From Mailhella sp. (GTDB lineage: Bacteria; Desulfobacterota; Desulfovibrionia; Desulfovibrionales; Desulfovibrionaceae), in assembly GCA_017408905.1 (NCBI GenBank), contig JAFQTU010000016.1, positions 520 to 64,519 of the forward strand: a stretch of DNA of 64,000 nt. The letters run 5' to 3'. The position numbers were made by a program, and so were the translations under genes. Numbering within the stretch: the stretch's first letter is position 1; every line of letters begins with the position of its first letter. A model generated the notes under the pieces. It saw only the letters and a list, made by a program, of their open reading frames with translations. It ran no database searches and had not been told where the DNA came from. Below are positions 1 through 64,000 of the stretch, piece after piece.

Positions 1-1
1 C

Positions 2-289
2 ATCTTTGTCGGGTCGGGCTATGCTGTCACGTCCAACCGCGAGAGCGGGCGCGGCAGGGCCGATATCATTGTCAAGGACCAGCGCAATTCCCGTTCCGCC
101 GTCATCGAGGTGAAGCACGCCAGCGCCAGCGCAGAGCTTATTCCCCTCGCCGAAGCCGCTCTTCAGCAGATAGACGAGAAGGAATACGACGCCCCCCTGC
201 GCGACAATTACGAGACCGTTATCCACTGGGGCATGGCGTTCTTCGAGAAGCGATGCATAGCGAAGTTCAAGATGGCTGTATCCCAATAA
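2..289 (+). CDS. C-terminal part (5' truncated by window edge) of an AAA-ATPase-associated PD-(D/E)XK nuclease-domain protein
   Basis: Manual translation of frame 2: ...VTSNRESGRGRADIIVKD...AVIEVKH...ALQQIDEKEY...WGMAF, stop TAA at 287-289. The SNRESG-G-R-D...IE-K...AL-QI...Y pattern is typical of this family. Confidence 0.75.
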   Translation: MFVGSGYAVTSNRESGRGRADIIVKDQRNSRSAVIEVKHASASAELIPLAEAALQQIDEKEYDAPLRDNYETVIHWGMAFFEKRCIAKFKMAVSQ

Positions 290-333
290 CGGGCAAAGGG
301 CTGACCTGAGGTGTTCAGGCCAGCCCCTTTTCG

Positions 334-588
334 TCAGTCGGGGGGGGATTCACGCGGCGTCAGCTCATAGCCCATGAGATGCGCCATTTCCCGCAACGGC
401 TCCACATTTCTGGTGAAGCTCATGATCTCGAAAAGTGTCATAGCGCCCAGCTTCGCCCCCTTGTCGTAGGGATTGCATTCCCGCATCAGCGTGGAATACG
501 GCTTCCTGATACCCCGGGCTATCTCATTGGCGGTATAGCCGCTTTGAAAGAGCGCCTCTTGAAACACGGAAAGCAACCTGTTCTCCAT
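334..588 (-). CDS. Phage regulatory CII-family protein (84 aa)
   Basis: Contains EIARGIRKPYSTLMRECNPYDKGAKLG, which resembles the CII-family small regulators seen in Desulfovibrionaceae. SD-like GGGAG precedes the ATG. Confidence 0.65.
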   Translation of the reverse strand: MENRLLSVFQEALFQSGYTANEIARGIRKPYSTLMRECNPYDKGAKLGAMTLFEIMSFTRNVEPLREMAHLMGYELTPRESPPD

Positions 589-624
589 ACCTAAACTCCC
601 CTTTTGGCTGATTTTGATATCATC

Positions 625-642
625 TGATACTCATGAGTATCA
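625..642. promoter_or_regulatory. Perfect 18-bp palindrome TGATACTCATGAGTATCA, candidate repressor operator
   Basis: Direct inspection. It lies in an AT-rich region upstream of the CII-like gene, among related TGATA/TATCA half-sites at about 615-705. Confidence 0.55.
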
Positions 643-967
643 CTCTTTTCTCATTCCGTGGTGTTGTAGAGATGTGATACTAACGCGATATCAATGATTA
701 TCACCATAGCCTATAGGCGAAGTTGGGCAGATTGCCTCTATCGGTATGCCGTTGGCAGGTCTATTGCCCCTTCCATTACAGAATCTTCGTCAACGCCTCC
801 TTCACGCGCCACACGGGCAGCAAGTCAAAGAGTTTCCACTTTGTTTCGCGGAACGTCTGTTCTTTGGTGAGCACAACCAGCTCGAAGAGGCGGTAACGCC
901 ACGTGCGTGTGATGTGCGCCTGAGCCATACCCAGAGTTCCGGGTTGTCGCGGCGCATGAAGGTATGG

Positions 968-1093
968 ATGCCGCAGTCGTACGTTTCGAAGTATGAAAGC
1001 GGGGAACGCAGGCTCGATGTTGTCGAGTTCATTGCCGTGGCTACGGCGCTGGGCGAAGACCCCCTTGAGCTTCTGCGGCAGGTCATCGAATAA
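968..1093 (+). pseudogene. Truncated XRE-family HTH regulator (C-terminal half only)
   Basis: PQSYVSKYESGERRLDVVEFIAVATALGEDP is a classic XRE C-terminal half. The upstream frame lacks a recognisable first helix and start. Confidence 0.6.
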
Positions 1094-1155
1094 AAAAAAG
1101 AGGCAGAGCCCCCCTGCCCTTCTCTGCCTGCCCACGTACATACGTTTTAAACGCC

Positions 1156-1184
1156 AAAGGCTCCACCGGAAAACCGATGGAGCC
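1156..1184 (-). terminator. Intrinsic terminator downstream of tRNA-Pro
   Basis: Minus strand GGCTCCATCGG-TTTT-CCGGTGGAGCC followed by TTT. Confidence 0.65.
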
Positions 1185-1192
1185 CTTTGACA

Positions 1193-1267
1193 TGGTCGGG
1201 GCGACTGGGATCGAACCAGCGACATCCTGCTCCCAAAGCAGGCGCGCTACCGCTGCGCTACGCCCCG
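1193..1267 (-). tRNA. tRNA-Pro (TGG)
   Basis: Cloverleaf with acceptor stem CGGGGCG/CGCCCCG, anticodon arm CCTGC-TTTGGGA-GCAGG, T-loop TTCGATC and encoded 3' ACCA. Confidence 0.97.
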
Positions 1268-1314
1268 CACAAGAAAAGGCCGCACGCCAAGAGCATACGG
1301 CCTTTCCTTATGAA

Positions 1315-1791
1315 TTAGTAAGCCATGATGGTGAAGTTGTCGCGGCGGTTCTTGGCCCACACTTCTTCGCCAGTGCCCTGAGCGGCAGGACGGTCTTCAC
1401 CGAAGGAGATGACGTCGAGCTGTTCGGCAGGCACGCCGAGGCGGATCATGTAGTCGTACACAGCGCGGGCGCGGCGTTCGCCGAGAGCCTGGTTGTATTC
1501 GGCAGTGCCGCGTTCGTCGCAGTTGCCGGCGATGAGCACCACGATGGAGGGGTACTGCTTCAGGGTGTCGGCCATGCCCTGCAGCATGTCGCGGTATTCA
1601 GCCTTGATGTCGTACTTGTTGAAATCGAAGTAAACGACGTTCTTGGTGAGCTTCTTGCTGATAGCCTTGGTGGAAACGGCGGGAGCAGCGGGAGCGGCAA
1701 CTTCTTCCACGTTCTTCTTGGCGCAGCCGGCGCCCATGGCGAGGCCGAGACCGAGGACGGTGACCATAGCGAGAGTCTTGAGAGACTTCAT
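1315..1791 (-). CDS. pal: Peptidoglycan-associated lipoprotein Pal (OmpA family)
   Basis: Lipobox-like GAGC, VYFDFNKYDI, GNCDERGTAEYNQALGERRA and NRR motifs; adjacent to tolB. Confidence 0.92.
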   Translation of the reverse strand: MKSLKTLAMVTVLGLGLAMGAGCAKKNVEEVAAPAAPAVSTKAISKKLTKNVVYFDFNKYDIKAEYRDMLQGMADTLKQYPSIVVLIAGNCDERGTAEYNQALGERRARAVYDYMIRLGVPAEQLDVISFGEDRPAAQGTGEEVWAKNRRDNFTIMAY

Positions 1792-1926
1792 GTTTAACTC
1801 CTCCTGAGAGTTGACCTGATATTTCTCTTTCCCGGCGGCCCCTCGGCTGCCGTAAAAGAAAGAACTTTATAGATGGACCAAGTTCGGATAATGCTCCGGG
1901 CCTCGGGCATTGTCAAGATTTAATTG

Positions 1927-3240
1927 CTACTTGCCCCAGCGCGGGAAGGCGGCATTGCCCGGGCCGGTGGGCATATGCTTGGCCGGGCCGCCGTGGCGCG
2001 TGGTAAGGTATATCTGCTGTTTGCCGCTTCTGGTGGAGGTGAAGGCCACAAAGTAGCTGTCGGGCGCGAAGGCGGGCTGTTCATCGCTTCCCGGGCCGTA
2101 GGAAACCTGCTGGTCGAAGCCCGTTACCATGTCGTACACGAAAATGCGGAAGCCCTGCGGCGTTCCCTTGGTGTAGGCGATGAGCGTACCGTCCGGGCTG
2201 ATGCAGGGTTCGGAATTGTACGAACCTTCCTTGCTTACGCGGGTGACGGCGCCGGTGTTCAAGTCCTTCAGGAACACCTGCGGCCCGCCGAGGCGGCTGG
2301 ACGTGAAGGCCATCTTGGTTCCCGTGGAGTCGAACGAGGGAGAGACGTTGATGGCCGAGCTCTGTTCAAGGGCGCGTTCACGCTTGAACTGGCGGTCGAG
2401 CAGGAAGATGTCGGGGTAGCGCCCCGTGGAAAGGCTCACGGCCACGCGGTTGTCGGGCAGGAAGCAGGGGCCGATGACGGTGTTGCCGGGGAAGCGGATG
2501 CGCGTCACCTTGTTGGCAAGGCGATCCCACACGCCAAGGGCGTAGGTGCGTTCGTCGCGGTGGCTGAACACGATGTAGCGCCCGTCAGGCGACCACGAGG
2601 GCGAAAGCGCCGAGCCGGGCAGATTGGTGACCTGCCGCAGGTCGCGCCCGGTGGGGCGCACCAGCCACACGTCGCGCTTCTTGCCGTCGCCCTTCACAAA
2701 GGCCACCGTACTGCTGAAGAAGCCGCGCCCGCCGGTAAGGGCATACATGAGGTCGTCGCAGAAGCGGTCGGCTACGTTGGCCACCTCCTGCTTGGTCACG
2801 CCGGAATAGGCGTTGCCGAACACGAACTTGCCCGAGAAGGTCTCGAAAACGCGAAGCTCCACCGTGGAATTCTCGCTGTCGCCAGCGGGCCAGTAGGCCG
2901 TGACCACAAGGTCCGCCCCGGCTATCTGGAAGCGGCGGAAGTCGATGCCCTCGCTCTGCCAGCCGGAAAGCACCGTGCCGCCGAGGATAGCCCCGGAGGG
3001 GACCAGCTTCATGAAGGGCAGGAAGTTGAGGTTCTTGTCGATCTCCTTATGGAGGTCGGCCCCAAGTTCCTTTGCTTCCGCCTCAGGCCCGGTGAGCGGG
3101 GAAGCCATGGAAAGGTTGATCTGGTTCTGGCCGGGGCCGTAGATATCGATGAGCGTGGCGGCCTGCGCCTGCATGGCGAAGACCAGCACGAAAACAGCGG
3201 CGAACAGCGAGCGAAGGCCGTGGAAAAAGCGTATGTCCAT
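1927..3240 (-). CDS. tolB: Tol-Pal system beta-propeller protein TolB
   Basis: Signal peptide, TolB N-domain and repeated PSWSPDG/PD40 motifs. Start placed at the ATG at 3240 with an upstream AAGGA. Confidence 0.9.
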   Translation of the reverse strand: MDIRFFHGLRSLFAAVFVLVFAMQAQAATLIDIYGPGQNQINLSMASPLTGPEAEAKELGADLHKEIDKNLNFLPFMKLVPSGAILGGTVLSGWQSEGIDFRRFQIAGADLVVTAYWPAGDSENSTVELRVFETFSGKFVFGNAYSGVTKQEVANVADRFCDDLMYALTGGRGFFSSTVAFVKGDGKKRDVWLVRPTGRDLRQVTNLPGSALSPSWSPDGRYIVFSHRDERTYALGVWDRLANKVTRIRFPGNTVIGPCFLPDNRVAVSLSTGRYPDIFLLDRQFKRERALEQSSAINVSPSFDSTGTKMAFTSSRLGGPQVFLKDLNTGAVTRVSKEGSYNSEPCISPDGTLIAYTKGTPQGFRIFVYDMVTGFDQQVSYGPGSDEQPAFAPDSYFVAFTSTRSGKQQIYLTTRHGGPAKHMPTGPGNAAFPRWGK

Positions 3241-3375
3241 TTCATGCACATCCTTCAAGGATTTTGAAAAACAGAGCATATTCCGGCCCGCTGGGATGGT
3301 CAAGAGCCGCCTTCCCGCACCCGGACAAGGAAAAGGCCGAAGCGCGGTGCGTTCCGCATCTCCAGCCTTCCCAAG

Positions 3376-3675
3376 CTAGGCTTCGCGCGGCGGCGACAGC
3401 AGGGCCGCCTTCGCGTTCCGGGGCGCTTTCTTCACCCGCGCTTCAAGGCGGAGCGCCTCCCCCTGCGTCAGGCCCTGCGTGAAGGCCGTCAGGGTCACGG
3501 GACGGCGTCCGCGCGTGTATCTGGCCCCGCCCGCCCTCCTGCCGTTGTGCATATCGAGGCGGCGTGGCAGGTCCTTGGTCACGCCGCAATACAGAGTGCC
3601 GTCGGCGCAGGTAAGCAGATAGACGCACCAGTCGCGGGCCGGGGCGTCGCCCTTCGCTTCTTCCTCAGTATTCAT
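3376..3675 (-). CDS. GIY-YIG nuclease family protein (about 99 aa)
   Basis: WCVYLLTCADGTLYCGVTKDLPRRLDMHN...GARYTRGRRP...ALRLEARVK. The start overlaps the crcB stop (ATGA). Confidence 0.88.
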   Translation of the reverse strand: MNTEEEAKGDAPARDWCVYLLTCADGTLYCGVTKDLPRRLDMHNGRRAGGARYTRGRRPVTLTAFTQGLTQGEALRLEARVKKAPRNAKAALLSPPREA

Positions 3676-4079
3676 GCGCGTTCCTCGTGCGGCGCGGCAA
3701 GAAGCCAGCCAAGGCCGGCCAGCGCCACGCAGAGCGCCGTGTTGAGGCCGATATTCAGCAGGGCGAAGCTCATGTGCCCGCCCTGCCAGAGCTTCACCGT
3801 GTCCAGCGCGAAGGACGAAAACGTGGTGAAGCCGCCAAGGAAGCCCGTCCCAAGAAAGGCGTTCAGCCACGGGGCGGCAGGGCAGGCCTGCCCCATGCGG
3901 GCGAGCAGGCCCATAAGCAGACCCATGACGAAAGACCCCGCCATGTTGACGCACAGTATGCCCAGCGGGAAATGACCGCCCATAGCCGCCATGACAGCGA
4001 CGTTCCCGTGGACGCGGCAGAGCGCCCCCAGCGCACCGCCCAGAAGGACAGGCAGAGAAAGCAGGATATTGCGTTGCAT
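3672..4079 (-). CDS. crcB: Fluoride channel Fluc/CrcB (copy 2)
   Basis: GGALGALCR, NMAGSF and GFLGGFTTFSSF signature motifs. Confidence 0.92.
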   Translation of the reverse strand: MQRNILLSLPVLLGGALGALCRVHGNVAVMAAMGGHFPLGILCVNMAGSFVMGLLMGLLARMGQACPAAPWLNAFLGTGFLGGFTTFSSFALDTVKLWQGGHMSFALLNIGLNTALCVALAGLGWLLAAPHEERA

Positions 4080-4088
4080 GGTTCCTCC

Positions 4089-4481
4089 TCAGGGATGTGC
4101 GGGAACGGCGGCGGGCGTGAGCAGGGAAAGGCCGAGAGCGGCGGCGCTCAGGCAAAGCGCCATACTGAGCAGGAGGTTCGCCCACGCACACGCCATGCGG
4201 CCTTCGCGGAAAAGGCGGAAGCTGTCCATGGAAAAGGTCGAGAAGGTCGTGAGCGCCCCGCAGAAGCCCTGCATGACAAGATCGTCCCACGGGCTGGGGG
4301 CAAGGCGGCCAAGCGCTATGGCCGACGCAGTGAGGCCGATGAGGAAAGAACCCGCCACATTGACCGCGAGCGTTCCCACAGGGAAGCGCCCGCCGAACAG
4401 CGCCGTGGCGGCCAGCCCTGACCAGAAGCGGCCCAATGCGCCCAGCGCGCCGCCAAGTGCGATGAAAAGAAGGGATTCCAT
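4089..4481 (-). CDS. crcB: Fluoride channel Fluc/CrcB (copy 1)
   Basis: GGALGALGR, FPVGTLAVNVAGS and GFCGALTTFSTF. ATG at 4481 with GGAG SD. Confidence 0.9.
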   Translation of the reverse strand: MESLLFIALGGALGALGRFWSGLAATALFGGRFPVGTLAVNVAGSFLIGLTASAIALGRLAPSPWDDLVMQGFCGALTTFSTFSMDSFRLFREGRMACAWANLLLSMALCLSAAALGLSLLTPAAVPAHP

Positions 4482-4564
4482 GCTGTTCTCCAGAGGGAAA
4501 GGATCCTGTGTTTTCGCCCTGCTGTCAATGCGGGGCGGAAGGACGTGCCCCCGCCCCTCCCGCA

Positions 4565-5779
4565 TCAGAGCTTGTAGGCCGACTCGCCGTGCAGGGCCTC
4601 GTCAAGGCCGGTGAGCTCCTGTTCCCGGCTCACGCGGATGGGGCCGAAACGGCTGATGAACTTCAGGATGAACCAGCTCACGCCGAAAGACCAGATGGCC
4701 ACCACGAGGATGCCGAGGAGCTGGAGGAAGAACTGCTCCAGCCCGGCTTCCACATGGTTGATGCCCGACGAGGCGAAGACGCCGATGAGCAATGCGCCGG
4801 TCACGCCGCCCATGCCGTGCGCACGCCAGACTTCGAGGGCGTCGTCGAAGCGGAGCTTTTCCTGCACGCAGCGGGAGAAGTAGCAGACCACCGCGCCCGC
4901 CGCACCGATGACAATAGCGGCCCACGGCGGCACGTAGCCCGCCGCCGGGGTGATGGTGGCAAGGCCCGCCACCGCGCCCACGAGCACGCCGGAGAACGAC
5001 GGCCTGCGCTCATGCCGCCAGTCCAGCAGCATCCAGACCAGCATGGCGATAGAGCCGGAAATGGTGGTGTTGGTGAAGGCGTAGGAAGCGAGGTCGTCCG
5101 CGGCATAGGCACCGCCCGCATTGAAGCCGAACCAGCCGAACCACAGAAGGCCCGCCCCCACGGCCACAAGGGGCAGGTTGTTGGGCTCGGCCTTCTCGCC
5201 CGGGGCGATATCGTCGCGCGGGCCCATGAACATCACCGTGGCAAGGGCCGCAAAGCCTGCGCTCACATGGATCACGATGCCGCCTGCGAAGTCCACCACG
5301 CCAAGGCGGGCAAGGAAGCCGCCGCCCCATATCCAGTGGCAGGCCGGGAGATAGACGAGTATCATCCAGAGCACGAGGAACTGCAGGTAGCCCCGGAAGT
5401 TGAAGCGCCCCGCAAACGCGCCGGTGATGAGCGCGGGCGTGATGATGGCGAACATGAGCTGGTAGGCGAAGAAGAGGATGAAGGGAACGGTGCTGGCGTA
5501 GTCCGGGCTGGGGGCCGCACCTACCTTGTCCAGAGCGAAGTGATAGCTGATATCCCCGATGATGCCGTTCACGCTGGGCCCGAAGGCAAGGCTGAAGCCG
5601 CCGAATATCCAGATCACGGCAATGACGCCCATGGAAATGAAGCTCTGCATCATAATGGTCAGCACGTTCTTGCGCCGCACAAGGCCGCCGTAGAAGAAGG
5701 CCAGCCCCGGCGTCATCAGGCAGACCAGAGCCGTGCAGAACAGGATGAAGGCGGTATCGCCGGTATTGGCCACAGGCAT
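4565..5779 (-). CDS. amt: Ammonium transporter (Amt family)
   Basis: LMTPGLAFFYGGLVRRKN, DFAGGIVIH, WFGWFGFNAG and a second conserved His (RAHG). Confidence 0.95.
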   Translation of the reverse strand: MPVANTGDTAFILFCTALVCLMTPGLAFFYGGLVRRKNVLTIMMQSFISMGVIAVIWIFGGFSLAFGPSVNGIIGDISYHFALDKVGAAPSPDYASTVPFILFFAYQLMFAIITPALITGAFAGRFNFRGYLQFLVLWMILVYLPACHWIWGGGFLARLGVVDFAGGIVIHVSAGFAALATVMFMGPRDDIAPGEKAEPNNLPLVAVGAGLLWFGWFGFNAGGAYAADDLASYAFTNTTISGSIAMLVWMLLDWRHERRPSFSGVLVGAVAGLATITPAAGYVPPWAAIVIGAAGAVVCYFSRCVQEKLRFDDALEVWRAHGMGGVTGALLIGVFASSGINHVEAGLEQFFLQLLGILVVAIWSFGVSWFILKFISRFGPIRVSREQELTGLDEALHGESAYKL

Positions 5780-5792
5780 GGGAAACCTCCTG

Positions 5793-6797
5793 TCAGGCTG
5801 AAGGTGAAGGCGTGCGATGGCTTTCCGGCATGAACTGGATGTTCGGAAGCAGGAAGAGCCATGCGGCTATGACAAAGGGGAAGGTGAGCGTGGGGATGCC
5901 CAGCGGGGCCAGCGCCACGTTGAGCGCCCCCTGCGCCACGACCGTGAACACCGTTCCCAGCAGGGCGTAAAGGATGACGCGCCAGTTGGGGCTGTAGAAG
6001 GCGGAACCGAGGCCTATGGCCGTGAGGACGGCGCTGAACTGGTAAAGCCCCTCGGCCACGGCTCTCTCATCCGCGCCAAGGAAAGCCGCCGTGGCAATGG
6101 CCACCGCCGAACCGCACCATGCAAAGATGGAAGCCGGAAGCGAAGCCCCGGCAAGCCCCACAAGGAAGAGCAGGCCCGTGACTTCGTTCCCGATGAGAAA
6201 GACCTGCGACACCCCCTTGAGCACGGCCCGGGCCAGCACTTCGACATCGGGGAGCATGGCCATAGCCTCGGAAGGCTGGGCTGGCAGGGAAGGATGGGGC
6301 AGGCCCGTGATCTTGAAGTGGGCGAAATTGTACGAGGCCAGCAGGATGAACCATGTGGTGAAGACAAAGGGCCCTGTCATGGCCGAGACCTTCCACGTCC
6401 GCAGGAAGCGCGAGACCGCCAGCATGACGACCGTGGAAAAGAAGGAGCCTGCCACCACCAGCACCCAGCACACCGCCGTGCTCCCGAAGAAGGTGGGGAG
6501 CGCACAGCCCACAAGGATGCCGTTGTAGCCGTGCAGACCCTTGCGGATATCTTCCCCCGGCGCGCCGAGGATGCAGGCGGCCAGCGTTCCCACGACAAGG
6601 CCGACCAGCGCCCCCAGCGCCACTTCCGGGATGCCTTCCGCCCATGCGCCCCAGGCGATACCCAGCAGGAAGAAGAGGCCGCACCATGCGGAATCCTGAA
6701 ACATGACCTGCGCCGCCCCGCGCAGAAGCGTATCCACCCAGCGCAGGAAATGGCAGTTCCCGGCCATGCGCGCCCATGCGTTCTTTCGTTCTGTCAT
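5793..6797 (-). CDS. yut: Urea transporter (UT/Yut family)
   Basis: LRGAAQVMFQ and LKGVSQVFL repeats, GLHGYNGILVG, PTLTFPF; sits inside the urease cluster. Confidence 0.9.
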   Translation of the reverse strand: MTERKNAWARMAGNCHFLRWVDTLLRGAAQVMFQDSAWCGLFFLLGIAWGAWAEGIPEVALGALVGLVVGTLAACILGAPGEDIRKGLHGYNGILVGCALPTFFGSTAVCWVLVVAGSFFSTVVMLAVSRFLRTWKVSAMTGPFVFTTWFILLASYNFAHFKITGLPHPSLPAQPSEAMAMLPDVEVLARAVLKGVSQVFLIGNEVTGLLFLVGLAGASLPASIFAWCGSAVAIATAAFLGADERAVAEGLYQFSAVLTAIGLGSAFYSPNWRVILYALLGTVFTVVAQGALNVALAPLGIPTLTFPFVIAAWLFLLPNIQFMPESHRTPSPSA

Positions 6798-6820
6798 AGT
6801 CCGTCCTTTCGGCTGAAGGT

Positions 6821-7819
6821 TCAACGCCAGAGGAATTCTGGGGGAAGCGGCCTGCCCAGCACGGCCTTGCGCACAAGGGAATGGAATTCGCGCATCTTGC
6901 CGCGCACCTTTCCCACGTCATGCCCCAGTACGCGCAGGGCCAGCCCCGCGCCGTTCGGCAGTACGGATGCGCCCCATGCCAGTTCGCCGGAAACCTCGGA
7001 GCCGACGGCGTTCTTGAGCGAGGCCGTGTGGCGTTCCGGCACAAAGGCATAGACCGAGCCCAGGACCTCGAACGCGCCCATGACGCCGACATTGCGGAAA
7101 TCCATGTCGTCCGGCTCGAGCACAAGGCGCTCCTCGAAGAGGATATCGCCCTCTTTCCCGCCCGGGCGCGAGACGTTCAGGCCTGCGGAATAGATGTCGA
7201 AGCCGAAAAGCTCCTCCTCGTGATGCCAGCGCCGCCCGGGAACGAGAAGCTCGCCGTACACGAAGGAAGCCGAGGCAGGAAGCGTGACGAAGCTGTCCTG
7301 AAGGTAGCGGGAACGGCGGTGCAGGATGAGCGGGTCGGGCATATATTCAAGGTACGCCCCTTCGCCAAGGCAGAAGCGCTGTATCTGCGCGGCATAGCTG
7401 TGATCCATGCTGTGCACCTTGGCGGCGCTCTGCGTGGTCACAAGGGCGCAGGACGCAGGCCCGGCGTTCACGTCCAGCGCAAGGCGGTCGCCCTGCACCA
7501 CGCAGCCTGAGGAGGCTATCACGATGACGCAGGCCATGCCGGGCTGGGATTCCTCCCAGTACAGAGCCTTCTGGGCAAGGAGCGGGGCGCGGCGCTCCAT
7601 ATCGGCAAGCACGGTGCGCCCGCGCGCCTCGTCGTGGCGGAAGTCGAGCCGCAGATATCCGGCCTTGCCCACACTGCCGCTGGCCATCTGCGGCGGTTCG
7701 TCCTGAAAGGGGGAAAGTTCCGAAGCCTGCGCCCCCATGCCTGCCACACTGCGGCGTGCGGCTTCGAAGCTGGAACAGTCCGGGCAGAACGCCGCTTCCT
7801 GCGAAAAAAGCCCCGGCAT
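6821..7819 (-). CDS. ureD: Urease accessory protein UreD
   Basis: GCVVQGDRL, LVTTQSAAKVH, LEYMPDPLI; position after ureG. Confidence 0.9.
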   Translation of the reverse strand: MPGLFSQEAAFCPDCSSFEAARRSVAGMGAQASELSPFQDEPPQMASGSVGKAGYLRLDFRHDEARGRTVLADMERRAPLLAQKALYWEESQPGMACVIVIASSGCVVQGDRLALDVNAGPASCALVTTQSAAKVHSMDHSYAAQIQRFCLGEGAYLEYMPDPLILHRRSRYLQDSFVTLPASASFVYGELLVPGRRWHHEEELFGFDIYSAGLNVSRPGGKEGDILFEERLVLEPDDMDFRNVGVMGAFEVLGSVYAFVPERHTASLKNAVGSEVSGELAWGASVLPNGAGLALRVLGHDVGKVRGKMREFHSLVRKAVLGRPLPPEFLWR

Positions 7820-7821
7820 GG

Positions 7822-8463
7822 TCAGGCTCCCCTGCCGGAGCGGCAAGGCACGTCGAAGAGCGCGTCGCGCCGGATCCACGCGGCAAGTGTGTCGATATTG
7901 CGGCCCGTCATGCAGTTGGTGAAGAGGAAGGGCCGGTCGCCTCGCATGAGTCTGGCGTCGCGCTCCATGACCTCGAGGCTTGCCCCCACGTAGGGCGCAA
8001 GGTCTTCCTTGTTGATGACAAGGATGTCCGACTGGCAGATGCCCGGCCCGCTTTTGCGCGGTATCTTGTCACCGGCGGCCACGTCGATGACATAGATGAA
8101 AAAGTCGGCCAGCGCCGGACTGAAGGTAAGGGTCAGGTTGTCGCCGCCGCTCTCGATGAAAATGACATCGCTGTCCGGGAAGCGCTCTTCAAGCTCTTCC
8201 ACGGCGGCAAGGTTCATGCTCGGGTCTTCGCGTATGGCGGTATGGGGGCAGGCCCCGGTCTCCACGCCCACGATGCGTTCCGGCTCCAGCACACCGGCAA
8301 GGGCGCGGCGCACGTGCTGGGCGTCTTCGGTGGTCACCACGTCATTGGTTATGATGAGCGGGCGCACCCCTTCGCGCATGAGCAGGGGCACAACGGCCTC
8401 GATGACCGCCGTTTTGCCGGAGCCCACCGGGCCGCCCACGCCTATCCTCGTGATCTTCTTCAT
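7822..8463 (-). CDS. ureG: Urease accessory GTPase UreG
   Basis: [35 protein letters not shown]. Confidence 0.97.
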
Positions 8464-8474
8464 ACAATATCCTT

Positions 8475-9263
8475 TCAGCTCATAAAGAGCCGCACCCGGC
8501 CCTGCGAGTGTACGGCGGCCAGGATATCCGTCATGGGCGCATAGCCCGTCATACGGCTCAGGGGAGTCTCGAAGGTGCGGCGGCAGAGCTCGGGGAAGAG
8601 TTCGGAACTGCGGTACATGATGCCCTGCACGTCGTAATGGGTAACGCGCATGAGCCTGAGCGCCGCGTTGAGCAGGCCCATAGCCACACCGTAGAAATAG
8701 ACCGTGAGCCCCTCCTGCGCGAGGGCTTCCACCTCGGCGTTCCCTTCCTCCGTTCCCTCGGCATGGCGCAGAGGGCGCTGGGCAAAGGCGGACGCCGCAA
8801 GGAGCACCGCCAGCGACACAGGGTAGCACCCCGGAGAAGAGCCCATGCGGAGCTGTCTCATCCAGCGGTCGGCCAGCGGGGAACAGGTCATGGAAGCGGA
8901 AAGCTCGGCCAGCTTGCGGCCCGTGCGCGTCATCATGTCGCGGAACTCCTCGGGGAGTTTGCGGCGGTAGAGCGCAAGGTCGATGGTGCGCAGGCGGGTA
9001 AGGGCCGCTTCGCTCACCGGGCCTCCCATGCTCACCGGGTCGGCACAGAGGCGGCGAAGGGCGTGGTCCAGCCCCACGGCATCGCCGGTGGCGCATTGCC
9101 GCAGGGCCGTGACCACGTACTGCTGGAGCGTAGCCGCATCGTGCACGGCGCCCTTCTGCACGGCGGCTTCCAGCGCCCCGGAAAACGCGAAGGCGCCCGT
9201 GGGCAGCATGGAATCGCCGAACTGCAGGAGGCGTACCAAGGAAAGGATGCCCGCCGCTTCCAT
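8475..9263 (-). CDS. ureF: Urease accessory protein UreF
   Basis: [21 protein letters not shown] at the N-terminus; H...RLFMS at the C-terminus. Confidence 0.92.
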
Positions 9264-9270
9264 GCCAGCC

Positions 9271-9948
9271 TCACAATTCCTTATGGTGGCCATGCCGCCG
9301 ACCCCTGTGCCGCCGCCCATGCGGGCCGCACGGATGCTCGTGATGACCGCCGCCGTGCCTGTGCTCGCGCCCGAAGCCATGACTGAGCAGGGCCTCGTGC
9401 TCATGGCTATGCCCGCCCTGCTCCGCTCCGCCGAAAAGGCGGCGTGCCTCGTGCTCGTCCAGAAGGTCGAGCACGTCTTCCCCGGCGGCGAAGACATAGC
9501 TCACACCGGGCACGGCATGGGTGTCCATGACGGAAGCCGCCACGTTCTTGTCGGTGGAGACCGGCACGAAGACCGTGCTCCCCTTGACCACGGCGGGCCA
9601 GTGCTGGTTGCCCAGCGCGTGGCCGAGGCGCACGGAGGAAGCGAGCGCATCTTCCGCAGGCAGGGAGGCAAGGCCGGACATATCGAGCAGCATGACGGGG
9701 CAGAGCCTGATGCGGCAGACCACGGCACAGCGCTCTTCTTCGTTCCAGTCGAGGATATCGCCGTTTCGCAGGCTGTGGCCGCGCTCCAGAGCCACCGCCA
9801 TAGGCCGTCCGCCTGCGGTCGCCTTGCGGAAACGATTCTTCTGCGCATCCCACTGACTGAGCTCCAGCCAGTCTATCCGCGCCCCTTCCAGCCGCCTCTT
9901 CCAGTCCGCATCGGCGGCATTGCCAAGAACAGAATCGAAAATCTCCAT
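9271..9948 (-). CDS. ureE: Urease nickel chaperone UreE with His-rich C-terminal tail
   Basis: KNRFRK, LRNGDIL, GHALGNQHWP; His-rich tail. Confidence 0.92.
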   Translation of the reverse strand: MEIFDSVLGNAADADWKRRLEGARIDWLELSQWDAQKNRFRKATAGGRPMAVALERGHSLRNGDILDWNEEERCAVVCRIRLCPVMLLDMSGLASLPAEDALASSVRLGHALGNQHWPAVVKGSTVFVPVSTDKNVAASVMDTHAVPGVSYVFAAGEDVLDLLDEHEARRLFGGAEQGGHSHEHEALLSHGFGREHRHGGGHHEHPCGPHGRRHRGRRHGHHKEL

Positions 9949-9959
9949 CGAAAAACCGC

Positions 9960-11678
9960 CTAGCTGAAGAAGTAGAGCTGACCGAGCGCCACGCTCCTGG
10001 CCGGGGGAACAGTGGCGTGCACACCGTCCACGGTAACGGCAAAGGTCTCGGGATCGACCTCCACCTTGGGCAGGAAGGCGTTACGCACCATGCAGTGCTT
10101 GGAAAGCGTGCGCATACCGCGCACGGCTTCCACACGGCTCCGAAGGCCCAGCTTCTCGCCAACGCCCAGTTCCTTGGCCGCCTGCGACACGAAGATGATG
10201 CGCCCGGTCTGCCGCCTGAGGCCGATGCCGCCGAACATGGGGCGGTAGATGACCGGCTGGGGCGTAGGCAGGGAGGCGTTGGGGTCGCCCATGACGGACC
10301 ATGCTATCATGCCGCCCTTAAGCACCATCTGGGGTTTGGCTCCGAAGAAGCGCGGATCCCAGAGCACGAGGTCGGCCACCTTGCCCTTCTCCACCGAACC
10401 GATGAGATGGGACACGCCCTGAATAATGGCCGGGTTGATGGTCACCTTGGCCACGTAGCGGAGCACGCGGAAATTGTCGTGCCTATCGCAGTCTTCCGGC
10501 AGAGGGCCGCGAGCCGCCTTCATGGCGCTGGCCGTCTGCACGGCGCGGAGCCAGTTCTCGCCCACGCGGCCCATAGCCTGCGAATCGCTGGAGAAGCAGG
10601 AGATAGCGCCCATGTCGTGCAGGACGTTCTCGGCGGCAATGGTCTCGGCCCTCACGCGGCTCTCGGCAAAGGAGACGTCCGAAGGGACATTGTGGTTCAG
10701 GTTATGGCAGACCATGATCATGTCGAAGAGCTCGGCCTGCGAATTGACGCCGAAGGGCAGGGTCGGGTTGGTGGAGCTGGGCAGGACGTTGGGGTAGGAA
10801 ACAGCCTTGATGATATCCGGGGCATGGCCGCCGCCCGCGCCTTCGGTGTGATAGGTGTGGATGACGCGGCCTTCCATAGCGGCGATGGTGTCTTCCACGT
10901 AGCCCGCTTCGTTCAGGGTATCGGTATGAATGGAGACCTGCACGTCCATCTCGTCGGCCACGGCAAGGGCATGGCGTATCATGGAAGGCATGGCGCCCCA
11001 GTCTTCATGGATCTTGAAGCCGCAGGCCCCGGCCTCTATCTGCTCGCGCAGGGGCAGGGGGGCGCTGGCATGGCCCTTGGCCAGAAGGCCCACGTTCACG
11101 GGCATGGCTTCCACGGCTTCGAGCATACGGTGTATGTTCCATTCCCCGGGGGTGATGGTCGTGCCGTTCGTGCCGTCCGTAGGGCCTACGCCGCCGCCGA
11201 AGAACGTGGTCACGCCGTTGGAAATGGCGGCCTCGCCCTGCTGGGGGGAAATGAAGTGGACGTGCGAATCGATGCCGCCGGCCGTAAGGATGAGGTGCTC
11301 GCCGGAAATGGCGTCCGTGGCGTTGCCCACTACGAGTTCCGGGCTCACGCCGTCCATGACGGCAGGATTGCCCGCCTTGCCTATGCCCGCTATCATGCCG
11401 TCGCGTATGCCCACGTCGGCCTTGATGACGCCCTGCACGGCGTCCACGATGGTCACGTTGGTGATGACGATATCCAGCACGCCGCTGTCGCGCCCGGTGC
11501 GGGAATCGCCGCCCATACCGGCGCGAAGGGTCTTGCCGCCGCCGTAGATGGACTCGTCGCCGTAGCCGCGCAGGTCCTTTTCGATTTCCACGTAAAGGTC
11601 GGTGTCGCCAAGGCGGATGCGGTCCCCCACGGTGGGGCCGAACAGCGAAGAGTATTCTTTTCTTGAGATCTGCGCCAT
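9960..11678 (-). CDS. ureC: Urease subunit alpha
   Basis: Nickel ligands are intact: [40 protein letters not shown]; flap MVCHNL. Confidence 0.99.
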
Positions 11679-11687
11679 GCGCCCTCC

Positions 11688-12080
11688 CTAGTGACGGACG
11701 TTCTTGAAGCCGAGAGCGTCGGCTCTGGCAATGTTGATGGAGCGGGCATGCCTGTCACCCGTCCACGAATCCACGAGGTCGTTGAAGCCGTACGCGGCGC
11801 GAAGGCCGCCGAACGGCACGAGCTCCACGCTCTTCTCGTCGCCGGGTTCGAAGCGCACCGCCGTGGTGGAGGCGATGTTCAGGCGCATACCGTAGGCCGC
11901 GGCCCGATCGAACTCCAGAGCACGGTTCACCTCGAAGAAATGGAAATGGGAACCTACCTGAATGGGCCTGTCGCCGGTATTGCGCACCTTGATGGTCGTC
12001 ACAGGCCTGCCTTCGTTGAACGAAACCGGGGCTTCGGCATAGATGACGCCGCCCACGGGTATCTTGTCTTTCGTGTCCAA
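11688..12080 (-). CDS. ureB: Urease subunit beta
   Basis: [28 protein letters not shown]...AVRFEPG; TTG start. Confidence 0.97.
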
Positions 12081-12142
12081 GCGCGTTTCCTTTTCGCCGC
12101 AGGGTACGGCCTGCGGGCTGATTATGAGGAAGGGGAAAAACG

Positions 12143-12445
12143 TCAGCGTATGGGGTCGTGCACGGTGACAAGGCGGCTGCCGTCCGTGAACACGGCTTCG
12201 AGCTGGACGAAGGGTATCATCTCGGGCACGCCTTCCATGACATCGGCACGGGTGAGCACGCTTCCGGCCAGATGCATGACCTCTTCCACGCTCTTCCCGG
12301 CCCTGGCTTCTTCCAGAGCTTCCGAAGTGATGTAGGCCACGGCCTCGGGGTGATTGAGCCTGAGCCCGCGCCCTTTGCGGCGGCGGGCCACTTCGCCCAG
12401 CGCCAGCACGAGCAGCTTGTCCTTTTCTCGCGGGGTAAGATGCAT
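12143..12445 (-). CDS. ureA: Urease subunit gamma
   Basis: [11 protein letters not shown]...LNHPEA...[15 protein letters not shown]; AAGGAGG SD. Confidence 0.98.
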
Positions 12446-12655
12446 GATGCCTCCTTTTCTCTGGCGGCCCTGCCGAACCGCCCTGATATGAAGGAAGCCT
12501 AGCCCCGCTCGCATGAGAGGGAAATTGTAATGATGACGGGCACTTTGATAATCATAGCAAAAGCCCCTCCGCCGCTTTTCCCGGCAGAGAGGCTTCGCAG
12601 TTGACGCTTCTGCCCTGCGGACGTAAAACAGGGGCAAACGCAAAGGCAGGTAGAT

Positions 12656-13684
12656 ATGGCAAGGTATTCAGCCACGATCAGCAACGAGCACATGGTTGCC
12701 GTACGCTTCAGCTCCATGGGCGACGTCGCGCTCACCACGGGCGTCCTCCTCGACTGGCACAAGAAGCACGGGACCATGTTCACGGTCGTCACCAAGGAAG
12801 CGTTCGAGCCGCTTTTCGAGAACCACCCGGCGGTGCAGAACGTCATCGGCTGTGACGACAACGACCTGCGCGGTCAGGCCCAGCCCATACTTTTCCGCCG
12901 CATCATGGAGCTGTACAAGGATTCGCCCCTGCTCGACCTGCACCGCAATCTCCGCACCGGCATGATGGCCCGCATCTGGCGCGACGCTATCCTTATCTAT
13001 AAGAAGATGTCCTTTGCCCGGAGGATATTCCTGTGGAGCAAGGGGCGCTTTTTCGGCGAAGCCCTGCGCAGGTACAACGTGCCCCAGCGCTATGCCATCG
13101 GGCTGTATGACGAGGCCGACGTGCCCGGCCCGGAAGAACTGCGGCCCTGCGTCTTCCTTTCCGAGGCGGAAAAAAGCTGGGCGGCGGAACAGGTAGCGGC
13201 GTTGCGCGAGGCCGGGAAGCCCTTTGTGGCCCTTCACCCCTTTGCCACGCACAGCGCCAAAAGCTGGCCTATGGACGTGTGGATGGAATTTGCCGCCCTG
13301 CTCCGTGAAAACGGCATCCGCTATTTCTGGGTGGGGCGTGGCGAAGGCCTGCCGGAAGGCGAAGCGGAACGCTCCTTCGTGAACGCCACCAGCCTGCGCC
13401 AGCTCTGCGCCCTTCTCGATGCGGCCGACGTGCTCGTCACGGGCGATTCCGGCCCCATGCACCTCGCCACCGCCGTACAGACGCCCGCCCTTGCCATGTT
13501 CGGCCCTACCTGCCGCGAATGGGGCTTCTTCCCCTCCGGCGAAAAGGATCGCGTCATCCAGCTCGATATGCCCTGCCGCCCCTGCTCGCTCCACGGTTCC
13601 GGCGTATGCCCCAAGGGCAACGCCTGCATCACCGGGATAGCGCCCGAGCGCATCCTTGCCGAACTGCAGGATATGCTTGCCTGA
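12656..13684 (+). CDS. Glycosyltransferase family 9 (LPS heptosyltransferase-like)
   Basis: [27 protein letters not shown] and FGPT motifs. Confidence 0.88.
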
Positions 13685-13726
13685 TCACGATACCATGCCT
13701 TCTCCGCTCAACGGGGAAGGCATTTT

Positions 13727-16420
13727 TCATGGGCCGGGCCGCTCCATGGCATAGCGCCCGCGTTCAAACTTCCAGTGCATGCTGAACGTGCCGAGTTCGG
13801 ACGTGCTCAACAGAGGTATGGAGTTCCGCGCCATCTCCTCGCGCACGATGCGGCTGGGAAAGCCGAAATGGCTGAACGGCGCGGCGGACGCCAGCGCCAC
13901 ACGAGGGGCCACCTTGCGGTAAAACGCCTTCTGGAAGCTGGAGGCCGCGCCATGATGCGGCAGGACCAGCACCTCCGCCGCCAGCTCCTGACCGCTGTGG
14001 GCAAGCTCCTTCAAGGAGGCGGAAAGCATATCGCCGCAAAGAAGCGCCAGCCCCTGCCCCTTATGCGAAAGGCGCAGAGCTAGAGACGCACTGTTGGACG
14101 AAAGGTCTTTTTCCGAAGGGAGGGGCAGGCCCTCCGGCAAGGCTGGGGCCAGCACTTCCAGCTTCAGGCCCTCGTTCAGTTCCAGAGTCTCGCCCTGCCG
14201 CAGTATCCGTTCCGGGATGCCGCGTGCTCTGGCCCGTTCGCGCAGGGCCAGGCCCTCTCCGCTGTCGGCCCGATGCGCCGAAATAGCCGACCAGTACAGC
14301 GCTCCCACCTGAAAATGCTCCAGTATCCAGCGAAGGCCGCGGGCATGGTCCACATCGCAGTGGCTGACGATGACGGCATCGAGGCGGGGCAGGCGCCCTT
14401 CTGTCAGCCTTGGCGCAACGATGCTCCTGCCGCAATCGAAAAACGGGGACGTACTGCCGCCGCCATCCACAAGGATGCGGCCTCCCGGGTATTCCAGCAG
14501 AACGGCCTGCCCCGCGCCGACATCTATCATGGTGAGCGAAACGCGCTTCTCCAGCCACGCGCGCCCGTCATCGAAACAGCGCGGCACGAATCCCAGCAGG
14601 AAGATGGCCGCACCGAAGGCAAGGAGGCGCTTCAGCGATGCGCCCACCGCCCTGCCGTCCAGACGAGCCTGCGCCATGAACGCCGCTGCGGCAAGAACAG
14701 CACCATAGCCCAGTGCGCTGAGAGGGGAAGGACGGAAGCTCTGCACGAAGGGCAGGCCGCCTATAGAGTCCAGCTTTTCCAGCAGGGCAAGCATCAGGTC
14801 GGCAGGCCACGCGGCGAGCGTGAACAAGAGGGACGCCAGAGACGGAACGTCCATGACGGCCAGCAGAAGACCGCAGGCGGCCAGAGGCAGAGTGAGGAAC
14901 GTCAGCGGCGGAAGCCAGACAAGGTTCAGCCAGAACTGCGGGCTCACCACGCCGAAATTCATGACAAGGATGGGAAGGACGGCGGCCTGTGCGGCAAGGG
15001 AAACGAGGAGGAGCGATGCGGCCGCGCGGAGCAGTTTCTTCGCGGCCCAGCGCCAGAACGCTTCCGTACGGCCGACGGCGAGGCGCGCATCAAGGGCCGA
15101 CAATAGCGGCATACTGCCCATGATGCCGGCCACGGCCAGCACGGAAAGCTGGACGGAGAGCTCAAACACGGCTGGCGGCCATGCAAGGAAGAGCAGGAAA
15201 ACGGCGGCGAAAAGGGCGTCGAGCGGGGCGGACGCCCTGCGCAGGCAAAGGAAAACAGCTCCCGCCAGCATCATGAGGGCGGCCCGTACCAGCGAAAACG
15301 GCGCTCCGCCAAGGAAGAGGTAGGCCAGCGCAAAGGGCAGGCTGGCATAGGCAAGGAGCGTCCGGCGCGGACAGCGCTGGAAAACGCGGGGAGCGAACAG
15401 CGACAGCACGGCCACGCTGAACACGGCGAACAGGGCCGCCAAAGCCAGATGCTGGCCGGAAAGCGCCAGAGAATGGACGAGCCCGGCCCGGGTGAAAAGG
15501 TCGATGGTATGCGGGCTGAGTACGGAGCGATCCCCGAATAGCAGTGCCGCAAGCATCGCCGCGCCCTGCGAAAACGCCGCGCCAGCCCCTTGGGCCGAGG
15601 CCATGCCTTCAGCGCATCCTTGGTGCGAAGACAGCCCCTTCCCAAGAAGGGCCATCATGGCACTGCGCCACGACTCCCGCATGGCGGCAGAGGCATAAGT
15701 CCAGCCTTTTCCCGCCTCAAAGCGCAGAAAAAGTACCTCGCCCCTGCTTCACACGAGGCGGGCGTTATGCCACACTTCCCTTGCGGCCCAGTACCTTCCG
15801 AAGCCGTTTTCCCCGGCATTCCTGCTCCCGCCCGAGGGAAACAGCCTCAGGAGCGCCGTCACCTTCTGCCCGGGAAGAGGTCTTCCGCAGTGCTCCATCT
15901 GCCGGGAGTCCAAGGTCAGCGACACAAGGCCCGGAAGAACGGCCCTGTCGTCGCGGAACAGGCCTCCGGCGTAGCTCTTCTTCCCGCTTTCCGCATGGGC
16001 GAAGCGCGGCGCGGCCATAGCCTTGCGCATCCTTTCCCGGCGCTCCGGGGCCACATCCGCCGGGATATCGGCCTGTTTCAGCCCACGGAGGAGAAGACGC
16101 ACCCTGCCGCCGGGAAGCCCCGAGGCCGAGTCCACCAGCCCTTCGACGAGCAGAGCCTGCCGAGGCACGGCGGCCCACGAAGGCTTGTCCGGGACTTCCG
16201 GCAGGGCAAGAACGACGGCGACCGCGCCGACAAGGAAGGCCGCCAGCAGTTTCAGCCCGCGCCGGACAGCATCCCCGCCCCTTCCCCTTTCAGGAACGAA
16301 CACGAGCAGGACGAGAAGCGCCGCGCCCACGGAAGGAGCGCGCACGGCGCAGGCCCCTGCGATGAGGGACAGTATCAGCGTCTGCCGGAAAAGGAGGGAA
16401 GGGAGATAGCGGCGGGGCAT
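13727..16420 (-). pseudogene. comEC: ComEC/Rec2 competence channel interrupted by an in-frame TGA at 15751-15749
   Basis: ORFs 15749-16420 and 13727-15682 share one frame, separated only by the TGA. ComEC motifs: GLVHSLALSGQH, DVGAGQA, SHCDVDHARG, PHHG. Confidence 0.85.
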
Positions 16421-16462
16421 ACCAACGAAAAGGCGCCGGTACGTTTCGCACCGGCGCGGTCA

Positions 16463-17725
16463 TCAGTCGTCTTCCTTGATGCGCTTGATCTTCGCGCCCA
16501 CAGCGGAAAGCTTTTCCGCAAGGTGCTCGTAGCCTCTGTCCACATGGTAGATGCGCTGGACGCGCGTCTCGCCTTCGGCGGCAAGGGCGGCCAGCACCAG
16601 AGCCGCACCGGCGCGAAGGTCGGAAGCCATGACGGGCGCACCCGTCAGCCTGCGCCCGCCGCGCACCATGGCGGAAGAGCCGCTCACATGGATATCGGCC
16701 CCCATGCGGACAAGTTCCTGAACGTGCATGAAGCGGTTCTCGAAGATATTTTCCTGCATGAGGCTGCTGCCCTCGGCACAGCACATGAGCACCATGAACT
16801 GCGCCTGCATATCCGTGGGGAAGCCCGGATGCGGGCGGGTGTTCACGTCCACGCCCTTGAGGCCGCTCCCGCCGCAGCGGGCCAGAACGCCTTCGGGCGT
16901 CTCTTCGATGACCATGCCAGCCGAGCGGAGCTTGTCCACCACGGCGGACATATCGTCCACAGGGCAGTTCTTGAGGAGCAGTTCACCGCCGGTAACGCCA
17001 GCCGCGATGAGGAACGTCCCGGCCTCGATACGGTCGGGCATGACGGCATATTCACAGCCATGCAGGCGCTCCACGCCCTGCACGCGGATGACCGTCGTGC
17101 CCTGCCCTTCGATGCGCGCCCCGCAGGCATTGAGGAAATTGGCAAGGTCCACGATCTCCGGCTCACGGGCCACGTTCTCAAGCACGGTCTCGCCTTCGGC
17201 AAGGCAGGCCGCCATAAGCACGTTCTCCGTACCGCCCACGGTGGGGAAATCGAAGCGAATATGCGCGCCCTTCAGGCCTTCCGGGCACTGGCCGTAAATA
17301 TAGCCGTGGTCGAGGTCGAACTTCGCGCCCATCTTTTCCAAGGCGGAAAGGTGCTGGTCCACCGGGCGCGCACCAATGGCGCATCCGCCCGGAAGGGAGA
17401 CCTTGGCCTTGCGCTTGCGGGCCAGCAGAGGACCGAGGCAGAGCACGGAAGCGCGCATGGTCTTCACAAGGTCGTACGGGGCTTCGATGCCCATGTCGCC
17501 GTTCTTCACCGCAACGCGGCCTTCTTCGAACACGGCTTCGCGCCCCAGTATGTTGAGCAGCTTGATGGTGGTCTTCACGTCCCTGAGGTCGGGCACGTTG
17601 GTGAACACCACGTCATCGTCCACGGCGATGGCCGCCATGATGATAGGCAGGGCGGCGTTCTTGGAACCGCTAACCGTGATACTGCCTTTAAGGGGCGTGC
17701 CGCCTTCTATGAGAAAACTGTCCAA
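16463..17725 (-). CDS. murA: UDP-N-acetylglucosamine 1-carboxyvinyltransferase
   Basis: [46 protein letters not shown] start at 17725 with GGAGG SD. Confidence 0.98.
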
Positions 17726-17821
17726 ATCTTCCTCCAGACTGCCGTATCGGCAGAAAATCGAGGGTGCCTGCAAAAAATGCTTGACCATTCCCTCGGAATA
17801 GACTAATTACCACTCCTGCGT

Positions 17822-17898
17822 GGCGAATGTAGCTCAGTTGGCAGAGCACCTGGTTGTGGCCCAGGGGGTCGTCGGTTCAACCCCGGTCATTCGCCCCA
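17822..17898 (+). tRNA. tRNA-His (GTG), with encoded G-1
   Basis: G-GCGAATG...CATTCGC-C-CCA; anticodon arm CCTGG-TTGTGGC-CCAGG. Confidence 0.97.
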
Positions 17899-17906
17899 TA
17901 TTTCCT

Positions 17907-17934
17907 GCCCCGGTATTGCACCGGGGCTTTTTTT
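17907..17934 (+). terminator. Intrinsic terminator after tRNA-His
   Basis: GCCCCGGT-ATTGC-ACCGGGGC followed by T7. Confidence 0.85.
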
Positions 17935-17991
17935 GTACCCTTTTTCCAGAGCGGGAAAAACAAGCCGCATTGCGCTTCCCCTTCCCCGCTT

Positions 17992-18783
17992 CTACAGTTC
18001 CAGCAGAAGCCCGACAGGGCAGTGGTCGGAACCATAGACATCGTTCTCTATCCACGCATCGCGGATATTGTTCCGCAGTTCCGCCGAGGCGAAGAAATAG
18101 TCCAGTCGCCAGCCGATGTTCCTCTCGCGCGCCCGGGTCTTGTACGACCACCAGCTATAGGCTCCCGTCACGTCGCCGTGCACATGGCGGAAGGTATCCA
18201 CGTAGCCAGCATCCACAAAGCGGTCCATCCACGCGCGCTCTTCCGGCAGAAAGCCCGTGTTGAACCCGTTTTCCTTCGGGCGCGCAAGGTCTATCTCCCG
18301 GTGCGAGATATTGAAGTCGCCGCAGACCACGATGGGCTTCTCGGCCCTGAGCTCTTCGGCGTATTCCAGAAACGCGTCGAAAAAGCCCATCTTGTAGGGC
18401 ACGCGCTTGAACACGCCCTTGGAAAGCTCTTCGCCGCCGTTGGGGAAATAGATGTTGAAGAAGTGCAGTTCGGGGAACTCAAGGTGCACCACACGGCCTT
18501 CGCCGTGGAAGTCCGGGTCGGGCAGTTCATGCTCCACATTCAGGGGCTGGATGCGGCTGAACACGGCCGTGCCGGAATAGCCCTTCTTCACCGTGGAGGC
18601 CGACCACCACGAATGCCAGCCTTCAGGCTCGCGCTGTTCCGCAGGTATCTGGTCGGGCGAGGCCTTGGTTTCCTGAAGGCCCACCACGTCGGCCTGAGTT
18701 CGGGCGAACCACTCCCAGTCCCCTTTCCTGCTCACGGCGCGGAAGCCGTTCACGTTCCACGAGGCAAATCGCATAAGTGCCAT
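17992..18783 (-). CDS. xth: Exodeoxyribonuclease III
   Basis: SWNVNGFR, LQETK, GDFNI, WRLDY, SDHCP. Confidence 0.96.
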   Translation of the reverse strand: MALMRFASWNVNGFRAVSRKGDWEWFARTQADVVGLQETKASPDQIPAEQREPEGWHSWWSASTVKKGYSGTAVFSRIQPLNVEHELPDPDFHGEGRVVHLEFPELHFFNIYFPNGGEELSKGVFKRVPYKMGFFDAFLEYAEELRAEKPIVVCGDFNISHREIDLARPKENGFNTGFLPEERAWMDRFVDAGYVDTFRHVHGDVTGAYSWWSYKTRARERNIGWRLDYFFASAELRNNIRDAWIENDVYGSDHCPVGLLLEL

Positions 18784-18902
18784 AGCTTACATCCTTCTTT
18801 CTGCCCAGAATCTACACCGCCGGGCCTGCAATCTCAAGGGGAAGGAGGCATAAAAAAAAGGCAGACCGCCAGGCCTGCCCTCTTGCTTTCGAAAACGAAC
18901 GA

Positions 18903-19178
18903 TCAGTCGTTGAGATATTCCTTGAGTTCCTTGCCTGCACGGAAGAAGGGCAGGCGCTTAGGGCTGACTTCCACACGGTCGCCAGTGCGGGGGTTACGGC
19001 CTGCGTAGGAACCGTATTCCTTCACCTTGAAACTGCCGAAGCCGCGAATCTCCACACGGTCGCCTTCAAGAAGAGCATTTTTCATGCAGTCCACAAAGGT
19101 ATTGACCACAAGGGTGGCTTCATCGAGAGAAATATTGGACTGCTCTGCGAGGTTCTTGATCAGTTCGCTCTTATTCAT
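18903..19178 (-). CDS. ihfB: Integration host factor subunit beta
   Basis: MNKSELI...RVEIRGFGSF...GRNPRTG...PFFRAGKELKE. Confidence 0.88.
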   Translation of the reverse strand: MNKSELIKNLAEQSNISLDEATLVVNTFVDCMKNALLEGDRVEIRGFGSFKVKEYGSYAGRNPRTGDRVEVSPKRLPFFRAGKELKEYLND

Positions 19179-19316
19179 GACTTCTCCGAAATTCGAGTGC
19201 CCGCCTGAACACTGCGGGAACACGTTGTATGTTCTGTTCAGTACTCGCCGAACAGCACCGCAGGGGTGATAAGCCTGTATAACGCTATTTCCCCTGCGTT
19301 GCAAGGCGCAAAGCCG

Positions 19317-20429
19317 CTATTTCTGCGCCTGTTCGTGCCGGTAAAGCAGGTGATCGCGCAGGAAGGCGTCGATGCGGCCATCGAGCACGGCATCGACATC
19401 TCCCGCTTCACAGCCGGTGCGATGGTCCTTCACCAGACGGTAGGGCTGGAGCGTGTAGGTGCGGATCTGGCTGCCGAAGGCAATGGCGTCCTTGCCAGCA
19501 TAGTCGGCCTGGCGGGCGGCGTCGCGCTTGCTCTGCTCGTAGGCGTAGAGGCGGGCCTTGAGCACGCGCATGGCGCTGTCGCGGTTGCTCTGCTGGGAGC
19601 GCTGGTTCTGGCACTGGGCCACGATGCCCGTGGGGATGTGGGTGATGCGCACGGCGGATTCCGTCTTGTTGACGTGCTGGCCGCCAGCGCCGGAAGCGCG
19701 GTACACGTCGATACGCAGGTCGGCTTCCTTGATCTCGATGCCCTGTATCTCACCGGCATCGGGGATGATATCGACCGACACGAAGGAAGTCTGGCGGCGG
19801 CCGGAAGCGTCGAAGGGAGAAATGCGGATGAGGCGGTGCACTCCCTTTTCGCCGCGCAGGAGGCCGTAGGCGTTGTCGCCCTGGATACGGATGGTCACGG
19901 ACTTGATACCGGCTTCGTCGCCGGGCAGAAGGTCGACGATCTCGGCCTTATAGCCCTGCGATTCGGCCCAGCGCAGGTACATGCGTTCCAGCATCTCGGC
20001 CCAGTCCTGCGCTTCCGTTCCGCCAGCGCCGGGATGGATATCCATGAGGGCGTCCATGTGGTCGGCCTCGCCGCTCAGAAGCACCGTCATTTCCGTCTGC
20101 GTGAGGAGTTTTTCCAGAAGATCGGCCTGCTCGTTCAGGGTCTCAAGGGCATCGTCTTCGCCTTCGCTCACAAAGCCCAGCCATTCCTGCGTTTCCTCGT
20201 AGGCGGTCTGCAGCTCGCGGTAGCGGGCCACTTCCGCTTCCACGCGGCTCTTTTCCTTGAGCACGGGCGTCATCTTTTCCTGGTCGTTCCACGCATCGGG
20301 GCTGGAAATGATCTTTTCGATCTCGTCGAGGCGGGCCTCCTTGGAAGGCAGGTCGAGCCGCCCCCAGAGGGAGTTGAACTGCTCGGCAAGGGCATTGCAG
20401 CGAGCGCGGAGTTCAGCAAGCTGTATCAT
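19317..20429 (-). CDS. prfB: Peptide chain release factor 2, uninterrupted ORF
   Basis: SPF tripeptide (ISPFD), GGQ motif, FGSQIRTY; a single open frame of 370 aa. Confidence 0.97.
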   Translation of the reverse strand: MIQLAELRARCNALAEQFNSLWGRLDLPSKEARLDEIEKIISSPDAWNDQEKMTPVLKEKSRVEAEVARYRELQTAYEETQEWLGFVSEGEDDALETLNEQADLLEKLLTQTEMTVLLSGEADHMDALMDIHPGAGGTEAQDWAEMLERMYLRWAESQGYKAEIVDLLPGDEAGIKSVTIRIQGDNAYGLLRGEKGVHRLIRISPFDASGRRQTSFVSVDIIPDAGEIQGIEIKEADLRIDVYRASGAGGQHVNKTESAVRITHIPTGIVAQCQNQRSQQSNRDSAMRVLKARLYAYEQSKRDAARQADYAGKDAIAFGSQIRTYTLQPYRLVKDHRTGCEAGDVDAVLDGRIDAFLRDHLLYRHEQAQK

Positions 20430-22147
20430 AACGGATTCCTTTTTTCCTTTTCTCTTTCTTCAGGCCGGAAGGGGCGGGACTGTCTCAGAAGCGGCAAGCA
20501 TAACGCGGCAAGCAGTATGCCCGCAAGTGCCGGAAGCCACGGATGGGCATGGAAATACAGGGTATGCTCTCGCAAGGCAAGCACTGTTCCCGTGAGCGCC
20601 CCGTCCTGGAACAGCGCCCAGCCGTCGGAAGCCTCGCCCAAGGCATGAACGCCCCCGAGCGGGTCAAGGAAGGCTGTTATGCCGCTGTTGGTGGCCCGGA
20701 CGACAAAGCGCCCCTGTTCCACGGCACGCATGAGGGAAAGGTGCATATGCTGCATGGGGGCCGAGGTGAAGTCGTACCATGCGTCGTTGCTGATGTTCAG
20801 CAGTATCTGTGCGCCCGCCTTGACGCGCTGGCGCGAAAGTTCGGGGAAAATGGCCTCATAGCAGATGAGCATCCCCATCGGCACGGCAGGCCTGCCTTTC
20901 GGTGCAAGATGGAAAAGCGTATCGCCCTTCCCTGCCGTGAAGCCGCCCAGCCCCTGAAGCAGGGGCTCGAATATCTTCCACTCGAGCACCGGGGGCAGGT
21001 ACTCGCCAAAGGGAACGAGATGCTCCTTGTCGTAGTATCCGGCATCCCCTTCGGGCAGGAGCAGGAAGGAACGGTTGAACAGCGCCCTCCCTTCGGGGCG
21101 GTATTCCAGCCCCGGCGCACAGAACACGAGCGGTATGCCCAGCGTCTGCACGAAGCGGCGTATCTCCCCGCTGTTGCGACTGCCCGGATAGGCAAAGGGC
21201 ATGGCCGTCTCGGGCCAGAGCAGGAAATCCGGCAGGACAGGCTTCAGCAGGGCGTCGTCCCTGCTCCCGATGGGAAGGCCCAGCGCTCCGGCCGCATCGG
21301 CAGAGGAAGGCGCAAGGCCCGCCCCCTCGCGGGAGGCGGCTTCTACATTCCTGCGCACGGCGTCCGTGCTGAGGCGCAGGTATTTTTCCAGCGTGGCAAG
21401 CTGATATTCCGGCGACCACTTCACGTTCTGCTTCACGTTGCCCTGCACGAGCAGCGCCGCCACAGGTACGCCGCGCTCCGCCAGCTTTCCCGGGAGAGCC
21501 TCCAAGCGCCAGACGCCGAAGCCGACCGACAGCACCAGAAGCCCTGCTCCCACAGCCCCTGCCGCGAGGCGCACACGGCGGCACGCTCCCGCCACACCCA
21601 ACATCTCGCAGAAAAGGCAGGCCAGAGCCGCCAGCAGGCCGGAATAGCCATAGGCCCCTATCACGCTCAAAGGCTGGAGCAGGACAGGCCATGCCGCCAG
21701 CCCGGAGGACAGGGTAAGCCACGGAAAGCCCGTGCAGAACCAGCCGCGCGCCCACTCGAAGAGCCACCAGAGGAGCCCTGCCGCCGCCACGCGTCGCCAC
21801 ACGGGCAAGGCGCGCATACGGGAAACGCCATACGCGAAAAGCCCGCCCCACAGGCTCACGTACAAGCCCAGCAGTATGGAGCAGGGGGCCGCCAGCATCC
21901 ACGGGAAGCCGCCGTACTTGTGCGCCGCCACGGCTATCCAGTACAGGCAGGCCGAAGCTCCCGGCACACCTGCACAGCAGCCGAGGCGGAAAGGCGAAGG
22001 AGAACGCAGGCCGATGACGTACAGGGCCGCCGGGTACAGGAGCACGGCATACGGCATATGCAGGACCGTATTGGCCATGCCGAAGAAAAGGCCGAGAGAC
22101 GCCGCGCCTGTCAGGGCGGCAGCAGAGTACAGGGAAAGAGGGGTCAT
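20426..22147 (-). CDS. lnt: Apolipoprotein N-acyltransferase
   Basis: Catalytic triad motifs WPETA, YDKEHLVPFGEY and ICYE; VRATNSG. Confidence 0.95.
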   Translation of the reverse strand: MTPLSLYSAAALTGAASLGLFFGMANTVLHMPYAVLLYPAALYVIGLRSPSPFRLGCCAGVPGASACLYWIAVAAHKYGGFPWMLAAPCSILLGLYVSLWGGLFAYGVSRMRALPVWRRVAAAGLLWWLFEWARGWFCTGFPWLTLSSGLAAWPVLLQPLSVIGAYGYSGLLAALACLFCEMLGVAGACRRVRLAAGAVGAGLLVLSVGFGVWRLEALPGKLAERGVPVAALLVQGNVKQNVKWSPEYQLATLEKYLRLSTDAVRRNVEAASREGAGLAPSSADAAGALGLPIGSRDDALLKPVLPDFLLWPETAMPFAYPGSRNSGEIRRFVQTLGIPLVFCAPGLEYRPEGRALFNRSFLLLPEGDAGYYDKEHLVPFGEYLPPVLEWKIFEPLLQGLGGFTAGKGDTLFHLAPKGRPAVPMGMLICYEAIFPELSRQRVKAGAQILLNISNDAWYDFTSAPMQHMHLSLMRAVEQGRFVVRATNSGITAFLDPLGGVHALGEASDGWALFQDGALTGTVLALREHTLYFHAHPWLPALAGILLAALCLPLLRQSRPFRPEEREKEKRNPL

Positions 22148-23664
22148 GCCTGCTCCCTGTCGAGCATACGGCAGCTCAGGGCTTCCGCGATATGCGGCAA
22201 GGCAATGTCGCGCAGGCCTTCGAGGTCGGCAATGGTGCGCGCCACGCGCAGGATACGCGTATAGGCTCTGGCGGAAAGCGCCAGATTCCTCACGGCCGCA
22301 CCGAGGAAATCGTGCTCGGCAGAACCGAGGCGGCAATGCTCTTCCAGAAGAGAGCCGGAAAGGTCGGCGTTGGTGCGGCAGTTCGTGCCGCGATAGCGCC
22401 CGGCCTGTATCTCGCGCGCCCGGAGCACCCTTTCCCGTATCTCGCTGGAGCTTGGGCCGGAACGCGCCGCCCGCAGGTCTTCATAGGATACGGCAGGAAC
22501 TTCCACATGAAGGTCTATGCGGTCCAGCAGAGGGCCGGAAAGACGGGCCCGGTAGCGGGCAACGGCCTGAGCCGAGCAGGTGCAGGCATGGCGGGGGTCG
22601 GTACTGTAGCCGCAGGGGCAGGGATTCATGGCCGCGACCAGCATGAAGTCCGCAGGATAGGTGATGGAGTAGGTCGAACGGGAGATGGACACCGTGCCCT
22701 GCTCCAGAGGCTGGCGCAGGACTTCAAGCGCCTGCCGCTGGAATTCGGGAAGCTCGTCCAGAAACAGCACGCCATGATGGGCAAGGCTCACCTCCCCGGG
22801 ATGCGGAGGCACACCGCCGCCGATGATGGACACGCTGGAATCGCTGTGATGGGGCGTGCGGAACGGCCTCTGCGTCATGAGCCCATGCCCGTGGAGCAGG
22901 CGCGCCACACTGTAGATCTTGGTGACTTCCAGAGCCTCTTCGAAACTGAGGGGAGGAAGTATGCCGGGCATACGCTGGGCCAGCATGGTCTTGCCGCTTC
23001 CGGGCGGCCCGATGAGCAGAAGGTTGTGCGCCCCCGAAGCCGCTATCTCCATAGCTCTCTTGGCGCGCTCCTGCCCCTTCACGTCGGCAAAGTCCAGCGG
23101 GAAGCTCGAGAACGCCTGCGGGGCGTCCGGCTGGCTGGGGGAAAGCTGTGCCTGCCCCATCAGGAAGGCCACGGCCTCGCCCAGCGTCTGCGCGGCAAAC
23201 ACGGGAAGCCCTTCCACAACGGCGGCCTCCCCGGCATTCTCGGGGGCCGTGATGAGCCCGCGGGCCTTCTCGCTTCGGGCAAGGAGCGCAAGGGGAAGCA
23301 TACCGGGAACAGGCTTCAGCCTGCCGTCCAGAGAAAGTTCGGCTGCCGTGAACCAGCCTTCCAGCACATCCGCCGGAATAATGCCGGATGCCGCCAGCAG
23401 GCCGAGGGCCAGAGGCAGATCGTAGGCAGAGCCTTCCTTGCGGCGGTCGGCCGGGGCAAGGTTCACCGTGATGCGGGCTGCCGGAAGCTTGAAGCCGGAA
23501 TTCTGCAAGGCCTTGAGCACACGCTCCCGGGATTCGCGCACCGCGCCTTCGGCAAGGCCCACCATCACGAAGGACGGCATGCCCTGCCGACTGCAATCGA
23601 CCTCGAGATCGACCCGGTAGGCGTCAACGCCGTGGAGTGCGCCGCTGGCTAGCTGAACGACCAT
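22144..23664 (-). CDS. comM: YifB/ComM Mg-chelatase-like AAA+ ATPase
   Basis: VNLAPAD..KEG, GPPGSGKT, FRTPHH, GVLFLDELPEF, AAMNPCPCG, SGPLLDRID, ARTIADL. Confidence 0.93.
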   Translation of the reverse strand: MVVQLASGALHGVDAYRVDLEVDCSRQGMPSFVMVGLAEGAVRESRERVLKALQNSGFKLPAARITVNLAPADRRKEGSAYDLPLALGLLAASGIIPADVLEGWFTAAELSLDGRLKPVPGMLPLALLARSEKARGLITAPENAGEAAVVEGLPVFAAQTLGEAVAFLMGQAQLSPSQPDAPQAFSSFPLDFADVKGQERAKRAMEIAASGAHNLLLIGPPGSGKTMLAQRMPGILPPLSFEEALEVTKIYSVARLLHGHGLMTQRPFRTPHHSDSSVSIIGGGVPPHPGEVSLAHHGVLFLDELPEFQRQALEVLRQPLEQGTVSISRSTYSITYPADFMLVAAMNPCPCGYSTDPRHACTCSAQAVARYRARLSGPLLDRIDLHVEVPAVSYEDLRAARSGPSSSEIRERVLRAREIQAGRYRGTNCRTNADLSGSLLEEHCRLGSAEHDFLGAAVRNLALSARAYTRILRVARTIADLEGLRDIALPHIAEALSCRMLDREQA

Positions 23665-23671
23665 AGATGCC

Positions 23672-26038
23672 TCATATATTGAAGCCGGGGAACTGCAGGA
23701 GCACACGGAACGAGGTGTCGCCGCCGTCCCTCTCGATAGCGCCGAGCAGGTGGAAGCACTGGTGGCGGTAGCCGAGTATGCTTTCCCAGGCAAGGGTCTG
23801 GCCGCTGATGATATCGTTCTCCGCTCTGAAATACAGGTCGAATCCCCTGGTCAGATTCACGTTCAGGGTATTGGTGACGAGGCGCTGGGAGCCCTTGTTC
23901 ACCCACGGTTCGATGTCGGAACGCTCATCGCGCTTCATTTCGTCGCGGTAGGTATAGTATTTGTTGCGAACGTCATACGAAATGCTCCACGAGCCCCAGC
24001 GCTTATTCCGGAAGGTAGCGCCGCTGTCGCTCCGGGTAACGCCGTCGCCGTACATGGAGATATACATCTTGTTGTACAGCGAGAACCAGTCCAGAGGGCT
24101 GAACACGAGGTAGGAATACGTGTCCATGATGGGCTTGCGTTCGAATTCGTCGCGGTAGTTCCTGCGCCCGTCTTCCTCGAAGTCGTAGCCGGTAGCGAGT
24201 TCCCAGCGGATAGGATCGGAGAAGCTTTCCTTCAGGGTGTAGCCTTCCTTGTCCTTGCTCACCGTGGCCGTTTTCGAAGTCAGGATATTGGTCACGCTGA
24301 AGCGCATCTGCTGCGAGGGCTTGATGCGGTCCATCGCTTCATAGATAGGATTCTCGCTCTGGTCGCGTTCCGGAATCCAGCCATAGGTGAAGCGGGGCTG
24401 TACGCGATGCTTGACGCCGACCCACGAACTCTTGCCCAGATTTTCTTCCACGGCGTCCAGTGCCCGTTCAGGCATCTGCCAGATGCGGGAAAGCTGGGTG
24501 TAGGCCGTAGCGCTGGCTTCGGGGATGAGGCGGTCCTTCGTTCCGCCGCCGCGCGTAGCCTGATCGTCCGTATGCTTATAGTAATGCGTGCTGTTGTACC
24601 AGGTCTGGCGAAGGGCGCCGTTCAGCACCAGAGACAGGCCCGGCAGGCTCACAGGCAGGCTGACTTCAGGGCGGAGTTCGGTGCGCAGGCCGCGCACGCC
24701 CGCATTGCGGTATTCGTAAGTCGTCGAAAGTTCGCCCTGGAATTCAAGGGGCAGGTCTTCCACGATGCGCTGTTTGAACAGGAAGGCGTTCAGGGGGATG
24801 CGCTGTACCGTGGTATCGTCGCGGTGCTTCTTGTTGCCGTGGCCGAGGTAGGGAATTTCTTCGTAGCGGAAACCGGCCGAGACCATGAAGCGGTCCCACT
24901 CGCGGAAGATGAAGCCCTCGCTCACGCGATTCTTGTCCACTTCGGCGATATCGCGGCCGAACATATCGTACATGGCGTCGCGGGAACGGTTGAAGCCGTT
25001 CAGCATACTGCGGAATTCGCGCAGATAGTTCTGATCGGACACGTAGTCGAGGTTATAGCGGTAGCGCCACGGAGAGTCGCCTATATAGCCGTCGCCCATA
25101 CCGCGAATCCAGAAGCGCTCTTCGTTGGTGTTTACCATGCCGTCTCCCGCGCTCACACGGTCGTCGGCTTCGCTGGAGAAGCGATGCTTGTCGTGCAGGA
25201 TGTCCAGGGCCAGCCACGTCTTGTCCTGCTTGCGGGTATGGGCACGGTACTCGATGCCGGGCATGAAGCCGACGCGCCCCATGTAGGTGGCATAGAAGGT
25301 CAGGTCGCGGCTTTTGTCGATAACATGGAAATAGGGCTGGGAATAGAAGCCGCCAAGCTTGCTGCTGTAGCCGCCATCGGGAATGAGCAGGCCGCTCTGG
25401 CGGGTCGTCTTGGCGGGCAGCATCATGAAGGGAGCGTCCATGACGGGGACATCAAGGATGTTCAGCGTCGAATGGTGAAGCGTGGCATAGCCGTCGATCT
25501 CCACCTCGGCTTCCTTGGCGGAAAGAGACCACGCCGGGCGTTCTCCGTCGCAGAGCGTGACCTTGGCGTTCTTGAAGGCGTAGCGGTCGCCGAAAAGCTT
25601 ATCGACCTGCGTGCCGGAAACGTACATATGCGGCCCGGCCATGAAGATAGTGCCGTGCCTGAGCCAGCCGGTACGGCTGTTGAGGTCGAACTCCGCCTCC
25701 TTGGCGTTCAGAAGGTCGCGCCCCATGCGCACTTCCACATTGCCCTGCACGAAGATCCAGTTCGTCGCCGTGTAGTAGCGGGCGAAATCGGCCTTCATGT
25801 AATCGTCGCCGCGCTGGAGGAGCACGCCGCCGGAAGCTTCCACGATGACGCCGTCATCAATGCTCACAAGCTTGTCGGATTTCAGCGTCCACGGGGCCTC
25901 GCCCTTGGTGTTCATGGACTTCTGCGTATCGAGCATGGCATACGCATCCAGAGGAGCGGAGCACAGGCATATCAGCACGGCGCAGGCGGCCGCTGCGGCC
26001 CGCCAGAGCGCGGAAGAAAAAAATATGGAAAAAAACAC
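23672..26038 (-). CDS. lptD: LPS assembly outer-membrane protein LptD (start uncertain)
   Basis: Signal peptide, N-terminal jellyroll (C...PAWSL.A), RQSGLLIP, C-terminal beta-barrel with RHQC. Confidence 0.85.
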   Translation of the reverse strand: MFFSIFFSSALWRAAAAACAVLICLCSAPLDAYAMLDTQKSMNTKGEAPWTLKSDKLVSIDDGVIVEASGGVLLQRGDDYMKADFARYYTATNWIFVQGNVEVRMGRDLLNAKEAEFDLNSRTGWLRHGTIFMAGPHMYVSGTQVDKLFGDRYAFKNAKVTLCDGERPAWSLSAKEAEVEIDGYATLHHSTLNILDVPVMDAPFMMLPAKTTRQSGLLIPDGGYSSKLGGFYSQPYFHVIDKSRDLTFYATYMGRVGFMPGIEYRAHTRKQDKTWLALDILHDKHRFSSEADDRVSAGDGMVNTNEERFWIRGMGDGYIGDSPWRYRYNLDYVSDQNYLREFRSMLNGFNRSRDAMYDMFGRDIAEVDKNRVSEGFIFREWDRFMVSAGFRYEEIPYLGHGNKKHRDDTTVQRIPLNAFLFKQRIVEDLPLEFQGELSTTYEYRNAGVRGLRTELRPEVSLPVSLPGLSLVLNGALRQTWYNSTHYYKHTDDQATRGGGTKDRLIPEASATAYTQLSRIWQMPERALDAVEENLGKSSWVGVKHRVQPRFTYGWIPERDQSENPIYEAMDRIKPSQQMRFSVTNILTSKTATVSKDKEGYTLKESFSDPIRWELATGYDFEEDGRRNYRDEFERKPIMDTYSYLVFSPLDWFSLYNKMYISMYGDGVTRSDSGATFRNKRWGSWSISYDVRNKYYTYRDEMKRDERSDIEPWVNKGSQRLVTNTLNVNLTRGFDLYFRAENDIISGQTLAWESILGYRHQCFHLLGAIERDGGDTSFRVLLQFPGFNI

Positions 26039-26217
26039 GGCAGTTCCCGGTTGCAAGTCGGAGAAAGAGAAGGTAGAGCCAAAGGGAAGGAAATAAAAAC
26101 AGAGGCTCCCTGCGGGCATCGCCCGAATCCTTTGTTTCCATAGCATACAATGTTCTTGAAAAAAAGCCCCTGCGGGGCACGTCTGCCGCAAGAATCCGGC
26201 AGCGGCCCGGAGTTGAA

Positions 26218-27333
26218 ATGATACCCTCATCCTGTCACGTCCATATCGACTGGAACCATTTCCGCCACAACCTCTGCCAGCTCATGCGCAAGGGCAAGGC
26301 CCTCATGCCCGTCATCAAGGCCGACGCCTACGGCCATGGCGTTCTCCCTGCATCCGACATCCTTGCCGAACTGGGCATCGAATGGGCGGCCATAGGCACG
26401 CTGGAAGAAGGCAGGCTGGTCCGTGAACACGGCTACGGCGGCAATATCGTTTCGCTCCTCAGCTTCACGCTCAGCCCCGAAGACGTACGCCTTGCCCGGG
26501 AAAAGCGTATCATCCCCCTGATACACGACTGGGCCGGGCTCCGCGCCCTCGATGCCGCGCTCCGGGCTGAAAACAGCGAACCCTTCGACATCGCCGTCAA
26601 GGTCGATACCGGCATGGCCCGCCTTGGCTTCCCCGTCGAGGAAATGGAAGACGTGGCCGCCTTCCTGAACGCCAATGCCGCCCTGCGCCCTGTGCTCCTC
26701 ATCTCGCATCTGGCTGTGGCCGACGAGCCCGAACACGACGCCTATACGGAACGTCAGGCCGAAAATTTCTCCAAGGCGGCCGCCATCCTGCACCGCAGCT
26801 ACCCCGATGTGCTCTGCTCGCTGGGCAATACCGCCGGGCTCGCAAGCCATACCGCCAGCGCTGGCGATGTCTGCCGCCCCGGCCTTGCCGTCTATGGCTA
26901 TAATCCGCAGTTCGGCACTTCGCGCGAAGGCGACTGCGAAGGCCTCCTGCCCGTCATGAGCGTTTCCGTCCCGCTCATCAGCGTCCATCCCCTGCGCAAG
27001 GGCGAGAGCCTCGGCTACGGCCTCGCCTACACGGCAGAATCCGACAGGCTGGTCGGCTGGGCCGCCATTGGCTATGCCGACGGCTACCGGCGCAATCCCG
27101 CCGAGGGAACCTGCATGTGCGTGAACGGGATACGCGTTCCCGTCATAGGCCGCGTTGCCATGCAGACCACCTGCCTCGACCTCACCGACCTGCCCTTCAC
27201 GCCGCAGTCCGGCGACATCGTCCACGTCATGGGCGGCCCGGGCCATGCCGTCACCGCGCAGGAGCTGGCCGACTGGTGGGGCACTATTCCCTACGAGGTG
27301 CTCTGCCTTCTGGGCAAGAACAGCCGGGATTAA
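26218..27333 (+). CDS. alr: Alanine racemase
   Basis: VIKADAYGHG (PLP Lys), KVDTGMARLG, RPGLAVYG, LGYG, GYADG, TIPYE. Confidence 0.96.
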   Translation: MIPSSCHVHIDWNHFRHNLCQLMRKGKALMPVIKADAYGHGVLPASDILAELGIEWAAIGTLEEGRLVREHGYGGNIVSLLSFTLSPEDVRLAREKRIIPLIHDWAGLRALDAALRAENSEPFDIAVKVDTGMARLGFPVEEMEDVAAFLNANAALRPVLLISHLAVADEPEHDAYTERQAENFSKAAAILHRSYPDVLCSLGNTAGLASHTASAGDVCRPGLAVYGYNPQFGTSREGDCEGLLPVMSVSVPLISVHPLRKGESLGYGLAYTAESDRLVGWAAIGYADGYRRNPAEGTCMCVNGIRVPVIGRVAMQTTCLDLTDLPFTPQSGDIVHVMGGPGHAVTAQELADWWGTIPYEVLCLLGKNSRD

Positions 27334-27336
27334 ACA

Positions 27337-27365
27337 AAGAAGGGGCGCAAGGCCCCTTTCTTTTT
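27337..27365. terminator. Bidirectional terminator between alr and pyrD
   Basis: AAGAAGGGGC-GCAAG-GCCCCTTTCTTTTT between convergent genes. Confidence 0.75.
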
Positions 27366-27381
27366 GTCTGAATTTCCGCGC

Positions 27382-28299
27382 CTAGCCCTGCAAAGAGCCC
27401 CGGAACGCGTCCAGATCGCTGACGCCGTATTCCTCGCACACGGCGGGCAGTTCACGCACGATGCGGAAAATGGCCTCAGGATCGCTGAAGCTGGCAGAGC
27501 CGACGGCCACGGCATGGGCGCCCACCAGCATGAATTCCAGCACGTCCTGCGCGGTACGGATGCCGCCCACGCCGATGACGGGGATATCCACGGCATGGGA
27601 TATCTGCCAGACACAGCGCAGGGCCAGCGGCTTCACGGCAGGGCCGGAAAGTCCGCCCGTGATACTGCCGAGCATGGCGCGGCGTTCCCGCACGTCCACG
27701 GCAAGCCCCTGCACCGTACCGATACAGGAAATGACATCGGCACCGGCGGCCTCCACGGAGCGGGCCACTTCCACGATATCCATGATCTGCGGCGAGAGCT
27801 TGGCGATGACGGGCTTGCTCCCGGCGGCCTTCTTCACGGCGCTGACGGCGCGGGCGGCCGTCACCGTGTTCTGGTTGAAGCGCTGGCCGGAGCGGTTGTC
27901 GTTGCGGCAGGAAAGGTTGACTTCCAGCGCGGCGATGCCGGGTTCGGCTGCGAGTATCCCCGCCAGTTCGCTGAAGTCTTCCACGAAATTCGCGTTGAGA
28001 TTGGGGATGATGGGCACATCCTGCCACGGGAGCTGGGGCAGGACGTGGCGGACGAAATGCTCCACGCCGTCGTTCTGCGTACCGATGGAGGTGAGCAGGC
28101 CCGAAGGGGTCTCGGCCACGCGCGGCATGGGGGAGCCCATGCAGGGGCGGAGCGTGAGACCGTTGGTTATGATGCCGCCAAGCTGGGTGATATCGCCGTA
28201 GGGGCTGTATTCAAGGCCGCTGCCGAAAGTTCCGGCGGCGCTCATGATGGGATTCTTCAGCTCAAGCAGGCCGGGAACGAGAGTAGCGCGAAGATCCAT
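27382..28299 (-). CDS. pyrD: Dihydroorotate dehydrogenase class 1B catalytic subunit-like protein with atypical active site
   Basis: LKNPIMSAAGTFG, PRVAETPSG, EVNLSC, KLSP, GGLSGPAVKP; adjacent to pyrK. Several invariant residues are substituted. Confidence 0.85.
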   Translation of the reverse strand: MDLRATLVPGLLELKNPIMSAAGTFGSGLEYSPYGDITQLGGIITNGLTLRPCMGSPMPRVAETPSGLLTSIGTQNDGVEHFVRHVLPQLPWQDVPIIPNLNANFVEDFSELAGILAAEPGIAALEVNLSCRNDNRSGQRFNQNTVTAARAVSAVKKAAGSKPVIAKLSPQIMDIVEVARSVEAAGADVISCIGTVQGLAVDVRERRAMLGSITGGLSGPAVKPLALRCVWQISHAVDIPVIGVGGIRTAQDVLEFMLVGAHAVAVGSASFSDPEAIFRIVRELPAVCEEYGVSDLDAFRGSLQG

Positions 28300-29144
28300 C
28301 AGTCCCTCCTTTCCGAAAGAGAAGCGTCAAGGTCCAGTTCCTTGGCCCAGAACACCGGCCCGCTGGTGCAGGTCTGCACGGGGAGCCCCGCCTTCACGGG
28401 GTCGGGCCAGTGCTTCGAGGTCACGGCGGAACAGCCGAGGCAGGCCCCGGTGCCGCAGCTCATGCGCTCTTCAAGAAGGAGCTGGGTGGGCAGGTCTATC
28501 TCGTTGGCGAAGCGCCACACCTTTTTCAGGAAGGGCATAGGGCCGCAGGCAAGGCATATGCCGCCCCTCTCCTTGTATTCCGTCATGCGAAGGCGCGCGA
28601 CCCTGTGGAATTCTTCCAGCTCCTCGGGGGTACGGTCATGCAGGCTCTCCACTTCGATGCGGGCGGCCATAGCATCCGTGGGATAGTTGCTGCTAGGCAG
28701 GGAATGGCCGAACAGCATGGAAAGGCTGGAAGGGTCGGGGTGCATATCCGCGTAGCCCGCGAAGGGGGCTATGCCCACGCCCCGGGCAAGGAGGAGGGTA
28801 GGCGTGTCCGGCCTCATGTCGAAGCCCGTACCGAGCGGCCCCCAGACGATGACCTTGTCCCCGCTTTTCAGGCGGGAGAAGCGATCGGTGGCAGAGCCTA
28901 CCACGCGGATGAACAGCACAAGGCTCTGCGAAGTCACACGGCAGATGGACATGGGGCGAGCCCACACGCATTCTTCCCCCGACAGCGGCCTCAGCATGAT
29001 GAACTGCCCGGGCTGCCAGCTCTTCCATTCCGGCCTTTCCAGAGTGAGGGCATAGAAGCGGCGCTGGCCGTCAGGCCAGAATACCGGCTGCCCGAAGGGG
29101 ACGTTGTCCGTCACGGTGAGCTCGGCTCGTATGGGAGTTATCAT
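28299..29144 (-). CDS. pyrK: Dihydroorotate dehydrogenase electron transfer subunit
   Basis: PGQFIML, RPMSI, GPLG, CGP and the 2Fe-2S motif ERMSCGTGACLGC...C.SGPVF. Confidence 0.88.
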   Translation of the reverse strand: MITPIRAELTVTDNVPFGQPVFWPDGQRRFYALTLERPEWKSWQPGQFIMLRPLSGEECVWARPMSICRVTSQSLVLFIRVVGSATDRFSRLKSGDKVIVWGPLGTGFDMRPDTPTLLLARGVGIAPFAGYADMHPDPSSLSMLFGHSLPSSNYPTDAMAARIEVESLHDRTPEELEEFHRVARLRMTEYKERGGICLACGPMPFLKKVWRFANEIDLPTQLLLEERMSCGTGACLGCSAVTSKHWPDPVKAGLPVQTCTSGPVFWAKELDLDASLSERRD

Positions 29145-29237
29145 AAGGCCTCCGCGGCTTTTTTCTTTTCTTTGTGCGCCTCAAAACATTTCAGGTCAAG
29201 TGAACGGCGGCACAATTCATCGAAAGTTAACAATTTT

Positions 29238-29807
29238 TCAGAAGACTCCATGCTCGTGCAGGATGTTCACGCCGATGCCGATGAGCACGAAAGCCCCCAG
29301 CAGGGCTGCCTTGCCCCCCAGCAGTTCCGAACGCCCCAGAGCCGTTCCCAGCCTGATGCCCAGCGCCGTGAGCGCCGCGCAGACAAGGCCGATGACGGCA
29401 GACGGCATCCATACGGAAATGCCCGCCATGGAAAAGGAAAGCCCCACGGCCAGCGCGTCGATGCTGGTGGCCACGGCAAGGAGCAGGAGCGTGACGCCCC
29501 GCGAAGGGTCGCCGGAGCATTCCCCTTCCTCCTCGCAGAAAAAGGCCTCGCGCAGCATATTCAGGCCCACGGCAAGGAGCAGGGCAAAGGCTATCCAGTG
29601 ATCCCACGCCTCGATCCAGCTCCGCACGGAAAGCCCCAGCGCCCAGCCGATGACGGGCATGGCGAACTGGAAGAAGCCGAAGGCGAAGGACATACGCACA
29701 TAATGGCCGATATCCACACGCCCCAGAGAGACGGAGGACGACAGCGCCACAGCGAAGGCATCCATAGCCAGAGCAAGGGCCACGGCAAAAGAGGAAAGCA
29801 GGGACAT
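29238..29807 (-). CDS. mntP: Manganese efflux pump MntP
   Basis: LALAMDAFAV, FGFFQFAMP, ATSIDALAVG. Confidence 0.92.
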   Translation of the reverse strand: MSLLSSFAVALALAMDAFAVALSSSVSLGRVDIGHYVRMSFAFGFFQFAMPVIGWALGLSVRSWIEAWDHWIAFALLLAVGLNMLREAFFCEEEGECSGDPSRGVTLLLLAVATSIDALAVGLSFSMAGISVWMPSAVIGLVCAALTALGIRLGTALGRSELLGGKAALLGAFVLIGIGVNILHEHGVF

Positions 29808-29927
29808 GAGGCACTCCTGAACAGAAAACTCCGCGCATTATACATAGACGCGATTCCGTTACAAGTAGCTTGTGCTCTACCCCGGCATGAGGTACAACTG
29901 TCCCGACGAAAAAAGGAAGCTCTGTAT

Positions 29928-31598
29928 ATGTCTGAACCCTATCTGACCATAACACCGCTGGGAGGCCACGGCGAGATCGGCATGAACTGCCAGAAATGGC
30001 AGACCGATCAGGGCGTGGTGCTGGTCGACTGCGGCCTCATGTTCCCGGATGATTCTCTCCTCGGCATCGACGTGGTCATCCCCCGCCTGGAATCCGTGTT
30101 CACGGAAGAAGAAAAGGTGCTGGGCATCGTCCTCACGCATGGCCATGAAGACCATATCGGCGCCCTGCCCTGGCTTCTCCACCAATATAAGAGCCTGCGC
30201 GGCCTGCGCATCTACGGTTCGCCCTTCACGCTGGCCCTCGTCGGGCACAAGCTCGAAGAGCACGGCGTGCTGGAGCGCGTGGAGCTCATCCCCATGCCTG
30301 CCTACGCCTCGGTGACGCTGGGCAGCCTGACCTTCCACTTCATCCCGGTTTACCACTCCATACCGCAGTGCTACGCCCTTGCCGTGGAAACGCCCGTGGG
30401 CAAGGTCATCCACACCGGGGACTTCAAGCTCGACCCTACCCCGCTGGGAGAAAACGCCCACGACCCCTGCGCCGATTTCGCAAGCTTTGCCCAGAACGGC
30501 GGCGTGCGCCTGCTCATGGCCGACTCTACCAACGTGGAGCACGAAGGGCGTTCCCAGCCGGAACGCAAGGTGCGCGACGACCTCGACCTCATCTTCGGCG
30601 AAGCCAAGGGGCGCATCGTCATCGCCCTGTTCTCCAGCCATATCCGCCGCATCAAGACCGTTATCGAACTGGCGCAGAAATACGGCCGCAGTGTTCTGGT
30701 GAGCGGGCGCAGCCTTTCCACCAATATCGAGAAGGCCGTGGAACTCGGGCTTATCGAGCGCCCGCACAACGTCTATAGCGAAGCCCTCGGCTTCCCGGAA
30801 CTGGACCCGGCGCAGACCGTCATCCTCGCCACGGGAACGCAGGGCGAAGCCCTTTCGGCCCTTGCCCGCATCGCCCGCGGCGAACACCGCCACATCTCCC
30901 TGCGCGAAGGCGATACCGTCATCATGTCGTCCCGCGTCATCCCGGGCAACGCGCGCGCCGTTTCCAAGGTACACGACCAGATATACCGCCTCGGGGCCAG
31001 CGTCTATCACGACCGCAGCCGTACCGTGCACGCCACGGGCCACGCCCAGCGCGAAGAGCTCATCGACATCATCCAGGCCGCCCGGCCGGAATACTTCATC
31101 CCGGTGCATGGCGAATACCGCCACCTTGCCCTGCACGCCCAGCTTGCCGAGGAATGCGGCGTCGATCCGCAGAAGATACGCATCATCGAGGACGGCCAGC
31201 CCATCACCCTCCTGCCCGAAGGCATACGCCTCGAAGCCCCCGTGCCGGTGGAATCCGTCATGGTGGACGGCAAGGGCGTGGGCGACGTGGGCCGCGTCGT
31301 CCTCAAGGAGCGGCGCATACTCGGCGGCGAAGGCCTTGTGGCCGTGGTACTGGTGCTGGCCGAAGAAACAGGCGAAGTCCTGCACGGGCCGGAAATGATC
31401 TCGCGCGGCTTCGTCTTCGAACAGCAGTACAGCCACCTCCTCGAAGACTCCAAGTGCATCGTGCTCGACCAGATAGAGAACACCCCGCCCAGCGACACGC
31501 AGAAGCTCTGCGAGCGCATCCGCTCCAGCCTGCGCCGCTTCTTCCGCGACGTTCTGGGCCGTGACCCGGTGGTCGTGCCCATCGTCTCCAAGGTCTAG
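29928..31598 (+). CDS. rnj: Ribonuclease J
   Basis: PLGGHGEIGMN, THGHEDHIG, HTGDFK, HATGH, PVHGE, SRGF. Confidence 0.96.
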   Translation: MSEPYLTITPLGGHGEIGMNCQKWQTDQGVVLVDCGLMFPDDSLLGIDVVIPRLESVFTEEEKVLGIVLTHGHEDHIGALPWLLHQYKSLRGLRIYGSPFTLALVGHKLEEHGVLERVELIPMPAYASVTLGSLTFHFIPVYHSIPQCYALAVETPVGKVIHTGDFKLDPTPLGENAHDPCADFASFAQNGGVRLLMADSTNVEHEGRSQPERKVRDDLDLIFGEAKGRIVIALFSSHIRRIKTVIELAQKYGRSVLVSGRSLSTNIEKAVELGLIERPHNVYSEALGFPELDPAQTVILATGTQGEALSALARIARGEHRHISLREGDTVIMSSRVIPGNARAVSKVHDQIYRLGASVYHDRSRTVHATGHAQREELIDIIQAARPEYFIPVHGEYRHLALHAQLAEECGVDPQKIRIIEDGQPITLLPEGIRLEAPVPVESVMVDGKGVGDVGRVVLKERRILGGEGLVAVVLVLAEETGEVLHGPEMISRGFVFEQQYSHLLEDSKCIVLDQIENTPPSDTQKLCERIRSSLRRFFRDVLGRDPVVVPIVSKV

Positions 31599-31614
31599 CG
31601 CATCCTGCCATAGC

Positions 31615-31651
31615 AAAAAGAGCGGCCTCCCGAGGGAGCGCCGCTCTTTTT
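31615..31651. terminator. Bidirectional terminator between rnj and the TRAP SBP gene
   Basis: AAAAAGAGCGGC...GCCGCTCTTTTT. Confidence 0.75.
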
Positions 31652-31701
31652 CTATGGAAAAGGCAGGGCCGAAGTCCTGCCTTTCCTGCGTATGATTCAC
31701 A

Positions 31702-32763
31702 TCAGTCGCTGTACTTCCCGGCCTTCCAGGCCTTTGTGTGGAAGTCGGCACGACAGCGGGCGTAGCCGAGAAGCTTGTCCAGAAGCACGGGGTCAAGGCC
31801 TTCGCAGTATTCCTTCCAGAGTTCGCTCATGGACGCCATCACCTTGTCGAACTCGGCCTTGTCCGCCTCGGGAACGCGGCAGAACTTATGGTCCATGGTC
31901 TCCATCACGGCTATCTCGGCCTGCACCCTTTCCTCAAGGGCCTGCGCGATATCGAGGGCCATTCCAGCCCCGCCTTCAGCCTTGAGCCACTTCCGCATAT
32001 CCGCAGGCATGGCGTTCCACTGCTTGTGGCTGGCTTCCATGATAAAGCCCTGCACCATAGCGTCGAGCATGAGGTGATGCTTCACAAGGCCGGTCAGGCG
32101 ATAGGCCTTGAGGGGGGCCAGCGGGCAGAGGATACCGTCGGCAAGGCCGCGCTGAAGCGTCCAGTACGTATCGGGAGGGCTTACCATAACAGGGTTGGCT
32201 CCCATTTCCCGCACCATAGTATGGCTCACGGCATCCCACACCACGATGTTCTTCCCCTGAAGCTCCTTGAGGGAATGGACGGGGCTCTTGGTGTGCATCT
32301 GGTAGGAGGCACTGGTCCACGAGGTGAAGTGCTCGGTATTCTTGGGGAACTCGGCACGGACGGCGGGGAAATGGTCAATGATGTCGGCCAGCACCAGAGA
32401 GCCGACTACAGCGTTGGGCACAAGGCCCGGGATATTGATGACACCGAGCAGGCGGAATTCGTTGGGGTGCACGGAAGGCCGGATGGTGCCGAAGGCGGCG
32501 CGCCCGTCGGAAACGCCCTGCATGGCTTCGGCCTGGTTGGAATAGAGCATATTTTCAGCGAAGTAGCTGAACTTGATCTTCCCTGCGAATCTGGCTTCCG
32601 CCTTATCGAAGAAAGGCTTCCACACCGAAGCCACAACGGGATGTTCTTCCACGTAGCCTCCCATGAAGGGAAGCTCGACGGGCTTTTCGGCGGCAAGGGC
32701 CGGAACAGAAACGAGTACGCCAAAGGCAAGCCCGGCGGCAAGGCTTTTGATACGATGGATCAC
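31702..32763 (-). CDS. dctP: TRAP transporter substrate-binding protein (DctP family)
   Basis: Signal peptide, ELQGKNI, LQRGLADG. GTG start with GGAG SD. Confidence 0.75.
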   Translation of the reverse strand: MIHRIKSLAAGLAFGVLVSVPALAAEKPVELPFMGGYVEEHPVVASVWKPFFDKAEARFAGKIKFSYFAENMLYSNQAEAMQGVSDGRAAFGTIRPSVHPNEFRLLGVINIPGLVPNAVVGSLVLADIIDHFPAVRAEFPKNTEHFTSWTSASYQMHTKSPVHSLKELQGKNIVVWDAVSHTMVREMGANPVMVSPPDTYWTLQRGLADGILCPLAPLKAYRLTGLVKHHLMLDAMVQGFIMEASHKQWNAMPADMRKWLKAEGGAGMALDIAQALEERVQAEIAVMETMDHKFCRVPEADKAEFDKVMASMSELWKEYCEGLDPVLLDKLLGYARCRADFHTKAWKAGKYSD

Positions 32764-32956
32764 GTTGGACTCCTTGAACAGAAAGACGCCCGTTCCAGAG
32801 AAGGGCAAGGGCCCACAGAGGGGCAACGCGTGAACATATATCATAAAAACCGAAAGGGGGAAGATGTCAACCGCCAGTGACGCCTTCCGCGGGCAGAAAA
32901 AAAAGACCGGCAGGACGATGCCGGTCTTCAGGGGACTTTTCGTGACAGGGGCGGGC

Positions 32957-33133
32957 TTATTCAGCCACAGGCTCGTAATAGCAGCGCTTGGGGGAGTGGA
33001 TCTTGCCGGCCTTCTTGAGCTCGGCACAGGCCTTGGAGACTTCCTTGGAATCCACGCCCAGAGCCTTGGCGATATCGCCAGGACGAACGGGCTTGCCAGC
33101 TTCTTTCATAGCGTTGAGGACCTTATCTTCCAT
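32957..33133 (-). CDS. Small winged-helix protein (58 aa), absent from the ORF track
   Basis: Manual translation: MEDKVLNAMKEAGKPVRPGDIAKALGVDSKEVSKACAELKKAGKIHSPKRCYYEPVAE. It has a GGAG SD, biased codons and a downstream hairpin terminator (about 32934-32955). Confidence 0.8.
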   Translation of the reverse strand: MEDKVLNAMKEAGKPVRPGDIAKALGVDSKEVSKACAELKKAGKIHSPKRCYYEPVAE

Positions 33134-33231
33134 GGTGAACTCCTTATGTGCGGTTTGAGGTGGCTTTGAGGAAGGGAGGCGCTTTCCTGCGCCGTTGAGA
33201 TAGATATACAGGAAAGCGCGGACTTTGGCAA

Positions 33232-33250
33232 GAATTATTAGTAATAATTC
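33232..33250. promoter_or_regulatory. Perfect 9-1-9 AT-rich palindrome GAATTATTA-G-TAATAATTC
   Basis: Direct inspection; lies in the divergent intergenic region between the small wHTH gene and the ArnT-like gene. Confidence 0.55.
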
Positions 33251-33492
33251 CTAATAAATTTTCTATCGCTATTTTTTAGCTTTGTTTTCAACAAGTTACA
33301 AAGTATTATCCAACCAACCCTCTCTTATTCTCAGTGCAAAGCTCCCGTCTGCTCCGGCCCTCCAGTTCCGCTCTCCCTATTTTAAATGGAACAAGTCGCC
33401 GTACAGGGCTTGCGCCGGGCCGCGTATTCTGGGATACTCCGACATGATTCTCGGAATCGCGAGCCACCCTACTTTGACAAGCGGAGCATGAA

Positions 33493-35514
33493 ATGGACGA
33501 AACCATAGAACGCAACGAACTCAAGAAAGAAAACCCTGCCCCCCTCGCGGAAGAAAACGCTGTCGAGGCTGTGGACAGCACCCCTGAAAGCACGCCCGAA
33601 ACCGTACCTGCCGAAGCGCCCGCCGATAAGCCCGCCGATGATCGCGCCGATACTCCCGAAGACGCGGCAGAGGAAAACGGCATAGACGCTGACGCCGCCG
33701 CGCCGGAAGGCGAGGAAGACGCTCAGGAAGCGGACGCGGAAAAGGCCGAAGAAAAGGCAGGGGAAGATGCCGATGCGCCTCTCGTCATGCCTGCTCCGAC
33801 CGATATCCCCGAAGCCATGGCCATGCCTGAAAAGCCCGCTCCTGCCCCCGTCCCTGCCGGGCCTGCGGAAAAGCTGTTCAACGGCCTTTCCTACATCGGC
33901 CTGCCCGTCCTGCTCCTCTTCGCCGCGGCCATGAGCTTCCTCGAAGTCTGGCAGGTGCGCGAACTCTGGTTCTCCGGCGAAGCCCGCCTTGCCGATGTCC
34001 TTGCGGGCGTGAAGGGCGGCGACTGGCTTATGCTCACGCTGAACGGCGCACCCTATCCTGACGAGCCGCCGCTGTACTTCTGGTTCATGGACGCCCTCAC
34101 CAAGATACCGGGCTTCCCTGTTTCCGTGCCTATGGCGCTGTTCCTTGCCGTTGCCATTTCCCATGCGCTGTTCGTCGGCTCCATCTGGGCTCTGGCCCGC
34201 GGCACCGGCTTCGACCGCAGCGTGGCCTTCGCTTCCGGCCTCGTGGCCCTGTCCTGCGTCTTCATCAGCGGTGCGGCCACCTGCCCCGGCGTGGATCTGC
34301 TCTTCGCCGCTTTCGTGACGCTGGGCATGACCTGCCTGTATCGCGGCTGGATAAAGAGCTTCGCGCCCTTCTGGCTGGCCTGCGGCTGGCTTCTCATGGC
34401 CGCCGCCACGCTCACCAAGGGCCCGCTGGGCATTGCCTTCGCCATTGTCACCAGCGTCTTCTTCCTGTTCTGGCGCTGGACTCCCGGCCGCCTCAACAGC
34501 CGCGACGGCCTGCCCGGCTTCTTCCTCATGCTCCTTGCTCTGGCGGCATGGTTCGGCGCGCTCTATCTTGGCGGCCATACCGATTACATCCGCGCCATGG
34601 TGGCAGATCAGCTCGTCGGCCACGCCTACACAGGCGCTCCCCTTGAGCAGGACTGGTGGTTCTACCTCGCCGCCCTGCCTGTCATCTGGATGCCGTGGAT
34701 ACTGCTCCCGCTCTTCGTGAACTGGTTTGCCGCCCTGCGCGGTATCCCCGCCTATTTCCGCAATCGCAAGACCGAAGGCGGTTCGAGCTGGCTCTGGATA
34801 TGGCTGGTCACGGGCGTGGCCATGCTCACCCTCGTCCAGACCAAGAACCCCATCTACGTCCTGCCCCTGCTGGCGCCGCTGGCCGTGCTCACCGCGCGTT
34901 CCCTGCTCAAGCTCAGCGCAGGCGGCAGCCGCTGTTTCTTCGGCCTTTCCGCCGCCATCCTCGCCGTGGCCGGTCTGGCCCTCGTGCTCTTCGACGTCTA
35001 TCCCTTCATCCGTGAATACGTCCCGGCCGAATGGCAGGCCTATATCCCTGCCGCTCTGCTCCCGTGGGTCGAAGCCATCGACGGAACCATGTACATGGGC
35101 GCGATCCTCATCGTGACCGCCGTTGTCCTGCTTTCCCTCACCCGCCTCGCCCTGCCCGGCGGCTCCCTGCTCATCATGGCGCTTGGCATGATGCTCCTGA
35201 TCCAGCCCTATCACTGGTTCGTGACGCCTTCCATGGGCAAGATCCTCAGCCCCGGCACTCAGGCCGCTGCCACGGCTGACCAGCCGAAGGAAGCTCTCGC
35301 CCCCGCCGCCCCTGCTGTGGACGAGAAGCCTGCCGAAGCCGCCCCCGCAGAACAGCCTCAGGCCGCACCGGCTGAAGCTCCTGCCGCCGAGGCCCAGCCC
35401 GCCCCGACCGAAGAGCCTGCCAAGGCTGAACCCGCCGCCCCGGCGGCCCCTGCCGACAGCGCACCGGAAGCCCAGCCTGAAGCGCCTGCCGCCCCGGCTG
35501 AACCTCAGGCCTGA
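33493..35514 (+). CDS. ArnT/PMT-like (GT39/GT83) membrane glycosyltransferase with acidic Ala/Pro/Glu-rich termini
   Basis: Y.DEPPLYFW, LTKGPLG, WWFY and multiple transmembrane segments. Confidence 0.72.
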   Translation: MDETIERNELKKENPAPLAEENAVEAVDSTPESTPETVPAEAPADKPADDRADTPEDAAEENGIDADAAAPEGEEDAQEADAEKAEEKAGEDADAPLVMPAPTDIPEAMAMPEKPAPAPVPAGPAEKLFNGLSYIGLPVLLLFAAAMSFLEVWQVRELWFSGEARLADVLAGVKGGDWLMLTLNGAPYPDEPPLYFWFMDALTKIPGFPVSVPMALFLAVAISHALFVGSIWALARGTGFDRSVAFASGLVALSCVFISGAATCPGVDLLFAAFVTLGMTCLYRGWIKSFAPFWLACGWLLMAAATLTKGPLGIAFAIVTSVFFLFWRWTPGRLNSRDGLPGFFLMLLALAAWFGALYLGGHTDYIRAMVADQLVGHAYTGAPLEQDWWFYLAALPVIWMPWILLPLFVNWFAALRGIPAYFRNRKTEGGSSWLWIWLVTGVAMLTLVQTKNPIYVLPLLAPLAVLTARSLLKLSAGGSRCFFGLSAAILAVAGLALVLFDVYPFIREYVPAEWQAYIPAALLPWVEAIDGTMYMGAILIVTAVVLLSLTRLALPGGSLLIMALGMMLLIQPYHWFVTPSMGKILSPGTQAAATADQPKEALAPAAPAVDEKPAEAAPAEQPQAAPAEAPAAEAQPAPTEEPAKAEPAAPAAPADSAPEAQPEAPAAPAEPQA

Positions 35515-35561
35515 CAGCGTGCCCCGCACCAGCCATCCTTAACAGAGAAAGGTTCCTTCCC

Positions 35562-36158
35562 ATGACCTGCTTCTATCTTCTCTTCGGCATGACCTTTGCC
35601 TTCCTGCTCGGCGCCGTTCCCTTCGGCCTCGTCGTTGCCAAGACCTTCAAGGGCATCGACCCCCGCAAGGCCGGCAGCGGCAATATCGGCTCGACCAATG
35701 TGGCCCGCCTCTGCGGCTGGCCCTGCGGCCTGCTCACCCTGTTCTGCGACATCATGAAGGGCACTCTGCCCGTGCTCATCGCCGTATATCTGCTCCCCGA
35801 CCAGTTCATGCAGAGCCTTGTGGCGCTGGCCGCCGTTCTGGGCCATATCAAGTCGCCCTTCCTCGGCTTCAAGGGCGGCAAGGGCGTGGCCACCACCATC
35901 GGCGCGCTCATCCCTCTGGCCTTCCTGCCCCTGCTCTGCGCCGTGGCCTGCTTCTTCGTGGTGGTCTTCATCACCCGCTACGTGTCGCTGAGTTCCATGA
36001 CCATGTCCGTGGCGCTGGTGGTCTTCTACGCCGTGTTCGGGCATTGGCAACTCCTGCCGCTGGGCGTGGTGCTCGCCGCCATGATCATCTGGGCCCACCG
36101 CAGCAACATCAGCCGCCTCCTGCGCGGGGAAGAAAGCAAATTCGTTCTGAAAAAATGA
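35562..36158 (+). CDS. plsY: Glycerol-3-phosphate acyltransferase PlsY
   Basis: GSGNIGSTN, DIMKG, GH..PFLGFKGGKGVAT, HRSNI. Confidence 0.96.
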   Translation: MTCFYLLFGMTFAFLLGAVPFGLVVAKTFKGIDPRKAGSGNIGSTNVARLCGWPCGLLTLFCDIMKGTLPVLIAVYLLPDQFMQSLVALAAVLGHIKSPFLGFKGGKGVATTIGALIPLAFLPLLCAVACFFVVVFITRYVSLSSMTMSVALVVFYAVFGHWQLLPLGVVLAAMIIWAHRSNISRLLRGEESKFVLKK

Positions 36159-36291
36159 AGCGGCAGGCATAGACCTTTTTCCTGTTCCATGCTAGGTTAT
36201 CTTCAAGAGCAGGAACCTACCGTCTCCGCTCAATGCGTCCCATAACGCGGGTTCGCCCCGCATCCCGGTTTTCCCGGGGAAGGATCAGCTT

Positions 36292-36618
36292 ATGCAGATA
36301 GAAGTCGTTTTCCGCAATCTTACCCCTTCCGATCCCCTGAAGAACTATGCCCTGAAGCGCTTCCAGAAGGTCGAGCGCATGGTCGAAGACGAGGAAGCCA
36401 AGCTCCTTGCCACGCTTTCCATGGAAAGCGGCCGCCCCCGTGTGGACATCCAGCTCACCGGGCAGGACGTGAACTTCGTTGCCAGCGAAAAGAACGACGA
36501 CATGTATGCCGCCATCGACCTCTGCAATGACCGCCTTGGCCAGCAGCTCCGCAAGGCCAGCGAACGCCGCAGCCAGATCAACCGCGATACTATCGGCGAT
36601 TCCCTCGGCGACGCATAG
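36292..36618 (+). CDS. hpf: Ribosome hibernation promoting factor (HPF/RaiA family)
   Basis: MQIEVVFRNL..SDPLKNYA..RF.K, DMYAAIDL..DRL..QLRK. Confidence 0.8.
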   Translation: MQIEVVFRNLTPSDPLKNYALKRFQKVERMVEDEEAKLLATLSMESGRPRVDIQLTGQDVNFVASEKNDDMYAAIDLCNDRLGQQLRKASERRSQINRDTIGDSLGDA

Positions 36619-36779
36619 CAGATAACGGCCTTCACGGCCTCCACGCACCATCCTGCGGCCGCTCCCTGTGAGCGGCCGTTTTTTGTTCCCGTCGCCCCGC
36701 GAGGCAGGGAAATTTTTCGCGTGACATTCAGGGGCAAAAGCCGTATTCTTTTCGTTTCCGAAAAAATTGGAGGCTGTGA

Positions 36780-38063
36780 ATGGCTCAACAGATAGATACG
36801 ACTATTATGACGGTGGGCAAGGCGAAGATCGACAACCCCGCCATCGGCCCTTACGTGACCGACAGTCCTGTTCCCTTCTACCTTGATGTGGAACACGCCG
36901 GAGAAGACGCCAAGGGGCTCGACGCTCCGCTCTTCCTTGAACAGGCCGGCCCCCGCTCCCATGTTTACTACGACCCCGGCAAGACCAAGGCTGCCGTCGT
37001 CACCTGCGGCGGCCTCTGCCCCGGCCTGAACGACGTTATCCGCGCCATCGTGCTCGAATCCTACTACGGCTACGGCGTGCGTTCCATCCTTGGCATCCGC
37101 TACGGCCTTGAGGGCTTCATCCCCAAGTACCACCACGATGTCATGGAGCTCACGCCCCGCAACGTCTCCGAGATCCATTCCTTCGGCGGCACCATCCTCG
37201 GCTCTTCCCGCGGCCCGCAGAGCTCGGAAGAGATCGTGGACGCCCTTGAGCGCATGAACGTCAACATGCTCTACATCATCGGCGGCGACGGTACTATGAA
37301 GGCCGCTTCCGCCATTCAGGAAGAGATCGCCCGCCGCCGCCTGCACATCGCCGTGGTCGGCATCCCCAAGACTATCGACAACGATATCAACTTCGTGCCC
37401 AAGTCCTTCGGCTTCGATACCGCTGTGGACGTGGCCACCAACGCCCTGCGCTGTGCCCATACCGAAGCTATCGGCGCCCCCTACGGCGTGGGCCTCGTCA
37501 AGCTCATGGGCCGCGAATCCGGCTTCATCGCCGCTTCGTCCACGCTCTCCCTGAACGTGGTCAACTTCGTGCTCGTGCCTGAAGCCCCCTTTAAGCTGGA
37601 AGGGGAAGGCGGCCTGCTCCCCGCCCTGGAAAAGCGCCTGCTCGAACGCTCCCACGCCGTTATCGTGGCGGCCGAAGGCGCCGGACAGGACCTGCTCACC
37701 GCTTCCGGCAAGACCGACGCTTCCGGCAACCTCGTCCTCGGCGATATCGGCTCCTTCCTCCAGAAGGCCATCAAGAACTATTTCGCGGCGAAGGACATGA
37801 ACGTCACGGTCAAGTACATCGACCCCTCCTACATCGTGCGCTCCATGCCCGCCAACACGAACGACCGCGTTTACTGCGGCCAGCTCGGCCGCAACGCCGT
37901 GCACGCCGCCATGGCCGGCAAGACCAACATGGTCGTGGCCCGTATGCAGGACCGCTTCGTGCACCTGCCCCTGCAGCTCGTGACGCGCCGCCGCCGCAAG
38001 ATCGACATCACGTCCAACTACTGGCGCTCCGTCATTGCGACGACCGGCCAGAAGCTGGCCTAA
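36780..38063 (+). CDS. pfkA: ATP-dependent 6-phosphofructokinase
   Basis: GGLCPGLNDVI, GTILGSSRG, IGGDGT, PKTIDND, MGRESGFIA. Confidence 0.93.
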   Translation: MAQQIDTTIMTVGKAKIDNPAIGPYVTDSPVPFYLDVEHAGEDAKGLDAPLFLEQAGPRSHVYYDPGKTKAAVVTCGGLCPGLNDVIRAIVLESYYGYGVRSILGIRYGLEGFIPKYHHDVMELTPRNVSEIHSFGGTILGSSRGPQSSEEIVDALERMNVNMLYIIGGDGTMKAASAIQEEIARRRLHIAVVGIPKTIDNDINFVPKSFGFDTAVDVATNALRCAHTEAIGAPYGVGLVKLMGRESGFIAASSTLSLNVVNFVLVPEAPFKLEGEGGLLPALEKRLLERSHAVIVAAEGAGQDLLTASGKTDASGNLVLGDIGSFLQKAIKNYFAAKDMNVTVKYIDPSYIVRSMPANTNDRVYCGQLGRNAVHAAMAGKTNMVVARMQDRFVHLPLQLVTRRRRKIDITSNYWRSVIATTGQKLA

Positions 38064-38173
38064 GACTGTTCGGAGAAGCCCTCTCCTCCAAGCCCCGTCA
38101 GGATTTCCCGGCGGGGCTTCTTCTTGCCCTGTTTCCCCTTGCGGAAGCGCCTGTTATAGCGGATGATGGCCGC

Positions 38174-41100
38174 ATGAACGAATTCCGCCAGATAAAAGCC
38201 TCGGCCGGTTCCGGCAAGACCTACACCCTTACCAGCTCCTTCCTTTCCCTGCTGGCGGGGGCTTCCGGCGCTTCGTGGAAAAAAACGCCTTCCGGCTGTG
38301 CCCTGCCCGAGGCCGACGGAGCCTACGGCTGGCAGGAGATCCTGGCCATCACCTTCACCAACAAGGCCGCCGCCGAAATGCGCGAGCGCGTGCTTTCCCG
38401 CCTCAAGGATCATGCCCTCGCCCCCGCAGGCAGGCGGCACGGCTCGCCGGAGCAGAAGTTCTGGACGCCGCCCCGGGCCAAGGCGGCTGTGGACGCCCTC
38501 ATCCGCAGTTACAGCGCCCTCAATATCCGCACCATCGACAGCCTGCTCCATCTCATGGTCCGCCTTTGCGCGCTGGACTTCGACCTTTCGCCCGACTTCG
38601 AGCCCCGCTTCAGCGAAAGCGATATCTCCGGCCCTGTTTTCGACGCTATGGCCGAACAGGCCCGCGACGGGGACGACGAGCTTGCCGAACTCTTCCGCAG
38701 GGCCTGCGAACAGCTTCTGCGTTCGGAAAATATGCGCGGCTTCCTTGCCGGGGAACGCATCCGGGAACGCGTGACGGGCATGGTCTCCCTCCTGCTCAAT
38801 GCCGACGGATGGTCCCTGCGCGACCTTGCCACGCCGGAAGAAGCCGAAGCGCATCTTTGCTCCATGGTCAGCGGCATCGAACAGCACGCGCGGGAGCTGG
38901 CCCAGCGCCTCGCCTCCGAAAAGCTCGACGCCAACAAGCGCTTCCTCAAAGCCCTCACGGACTGCGCCGAATGCGGCGGCTCCGCTTCCCGCCTCCCGGA
39001 TTCCGCCTATTTCAGAAAGGAAAGCCTTGACGAGTGCCTGAACAAAGCCTCCAAGGGCGCGGCCAGCCTTGCATCCTATGCCCTTTACGAGGCCCTGCGC
39101 GACGACCTGAACGAAGTGCGCATCCTCGTCAAGGCCCGCCGCCTCATGCCCTTTGCGGAACTGGCGCAGGCCGTGTTCGAAAGGCTGGAAGCCTTCGAAC
39201 GGCGCAGCGGCCTTATTGCCGCTTCGCAGATACCGCGCCTTGCCATACGCGCCGCCGACGATTCCGACGGCGTGAACAGCCTGTTCTGCCGCATGGGTTC
39301 GCGCATCAGCCATATCCTCATCGACGAATTTCAGGACACCAGCCGCGACCAGTGGTTCGCCATCCAGCCGCTTGCGGAAGAAGCCCTTTCCCGCAGTGGA
39401 ACGCTCACCATCGTGGGCGACGTGAAGCAGGCCATCTACGGCTGGCGCGGCGGCGACGCCGCCCTTTTCGACAGGCTGGTCAAGGCCGGTTCCCCTCTCC
39501 GCGACCTTGTGGAAGAGCCGCGGCTCGAGACCCTGCCCTGCAACTGGCGCAGCAGGGAACGCATCGTGGCGTGGAACAACGCGCTTTTCTCCCCCATCGG
39601 CGAGGAAGGCACGGCCGCAAGCCTTCTGCGCGAACTCTCTGAAGGCCACAGCGCCCTGCTCGAAGAACAGGCCGCCCTTCTGCACGGCGCCTTTGTCCGC
39701 GCCTCGCAAAGCGCGGAGCAGTGCCGCCCCGGCGGACTCGTGCATCTGCGCTGGATGGACAAGGGGCAGGAGAACGCCATCCTCCTCCAGCAGATACCCG
39801 ACCTTGTGGAGAAGCTGGGCCGCTCGCATAGCTGGGGCGACATCTGCATCCTCACCCGGAGCAACGAACAGGCTTCTCAGGCGGCTTCATGGCTCATGGC
39901 GCGGCATATCCCCGTGGTGACGCAGGGCAGTCTGCGCCTTGCCGAACAGCCAGCCGTGGCCGAACTCACGGCCCTTCTCCGCTTCCTGAACACCCCGGAA
40001 GACGACCTTGCCTTCTGGGACGTGCTCACGGGCGAACATCTCCTGCCGCCGCTCCTCGATGCGGAAGGAAGGCCGCTCGACCTGCGCCGCCTTGCGGACT
40101 GGGCCTGCACGCGCCCCCGCAGTCACAGCCTGTTCCGGCAGTTCTCCGCCGACTTTCCCGAAGCGTGGGAAGCCGTGTTCGCGCCGCTCCACGAAGAGGC
40201 CGGACTGCTCACGCCCTACGACGCGGCAATGGAGGTGCTCCAGCGCTGGAACGTGGTCGAACGCCTGCCCGAAGCCGAGGGCTTCCTGCGCCGCTTCCTC
40301 GAGGTGCTGTTCAGCATGGAGGAACAGGGCGTTTCCGACCTTTCCGGCTTCCTCGACTGGTGGGACGAAAACGGCGACAAGGAAAAAGCCCCTCTCCCGG
40401 AAAGCATGGATGCCGTACGCATCATGACCATGCACAAGGCCAAGGGGCTGGAATTCGACGTGGTCATCCTGCCGTGGATGGACTTCCCGCTGGGCCGCGC
40501 CTCGGACGACAAGGCCGTATTCTGGAACAGCCGCGGCACGGGCCTGCTGGCCCCGCTCTGCAGGGAAATGGGAGAGCCGTGGCTGAGGCATCGCATGGAA
40601 ACGGCCCGCGAAGCCCTGCATCTGGCCTACGTGGCCATGACGCGCGCCGTCTCCGAACTCTACTGCTTCCTGCCTTCCCCCGAATGCGGCCCTGTTCCGG
40701 CCATGCTGGACGAACTGCTCTCCCGCCTGCATCCGCAGATGAAGGAAAGCGGGCAGACGGCCCTCTGGGGAGAAGGCGCACCGGCGGAAGGCATCCATGA
40801 GGAAAGCCTGCCGCCCTCCCTGCCGGAAGCGCACGCCGGAAGCCGACGCCCCGAAGAGACAACACCTTCCTGCCGCGAGCCCGAACCCTCAGAAGAGAGG
40901 GAAGAGGACTGGCGGCCTATGGGCTGGCTCCCGCGCCTGCGCATGTTCCGTTCCCCGCTGGAAGACTGGACCTTCACGGCGCGGCGGCGCGGTACGCTGG
41001 TGCACCATTGCCTCGAATGTATGCAGGTATCGGGCCTTGGCCGGGATTCGGCCCGCCGCGATGCCGAACTGGCCGCCGCACGCGGCCTTTCCACCTTCCC

Positions 41101-41464
41101 CCTGCCCGTGCCGGACAAGGAAGCCGTGCTGGCCGACATCGTGGAAGACCTGACATGGTACGCCTCCCTGCCCGAAACGCCGCACTGGCTGGCCTGCGGC
41201 ACGCCCGAACACGCCATGCTGGATGCGGACGGGCGGCAGTTCCGCGTGGACCTGCTCGTCGATGACGGGCGCGAACTGGTGGCCGTGGAATACAAGACCG
41301 GTACGCCCGGCGACCTGCCCGCCCCCGCACACGTCGAACAGCTTTCCCGCTATCTGCGCCTGCTGGCCGAAGCTTCCGACCTGCCCGTGCGCGGCGTGCT
41401 CGTCTATCTCGACAGGCGCGCCCTCATCACGCTGGATTCCCCTGACGGAGCCTGCCATGCCTGA
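38174..41464 (+). CDS. addA: AddA-like UvrD helicase/nuclease
   Basis: ASAGSGKT, ITFTNKAAAEM, IDEFQDTS, VGDVKQAIY.WRG, MTMHKAKGLEF, YVAMTRA and a C-terminal RVDLL...EYKTG. Confidence 0.9.
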   Translation: MNEFRQIKASAGSGKTYTLTSSFLSLLAGASGASWKKTPSGCALPEADGAYGWQEILAITFTNKAAAEMRERVLSRLKDHALAPAGRRHGSPEQKFWTPPRAKAAVDALIRSYSALNIRTIDSLLHLMVRLCALDFDLSPDFEPRFSESDISGPVFDAMAEQARDGDDELAELFRRACEQLLRSENMRGFLAGERIRERVTGMVSLLLNADGWSLRDLATPEEAEAHLCSMVSGIEQHARELAQRLASEKLDANKRFLKALTDCAECGGSASRLPDSAYFRKESLDECLNKASKGAASLASYALYEALRDDLNEVRILVKARRLMPFAELAQAVFERLEAFERRSGLIAASQIPRLAIRAADDSDGVNSLFCRMGSRISHILIDEFQDTSRDQWFAIQPLAEEALSRSGTLTIVGDVKQAIYGWRGGDAALFDRLVKAGSPLRDLVEEPRLETLPCNWRSRERIVAWNNALFSPIGEEGTAASLLRELSEGHSALLEEQAALLHGAFVRASQSAEQCRPGGLVHLRWMDKGQENAILLQQIPDLVEKLGRSHSWGDICILTRSNEQASQAASWLMARHIPVVTQGSLRLAEQPAVAELTALLRFLNTPEDDLAFWDVLTGEHLLPPLLDAEGRPLDLRRLADWACTRPRSHSLFRQFSADFPEAWEAVFAPLHEEAGLLTPYDAAMEVLQRWNVVERLPEAEGFLRRFLEVLFSMEEQGVSDLSGFLDWWDENGDKEKAPLPESMDAVRIMTMHKAKGLEFDVVILPWMDFPLGRASDDKAVFWNSRGTGLLAPLCREMGEPWLRHRMETAREALHLAYVAMTRAVSELYCFLPSPECGPVPAMLDELLSRLHPQMKESGQTALWGEGAPAEGIHEESLPPSLPEAHAGSRRPEETTPSCREPEPSEEREEDWRPMGWLPRLRMFRSPLEDWTFTARRRGTLVHHCLECMQVSGLGRDSARRDAELAAARGLSTFPLPVPDKEAVLADIVEDLTWYASLPETPHWLACGTPEHAMLDADGRQFRVDLLVDDGRELVAVEYKTGTPGDLPAPAHVEQLSRYLRLLAEASDLPVRGVLVYLDRRALITLDSPDGACHA

Positions 41465-44400
41465 TCTTTCCCTCCTCGGTTCCGGCCACTCCCCCCGCAG
41501 GGGGCGCACCTCGCGTTCCGCCCAGCCGAAAGGGCGGCCGCCCTTCCGCATCGTCCCGTGGGACGACGATTTCCTTCTGCGCATCCACGCCCTTGCCGAT
41601 GAACTGACCGGCGGAAGGCCCGGCAAGGCCGTCATCGTGTTCCCGCTGAACCGCCCGCGCCGCTACCTTCTCGACATCTACAGGAAACATGCCGACCGGC
41701 CCACCATGCTCCCGCATATCGTGAACGCTGGCCAGCTCATCCAGCTCTGTCTGGAAAGCTGGACGCGCACCGTCCCGCGCATGGCGGGAACGCTGGATCA
41801 GGTGGCGCTGGTCAAGGAAAGCGTGCAGGCCGTGGCCTCGTCCGCGCCTGCCGGAAGCCCGCTCGCTCGTCTGGCCCGCGACCTTGAGGCCGAAGACGGC
41901 ATGGCCCGCTTCTTCCCGTGGGGCGTGCGCCTTGCCCGCCTGCTCGACGAATGTGCCGGGCACATGGTGGACGCCAGCGATCTTCTCCATGTGGAAGACA
42001 TGGTGTCCGACTACGCCGCGGCCCTTCTCGGCTCCCTGCGGAGCATCCAGGAAGACTACCGCGCCCGCATCGTGGGCAGGGGCATGAGCACGCCGGGCCT
42101 TGAATCCCAGCGGGCGGCCCTCATGGCAGGAGCTTCCCCCGACCTGCCGCTCAAGCTTCAGGGCAGAAAGGTCATCATCGCCGGTTTCGTGCGGCTCACC
42201 GCCTCGGAAGACAGGCTGTTCCGCTACCTCTGGGAACAGGGGGCCGAGATCTGCCTGCATACCGACCCGGGCATACTGGAAAATGCCGGGCACTGGAGCT
42301 GCGGAGAACATCGCGCATGGCTCAAGCGCTGGAAGGCGCACGGCCTGCTCATGGGCGAGAGCCGGAACATGGAGCAGGAGATGCACTTCTTCGCCGGGTA
42401 CGACCTCCATTCCCAGCTCCGCGAACTGCAGAAGGAGCTGGAACGCGCCCCGCACGAGGGGGAAAGCCGGGCCGTGGTCATTTCCCACGATTCCCTGCTC
42501 ATGCCTACCCTGCACCACATCCCCGAAAAAAACATCAATATCTCTCTGGGCTATCCCTTGGAGCGCTCCCTGCTGGCCCGCCTTGTGGAGCGCATCCTTC
42601 AGGTTCGGGAAAGCATGGACGGGCAGGGCCGGGTGCGCTGGAAGCCGCTCATGGACCTTATGCGGCATCCCTATGTGCGTATGCTCTGCACTGCCGGGGA
42701 GAGCGCCGACGGCACACAAAAGTTAGGCGCGCAAAACACCGGTCTCAACACTCATCCCCTTCGCCCCTTCCTCATGCACATGGAATATGCGCTGAGAAAA
42801 GGGAAGCGCATGGTCGATGCCGCCGCCCTCACGGCCGACCTGCTCGACGACGTGCTCGGCGACCTGGACAGGGAAGCCAAGGGCCTGCCGCCCCTCGACG
42901 GCGTGAACGAAACGAACGGGGCCCTGCTGGCCGATGTGGTGGATATCCTTGTCTCCCGCTGGCGCGAAGTGAAGACGCTGGGCGACCTTGCCGACAGTCT
43001 GCGCGCCCTGTGCCAGCTCCTTCTCGAGCATGGCCGCCACATCTGGCCGAATTTCCCGCTGGACGCCGAATGTCTGGCGCGCCTCATGCAGAACGTCATC
43101 CCCGAACTGGCGGACAATGCCCTGTGCCGCGAAACCCTGTCGCTGGAATCGCTGTTCTCCATCCTGCGCCAGAGCATAGCGGAACAGCGCGTCCCCTTCG
43201 AAGCGGACCCTCTCACCGGCCTGCAAATACTCGGCACGCTGGAAACGCGCCTCCTGCGCTTCGACCGCGTCTATCTGCTCGACCTTACCGAAGACGCCCT
43301 GCCCGGCTCACCGGCACGCGACCCTCTCCTGCCGGACAGCCTGCGCGATATGCTCGGCCTGCCCGACAGCGACCGGCGCGATATGCTGGCCGCGCATACC
43401 TTCCACCGCCTGCTTGCCGGTGCGAAGGAAGTCTTCCTCTACTGGCAGGAAGGCGTGCAGAGTTCCGGCGTCATGGATGCCAAGAAACAGCGTTCGCGTT
43501 TTGTGGAAGAAGCCGTCTGGCGCGTGGAACAGCGCGAAGGCAGGCGGCTTCAGGCTGGTGAAGGGCCGCTCCGCTCCGCCGCCTTCCCGGTTTCGCCGCC
43601 CCCTGCCGCAGACGAGCGCGCCATCCCGCGCACGGCGGATATCGACCGCCGCATGGAAGAACTGCTGAAAAAAACGCTCTCGCCTTCCCGGCTGGACGAG
43701 TATCTCTCCTGCCCGGTGCGCTTCTTCCACCGGTATGTCTGCTCCCTCAAGGACATGGACGACGTTCCCGAAGGCGACGATTACCCCGCCGTGGGCACGA
43801 TGCTCCACCGCGTCCTGTACCGGGCCTTCGAACCCTATCTGGGGCGCTTCCTGCACGCAGGCGACATCTCGGAAGAAAGGCTCGACGCCCTGTTCCGCGA
43901 AGAGCTTCTGGCCAGCGGCCTTTGCGACAGCCTGCCCGCGCAGAGCCGCTTCATGCTCGAAGCGGCAGGCCCGCACCGCCTGCACGATTTCCTTGCGCAT
44001 CAGCCGGAACTCACGGAAGTGCTCCAGCTCGAACAGGACAGTTCGGCCGAGCTCATGGCCGGGGAAAGGCGCTTCGTTCTGGGCGGGCAGATAGACAGAC
44101 TGGACCGCCGGGAACAGGGGCTTGTCATCCTCGACTACAAGAGCGGCCGCACCAGCAGAAGCCCGCGCCGCGAATTCTGGAACGACGAGCCCTTGTGGCA
44201 GGCCATGCGTGAATGGCAGCCGGGCATGGCCGACCCTCTGCCCGACCTTGCCGACAGCCTGCCCAGCCTTCAGCTCCCCTGCTATCTCTACATCTGCGGC
44301 CACGACCCGAAAAACGCCGCGCTCCTTCGCCTGTCCCCGCTGGCCGATGCCGCATGGGTACAGCTTGCCGACGGCGGGGAAGAGCTTTCCCTCATGGGAA

Positions 44401-44558
44401 CAGCCGTGGACGAGGAGGAACGCAGGAGCATCATAGAGGAACGCATCCCCGAACTTCTGAACTTCGTTCTGCGCCATATGGCAGAAGCCCGCGAGTTCCG
44501 CCCAAGGCGCACGCCCTCCTGCGAGCGATGCCCCTATCGGAAGACCTGCGGAAGATAG
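41457..44558 (+). CDS. addB: AddB-like PD-(D/E)XK nuclease with 4-Cys Fe-S motif
   Basis: Overlaps the addA stop. Motifs: LGTLETR, SRF, YLSCP...IDRLD...DYKSG...CERCPYRKTC. Confidence 0.85.
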   Translation: MPDLSLLGSGHSPRRGRTSRSAQPKGRPPFRIVPWDDDFLLRIHALADELTGGRPGKAVIVFPLNRPRRYLLDIYRKHADRPTMLPHIVNAGQLIQLCLESWTRTVPRMAGTLDQVALVKESVQAVASSAPAGSPLARLARDLEAEDGMARFFPWGVRLARLLDECAGHMVDASDLLHVEDMVSDYAAALLGSLRSIQEDYRARIVGRGMSTPGLESQRAALMAGASPDLPLKLQGRKVIIAGFVRLTASEDRLFRYLWEQGAEICLHTDPGILENAGHWSCGEHRAWLKRWKAHGLLMGESRNMEQEMHFFAGYDLHSQLRELQKELERAPHEGESRAVVISHDSLLMPTLHHIPEKNINISLGYPLERSLLARLVERILQVRESMDGQGRVRWKPLMDLMRHPYVRMLCTAGESADGTQKLGAQNTGLNTHPLRPFLMHMEYALRKGKRMVDAAALTADLLDDVLGDLDREAKGLPPLDGVNETNGALLADVVDILVSRWREVKTLGDLADSLRALCQLLLEHGRHIWPNFPLDAECLARLMQNVIPELADNALCRETLSLESLFSILRQSIAEQRVPFEADPLTGLQILGTLETRLLRFDRVYLLDLTEDALPGSPARDPLLPDSLRDMLGLPDSDRRDMLAAHTFHRLLAGAKEVFLYWQEGVQSSGVMDAKKQRSRFVEEAVWRVEQREGRRLQAGEGPLRSAAFPVSPPPAADERAIPRTADIDRRMEELLKKTLSPSRLDEYLSCPVRFFHRYVCSLKDMDDVPEGDDYPAVGTMLHRVLYRAFEPYLGRFLHAGDISEERLDALFREELLASGLCDSLPAQSRFMLEAAGPHRLHDFLAHQPELTEVLQLEQDSSAELMAGERRFVLGGQIDRLDRREQGLVILDYKSGRTSRSPRREFWNDEPLWQAMREWQPGMADPLPDLADSLPSLQLPCYLYICGHDPKNAALLRLSPLADAAWVQLADGGEELSLMGTAVDEEERRSIIEERIPELLNFVLRHMAEAREFRPRRTPSCERCPYRKTCGR

Positions 44559-44562
44559 CACT

Positions 44563-44600
44563 GAAGACCGCCTGCCGGATATCCAGCGGGCGGTCTTTCT
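44563..44600 (+). terminator. Intrinsic terminator after addB
   Basis: GAAGACCGCCTGCCGG-ATAT-CCAGCGGGCGGTCTTTCT. Confidence 0.75.
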
Positions 44601-45322
44601 GTATGCGCGTGCAGTGCAGGAGTGAGGAGTTCGCAGCATTCGCAGTTCGGCATGGCGGAATCTGCCGTCGTCTCCGCCGTACCTTGGCCAGAACACGCCC
44701 TTCGCGTCATGAAGAAGGGCATGGCAGGACAGAAATGGGGGCCGGACGTCATGGCGCATCCGGCTGAGGAGTTCTCCGAAAGTTCGGAGCGGGGGAAATT
44801 TTGCCAGCATGCATGGCGGGCATACTGGCAATGCGGAGGAGTTCTTCCGAAAGGGGACCTGAATCCTTCGGAAGCCTATGGCGAAAATATCATGGATCTG
44901 CAGTCCATCTCCTTCCGCATGGGCAGAGAAATTTTGCCGGACATCCAGACAAATGCCCGGCGGAAGCGCTTCCTCGGAACAAAGCGCTTGGTGGAATCAG
45001 CGGAACGCTCGGATCATCCCGCTGCTGTTATGGCGAACAAGCGAAGACTTGGTGCTTTCGGGCCGCCCTCCACTATGGAGGGCGGCCCTCGCCGCACCAG
45101 GAGACTGAGGCATGGCCTCAGCACGGAACACGGAACGCCCGTGTTCCAATACCTGCGAGAGCTGGGCTCTCGCGAAATTTTGCCGCCTGACGTCCTCCGA
45201 AGGTCGGAGTCAAGCCGTCGTCAGACGGCGGAGGGGGGAGGTCATATGTTGCCCTGGGCCTTTGCGAACACTCTGCGATTGTCAAATGAGCGGCTTCTGC
45301 GTTGGAGCTTCCCGCTCTCGTT
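44601..45322 (-). ncRNA. Candidate large structured non-coding RNA of unknown family
   Basis: About 14 hairpins, repeated motifs, G-U wobble asymmetry favouring the minus strand, and an upstream promoter-like sequence (see findings). Boundaries are approximate. Confidence 0.55.
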
Positions 45323-45328
45323 GATTTA

Positions 45329-45380
45329 GTAGTAATGAATTCTATTTTCAAAGTCAACACTTTTTTTCCTTCTCTCTAAA
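45329..45380 (-). promoter_or_regulatory. Putative sigma70 promoter firing into the hairpin-rich region
   Basis: Minus strand A-tracts, then GTG-TTGACT (45357-45352)-N17-TACTAC. The -35 and UP-like tract are good; the -10 is only a partial match. Confidence 0.45.
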
Positions 45381-45539
45381 AAATTTTTTTCGAGGGGCAT
45401 TTATCGCTTTTCATCGAAAAGACAATCACATATAACTGTTCAGGCACGGGTAGCGATGGGCTGGGCTTCGAAGCCTTGCCGGAACGCCCCGGGCCATGCA
45501 TCAGAACTTGAGTATTCCAACACATAGAAGGGTTCACGC

Positions 45540-47183
45540 ATGAAAACCAAATTTATCTTCGTCACCGGCGGTGTCCTTTCCTCTCTTGGCAAAGGCCTTG
45601 CGGTAGCCTCCCTCGGCGCTCTCCTGAAGGCTCGCGGCCTTTCCGTGACCGTGCAGAAGCTCGACCCCTACCTCAATATCGACCCTGGTACGCTGAACCC
45701 CCTCGAGCACGGTGAAGTGTTCGTTACCGACGACGGCGCCGAAGCCGACCTCGATCTCGGCCATTACGAGCGCTACCTCGACGTTTCCCTCTCCCAGCTC
45801 AACACCATCACCTCGGGCCGCATCTACTGGCGCGTTCTCAACAAGGAACGCCGCGGCGAGTACAAGGGCGGCACTATCCAGGTGATCCCCAACATCACCG
45901 ACGAGATCAAGCACACCCTGCTGCGGATAGGCGAATCGGAAAACGCCCCCGACGTTGCCCTTGTGGAAATCGGCGGCACTGTGGGCGATATCGAAGGCCT
46001 GCCCTTCCTCGAAGCCATCCGCCAGCTCCGTTCCGAGCTTGGCCGCCAGAACTGCCTGAACATCCACCTTTCCTACGTTCCCTACATCCAGGCCGCCGGC
46101 GAATACAAGACCAAGCCCACCCAGCACAGCACCAAGGCCCTCCTGGCCATCGGCATCCAGCCCGACATCATCCTCTGCCGCTGTGAAAAGCCGCTTCCTG
46201 CCGACCTCAAGAAGAAGATCGCCCTGTTCTGCAACGTGGATCAGGACGCTGTGTTCACTTCCGTGGACGTGAAGAACGTGTACGAAGTGCCGCTCAAGTT
46301 CTACGACGAAGGCCTCGACCTCAAGGTGTCCATGCTCCTCACCCTGCCTGCCCGCCGCGCCCACCTCGACGGCTGGCGCAAGCTCATGGACGACTTCGAG
46401 GAAAGCGCCAAGCGCAAGATCGTCATCGGCATCGTGGGCAAGTATGTCGAGCTCAAGGAAGCCTACAAGAGCCTGCACGAAGCCCTTGTCCATGCCGGTG
46501 TGGCCAATCTCACCAGCCTTGACCTGCGCTATATCAACTCCGAGGACATCACCGCCAAAACGGCCGACGCCCTCCTCAAGGACTGCGACGGCATCCTCGT
46601 TCCCGACGGCTTCGGCTACCGCGGCGTGGAAGGCAAGATCGAAGCCATCCGCTACGCCCGCGAAAAGAAGATCCCCTTCTTCGGCGAAAGCCTCGGCCTG
46701 CAGTGCGCCGTCATCGAATTCGCCCGCAACGTGGCCGGCCTCGACCACGCCAACTCCGCTGAATTCGCCCCCGAGAACGACCAGAACGTCATCTACACCA
46801 TGGAAGGCGTGGACTACCGCCAGAAGGCCAAGGAATTCCAGAACGAAACCAGCGACAAGAGCGCCGATTTCCGCCTTGGCGCCTATCCCTGCGTCATCGC
46901 TCCCGATACCCTCGCCGCCGCCGCGTACCAGCTCGAAGAGACCTCCGAGCGCCATCGCCACAGCTACGAGTTCAACAACGCCTTCCGCGACATTCTTGTG
47001 GAAAAGGGCCTTATCATCTCCGGCACGTCCCCTGACGGCAAGCTCGTGGAAATCGTGGAACTGGCCGACCATCCCTGGTTCCTGGCCTGCCACTTCCACC
47101 CCGAATTCAAGTCCCGCCCCATGAAGGCCCACCCCCTGCTCAAGGACTTCGTGGCCGCCGCCCTGAAGAAGTCCGGCAAGTAA
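45540..47183 (+). CDS. pyrG: CTP synthase with degenerate glutaminase domain
   Basis: [36 protein letters not shown] and HPEF are present. The catalytic GICLG motif reads GESLG. Confidence 0.95.
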
Positions 47184-47202
47184 GACCAATCTAACATAAC
47201 AG

Positions 47203-47244
47203 CAAAGCCCTGCAAGTCTCCACGACTCGCAGGGCTTTTGTTTT
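47203..47244 (+). terminator. Intrinsic terminator after pyrG
   Basis: CAAAGCCCTGC...GCAGGGCTTTTGTTTT. Confidence 0.75.
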
Positions 47245-47355
47245 CTGCCTGACTGACAGATCTCCGATCTCAGCTCCCCCAAAACTCTCCCACGAAAAAG
47301 CGGCTCCGTTCCTCGTTGGAGGAGCGGAGCCGCCCAGTGATGCTTTCGCTTCAGC

Positions 47356-50049
<2,694 letters not shown>

Positions 50050-50241
50050 CGTTATCTCCAGAAAAAAACATTGGAACGAAGCAGAGAATAAGTCATGCCT
50101 TCGGGTTTGGCAAATGTTCTCAGTGGCTTTTTTGCGCTGAAATATCCATTATGTGCCATGAAACGGCATGGGCTGGACAAATTTTCCCGGAAAATCTACG
50201 CTTGCCGATATCCCTTCCCCCTGCGCTCCTGCCGAGGTTCC

Positions 50242-50979
50242 ATGCTGCCTCCCAAGCTTTCCCTGCCCCTGCTCCTTCTTGCACTGCTCTTCAGCCTTGT
50301 GCTGGGGGGCTGTTCTTCCAAGGAAGATTCTGTGGGCTACATGGGCGGCCGGTATCGCGGCACGAAATCCTACACGGTGCGGGGCAAGACCTATCACCCC
50401 TACAAAACCGCACGCGGCTACCGGGAAACCGGCGTGGCCTCGTGGTACGGCCCGGGCTTCCACGGCAAGAAGACCTCCAACGGCGAACGCTACGACCAGA
50501 ACGCCATGACGGCGGCCCACAAGCTCCTGCCCTTCAATACCCGCCTGCGCGTGACCAACCTGCACAACGGCCGTTCCGTCATCGTGCGCATCAACGACCG
50601 CGGCCCCTTCGTGGGCAGCCGCATCATCGACCTTTCCAAGGAAGCCGCCCGCCAGCTCCACATGATAGGGAGCGGCACGGCGCGGGTGAGCCTTGTGGCG
50701 CTGGACGCAGGCAACCGCGAGGCCGCCATCCTCACGCCCGAAGGCGATATGCTCGGCCTCTTCTATCTCCAGATCGGCGCTTTCACGGATATCTACAGGG
50801 CCGACAGGCTGGCCACCATGATGCGTTCCAAGGGCTACGGATGCCGCATCGTCCGCCACGAACGAAAGATGCAGGACTACTATGTCCACCTTGGCCCGTA
50901 CCTTTCACGCTCGGCCGCCGAAAAAGTAGGGCGCACCCTGCGCAGGGCCTTCAAGGACCTGTTCGTCATCGCGGAATAG
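50242..50979 (+). CDS. rlpA: Septal ring lytic transglycosylase RlpA family lipoprotein (SPOR domain)
   Basis: Lipobox LGGC, GVASWYG, TAAHKLLPF, VRINDRGPF, C-terminal SPOR domain. Confidence 0.93.
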   Translation: MLPPKLSLPLLLLALLFSLVLGGCSSKEDSVGYMGGRYRGTKSYTVRGKTYHPYKTARGYRETGVASWYGPGFHGKKTSNGERYDQNAMTAAHKLLPFNTRLRVTNLHNGRSVIVRINDRGPFVGSRIIDLSKEAARQLHMIGSGTARVSLVALDAGNREAAILTPEGDMLGLFYLQIGAFTDIYRADRLATMMRSKGYGCRIVRHERKMQDYYVHLGPYLSRSAAEKVGRTLRRAFKDLFVIAE

Positions 50980-50999
50980 CGCCGAAAGTTCAACAGGTC

Positions 51000-52244
51000 T
51001 TACTTTTTCAGCGCCTGCGCTTCGGCCCGTTCCGCCTGCACGGCCGCCTGCTCCCTGTCGCTTTCGCCCTGCGGCTCGAAAAGCCTGCCGCGTACCACGG
51101 CGTCTCGCCCGTAGCGCTCGCGCAGGGCATCCACGGCCCTGTCCAGCCTGCCGCGCCTTTTCTCCTCGCTCTGCGGCTTCGGCTCGGGCATCAGGGAAAG
51201 CTGGCTCGGCCCTCCCTCCTCGAAGCCGGACACGCCCACGCCGATGAGCCGCACCCGGTCGGCCAGCTCCACCCCGTCAAGGATGGCACACGCCGTATCG
51301 TAGATCGTCTCGGTACTGCTGATGCGGTGCGCAAGCGTGGTCTGCCGCGTTATCTGCCTAAAATCCGCGTATTTTATCTTCACGGTAACGGTGCGCCCGG
51401 CCAGCCCGTGCCTGCGAAGAGACGCCCCTACCCTCTCGGCATGGCGCATCAGCCATGTGCGCAGCACGTCCCTGTCTCGGGTATCCTCGTCCAGCGTCAC
51501 TTCCGCGCTTTCCGACTTGGGCGGCGTCCACGGGACGACCTCGCGCGGGTCGATGCCCTGCGCCCTCTGCCACAGGGCCGCCCCGGCCTTGCCGAATTTC
51601 CTTTTCCAGAACTCCTCGCTGTAGCGCGAGACCTCGCCGCAGGTCTTCACGCCGAGCTGGGCAAGGTCGGCGGCGAAATGCCTGCCCACGCCGGGCACGG
51701 CCCGCACCGGCAGGACAGCGAGAAAAGCCGGGACGTCTTCCGGCCTCAGCATGAAAAGCCCGTCCGGCTTGCGCTGTTCCGACGCTATCTTGGCAAGGAA
51801 TTTCACCGGGGCAATGCCCACGGAACAGGTCAGGCCGCCCGTGGCTTCGCGCACGGCTTCCTTGAGCTGGCGGCCCAGCGATTCCACAGGGCCGAAAAGC
51901 CGCTCCAGCCCGGTGGCGTCCAGATAGGCTTCATCTACGGAGGCCATCTCCACCAGCGGGGAAAAGCGGGAAATGGCCTCGCGCACGAGGGCCGACATCT
52001 CGGCGTAGCGGCGCATCCTCGGCCTGATATAGACACCGTGGGGGCAACGCCTGCGGGCCTCGGCTATGGGCATGGCGGAATGGACGCCGAACTTCCGCGC
52101 CTCGTACGAACAGGTGCTCACCACGCCGCGATGCTCGCCGCCCACGATGACGGCCTTCCCCCGCAGGGAGGGATCGTCGAGCTGTTCGATGGACGCGAAG
52201 AAGGCGTCCATGTCCATATGCATTATCCAGCGCGGATGCGGCAA
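51000..52244 (-). CDS. dinB: DNA polymerase IV
   Basis: HMDMDAFFASIE, STCSYEAR.FGV, SVDEAYLD, LAKIAS...KPDG. Confidence 0.96.
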   Translation of the reverse strand: MPHPRWIMHMDMDAFFASIEQLDDPSLRGKAVIVGGEHRGVVSTCSYEARKFGVHSAMPIAEARRRCPHGVYIRPRMRRYAEMSALVREAISRFSPLVEMASVDEAYLDATGLERLFGPVESLGRQLKEAVREATGGLTCSVGIAPVKFLAKIASEQRKPDGLFMLRPEDVPAFLAVLPVRAVPGVGRHFAADLAQLGVKTCGEVSRYSEEFWKRKFGKAGAALWQRAQGIDPREVVPWTPPKSESAEVTLDEDTRDRDVLRTWLMRHAERVGASLRRHGLAGRTVTVKIKYADFRQITRQTTLAHRISSTETIYDTACAILDGVELADRVRLIGVGVSGFEEGGPSQLSLMPEPKPQSEEKRRGRLDRAVDALRERYGRDAVVRGRLFEPQGESDREQAAVQAERAEAQALKK

Positions 52245-52439
52245 GGCGTACCTCTTGTTTTTCCTGCATGAAGCGCCCTTGGGAGCGGATTGTCCTTGAC
52301 ATTGCGGAAGGGGCTATCTAATGAAAAAGTACCTGTCTTTTACCATGCCTTGCCGCAAAGCGGAAGAGCATGGAGAGGCCATGGAGCATGCCGCGGCGGC
52401 CGGAGCCGCCACATTTCCACCGTCAAGGAGTCAGGATAG

Positions 52440-54359
52440 TTGGCCAGAAAGAAATCTATGCAGCAGTGGTCTGTGGAAGATTCCGTCGATTTGTACGGCA
52501 TCCGCAGCTGGAGCACCGGTTACTTCGATATTTCTCCCAAGGGCGAAGTCGTCATCAGGCCCTTCGGCCGCGAGGGCGGCCCCGAAGTCAGCGTGCTTGA
52601 GATCATCAACGAGCTCAAGGATCGCGGCTACGACCTGCCCGTCCTGCTCCGCATCGAGAACATCCTCGATTCCCAGATATCGCTCCTGCATCAGACCTTC
52701 CGGGCCGCCATTGCCGAACTCGGCTACAAGGGCCAGTATCGCGGCGTCTTCCCCATCAAGGTCAACCAGCAGCAGCAGGTCGTCTCCAAGATCGCCCAGT
52801 ACGGCGCGGCCTACCATCACGGCCTCGAAGTCGGTTCCAAGGCCGAACTCATCGCCGCCATCAGCCAGCTCAAGAGCCGCGAAGCCTGCCTTATCTGCAA
52901 CGGCTACAAGGACGAAGAGTTCATCGACCTCGGCCTCCACGCCCTGAGCATGGGCTTCAACGTCATCTTCGTGCTCGAAATGCCCGGCGAGCTGGATTTC
53001 ATCCTGAACGAATCCAAGCGCATGGGCATCCGCCCCCAGATCGGCGTGCGCGTCAAGCTCAGCACCAAGGCCAGCGGCCACTGGGCCGAATCCGGCGGCG
53101 AACGCTCCGCCTTCGGTCTCACCTCCGCCCAGATCATGGATATCGTGGACGCCCTGAAGGAACAGGGCATGCTCGATACCCTGAAGCTCATGCACTACCA
53201 TCTCGGCTCTCAGGTCCCGAATATCCGCGACATCCGTTCCGCCGTCATGGAAGCCACGCGCATCTATGCCAGCCTTGTGCAGGAAGGCGCGGCTATGGGC
53301 TACCTCGACCTTGGCGGCGGCCTTGCCGTGGACTACGACGGCTCCCACACCAACTACGTCAGCTCCCGCAACTACACGGTACGCGAGTACTGCACCGACG
53401 TGGTGGAAGCCGTTATGACCATCCTTGACGCGCAGGGCATCGAACACCCGCATATCGTCACCGAATCCGGCCGCGCCACCGTGGCCTACTACTCCATCCT
53501 GCTCTTCAACGTGCTGGACGTGAGCCTTATCGAAGTGGGAAGCCTGCCCGAAGAACTGCCCGAAGATACGCCCGAACCCGTGCGCAACCTCAAGGAAGCC
53601 TTCCAGAACATCAATCCGCGCAACCTGCAGGAAGCCTACAACGACGCCATCTACTACTACGACGAGATGCGCCAACTCTTCATTGCCGGGCGCGTCACCC
53701 TGCGCGAACGCACTCTGGCCGAACGCTTCTTCTGGGCCATCATGCGCCAGCTTTCCGAAGAGAAGCACCGCGTGAAGTACATCCCCAAGGAACTGAACGA
53801 GATCGACTCCATGCTGGCAGATATCTATTACTGCAATTTCAGCGTGTTCCAGTCCCTCCCGGACAGCTGGGCCATCGATCAGCTCTTCCCCATCATGCCC
53901 ATACACCGCCTGAACGAATTCCCCTCGCGCGCGGGCATCCTCTCCGACCTTACCTGCGACTCCGACGGACGCATCTCGCACTTCATCGACCCGCAGGGAC
54001 ACAAGTCCACCCTTGAACTGCATCCGCTCAAGGAGAACGAAGAGTATTACCTCGGCACCTTCCTCGTGGGCGCGTATCAGGAAACGCTGGGCGACCTGCA
54101 CAACCTGCTGGGCGACACCAACGTGGTGTCCGTGCGCATCCAGGAAGACGGCACCTATGACTTCGTGCGCGAGATCGACGGCGACTCCGTTTCCGACATC
54201 CTCGCCTATGTCGAATACGACCCGCGCCGCGTTCTCGTGGGCATCCGCAAATCCGCCGAACGCGCCGTGCGCGAAGGCCGCATCAGCCCCACCCAGCGCC
54301 ACCGCCTCATGCAGGCCTTCGAAGACGGCCTGCGCGGCTACACCTATTTCGAGAAGTAG
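52440..54359 (+). CDS. speA: Biosynthetic arginine decarboxylase
   Basis: FPIKVNQ, GLEVGSKAEL, CNGYKD, HLGSQ, DLGGGL, ESGR, CDSDG, GAYQE. Confidence 0.96.
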   Translation: MARKKSMQQWSVEDSVDLYGIRSWSTGYFDISPKGEVVIRPFGREGGPEVSVLEIINELKDRGYDLPVLLRIENILDSQISLLHQTFRAAIAELGYKGQYRGVFPIKVNQQQQVVSKIAQYGAAYHHGLEVGSKAELIAAISQLKSREACLICNGYKDEEFIDLGLHALSMGFNVIFVLEMPGELDFILNESKRMGIRPQIGVRVKLSTKASGHWAESGGERSAFGLTSAQIMDIVDALKEQGMLDTLKLMHYHLGSQVPNIRDIRSAVMEATRIYASLVQEGAAMGYLDLGGGLAVDYDGSHTNYVSSRNYTVREYCTDVVEAVMTILDAQGIEHPHIVTESGRATVAYYSILLFNVLDVSLIEVGSLPEELPEDTPEPVRNLKEAFQNINPRNLQEAYNDAIYYYDEMRQLFIAGRVTLRERTLAERFFWAIMRQLSEEKHRVKYIPKELNEIDSMLADIYYCNFSVFQSLPDSWAIDQLFPIMPIHRLNEFPSRAGILSDLTCDSDGRISHFIDPQGHKSTLELHPLKENEEYYLGTFLVGAYQETLGDLHNLLGDTNVVSVRIQEDGTYDFVREIDGDSVSDILAYVEYDPRRVLVGIRKSAERAVREGRISPTQRHRLMQAFEDGLRGYTYFEK

Positions 54360-54371
54360 GAAACGTGTTTT

Positions 54372-54451
54372 TGTGGAGGGGAAGGGGGAAACTTTTGAAA
54401 AAGTTTCCCCCTTCCCCTCCACACCTCCCCTTCCCTCTTCAAAACTTTTTA
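54372..54451. repeat. REP-like intergenic palindrome (25-2-25 perfect inverted repeat plus purine/pyrimidine tail)
   Basis: TGTGGAGGGGAAGGGGGAAACTTTT-GA-AAAAGTTTCCCCCTTCCCCTCCACA. A related, truncated copy lies at 63254-63315. Confidence 0.8.
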
Positions 54452-54539
54452 ATTAAGCTTGGATGAAGTCATCGCTTCATTCGTGATGTGACCAACACTT
54501 ATCGTCCCTGAAACGTTTCAGGCTTCAAGGAGCAGGAAT

Positions 54540-55736
54540 ATGGCTAAAGTGCTGATCATCGGCGCAGGCGGCGTGAGCTCTGTCGCCACCCACAAGTGTG
54601 CGCAGGCCGCCCACATCTTCTCTGAAATCGTGCTCGCCAGCCGCACCAAGTCCAAGTGCGACGCCATTGCCGCCAGCGTGAAGGAACGCTATGGCCGCGA
54701 CATCGAGACCGCCCAGGTCGATGCCGACAACGTGCCCGAACTCGTGGCCCTCATCAAGAAGGTCCAGCCCGATCTTGTGATGAACATCGCCCTGCCCTAT
54801 CAGGACCTGCACATCATGGACGCCTGCCTTGAAGCCGGTGTGAACTACCTCGACACCGCCAACTACGAACCCCTTGACGACGCCCACTTCGAATACAAGT
54901 GGCAGTGGGCCTACAAGGAAAAGTTCGAGAAGGCTGGCCTCTGCGCCCTTCTCGGCTCCGGCTTCGACCCCGGCGTTACCAACGTGTTCTGCGCCTACGC
55001 CCAGAAGCACCTCTTCGACGAGATCCACGTCCTCGATATCATCGACGCCAACGCCGGCGACCACGGCCTGCCCTTCGCCACCAACTTCAACCCCGAGATC
55101 AACCTGCGCGAAGTGTCCGCCCCCGGCCGCTACTGGGAACGCGGCGAATGGGTGGAGACCGATCCCCTCGCCTGGAAGATGAACTTCGACTTCCCCGAAG
55201 GCATAGGCAAGAAGAACTGCTACCTCATGTACCATGAAGAGCTGGAATCTCTGGTGCAGAACCTCAAGGGCATCCGCCGCGCCCGCTTCTGGATGACCTT
55301 TGGCGACGCCTACCTGAACCACCTGCAGGTGTTCAAGAACGTCGGCCTCATCGGCATCGATCCCATCAAGTTCCAGGGTCAGGACATCGTGCCCATCCAG
55401 TTCCTTGCCAAGCTCCTGCCCGATCCTGCCTCCCTCGGCCCCCGCACCGTGGGCAAGACCTGCATCGGCTGCCTTATGAAGGGCGTGAAGGACGGCGAGG
55501 AAAAGACCTACTACATCTACAATATCTGCGACCATCAGGCCTGCTACCGCGAACTCGGCTCTCAGGCCATTTCCTACACCACCGGCGTGCCTGCTATGGT
55601 CGGCGCCATGATGATGATCACCGGCAAGTGGAACAAGCCCGGCGTGTGGAACATGGAACAGATGGACCCCGATCCCTTCCTTGAAGAGCTGGCCAAGTAC
55701 GGCCTGCCCTGGACCGTGATCGAACCCGTTCTGTAA
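54540..55736 (+). CDS. Carboxy(nor)spermidine dehydrogenase (saccharopine dehydrogenase family)
   Basis: IIGAGGV, NYLDTANYE, GSGFDPGVTN, TNFNPEINLRE, YHEELESL; cluster with speA and nspC. Confidence 0.9.
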   Translation: MAKVLIIGAGGVSSVATHKCAQAAHIFSEIVLASRTKSKCDAIAASVKERYGRDIETAQVDADNVPELVALIKKVQPDLVMNIALPYQDLHIMDACLEAGVNYLDTANYEPLDDAHFEYKWQWAYKEKFEKAGLCALLGSGFDPGVTNVFCAYAQKHLFDEIHVLDIIDANAGDHGLPFATNFNPEINLREVSAPGRYWERGEWVETDPLAWKMNFDFPEGIGKKNCYLMYHEELESLVQNLKGIRRARFWMTFGDAYLNHLQVFKNVGLIGIDPIKFQGQDIVPIQFLAKLLPDPASLGPRTVGKTCIGCLMKGVKDGEEKTYYIYNICDHQACYRELGSQAISYTTGVPAMVGAMMMITGKWNKPGVWNMEQMDPDPFLEELAKYGLPWTVIEPVL

Positions 55737-55827
55737 TACCGCAACTCAGAATGGAGCGGACAGGGGATTCCCTGCCCGCTCTTTTCGTCTGTTCTGGCGG
55801 CCGAAGCCAGACACCGGAAGAACGCCC

Positions 55828-56052
55828 ATGACGTTGGAAGAACAGATAGCCCGCCTTGAAGAGCAGGCGTATTTTCAGGAAAAACTGCTCGCACAGCTCA
55901 ACGAAGCGCTCACCTTCCAGCAGGGCCAGATAGACGTTCTGGAAAAGCGCATCGCCGAACTTGAGCAGAACGTGACCAGCCTGCTCGAATCCTCGCCGCA
56001 GGACGCCCCCGCCAACACCCTGCCGCCCCACTACATGCCCGAGAGATATTAG
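55828..56052 (+). CDS. slyX: SlyX family protein
   Basis: LEEQIARLEEQAYFQEKLLAQLNEAL..QQ.QID...PPHY. Confidence 0.85.
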   Translation: MTLEEQIARLEEQAYFQEKLLAQLNEALTFQQGQIDVLEKRIAELEQNVTSLLESSPQDAPANTLPPHYMPERY

Positions 56053-56053
56053 A

Positions 56054-57247
56054 ATGCTCGAATATCTGAACAAGCTGAAGCCTGAAACGTGGCCTTCCCC
56101 CTGCTTCGTCACCGACCTTGCCCTGCTTCGGAAAAACGTCGATATCCTCGACAGCGTCCAGCTCCGCACCGGCGCCAAGATCATGCTGGCTCTCAAATGC
56201 TTTTCGCAGTGGATGACCTTCCCCGTGCTTTCCCGGGCCATGCGCGGCCCGCTCTACGGCTGCTGTGCCAGCTCGCCCGACGAAGCCCGCCTTGCCAAGG
56301 AAGACTTCTGTGGTGAAGTCCACGCCTTTGCCGCCGCATGGAGCGAAGACGAACTGGCCGAGACCCTGCGCTACGCCGACCATATCGTGTTCAATTCCTT
56401 CGCCCAGTGGAAGCGTTTCAAGCCGCTGGTAAAGCAGGCCGAAGCGGAACGCGGCATTGAGATAGAATGCGGCCTGCGCCTCAACCCCGAGCATTCCGAA
56501 GGTGCTGTGCCCATCTACGACCCCTGCTCGCCCGGTTCGCGCCTCGGCATACGCCCTGCCGCCTTCGAAGCCGCCCTTGCCGAAGACCCCAGCGCTCTCG
56601 ACGGTATCTCCGGCCTGCATTTCCACACGCTCTGCGAACAGAATTCCGACTGCCTCGCCCGTACCCTTGAAGCCGTGGAAAAGCATTTCGGCAAGTATTT
56701 CCACCAGATGAAGTGGATCAACTTCGGCGGCGGCCACCATATCAGCCGCGACGACTACGATATCGAACTGCTTTGCCAGTGCATCGAACACGTGCGCGAC
56801 ACCTACAAGGTGCAGGTCTATCTCGAACCCGGCGAGGCCGTGGCCCTCAACGCCGGCGTTCTTGTGGCGACCGTGCTCGACGTGGTTCAGGCCGATATGC
56901 CCATCGCCATTCTCGACACTTCCGCCGCCTGCCATATGCCCGACGTTATGGAAATGCCCTACCGCCCCAACATCATCGGCTCCGGCGAAGCGGGCGAAAA
57001 GGCCTTCACCTGCCGCCTTGCGGGCAAGTCCTGCCTTGCGGGCGATGTCATCGGGGAATATTCCTTCGACAAGGCCCTTGAACCGGGGGATAAGCTGGTC
57101 TTCCTCGACATGGCCATCTACAGCATGGTGAAGACCACCACCTTCAACGGCCTGCGCCTGCCCAGCATCGCCATCTGGGATTCCGAGACCGACCAGCGCC
57201 GCGTGACGCGCACCTTCGGCTACGAAGATTTCAGAGGCCGCCTGTAA
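56054..57247 (+). CDS. nspC: Carboxy(nor)spermidine decarboxylase
   Basis: PSPCF, ALKCFS, YDPC.PGSRLG, GLHFHTLCEQ, NFGGGH, EPGEA, CLAGD, FNG..LP. Confidence 0.94.
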   Translation: MLEYLNKLKPETWPSPCFVTDLALLRKNVDILDSVQLRTGAKIMLALKCFSQWMTFPVLSRAMRGPLYGCCASSPDEARLAKEDFCGEVHAFAAAWSEDELAETLRYADHIVFNSFAQWKRFKPLVKQAEAERGIEIECGLRLNPEHSEGAVPIYDPCSPGSRLGIRPAAFEAALAEDPSALDGISGLHFHTLCEQNSDCLARTLEAVEKHFGKYFHQMKWINFGGGHHISRDDYDIELLCQCIEHVRDTYKVQVYLEPGEAVALNAGVLVATVLDVVQADMPIAILDTSAACHMPDVMEMPYRPNIIGSGEAGEKAFTCRLAGKSCLAGDVIGEYSFDKALEPGDKLVFLDMAIYSMVKTTTFNGLRLPSIAIWDSETDQRRVTRTFGYEDFRGRL

Positions 57248-57550
57248 AACACAAACCCTATTCAGCATAGAAACGCCTGTCATCGACGGGCGTTTTCTTT
57301 TATTCACCAATACAAATACACGAATCCTCTTTTATAAAAACAAACTAACCACGTTATACTGCACCATGCTACTATAATGTGCAAAAAACTGAACCTTATA
57401 ACAGCTCTAATATTGTTATTAAGCAATCAAAAAATTTATACCTTCACACAAGATGCCATTCGGCGTCCCTATACGACCTTGCGTCTTTATCTACTCATCC
57501 TGTGGAAAAGTTTCGGCAGGAGGCGCAAGACAAAAGTGGGAAGGTATGGA

Positions 57551-59035
57551 ATGAAAAAACTTCTTACGCTCTTTCTGGCCGCAGGTATGACCCTGTCGGC
57601 GGCCCACAGCGCCTCCGCTGTGGAACTCAAGGTCAGCGGCATGTACGACTTCTCCTTTACCGGCACGTCGAACATGAGCGGCAGCCGCTCCTTCATGGAT
57701 TCCTCGGACCATCGCCATAACCTGAAGCGCGACCTCAACGGCAGGCATTTCGACGCCCTCCAGCGTCTGCGCCTCGGCCTGGAATTCGTGATGGGCGAAC
57801 AGCTTTCGGCCTTCTATCAGGCCCAGATCGGCACGTTCGCCTGGGGCGGCCCGTACAAGGGCGCTTCGAAGGCGGAAGCCGATGGCGGCGCCCTTGCCAC
57901 CCGTGCGGCCAACGTGGCCACCCGCCTTGCCTACCTCGACTGGATGGTTCCCAATACCAGCGTCCATGTGCGCATGGGCCAGCAGCCCTTCGCCCTTCCG
58001 GCCTTCGTTGCGGGAAGCCCCATCCTTGACGACCCCGCCACCGGCGTGACCATCACCGCCCCTGTCTGCGACTGGCTCGACCTTTCCGGCTTCTGGATCC
58101 GCGCCATTTCCGACCCGTGGAAGAACAGCAGCGGCGAATACGACTACCGCAGTGCCGATGTCGATCTCTTCGGCCTTGTGGCTGACGCGAAGTTCGAAAG
58201 CTTCCGCGTTGCCCCTTGGGCCGTCGTAGGCCACGGCGGCAAGCATTTTTCCGAGGTAGGCAGCACCGGCTCCACGACGTCCGGCATCCTTCCCTTCAAC
58301 GGCATGAACCGCCTGCGCTGGAATAACGGCGAACTGGAAAAGAGCCTCGATCCTTCCTCTTCCACCATCTGGTTTGCCGGTATCAGCGGCGAATACCGGC
58401 CCTTCGATCCCCTGCGCCTCGCCCTGGACTTCTACTACAGCGCCACGGAAAACTCCCACGCTTCCACCGAGCGCAATGGCTGGTATGTGGCCGGCCTTGC
58501 CGAATACAAGATGCCCTGGTTCGTACCTACCCTTGTTGCCTGGTATGCCAGCGGCGACGACAGCAACCCCACCAACGGCTCCGAACAGCCCCTCACCCTT
58601 TCCGGCGGCTTTGACCCCGGCGCGCGTGCCTACTTCGACGGCCGCTACAGCATCGCCAACACCATCGACAAGTGCGATGCCGGCGGCACCTGGGGCGTGA
58701 GCGCCCAGCTCAACAAGATCACCTTCCTCAAGGACCTGTACCACGACCTTGCCGTTACCTATTTCCAGGGCACGAACAACAAGGATATGCCCTACGACAT
58801 CAACAAGCGCTACGGCGGTTCGGTCTCCCCGGCTGATTATCTGACCTCTAAGGACAATATCATTGAAGTGGACTTCAACTCCTCGTATCACATCTACAAG
58901 AACCTGATAGCCGTTCTGGAACTCAGCTACCTGTTCCAGGATATCGACGGCCATGTGTGGCGCAGTGCCACGAATGAAAAGGCCGACTTCTCCGATGCGT
59001 GGAGCGCTTCCTTGAACTTCCGCTATATGTTCTAA
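57551..59035 (+). CDS. Outer-membrane homotrimeric porin (Desulfovibrionaceae type)
   Basis: Signal peptide ending ASA, QRLR...F, AYLDW, WYASGDD, terminal Phe (YMF). Confidence 0.82.
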   Translation: MKKLLTLFLAAGMTLSAAHSASAVELKVSGMYDFSFTGTSNMSGSRSFMDSSDHRHNLKRDLNGRHFDALQRLRLGLEFVMGEQLSAFYQAQIGTFAWGGPYKGASKAEADGGALATRAANVATRLAYLDWMVPNTSVHVRMGQQPFALPAFVAGSPILDDPATGVTITAPVCDWLDLSGFWIRAISDPWKNSSGEYDYRSADVDLFGLVADAKFESFRVAPWAVVGHGGKHFSEVGSTGSTTSGILPFNGMNRLRWNNGELEKSLDPSSSTIWFAGISGEYRPFDPLRLALDFYYSATENSHASTERNGWYVAGLAEYKMPWFVPTLVAWYASGDDSNPTNGSEQPLTLSGGFDPGARAYFDGRYSIANTIDKCDAGGTWGVSAQLNKITFLKDLYHDLAVTYFQGTNNKDMPYDINKRYGGSVSPADYLTSKDNIIEVDFNSSYHIYKNLIAVLELSYLFQDIDGHVWRSATNEKADFSDAWSASLNFRYMF

Positions 59036-59110
59036 CCTTTGCCCTGCCGTCGTCTGCCGCTCTTCTCATCATTCCGGGAGCGGCCAGACTCCCTTGACGG
59101 CACAAGGCTC

Positions 59111-59144
59111 AAGGCCGGTTCCTGAGGGAGGGGACCGGCCTTTT
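59111..59144 (+). terminator. Intrinsic terminator after the porin gene
   Basis: AAGGCCGGTTCC...GGGACCGGCCTTTT. Confidence 0.7.
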
Positions 59145-59224
59145 CGCTTAACCAGAAAGCCCCTCCTTTCAGAGGGGCCTCGTATAACAGTGGCATGAGC
59201 AGTACGCCTGCCGGAGCGGTACGC

Positions 59225-59935
59225 CTAAACCGTTTCGGCAGGATTCTCTTCCGGCAGTTCTGCCGCCGAGGGAAGTTCGCCCTTCCTGTAGCGTTCCGCA
59301 AAGGCATGGAGGCCGCTGAAGATGAGCTCCTTGAAATACACGTTCATGTCTTCGCCGCGGTAATGGAAGATGGGGGCCAGCGTACGGGCCATGTCGCGCT
59401 GGACGCAGAGCATGATGAGGTACGGCCCCATGACGGTGATGACACAGCAGTTCAGGGCGGGGTCGCCCACGGGAATGCCGGTTATCTCGGACAGGAGCGC
59501 CGAAATGGTGCGCTCCTTGGTGAGCGTGCCCTGAAGGAAGGAAAGCCCGCCAAGGGCCGACGGGGCGATAAGCTCGTGCGCCCAGATGCGGGAATGCCAG
59601 CTCTGCGAATTGTAGATGTTGGCGATGTAGGCATCGAGTATCATGCCAAGCCTTTCTTCCGCCGAGCGGCCCTCATTCATGATGGCTTCCATCTGCCTCT
59701 CGTTGACGATGTGCTCGTGCACGTCTTCGAGAACGGCGCGGTACAGGTCGTCGCGGCTGCCGAAATAGTAGTTCACCGCCGCGATGTTCACCCCGGCTTC
59801 CTTGCAGATCATCTTGCTTGTGGTGTCGGCGTAGCCATGTTCGGCAAAAAGGCGGACAGCGGTCTCGAGGATATGGCGGCGGGTGACTTCGCCATCTTCT
59901 CGGACATGCTTCTTACGGGAAAAAAGAGAAATCAT
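59225..59935 (-). CDS. TetR/AcrR family regulator (CecR/CerR-like C-terminal domain)
   Basis: TRRHILETAVRLFAEHGY...ICKEAGVNIAAVNYYFGSRDDLY. Confidence 0.9.
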   Translation of the reverse strand: MISLFSRKKHVREDGEVTRRHILETAVRLFAEHGYADTTSKMICKEAGVNIAAVNYYFGSRDDLYRAVLEDVHEHIVNERQMEAIMNEGRSAEERLGMILDAYIANIYNSQSWHSRIWAHELIAPSALGGLSFLQGTLTKERTISALLSEITGIPVGDPALNCCVITVMGPYLIMLCVQRDMARTLAPIFHYRGEDMNVYFKELIFSGLHAFAERYRKGELPSAAELPEENPAETV

Positions 59936-60224
59936 GGGAAGGGTCCTTCTTGGAAAAGCAACGGACCCAATATAAAGCAAGAAAGGCCGAGCCGCAATGC
60001 GGCTCAGCCTGACCATACTGCTTTAAATCGAAAGCCGGGGCATCACGGACGGTCATGCCCCGGAACTTCCATAACCAGCTCTGAGGGCAGGCAGGCGTTA
60101 CGCGTATCTCTTTCATAACGACTGCACCGTCCGTCCCGCAGAACGGTTTGCGCAACTTTGAAATGGAGAGGTGTATTCCAAAGTACGCCACGAGCGAAAT
60201 TCGTTCCCGAAGGAAAGCATCGAA

Positions 60225-60252
60225 TCAAATTCAAATGCGAATTTGAATTTGA
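60225..60252. promoter_or_regulatory. 12-4-12 perfect inverted repeat TCAAATTCAAAT-GCGA-ATTTGAATTTGA, candidate operator
   Basis: Direct inspection. It overlaps the -10/+1 region of a minus-strand TTGACA (60274-60269)-N17-CAAATT promoter candidate. Confidence 0.65.
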
Positions 60253-60389
60253 ACTAATCGGGCCTCGTTGTCAACTGAAAAATCATACGCCGTGCAAAAT
60301 CCCTGCCCCCGCTCTTGCCTCGCCGCCCTTTCCCTGACAAAAGAACGGAAGAGGCCCATGCCTGAACCGCTTTTCTTCCGAGGTCTGCC

Positions 60390-61289
60390 TTGTTCCCCGC
60401 CTACAGCCTGCATACCAAAGCCACCTTCATCGGCCTCAGCGCCCCGCTGTGCTGGGGTATGTCCATAGGCCTGACCCGCTGCATCACGGAATCCTTCGGC
60501 ATGGCGGCCGGGCTGGCCGTGTTCAACTGGGTGACGTGCGCCTTCCTCTTCCTTGTCCTCGGCCTGCCCGACCTCAGGAAATTCCCGAAGAAATTCCTCT
60601 TCCTCGGCGTGCCTATGGGCAATATCTACACCATCTGCTACTGCCTGTCGCTCTACCTTGCCGACGGCCCCCAGCAGACCGTGGAAGTGGGCATGGTGAA
60701 CTACCTCTGGCCCTGCCTCGTGGTGCTTTTTGCCGTGCTCTTCAACGGGCAGAAGGCCCGCTGGTGGCTCTGGCCCGGCGTTGCCGCCTGTTTTGCAGGC
60801 CTCGTCATGGTGCTTGGCGGAGAACAGGGCTTCAGCCTGCGCGAATTTCAGGAGCATATCCTCTCCAACCCGTGGAGCTACGGGCTGGCCTTTGCCGGAG
60901 CCGTAACATGGGGCGCGTATTCCAATGTGGTGCGGGCATGGTCCAACGGGCAGAACCCGGCCTTCATCGTGTTCTCTATCGACGCCCTCATGTTCACCGC
61001 GCTCTGGGCGGCTGGCTACGGCGACCTTTCCGGCGGGACTTTCCAAGGCTGGGTAAGCATAGTGCTGGGCGGGATAACCGTGGGCGGCGCCTATGCCGCG
61101 TGGAACTACGGCGTGACGCACGGCAACATCACGCTCATCGGCATAGCGTCCTACTTCACGCCGGTGCTCTCCTGCATCTTCTCTTCCCTGTGGCTGGGGG
61201 CCAGCATCTCCGGCCCGTTCTGGCTGGGCGTGGCCGTCCTCGTGGCCGGTTCGCTGGTCTGCTGGCATTCGACCCGGCACTCGGCATAA
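60390..61289 (+). CDS. yddG: EamA/DMT transporter, YddG-like aromatic amino acid exporter
   Basis: KATFIG..LCWG, EVGMVNYLWP, SYFTPVLS; about 10 transmembrane segments; TTG start with GAGG. Confidence 0.82.
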   Translation: MFPAYSLHTKATFIGLSAPLCWGMSIGLTRCITESFGMAAGLAVFNWVTCAFLFLVLGLPDLRKFPKKFLFLGVPMGNIYTICYCLSLYLADGPQQTVEVGMVNYLWPCLVVLFAVLFNGQKARWWLWPGVAACFAGLVMVLGGEQGFSLREFQEHILSNPWSYGLAFAGAVTWGAYSNVVRAWSNGQNPAFIVFSIDALMFTALWAAGYGDLSGGTFQGWVSIVLGGITVGGAYAAWNYGVTHGNITLIGIASYFTPVLSCIFSSLWLGASISGPFWLGVAVLVAGSLVCWHSTRHSA

Positions 61290-61314
61290 CCGTTCCTCCA
61301 AGCCCGCAGACAAG

Positions 61315-61350
61315 AAAAGCCCCGTTCCACAAAACATGGAGCGGGGCTTC
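61315..61350. terminator. Hairpin between convergent yddG and adk
   Basis: AAGCCCCGTTCCA...TGGAGCGGGGCTT. Confidence 0.65.
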
Positions 61351-61370
61351 CGTTGCGTTTGCTATGCCGC

Positions 61371-62042
61371 TTACTTCAGCTTGGCGAGCAGGTCTTCGCG
61401 GATGGCGTCGATAGTGCCGGAGCCGTCAAGGGCGATGTAGCAGGTCTCGCCCTTTTCAGCGAGGGCCTTGAAGTAGTAGGCCGCGGCAAGAGTGCCGTTG
61501 TTTTCATCATAGTAGATGTCGTGGCGCTTGTTGATGGCGGCTTCGTCCTGGTCGTCGGCGCGGGTCTTCAGAGCGCCGCCGCACACGCGGCAGACATCGC
61601 CGTTGGGCTTGATGGCGTCGATGAAAATATTGTTGGGGTGATTGTTGTTGTTCACGCAGAGGCGGCGGCCCATGATGCGGTCGCGGGCGGTGCTGCGGGG
61701 CAGGAGGATCTCGACCACGTAATCGAGCTTCATGCCTTCGGCCTTGAGGGCTTCGTCGAGCTTGCGGGCCTGTTCCATGTTGCGGGGGAAGCCGTCGAGC
61801 AGCCAGCCCTGATCGCCCTGATTCTTGAGGATGTCGAGCACCATGGGGATGGTGATTTCGTCGGGCACGAGTTCGCCCTTGTCGATATAGGCCTTGGCCT
61901 TCATGCCCAGTTCGGTGCCGCCGCCGATATGCTTACGGAAAATAGCACCGGACTCGATGTGGGCGATGCCGTACTTTTCCATGAGAAGAGCGCCCTGGGT
62001 GCCCTTGCCGCTGCCATTGGGGCCAAAAATCAGAATATTCAT
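61371..62042 (-). CDS. adk: Adenylate kinase with metal-binding LID (C..H..CxxC)
   Basis: GPNGSGKGTQ, GELVPD, LDGFPR, GRRLC.....H...CRVCGG, RADD. Confidence 0.97.
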   Translation of the reverse strand: MNILIFGPNGSGKGTQGALLMEKYGIAHIESGAIFRKHIGGGTELGMKAKAYIDKGELVPDEITIPMVLDILKNQGDQGWLLDGFPRNMEQARKLDEALKAEGMKLDYVVEILLPRSTARDRIMGRRLCVNNNNHPNNIFIDAIKPNGDVCRVCGGALKTRADDQDEAAINKRHDIYYDENNGTLAAAYYFKALAEKGETCYIALDGSGTIDAIREDLLAKLK

Positions 62043-62244
62043 CGTATCCTCTTGCGCAGATCACGCTTTCGCCGCGCATATCGCTATGCCCGGCTTCGAG
62101 GCGCAGGCCGCAAGCCTGCGCAGAACGGCTTTCACCGCCCTCAAGGTTAGAAACACCGTCACCGGACTTTCCGGCGGCGTCCTCTTCCGTGCCGCATCTG
62201 CGGCGTCCTCCCCTCGCGGAGAGGGAAATTCCTCTGCTCCGCCC

Positions 62245-63123
62245 TTACAGGGGCGGAAGCTCATGTTCCTCCACGATAACGGCCCGGCCTTCGGTGCGGA
62301 TATCATGGCAGCGCAGTTTATAGTCTTCCAAGTAGCGGAAACCCTCGTGCGCGAACTGGGCGTGGCTGGCCTCGCGGCGTATGCCCGGGCAGTCCTCCCG
62401 AGCCATTTCGAAGCTCACCTCGTCGATGAGGTTGCCGCGGAAGAAAGGCCACGCGCGGCAGACCGAGGGGCGGGCCGGATGGATGGTACAGCCCCGCCCT
62501 TCCTTGAAGAACATGCAGAAGCCGTCATCCCCGACTTTCAGCGTGGGCTTGCCGCCCATCATCTCGGCATAGCGGGCCAGCACTTCTTCCCCGGAAAGGC
62601 CGAAATGCACCGAAAGGCGCGTCAGGTCGCGCGGCCCGACAACGATGCCGCCGCGCCCTTCACAGCATTTGCCGCATCGCTGGCAGGCGAAGGTCTCGGT
62701 CTTGTCCCGGAAGAGCTGTTCGTGCACCGTTTTGATGCAGAGGTCTTCCACTACCTTGACCCCGGCCTCGAACATCAGCTTTCCGGCTTCGGGGCTCCGT
62801 ATGCCTTCCTGCATCCAGAAGACTTTCGGCATCTTGGGGAGCTGGAGCACTTCGCGGGCATGGCCTTCGCAGTACATGGAGTTCCTGAACAGGCAGACGA
62901 TATCCGGCTCGAAGCCCCATTCCGGCAGTTCGGTGATATTGTGCGCCGTGGGAAGCCCCCACGTCGTATCCCGCACCACATGGACGGGCATCACGTCGAA
63001 ACCGGCGTTGATCAGATAGCGGCCCACACGATCCGCAGGGGAACCGACATTGTCCTTAGCGCCGATGATGGCAATACGGCGCACCCGGCCCAGCAAGTCA
63101 CGAAGCTGATCGGTAAAAAGCAT
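62245..63123 (-). CDS. CoA-binding domain fused to a YkgJ-family cysteine-cluster domain
   Basis: N-half: IAIIGA...PADRVGRYL...FWMQEGI...VVEDLCIK. C-half: FACQRCGKCC...CMFF...CTIHPARPSVCRAWPF. Confidence 0.8.
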   Translation of the reverse strand: MLFTDQLRDLLGRVRRIAIIGAKDNVGSPADRVGRYLINAGFDVMPVHVVRDTTWGLPTAHNITELPEWGFEPDIVCLFRNSMYCEGHAREVLQLPKMPKVFWMQEGIRSPEAGKLMFEAGVKVVEDLCIKTVHEQLFRDKTETFACQRCGKCCEGRGGIVVGPRDLTRLSVHFGLSGEEVLARYAEMMGGKPTLKVGDDGFCMFFKEGRGCTIHPARPSVCRAWPFFRGNLIDEVSFEMAREDCPGIRREASHAQFAHEGFRYLEDYKLRCHDIRTEGRAVIVEEHELPPL

Positions 63124-63253
63124 GAAAACTCCAGAATTTTATCACGGGACAAGAGTACCCTAGCCCTACCAGCGGCTTTTTGCAACGGTTTGAAGCTCCT
63201 CCTGCAAGAAAAGCCGCCCCTGCCAAAGAAAAAGCCCGGGGACACCGGGCTCT

Positions 63254-63315
63254 ATTAAAAGTCTTTGGAAGATGGGGTGGGGTTCGGGGAGGGGAAGAAA
63301 GCTTTTCTCCAGAAA
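63254..63315. repeat. Truncated REP-like element (one arm only)
   Basis: ATTAAAAGTCTTTGGAAGA...GGGGAGGGGAAGAAAGCTTTTCTCCAGAAA resembles the reverse complement of 54372-54451, but the complementary arm is missing. Confidence 0.6.
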
Positions 63316-63414
63316 TCATACGTCGAGTATGAATACGTCCGATAATATCCATAACTAGCACGAATTATAGACTTTTATTTTGAAGAACGTCTTTCCAAGT
63401 CCTGTAAGATCCGC

Positions 63415-63442
63415 TTGAATCCCTAAAAATTGTGAGTATAAT
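63415..63442 (+). promoter_or_regulatory. Putative integrase promoter TTGAAT-N16-TATAAT overlapped by TG(T/A)GAGTAT direct repeats
   Basis: Repeats at 63431-63439 and 63443-63451, and an inverted GATACTC at 63462-63468. Confidence 0.6.
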
Positions 63443-63552
63443 TGAGAGTATCGAAAAACACGATACTCGCACCTAGCCGAGGATGAGCCGGGCCTATTGT
63501 CCGGCTACGTCCAAGGGGTATCATGATACGAGGTGCAGGACAAGGAGCTCAC

Positions 63553-64000
63553 ATGCCTCTTACCGATGTATTTATCCGCAGTCTGAAACCGCTCGAAAAG
63601 CCGTATAAGCATTTCGACGGTGGAGGGCTTCATATCCATGTCACGCCGAACGGAAGCAAGCTCTGGCGTATGTCCTATCGCTTTGACGGTAAGGGCAAGC
63701 TTCTGAGTTTCGGTGAATATCCGACCGTATCTTTAAAGGATGCTCGCGAGAAGCGCGAGGAGGCCAAGAAACTTCTGGCGCAGGGCATCGACCCATCCGT
63801 CTGGAAAAAGCAGGAGAAAGCCGCGAGACGCATAGCTCAGCGAGACACCTTCGAGAACATAGCACGAGAGTGGTACGACACACGAACCGTACATCTCACG
63901 GAGCGATATCGGCACAATCTTCTTAGGCGCTTCGAGAATCATGTATTCCCCAGAATCGGCAAGACGCCCATAACGCAGCTGGAAATATCGGACATCCTGG
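63553..64000 (+). CDS. P4-like tyrosine integrase, N-terminal part (arm-binding domain), 3' truncated by window edge; absent from the ORF track
   Basis: Manual translation: MPLTDVFIRSLKPLEKPYKHFDGGGLHIHVTPNGSKLWRMSYRFDGKGKLLSFGEYPTVSLKDAREKREEAKKLLAQGIDP...TFENIAREW...FENHVFPRIGKTPI; AAGGAG SD. Confidence 0.93.
   Translation, partial: MPLTDVFIRSLKPLEKPYKHFDGGGLHIHVTPNGSKLWRMSYRFDGKGKLLSFGEYPTVSLKDAREKREEAKKLLAQGIDPSVWKKQEKAARRIAQRDTFENIAREWYDTRTVHLTERYRHNLLRRFENHVFPRIGKTPITQLEISDIL

Follow-up and report, generated by a model that had tools for sequence, protein, structure and literature searches.

Can a CTP synthase that has lost the cysteine of its glutaminase site still make CTP, and from which nitrogen source? 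This question is raised by a pyrG gene within the window, a stretch of 64,000 nucleotides from a Mailhella sp. contig, for which the original prediction had proposed a dismantled glutaminase and an enzyme able to use ammonia only. Our comparative evidence supports this proposal, with the activity itself being a prediction. This gene is the sole, orthologous pyrG of the genome, and we consider it likely that its glutaminase has been abandoned and the enzyme kept as a GTP-independent, NH3-dependent CTP synthase. This reading is based on the position of the only pyrG at the orthologous locus with an intact and constrained synthase half, on a nucleophile position varying between Ser and Asn along with the loss of the triad His and Glu in sister species, and on substitutions at residues that only the glutamine- or GTP-dependent activity is known to require.

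The pyrG gene and its synthase domain

The open reading frame encodes a full-length PyrG, whose scores for NCBIfam PRK05380/NF003792 and TIGR00337 lie far above the respective equivalog cut-offs of 308 and 463 bits (Table 1). Pfam matches were obtained for CTP_synth_N (PF06418; 404 bits) and for a carboxy-terminal class I amidotransferase fold (GATase, PF00117; 106 bits), and the E. coli CTP synthase chain matched the Mailhella protein with an E-value of 7.6e-181. The canonical enzyme (EC 6.3.4.2; TIGR00337/NF003792; E. coli 1S1M, 2AD5) shares with it the two-domain architecture, the length, the amidoligase motifs, the tunnel gate residues P54, H57 and V60, and the orthologous locus. No residue is exchanged in the synthase motifs ([14 protein letters not shown]) and KTKPTQHS. 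Furthermore, the ATP/UTP site comprising the P-loop SSLGKG (K18), D72, GGTVGDIE and KTKPTQHS is invariant across the Cys-less and the canonical sequences, in line with the synthetase motifs having been described initially as retained. An AlphaFold model calculated from a 22-sequence alignment reached a mean pLDDT of 58.8, with values <50 for the synthase domain and of ~85–97 for the GATase region outside the L13 loop within this overall poor model. As the alignment was too shallow, we set the model aside for fold search and residue mapping.

Table 1 Features of the pyrG locus and its surroundings in the window
Feature	Position	Strand	Remarks
ureABC-EFGD, urea transporter and Amt ammonium transporter	4565..12643	-	Context
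pyrG coding sequence, 547 aa, sole CTP synthase of the genome	45540..47183	+	NCBIfam PRK05380 779 bits, TIGR00337 745 bits
Amidoligase (synthase) domain, residues 4-268	45549..46343	+	Catalytic motifs intact; clade dN/dS 0.016-0.09
L2 loop lining the NH3 tunnel, residues 45-57 ([13 protein letters not shown])	45672..45710	+	
L4 loop RGEYKG; E. coli D107 to E, L109 to K	45852..45869	+	
Class I glutamine amidotransferase domain, Pfam residues 305-538	46452..47153	+	Fold kept; catalytic and glutamine/GTP-site residues replaced
Oxyanion strand PDGFG for PGGFG; E. coli G351 to D	46602..46616	+	Asp in 6/6 Cys-less sequences
Nucleophile elbow G-E-S-L-G for G-I-C-L-G; E. coli C379 to Ser384	46683..46697	+	
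L13 loop, GTP-activation motif; R434Q (E. coli R429), SADFRLG for GG(T/S)(M/L)RLG	46839..46880	+	
RHRHSYE; E. coli R470 to Ser, R468 kept	46950..46970	+	
Triad strand HFHPEF; His520 and Glu522 kept, Q518 to H	47091..47108	+	

A single pyrG was found in the genome carrying the window (G000, 97.8% complete), as well as in each of two related genomes (G001, G006). The search for a second, canonical copy that had been suggested at the outset thus came back empty in all three, and the arrangement of pyrG next to secA is the same as in relatives. Both results speak against the idea of a paralog with a new role. The original prediction had also taken the separation of pyrG from kdsA as a clue. This argument carries no weight: in the three canonical relatives from Mailhella that were examined, the neighbours of pyrG are secA and a small GNAT gene, and kdsA is not among them. 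An Rfam scan of the 980-nt gap between addB and pyrG yielded no credible family.

Substitutions at the glutaminase, GTP and tunnel sites

Every motif change listed in the original prediction was present at its position. The codons of the nucleophile elbow read GGC GAA AGC CTC GGC, placing Ser384 (46689–46691) at the position of the catalytic cysteine, and the Cys-His-Glu triad of the glutamine-hydrolysing enzyme (E. coli C379, H515, E517) is consequently incomplete. Likewise missing are the PGGFG oxyanion strand and Arg470 of RHRHRYE, the variants PDGFG and RHRHSYE being invariant across the Cys-less clade, as well as R429 and the GTP-activation motif GG(T/S)(M/L)RLG defined in earlier work (PMC9138612). 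In their place we found Gln434 and SADFRLG (46860–46880), which differs from the E. coli sequence at G436, G437 and T438 and agrees with it at R440. In the modelled E. coli complex, R470 touches the GTP purine (PMC9138612).

Alignment to PyrG orthologs, one of the checks initially recommended, showed the altered motif positions to be 98–100% invariant in 136 canonical homologues, indicating changes far beyond chance. Thirteen columns with ≥98% conservation in the canonical homologues were changed in all six Cys-less sequences and in no others. Eleven of these are located in the GATase domain (odds ratio 8, p = 0.003), and four correspond to residues assigned to catalysis or GTP activation in the literature (C379, R429, T438 and R470; p = 0.0035). 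As catalytic, oxyanion and GTP-motif residues are replaced, we predict that the enzyme cannot use glutamine and does not respond to GTP.

Characterized mutants give a functional frame for these substitutions. The E. coli variants G352P and R429A lost the glutamine-dependent activity and kept the NH3-dependent one, D107A and L109A were markedly impaired with glutamine and remained active with NH3, and T431V of the L. lactis enzyme impaired the GTP activation of glutamine hydrolysis (PMC9138612). The natural substitutions in Mailhella fall on or beside the mutated residues, e.g. G351 beside G352. Whereas the laboratory variants carry single changes, the Mailhella protein combines many that were fixed and selected in nature. 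From these mutant phenotypes (PMC9138612) we infer, by analogy, a preserved NH3-dependent activity, along with a loss of GTP control. The intact amidoligase domain would phosphorylate UTP with ATP and subsequently aminate it with free NH3, entering via the solvent vestibule and the tunnel of the amidotransferase domain, which is kept although catalytically dead. Glutamine would not be hydrolysed and GTP activation would no longer be required. The GTP-cleft residues T51, E68, G352, R356, G360, R440 and R468 are nevertheless retained, which weighs against assuming that GTP binding itself is lost.

Within the tunnel-lining L2 loop, I45L and M52L also occur in the canonical sister lineage, whereas F55L and Q56E are confined to the Cys-less clade, and the three gate residues are kept. 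The L4 residues couple glutamine hydrolysis with CTP synthesis in E. coli (PMC9138612). The L4 change is older than the loss of the cysteine, because the canonical sister reads EYG at this site. M52L, D107E and the replacement of L109 by Gly or Lys are all found in this canonical sister (P0005), and we have withdrawn them as consequences of the glutaminase loss. H118N was observed in G000, G001 and G006; Iyengar and Bearne are said to have found in 2003 that the E. coli H118A variant is only partly active with NH3.

The subclade formed by these three genomes still contains a formal Ser-His-Glu triad with Ser384, His520 and Glu522 all in place. In other hydrolase families, a triad of this kind supports catalysis, raising the alternative that the protein slowly hydrolyses glutamine and remains a weak glutamine-dependent CTP synthase. 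We regard this as quite improbable, as the oxyanion Gly351 is replaced by Asp, the residues R470 and R429 and the GGTxRLG lid are exchanged, and sister species have an Asn nucleophile or lack the His and Glu with the overall constraint unchanged. Cys-to-Ser mutants of class I amidotransferases are not known to retain glutaminase activity. In the vertebrate carbamoyl phosphate synthetase CPS1, where Ser294 takes the place of the cysteine, the GATase domain is retained in an inactive form, and external ammonia is used instead of glutamine, which the enzyme cannot use (PMC4655335). The Mailhella PyrG resembles CPS1 in combining lost catalytic residues with a GATase domain held at a dN/dS of 0.09–0.22, on an enzyme that, as the sole pyrG, appears to be still essential. 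The mechanism would thus be analogous; CPS1, however, belongs to a different enzyme family, being eukaryotic, mitochondrial and activated by N-acetylglutamate, and the Mailhella PyrG is no member of it. The direct counterpart of CPS1 in the Mailhella genome is the bacterial CarA with its Cys-to-Gly change.

All clade members additionally gain acidic or polar residues on the former glutamine/GTP cleft and the tunnel (Q56E, G351D, and T438 to D, E or Q) and lose two arginines in the cleft (R429Q, R470S). The expected effect would be a repulsion of GTP and an attraction of NH4+. A tentative and rather doubtful extension of the ammonia-only reading is that the dead glutaminase pocket was rebuilt as an ammonium-capture vestibule, making the enzyme GTP-insensitive and improving its affinity for ammonium.

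Distribution of the variant and selection on the gene

The Cys-less PyrG sequences form a clade of six members from at least five species-level lineages with 100/100 support, and its sister clade is canonical. The nucleophile position reads S, S, S, S, N and S across the members, with the elbow of sister species being GLSLG or GFNLG. In three of the six (G023a, P0003, P0004) the triad His is replaced by Ala or Ser and the Glu by Gln, such that equivalents of both His515 and Glu517 are missing. All genomes compared are MAGs. One of the bins, G023, contains a P0005-like canonical pyrG in addition to the Cys-less copy; it is probably mixed, and we therefore considered it unreliable for establishing the order of events.

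An assembly or sequencing error in the variant codons had been raised initially as a possible refutation. We found no support for such an artefact, the probability of which we regard as negligible. Identical dead-site codons were present in gut-metagenome contigs from four independent studies, the variant occurs in three further species genomes, giving four in total, and all 11 full-length members read from a 99-member protein cluster lack the cysteine. On this comparative basis, the loss of the cysteine is fixed in the population. A lack of expression, the second refutation considered at the outset, is countered by one metatranscriptome contig that spans positions 46668–46747 with zero differences and carries the dead-site codons, indicating that pyrG is transcribed.

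We analyzed the selective constraint separately for the two halves of the protein. Within the clade, dN/dS values were in the range of 0.016–0.09 for the synthase domain, as low as in canonical relatives and with invariant catalytic residues, and of 0.09–0.22 for the GATase domain. Codon-usage bias was examined as GC3 only, which amounted to 0.81 for the synthase and 0.85 for the glutaminase domain, similar to the values of secA and ureC. The dN/dS values show pyrG to be under purifying selection. The 2–6 times higher dN of the GATase domain compared to the synthase domain, together with the many genes lost in this lineage, could also be read as a gene decaying toward loss, its changes reflecting neutral erosion under relaxed selection. 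This alternative is very improbable in light of a GATase dN/dS far below 1, the high GC3 of this domain, the transcription of the gene, and the absence of frameshifts and stop codons in the six lineages and the 11 full-length cluster members read. Moreover, the changes cluster on the glutaminase and GTP-site residues rather than being spread evenly, in agreement with the initial view that the gene does not show neutral decay.

Ammonia supply and related amidotransferases

Several further glutamine-dependent enzymes of the genome have changed in a similar manner. CarA shows a Cys-to-Gly replacement and FEAC in place of HHPE, and TrpG, whose trpE-GD-CF-B-A operon is intact, has lost both its Cys (to Gly) and its His (to Ala). 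A full-length guaA is absent from the genome, where a GATase-less GuaA of 326 aa alone remains, and so is a canonical purF, of which an MGGFFG PurF-like protein without Cys1 is left. HMM searches, which replaced unreliable motif scans, detected neither GDH nor GOGAT in the genome, the locus with GOGAT and the second glnA being gone. The lack of a GDH match counts against our reading insofar as glutamate has to be supplied. A stand-alone CTPS-type glutaminase was likewise absent from the genome. Catalytic residues were found intact in HisH, PurL, GlmS, GatA, CobB and PdxT, enzymes for which free NH3 is a poor substrate or none.

Two further readings did not stand up to closer comparison. The degenerate nitrilase domain of NadE is a genus-wide feature, and we rejected it as a lineage-specific loss. 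For carA, an origin as an ancient dead paralogue that outlived the canonical copy is unsupported, as the gene is part of the orthologous carB-carA operon, with CarB 85% and CarA 59% identical to their canonical relatives. Dead second carA copies present in two other genomes (G005, G010) form no supported clade with the CarA studied here.

The changes in carA, trpG, guaA and purF obey the same ammonia logic as those in pyrG, which argues against PyrG being a conserved pseudoenzyme, such as a nucleotide-binding or filament scaffold, or an amidoligase for another substrate, with CTP being obtained from cytidine salvage. A reduced genome in a nutrient-rich gut would be compatible with this alternative, as would the several conserved tunnel and loop residues that differ, e.g. 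H118N. We nevertheless judge it improbable, given the invariant ATP/UTP-site motifs and catalytic residues, the synthase dN/dS matching the low level of canonical relatives, the family scores, and the lack of any other pyrG. Instead, the PyrG change is probably part of a lineage-wide shift away from glutamine amide nitrogen, with free ammonia probably serving this lineage as the nitrogen source for CTP and other building blocks.

A plausible NH3 supply is encoded in the window itself by the urease and Amt region (Table 1). This region is, however, a trait of the genus and not specific to the lineage: the urease alpha subunit was detected in 18 of 25 Mailhella genomes, canonical ones included, and therefore does not explain a change in one lineage, so that we rejected urease as a lineage-specific cause. 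For a lineage with a reduced genome that lives in the gut, we infer an ammonia-rich, urea-fed habitat as the ecological cause.

A limited search of the searchable literature returned no report of a naturally occurring CTP synthase that lacks the Cys. CTP synthase itself is a standard example of a glutamine amidotransferase, and work continues on the GTP control of its glutaminase and on its gated ammonia tunnel. The Mailhella PyrG represents a natural separation-of-function variant, lacking the nucleophile, the first oxyanion Gly and the GTP-activation motif in a domain under selection. It could hence reveal which segments of the GATase domain are required solely for structure and the admission of NH3, at which point of the enzyme exogenous NH3 gets in, and what purpose GTP regulation serves. 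The label 'glutamine-hydrolysing CTP synthase' assigned by annotation pipelines is probably wrong for this protein, and the mislabelling would lead to mis-assigned nitrogen flow in metabolic models of gut Desulfovibrionaceae. If the tentative vestibule extension holds true, then in view of the dead CarA and TrpG, the GATase-less GuaA, the Cys-less PurF and the missing GOGAT, pyrimidine, purine, arginine and tryptophan synthesis would run on free ammonia in this lineage, and nature would thereby show that these pathways can do without glutamine amide transfer. At the scale of the genome, the losses in CarA, TrpG, GuaA, PurF and GOGAT next to untouched GlmS, PurL, HisH, GatA, CobB and PdxT offer a case of parallel losses that may show for which amidotransferases, and in which order, a changeover to free ammonia is feasible in an ammonia-rich gut.

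Motif state and copy number of pyrG

PyrG scores above both NCBIfam CTP synthase equivalogs (NF003792, 779 bits against a cut-off of 308; TIGR00337, 745 bits), which by homology places it among the CTP synthases. It differs from the glutamine-hydrolysing CTP synthases in missing their defining triad Cys, first oxyanion Gly and GTP-activation motif. Re-reading the codons and motifs located every glutaminase change listed by the original prediction at its expected place, and likewise the synthase motifs claimed to be retained ([14 protein letters not shown] and KTKPTQHS) were found intact. Residues were mapped by HMMER alignment to E. coli CTP synthase (1S1M, 5TKV), where the numbering is identical in the synthase domain and runs five residues ahead of E. 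coli in the glutaminase part. The GC3 values of the synthase (0.81) and glutaminase (0.85) domains are comparable to those of secA and ureC. An AlphaFold model based on a shallow alignment was confident for the GATase domain only.

Coordinates of the features discussed; positions refer to the window unless residues or a contig of its own genome, G000, are named
Feature	Position	Strand	Details
pyrG CDS	45540-47183	+	547 aa
CTP_synth_N domain of PyrG	residues 4-268		Pfam, 404 bits
GATase domain of PyrG	residues 305-538		Pfam, 106 bits
Oxyanion motif PDGFG	46602-46616	+	
Nucleophile motif G-E-S-L-G	46683-46697	+	GAA AGC at 46686-46691
SADFRLG	46860-46880	+	
RHRHSYE	46950-46970	+	
HFHPEF	47091-47108	+	
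PyrG Asp356	residue 356		E. coli G351 (HMMER alignment)
PyrG Ser384	residue 384		E. coli C379 (HMMER alignment)
PyrG Gln434	residue 434		E. coli R429 (HMMER alignment)
PyrG Ser441, Ala442, Asp443	residues 441-443		E. coli G436, G437, T438 (HMMER alignment)
PyrG Ser475	residue 475		E. coli R470 (HMMER alignment)
PyrG His520, Glu522	residues 520, 522		E. coli H515, E517 (HMMER alignment)
addB-pyrG gap	44559-45539		~980 nt
ureABC-EFGD, urea transporter, amt	4565-12643	-	complete urease operon, Amt ammonium transporter
carB-carA operon	C2:13114-17438		outside window; CarA at C2:16320-17438
TrpG-TrpD fusion	C29:23020-24636		outside window
GATase-less GuaA	C34:17248-17904 + C22:2-460		326 aa; ATP-pyrophosphatase and dimerisation domains
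PurF-like protein	C36:5170-6588	-	MGGFFG start, no Cys1; adjoins PurO-like IMP cyclohydrolase and purL

The variant pyrG is real and the sole copy in the genome, which the names of homologues assign to Mailhella (Desulfovibrionaceae). The G000 assembly (1.96 Mb, 80 contigs, 97.8% complete) gave a single match, leaving no second, canonical pyrG there. Assembly error at the variant codons was checked against gut and faecal metagenome contigs from at least four different studies that contain the region; they showed zero differences at the dead-site codons, the sole nearby variant being a silent C>T at 46685. Metatranscriptome contigs of at least 97% identity tile much of pyrG, one spanning 46668-46747 with zero differences, a match that is not conclusive for transcription as such libraries can include DNA. 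Upstream, pyrG is separated from the addB-like nuclease gene by an unusually long gap that lacks any convincing ORF and gave no Rfam match; it is partly conserved in the relative G001, and a metatranscriptome contig covers 45300-45556.

Descent and constraint of the variant enzyme

PyrG was examined in 40 relatives, all genomes used being MAGs. The variant is common to three species genomes, at 97% identity in G006 and G001 and 90% in G023, and the 26 other genus- or order-level sequences that were read are all canonical (GICLG, PGGFG, GGT(M/L)RLG, RHRHRYE, QFHPEF). The protein database added two further variant lineages, P0003 (GFNLG, QFSPQF) and P0004 (GLSLG, QFAPQF). In a maximum-likelihood tree, the six Cys-less sequences form one clade (support 100/100), termed here the dead clade, whose sister is a canonical clade comprising the P0005 cluster and a second G023 copy. 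Across the six, the residue in place of the nucleophile is S, S, S, S, N, S and the one beside it E, E, E, L, F, L, and the triad His (to Ala/Ser) and Glu (to Gln) are lost in three of them. The Cys is also absent from 11 of 11 full-length members read from a 99-member cluster around the database sequence P0002. Such drift at the catalytic residues, in a protein that is well conserved elsewhere, points to an abandoned glutaminase site and disfavors a site re-tooled around Ser. We consider it very likely that the glutaminase of the variant PyrG is dead.

G023 carries its dead pyrG on contig C271 (L004) and the canonical one on C148 (L060), the latter 99% like the P0005 cluster and adjoining a canonical purF. 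This bin probably mixes two Mailhella species and is therefore unusable for ordering the losses. In canonical Mailhella, a small GNAT acetyltransferase gene lies between pyrG and secA (L013, L007, L008); the dead-clade genomes are without it, and pyrG and secA are directly convergent there.

No stop codons or frameshifts were seen in the dead-clade pyrG members. Pairwise Nei-Gojobori dN/dS, calculated separately for the two domains, was 0.016-0.093 (synthase) and 0.09-0.22 (GATase) within the dead clade, compared with 0.015-0.074 and 0.03-0.21, respectively, for canonical Mailhella pairs. The synthase half is under constraint equal to that of normal enzymes, and the dead GATase domain is somewhat relaxed, still clearly under purifying selection.

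Set against 134 canonical homologues and 2 sister sequences, the dead clade showed 13 columns of at least 98% conservation that are altered in all six of its members and nowhere else: F55L, Q56E, G356D, I383x, C384S/N, L420T/M, W423G, R434Q, G441S, G442A/D, T443D/E/Q, R475S and F534L/I (G000 numbering). The GATase domain holds 11 of the 13 (odds ratio 8.0, p = 0.003), and four, corresponding to C379, R429, T438 and R470, fall in a 17-residue catalytic and GTP-activation list (p = 0.0035) drawn from the Bearne review at the same conservation threshold (at least 98%) and assembled after the data were seen, so that the p-values are indicative only. Changes common to the dead clade and its canonical sister include I45L, M52L, D107E, L109 to K/G, T178S and L179Y; as the canonical sister has them, they predate the Cys loss and were dropped from the set accompanying it.

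Probable loss of glutamine use elsewhere in the genome

The PyrG change is one part of a coherent pattern across the lineage, the loss of nitrogen transfer that depends on glutamine. A PF00117 search of G000 returned four class I domains only and no stand-alone CTPS-type glutaminase able to act in trans. The CarA of G000 reads GVGLGHQ and QFEACP versus AICLGHQ and QHHPEA in canonical relatives, exchanging the Cys for Gly and losing the triad His, and carries an 8-residue deletion. carA lies directly 3' of carB, as in the canonical relatives, to which CarB is 85% and CarA only 59% identical. G001 has the same altered CarA, and no carA was found in G006 (77% complete). In each of two other genomes, G005 (L045/L054) and G010 (L055/L053), a canonical carA is accompanied by a form with Cys to Gly and the same deletion, and in G005 the 5' parts of the two forms are identical and lie at contig edges. 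Either the gene may have been duplicated or the assembler may have collapsed a polymorphism between strains.

Within an intact trpE-GD-CF-B-A operon, the TrpG of G000 reads GVGLGHQ and VQYAPES (Cys to Gly, His to Ala), with VQYDPGS (His to Asp, Glu to Gly) in G001 and G006; HisH of G000 is canonical. G000, G001 and G006 have no full-length guaA. The short GuaA of G000 (TIGR00884 guaA_Cterm, 441 bits) directly follows guaB and is split by an assembly break at which C34 and C22 overlap by ~127 nt; most canonical Mailhella have full-length and short guaA in tandem. G000 and G006 have no canonical purF, their only PurF homologue being the MGGFFG protein (TIGR01134, 163 bits, below the cut-off of 350), whose family is kept in all Mailhella examined; canonical relatives have both forms.

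GOGAT and its adjacent second glnA are present in G008, G020 and G021 and absent from G000, G001 and G006, which are left with one type III glnA; GDH was not found in G000 and is present in G001 and G006. Genus-wide, the N-terminal nitrilase (glutaminase) domain of NadE is degenerate and without its usual motifs for the catalytic Glu and Cys (L075-L083, nine Mailhella genomes), so that the NAD synthetase is probably NH3-dependent in all species. The nucleophile is kept in PurL (GICNG...GHSER), GlmS (MCGIIGY), GatA (GGSSGG), CobB/CbiA (AECGG) and PdxT (GTCAG, FHPE). Enzymes of this retained kind make poor or no use of NH3, whereas those that lost the glutaminase (CTPS, CPS, GMPS, anthranilate synthase, PurF) have synthase halves that function well in vitro on free NH3.

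Predicted mechanism and ammonia supply

The predicted mechanism of the variant PyrG is closest to laboratory NH3-only CTPS mutants and to vertebrate CPS1, which has Ser294 in place of the Cys, retains an inactive GATase domain and takes its ammonia from outside (PMC4655335). E. coli G352P is devoid of glutamine-dependent activity with nearly full NH4Cl activity, and R429A lowers the glutamine-dependent kcat 15-fold and raises KA for GTP 12-fold, leaving the NH3 reaction unchanged (PMC9138612). L. lactis T431 and R433 (E. coli T438 and R440) belong to the GG(T/S)(M/L)RLG motif, which is specific to CTPS, and are needed for GTP activation, and the purine of modelled GTP is contacted by R468, R470 and E68; D107A and L109A break the coupling between glutamine hydrolysis and CTP synthesis with the NH3 reaction unaffected, and P54, H57 and V60 form the tunnel gate (PMC9138612). 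A limited literature search found no description of a natural Cys-less CTP synthase.

In the variant PyrG the gate residues and the entire synthase active site are intact, and the glutaminase chemistry is gone together with much of the GTP-activation apparatus, making an NH3-dependent, GTP-independent CTP synthase the simplest mechanism. CTP would be made from NH3 without a GTP requirement, and the roles left to the GATase domain would be in the tetramer architecture and as the NH3 entry path. Of the cleft residues, several are still present (T51, E68, G352, R356, G360, R440, R468), so GTP binding may persist. H118N, present in G000, G001 and G006, might lower activity, a concern based on what the primary paper on E. 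coli H118A is said to report. The comparative evidence supports and extends the original prediction of a dismantled glutaminase in a likely ammonia-only PyrG as the most likely reading of these sequences, and we regard the complete account, in which PyrG is an active CTP synthase dependent on NH3, as quite probable.

The urease and transport genes of the window, together with the gut and faecal origin of the sequencing runs holding pyrG (sheep and cattle among them), fit an ammonia-rich niche. Urease as the specific cause of the change was rejected, since 18 of 25 Mailhella genomes have it; it provides a permissive background. The variant PyrG would add a new natural form to a well-known enzyme family.
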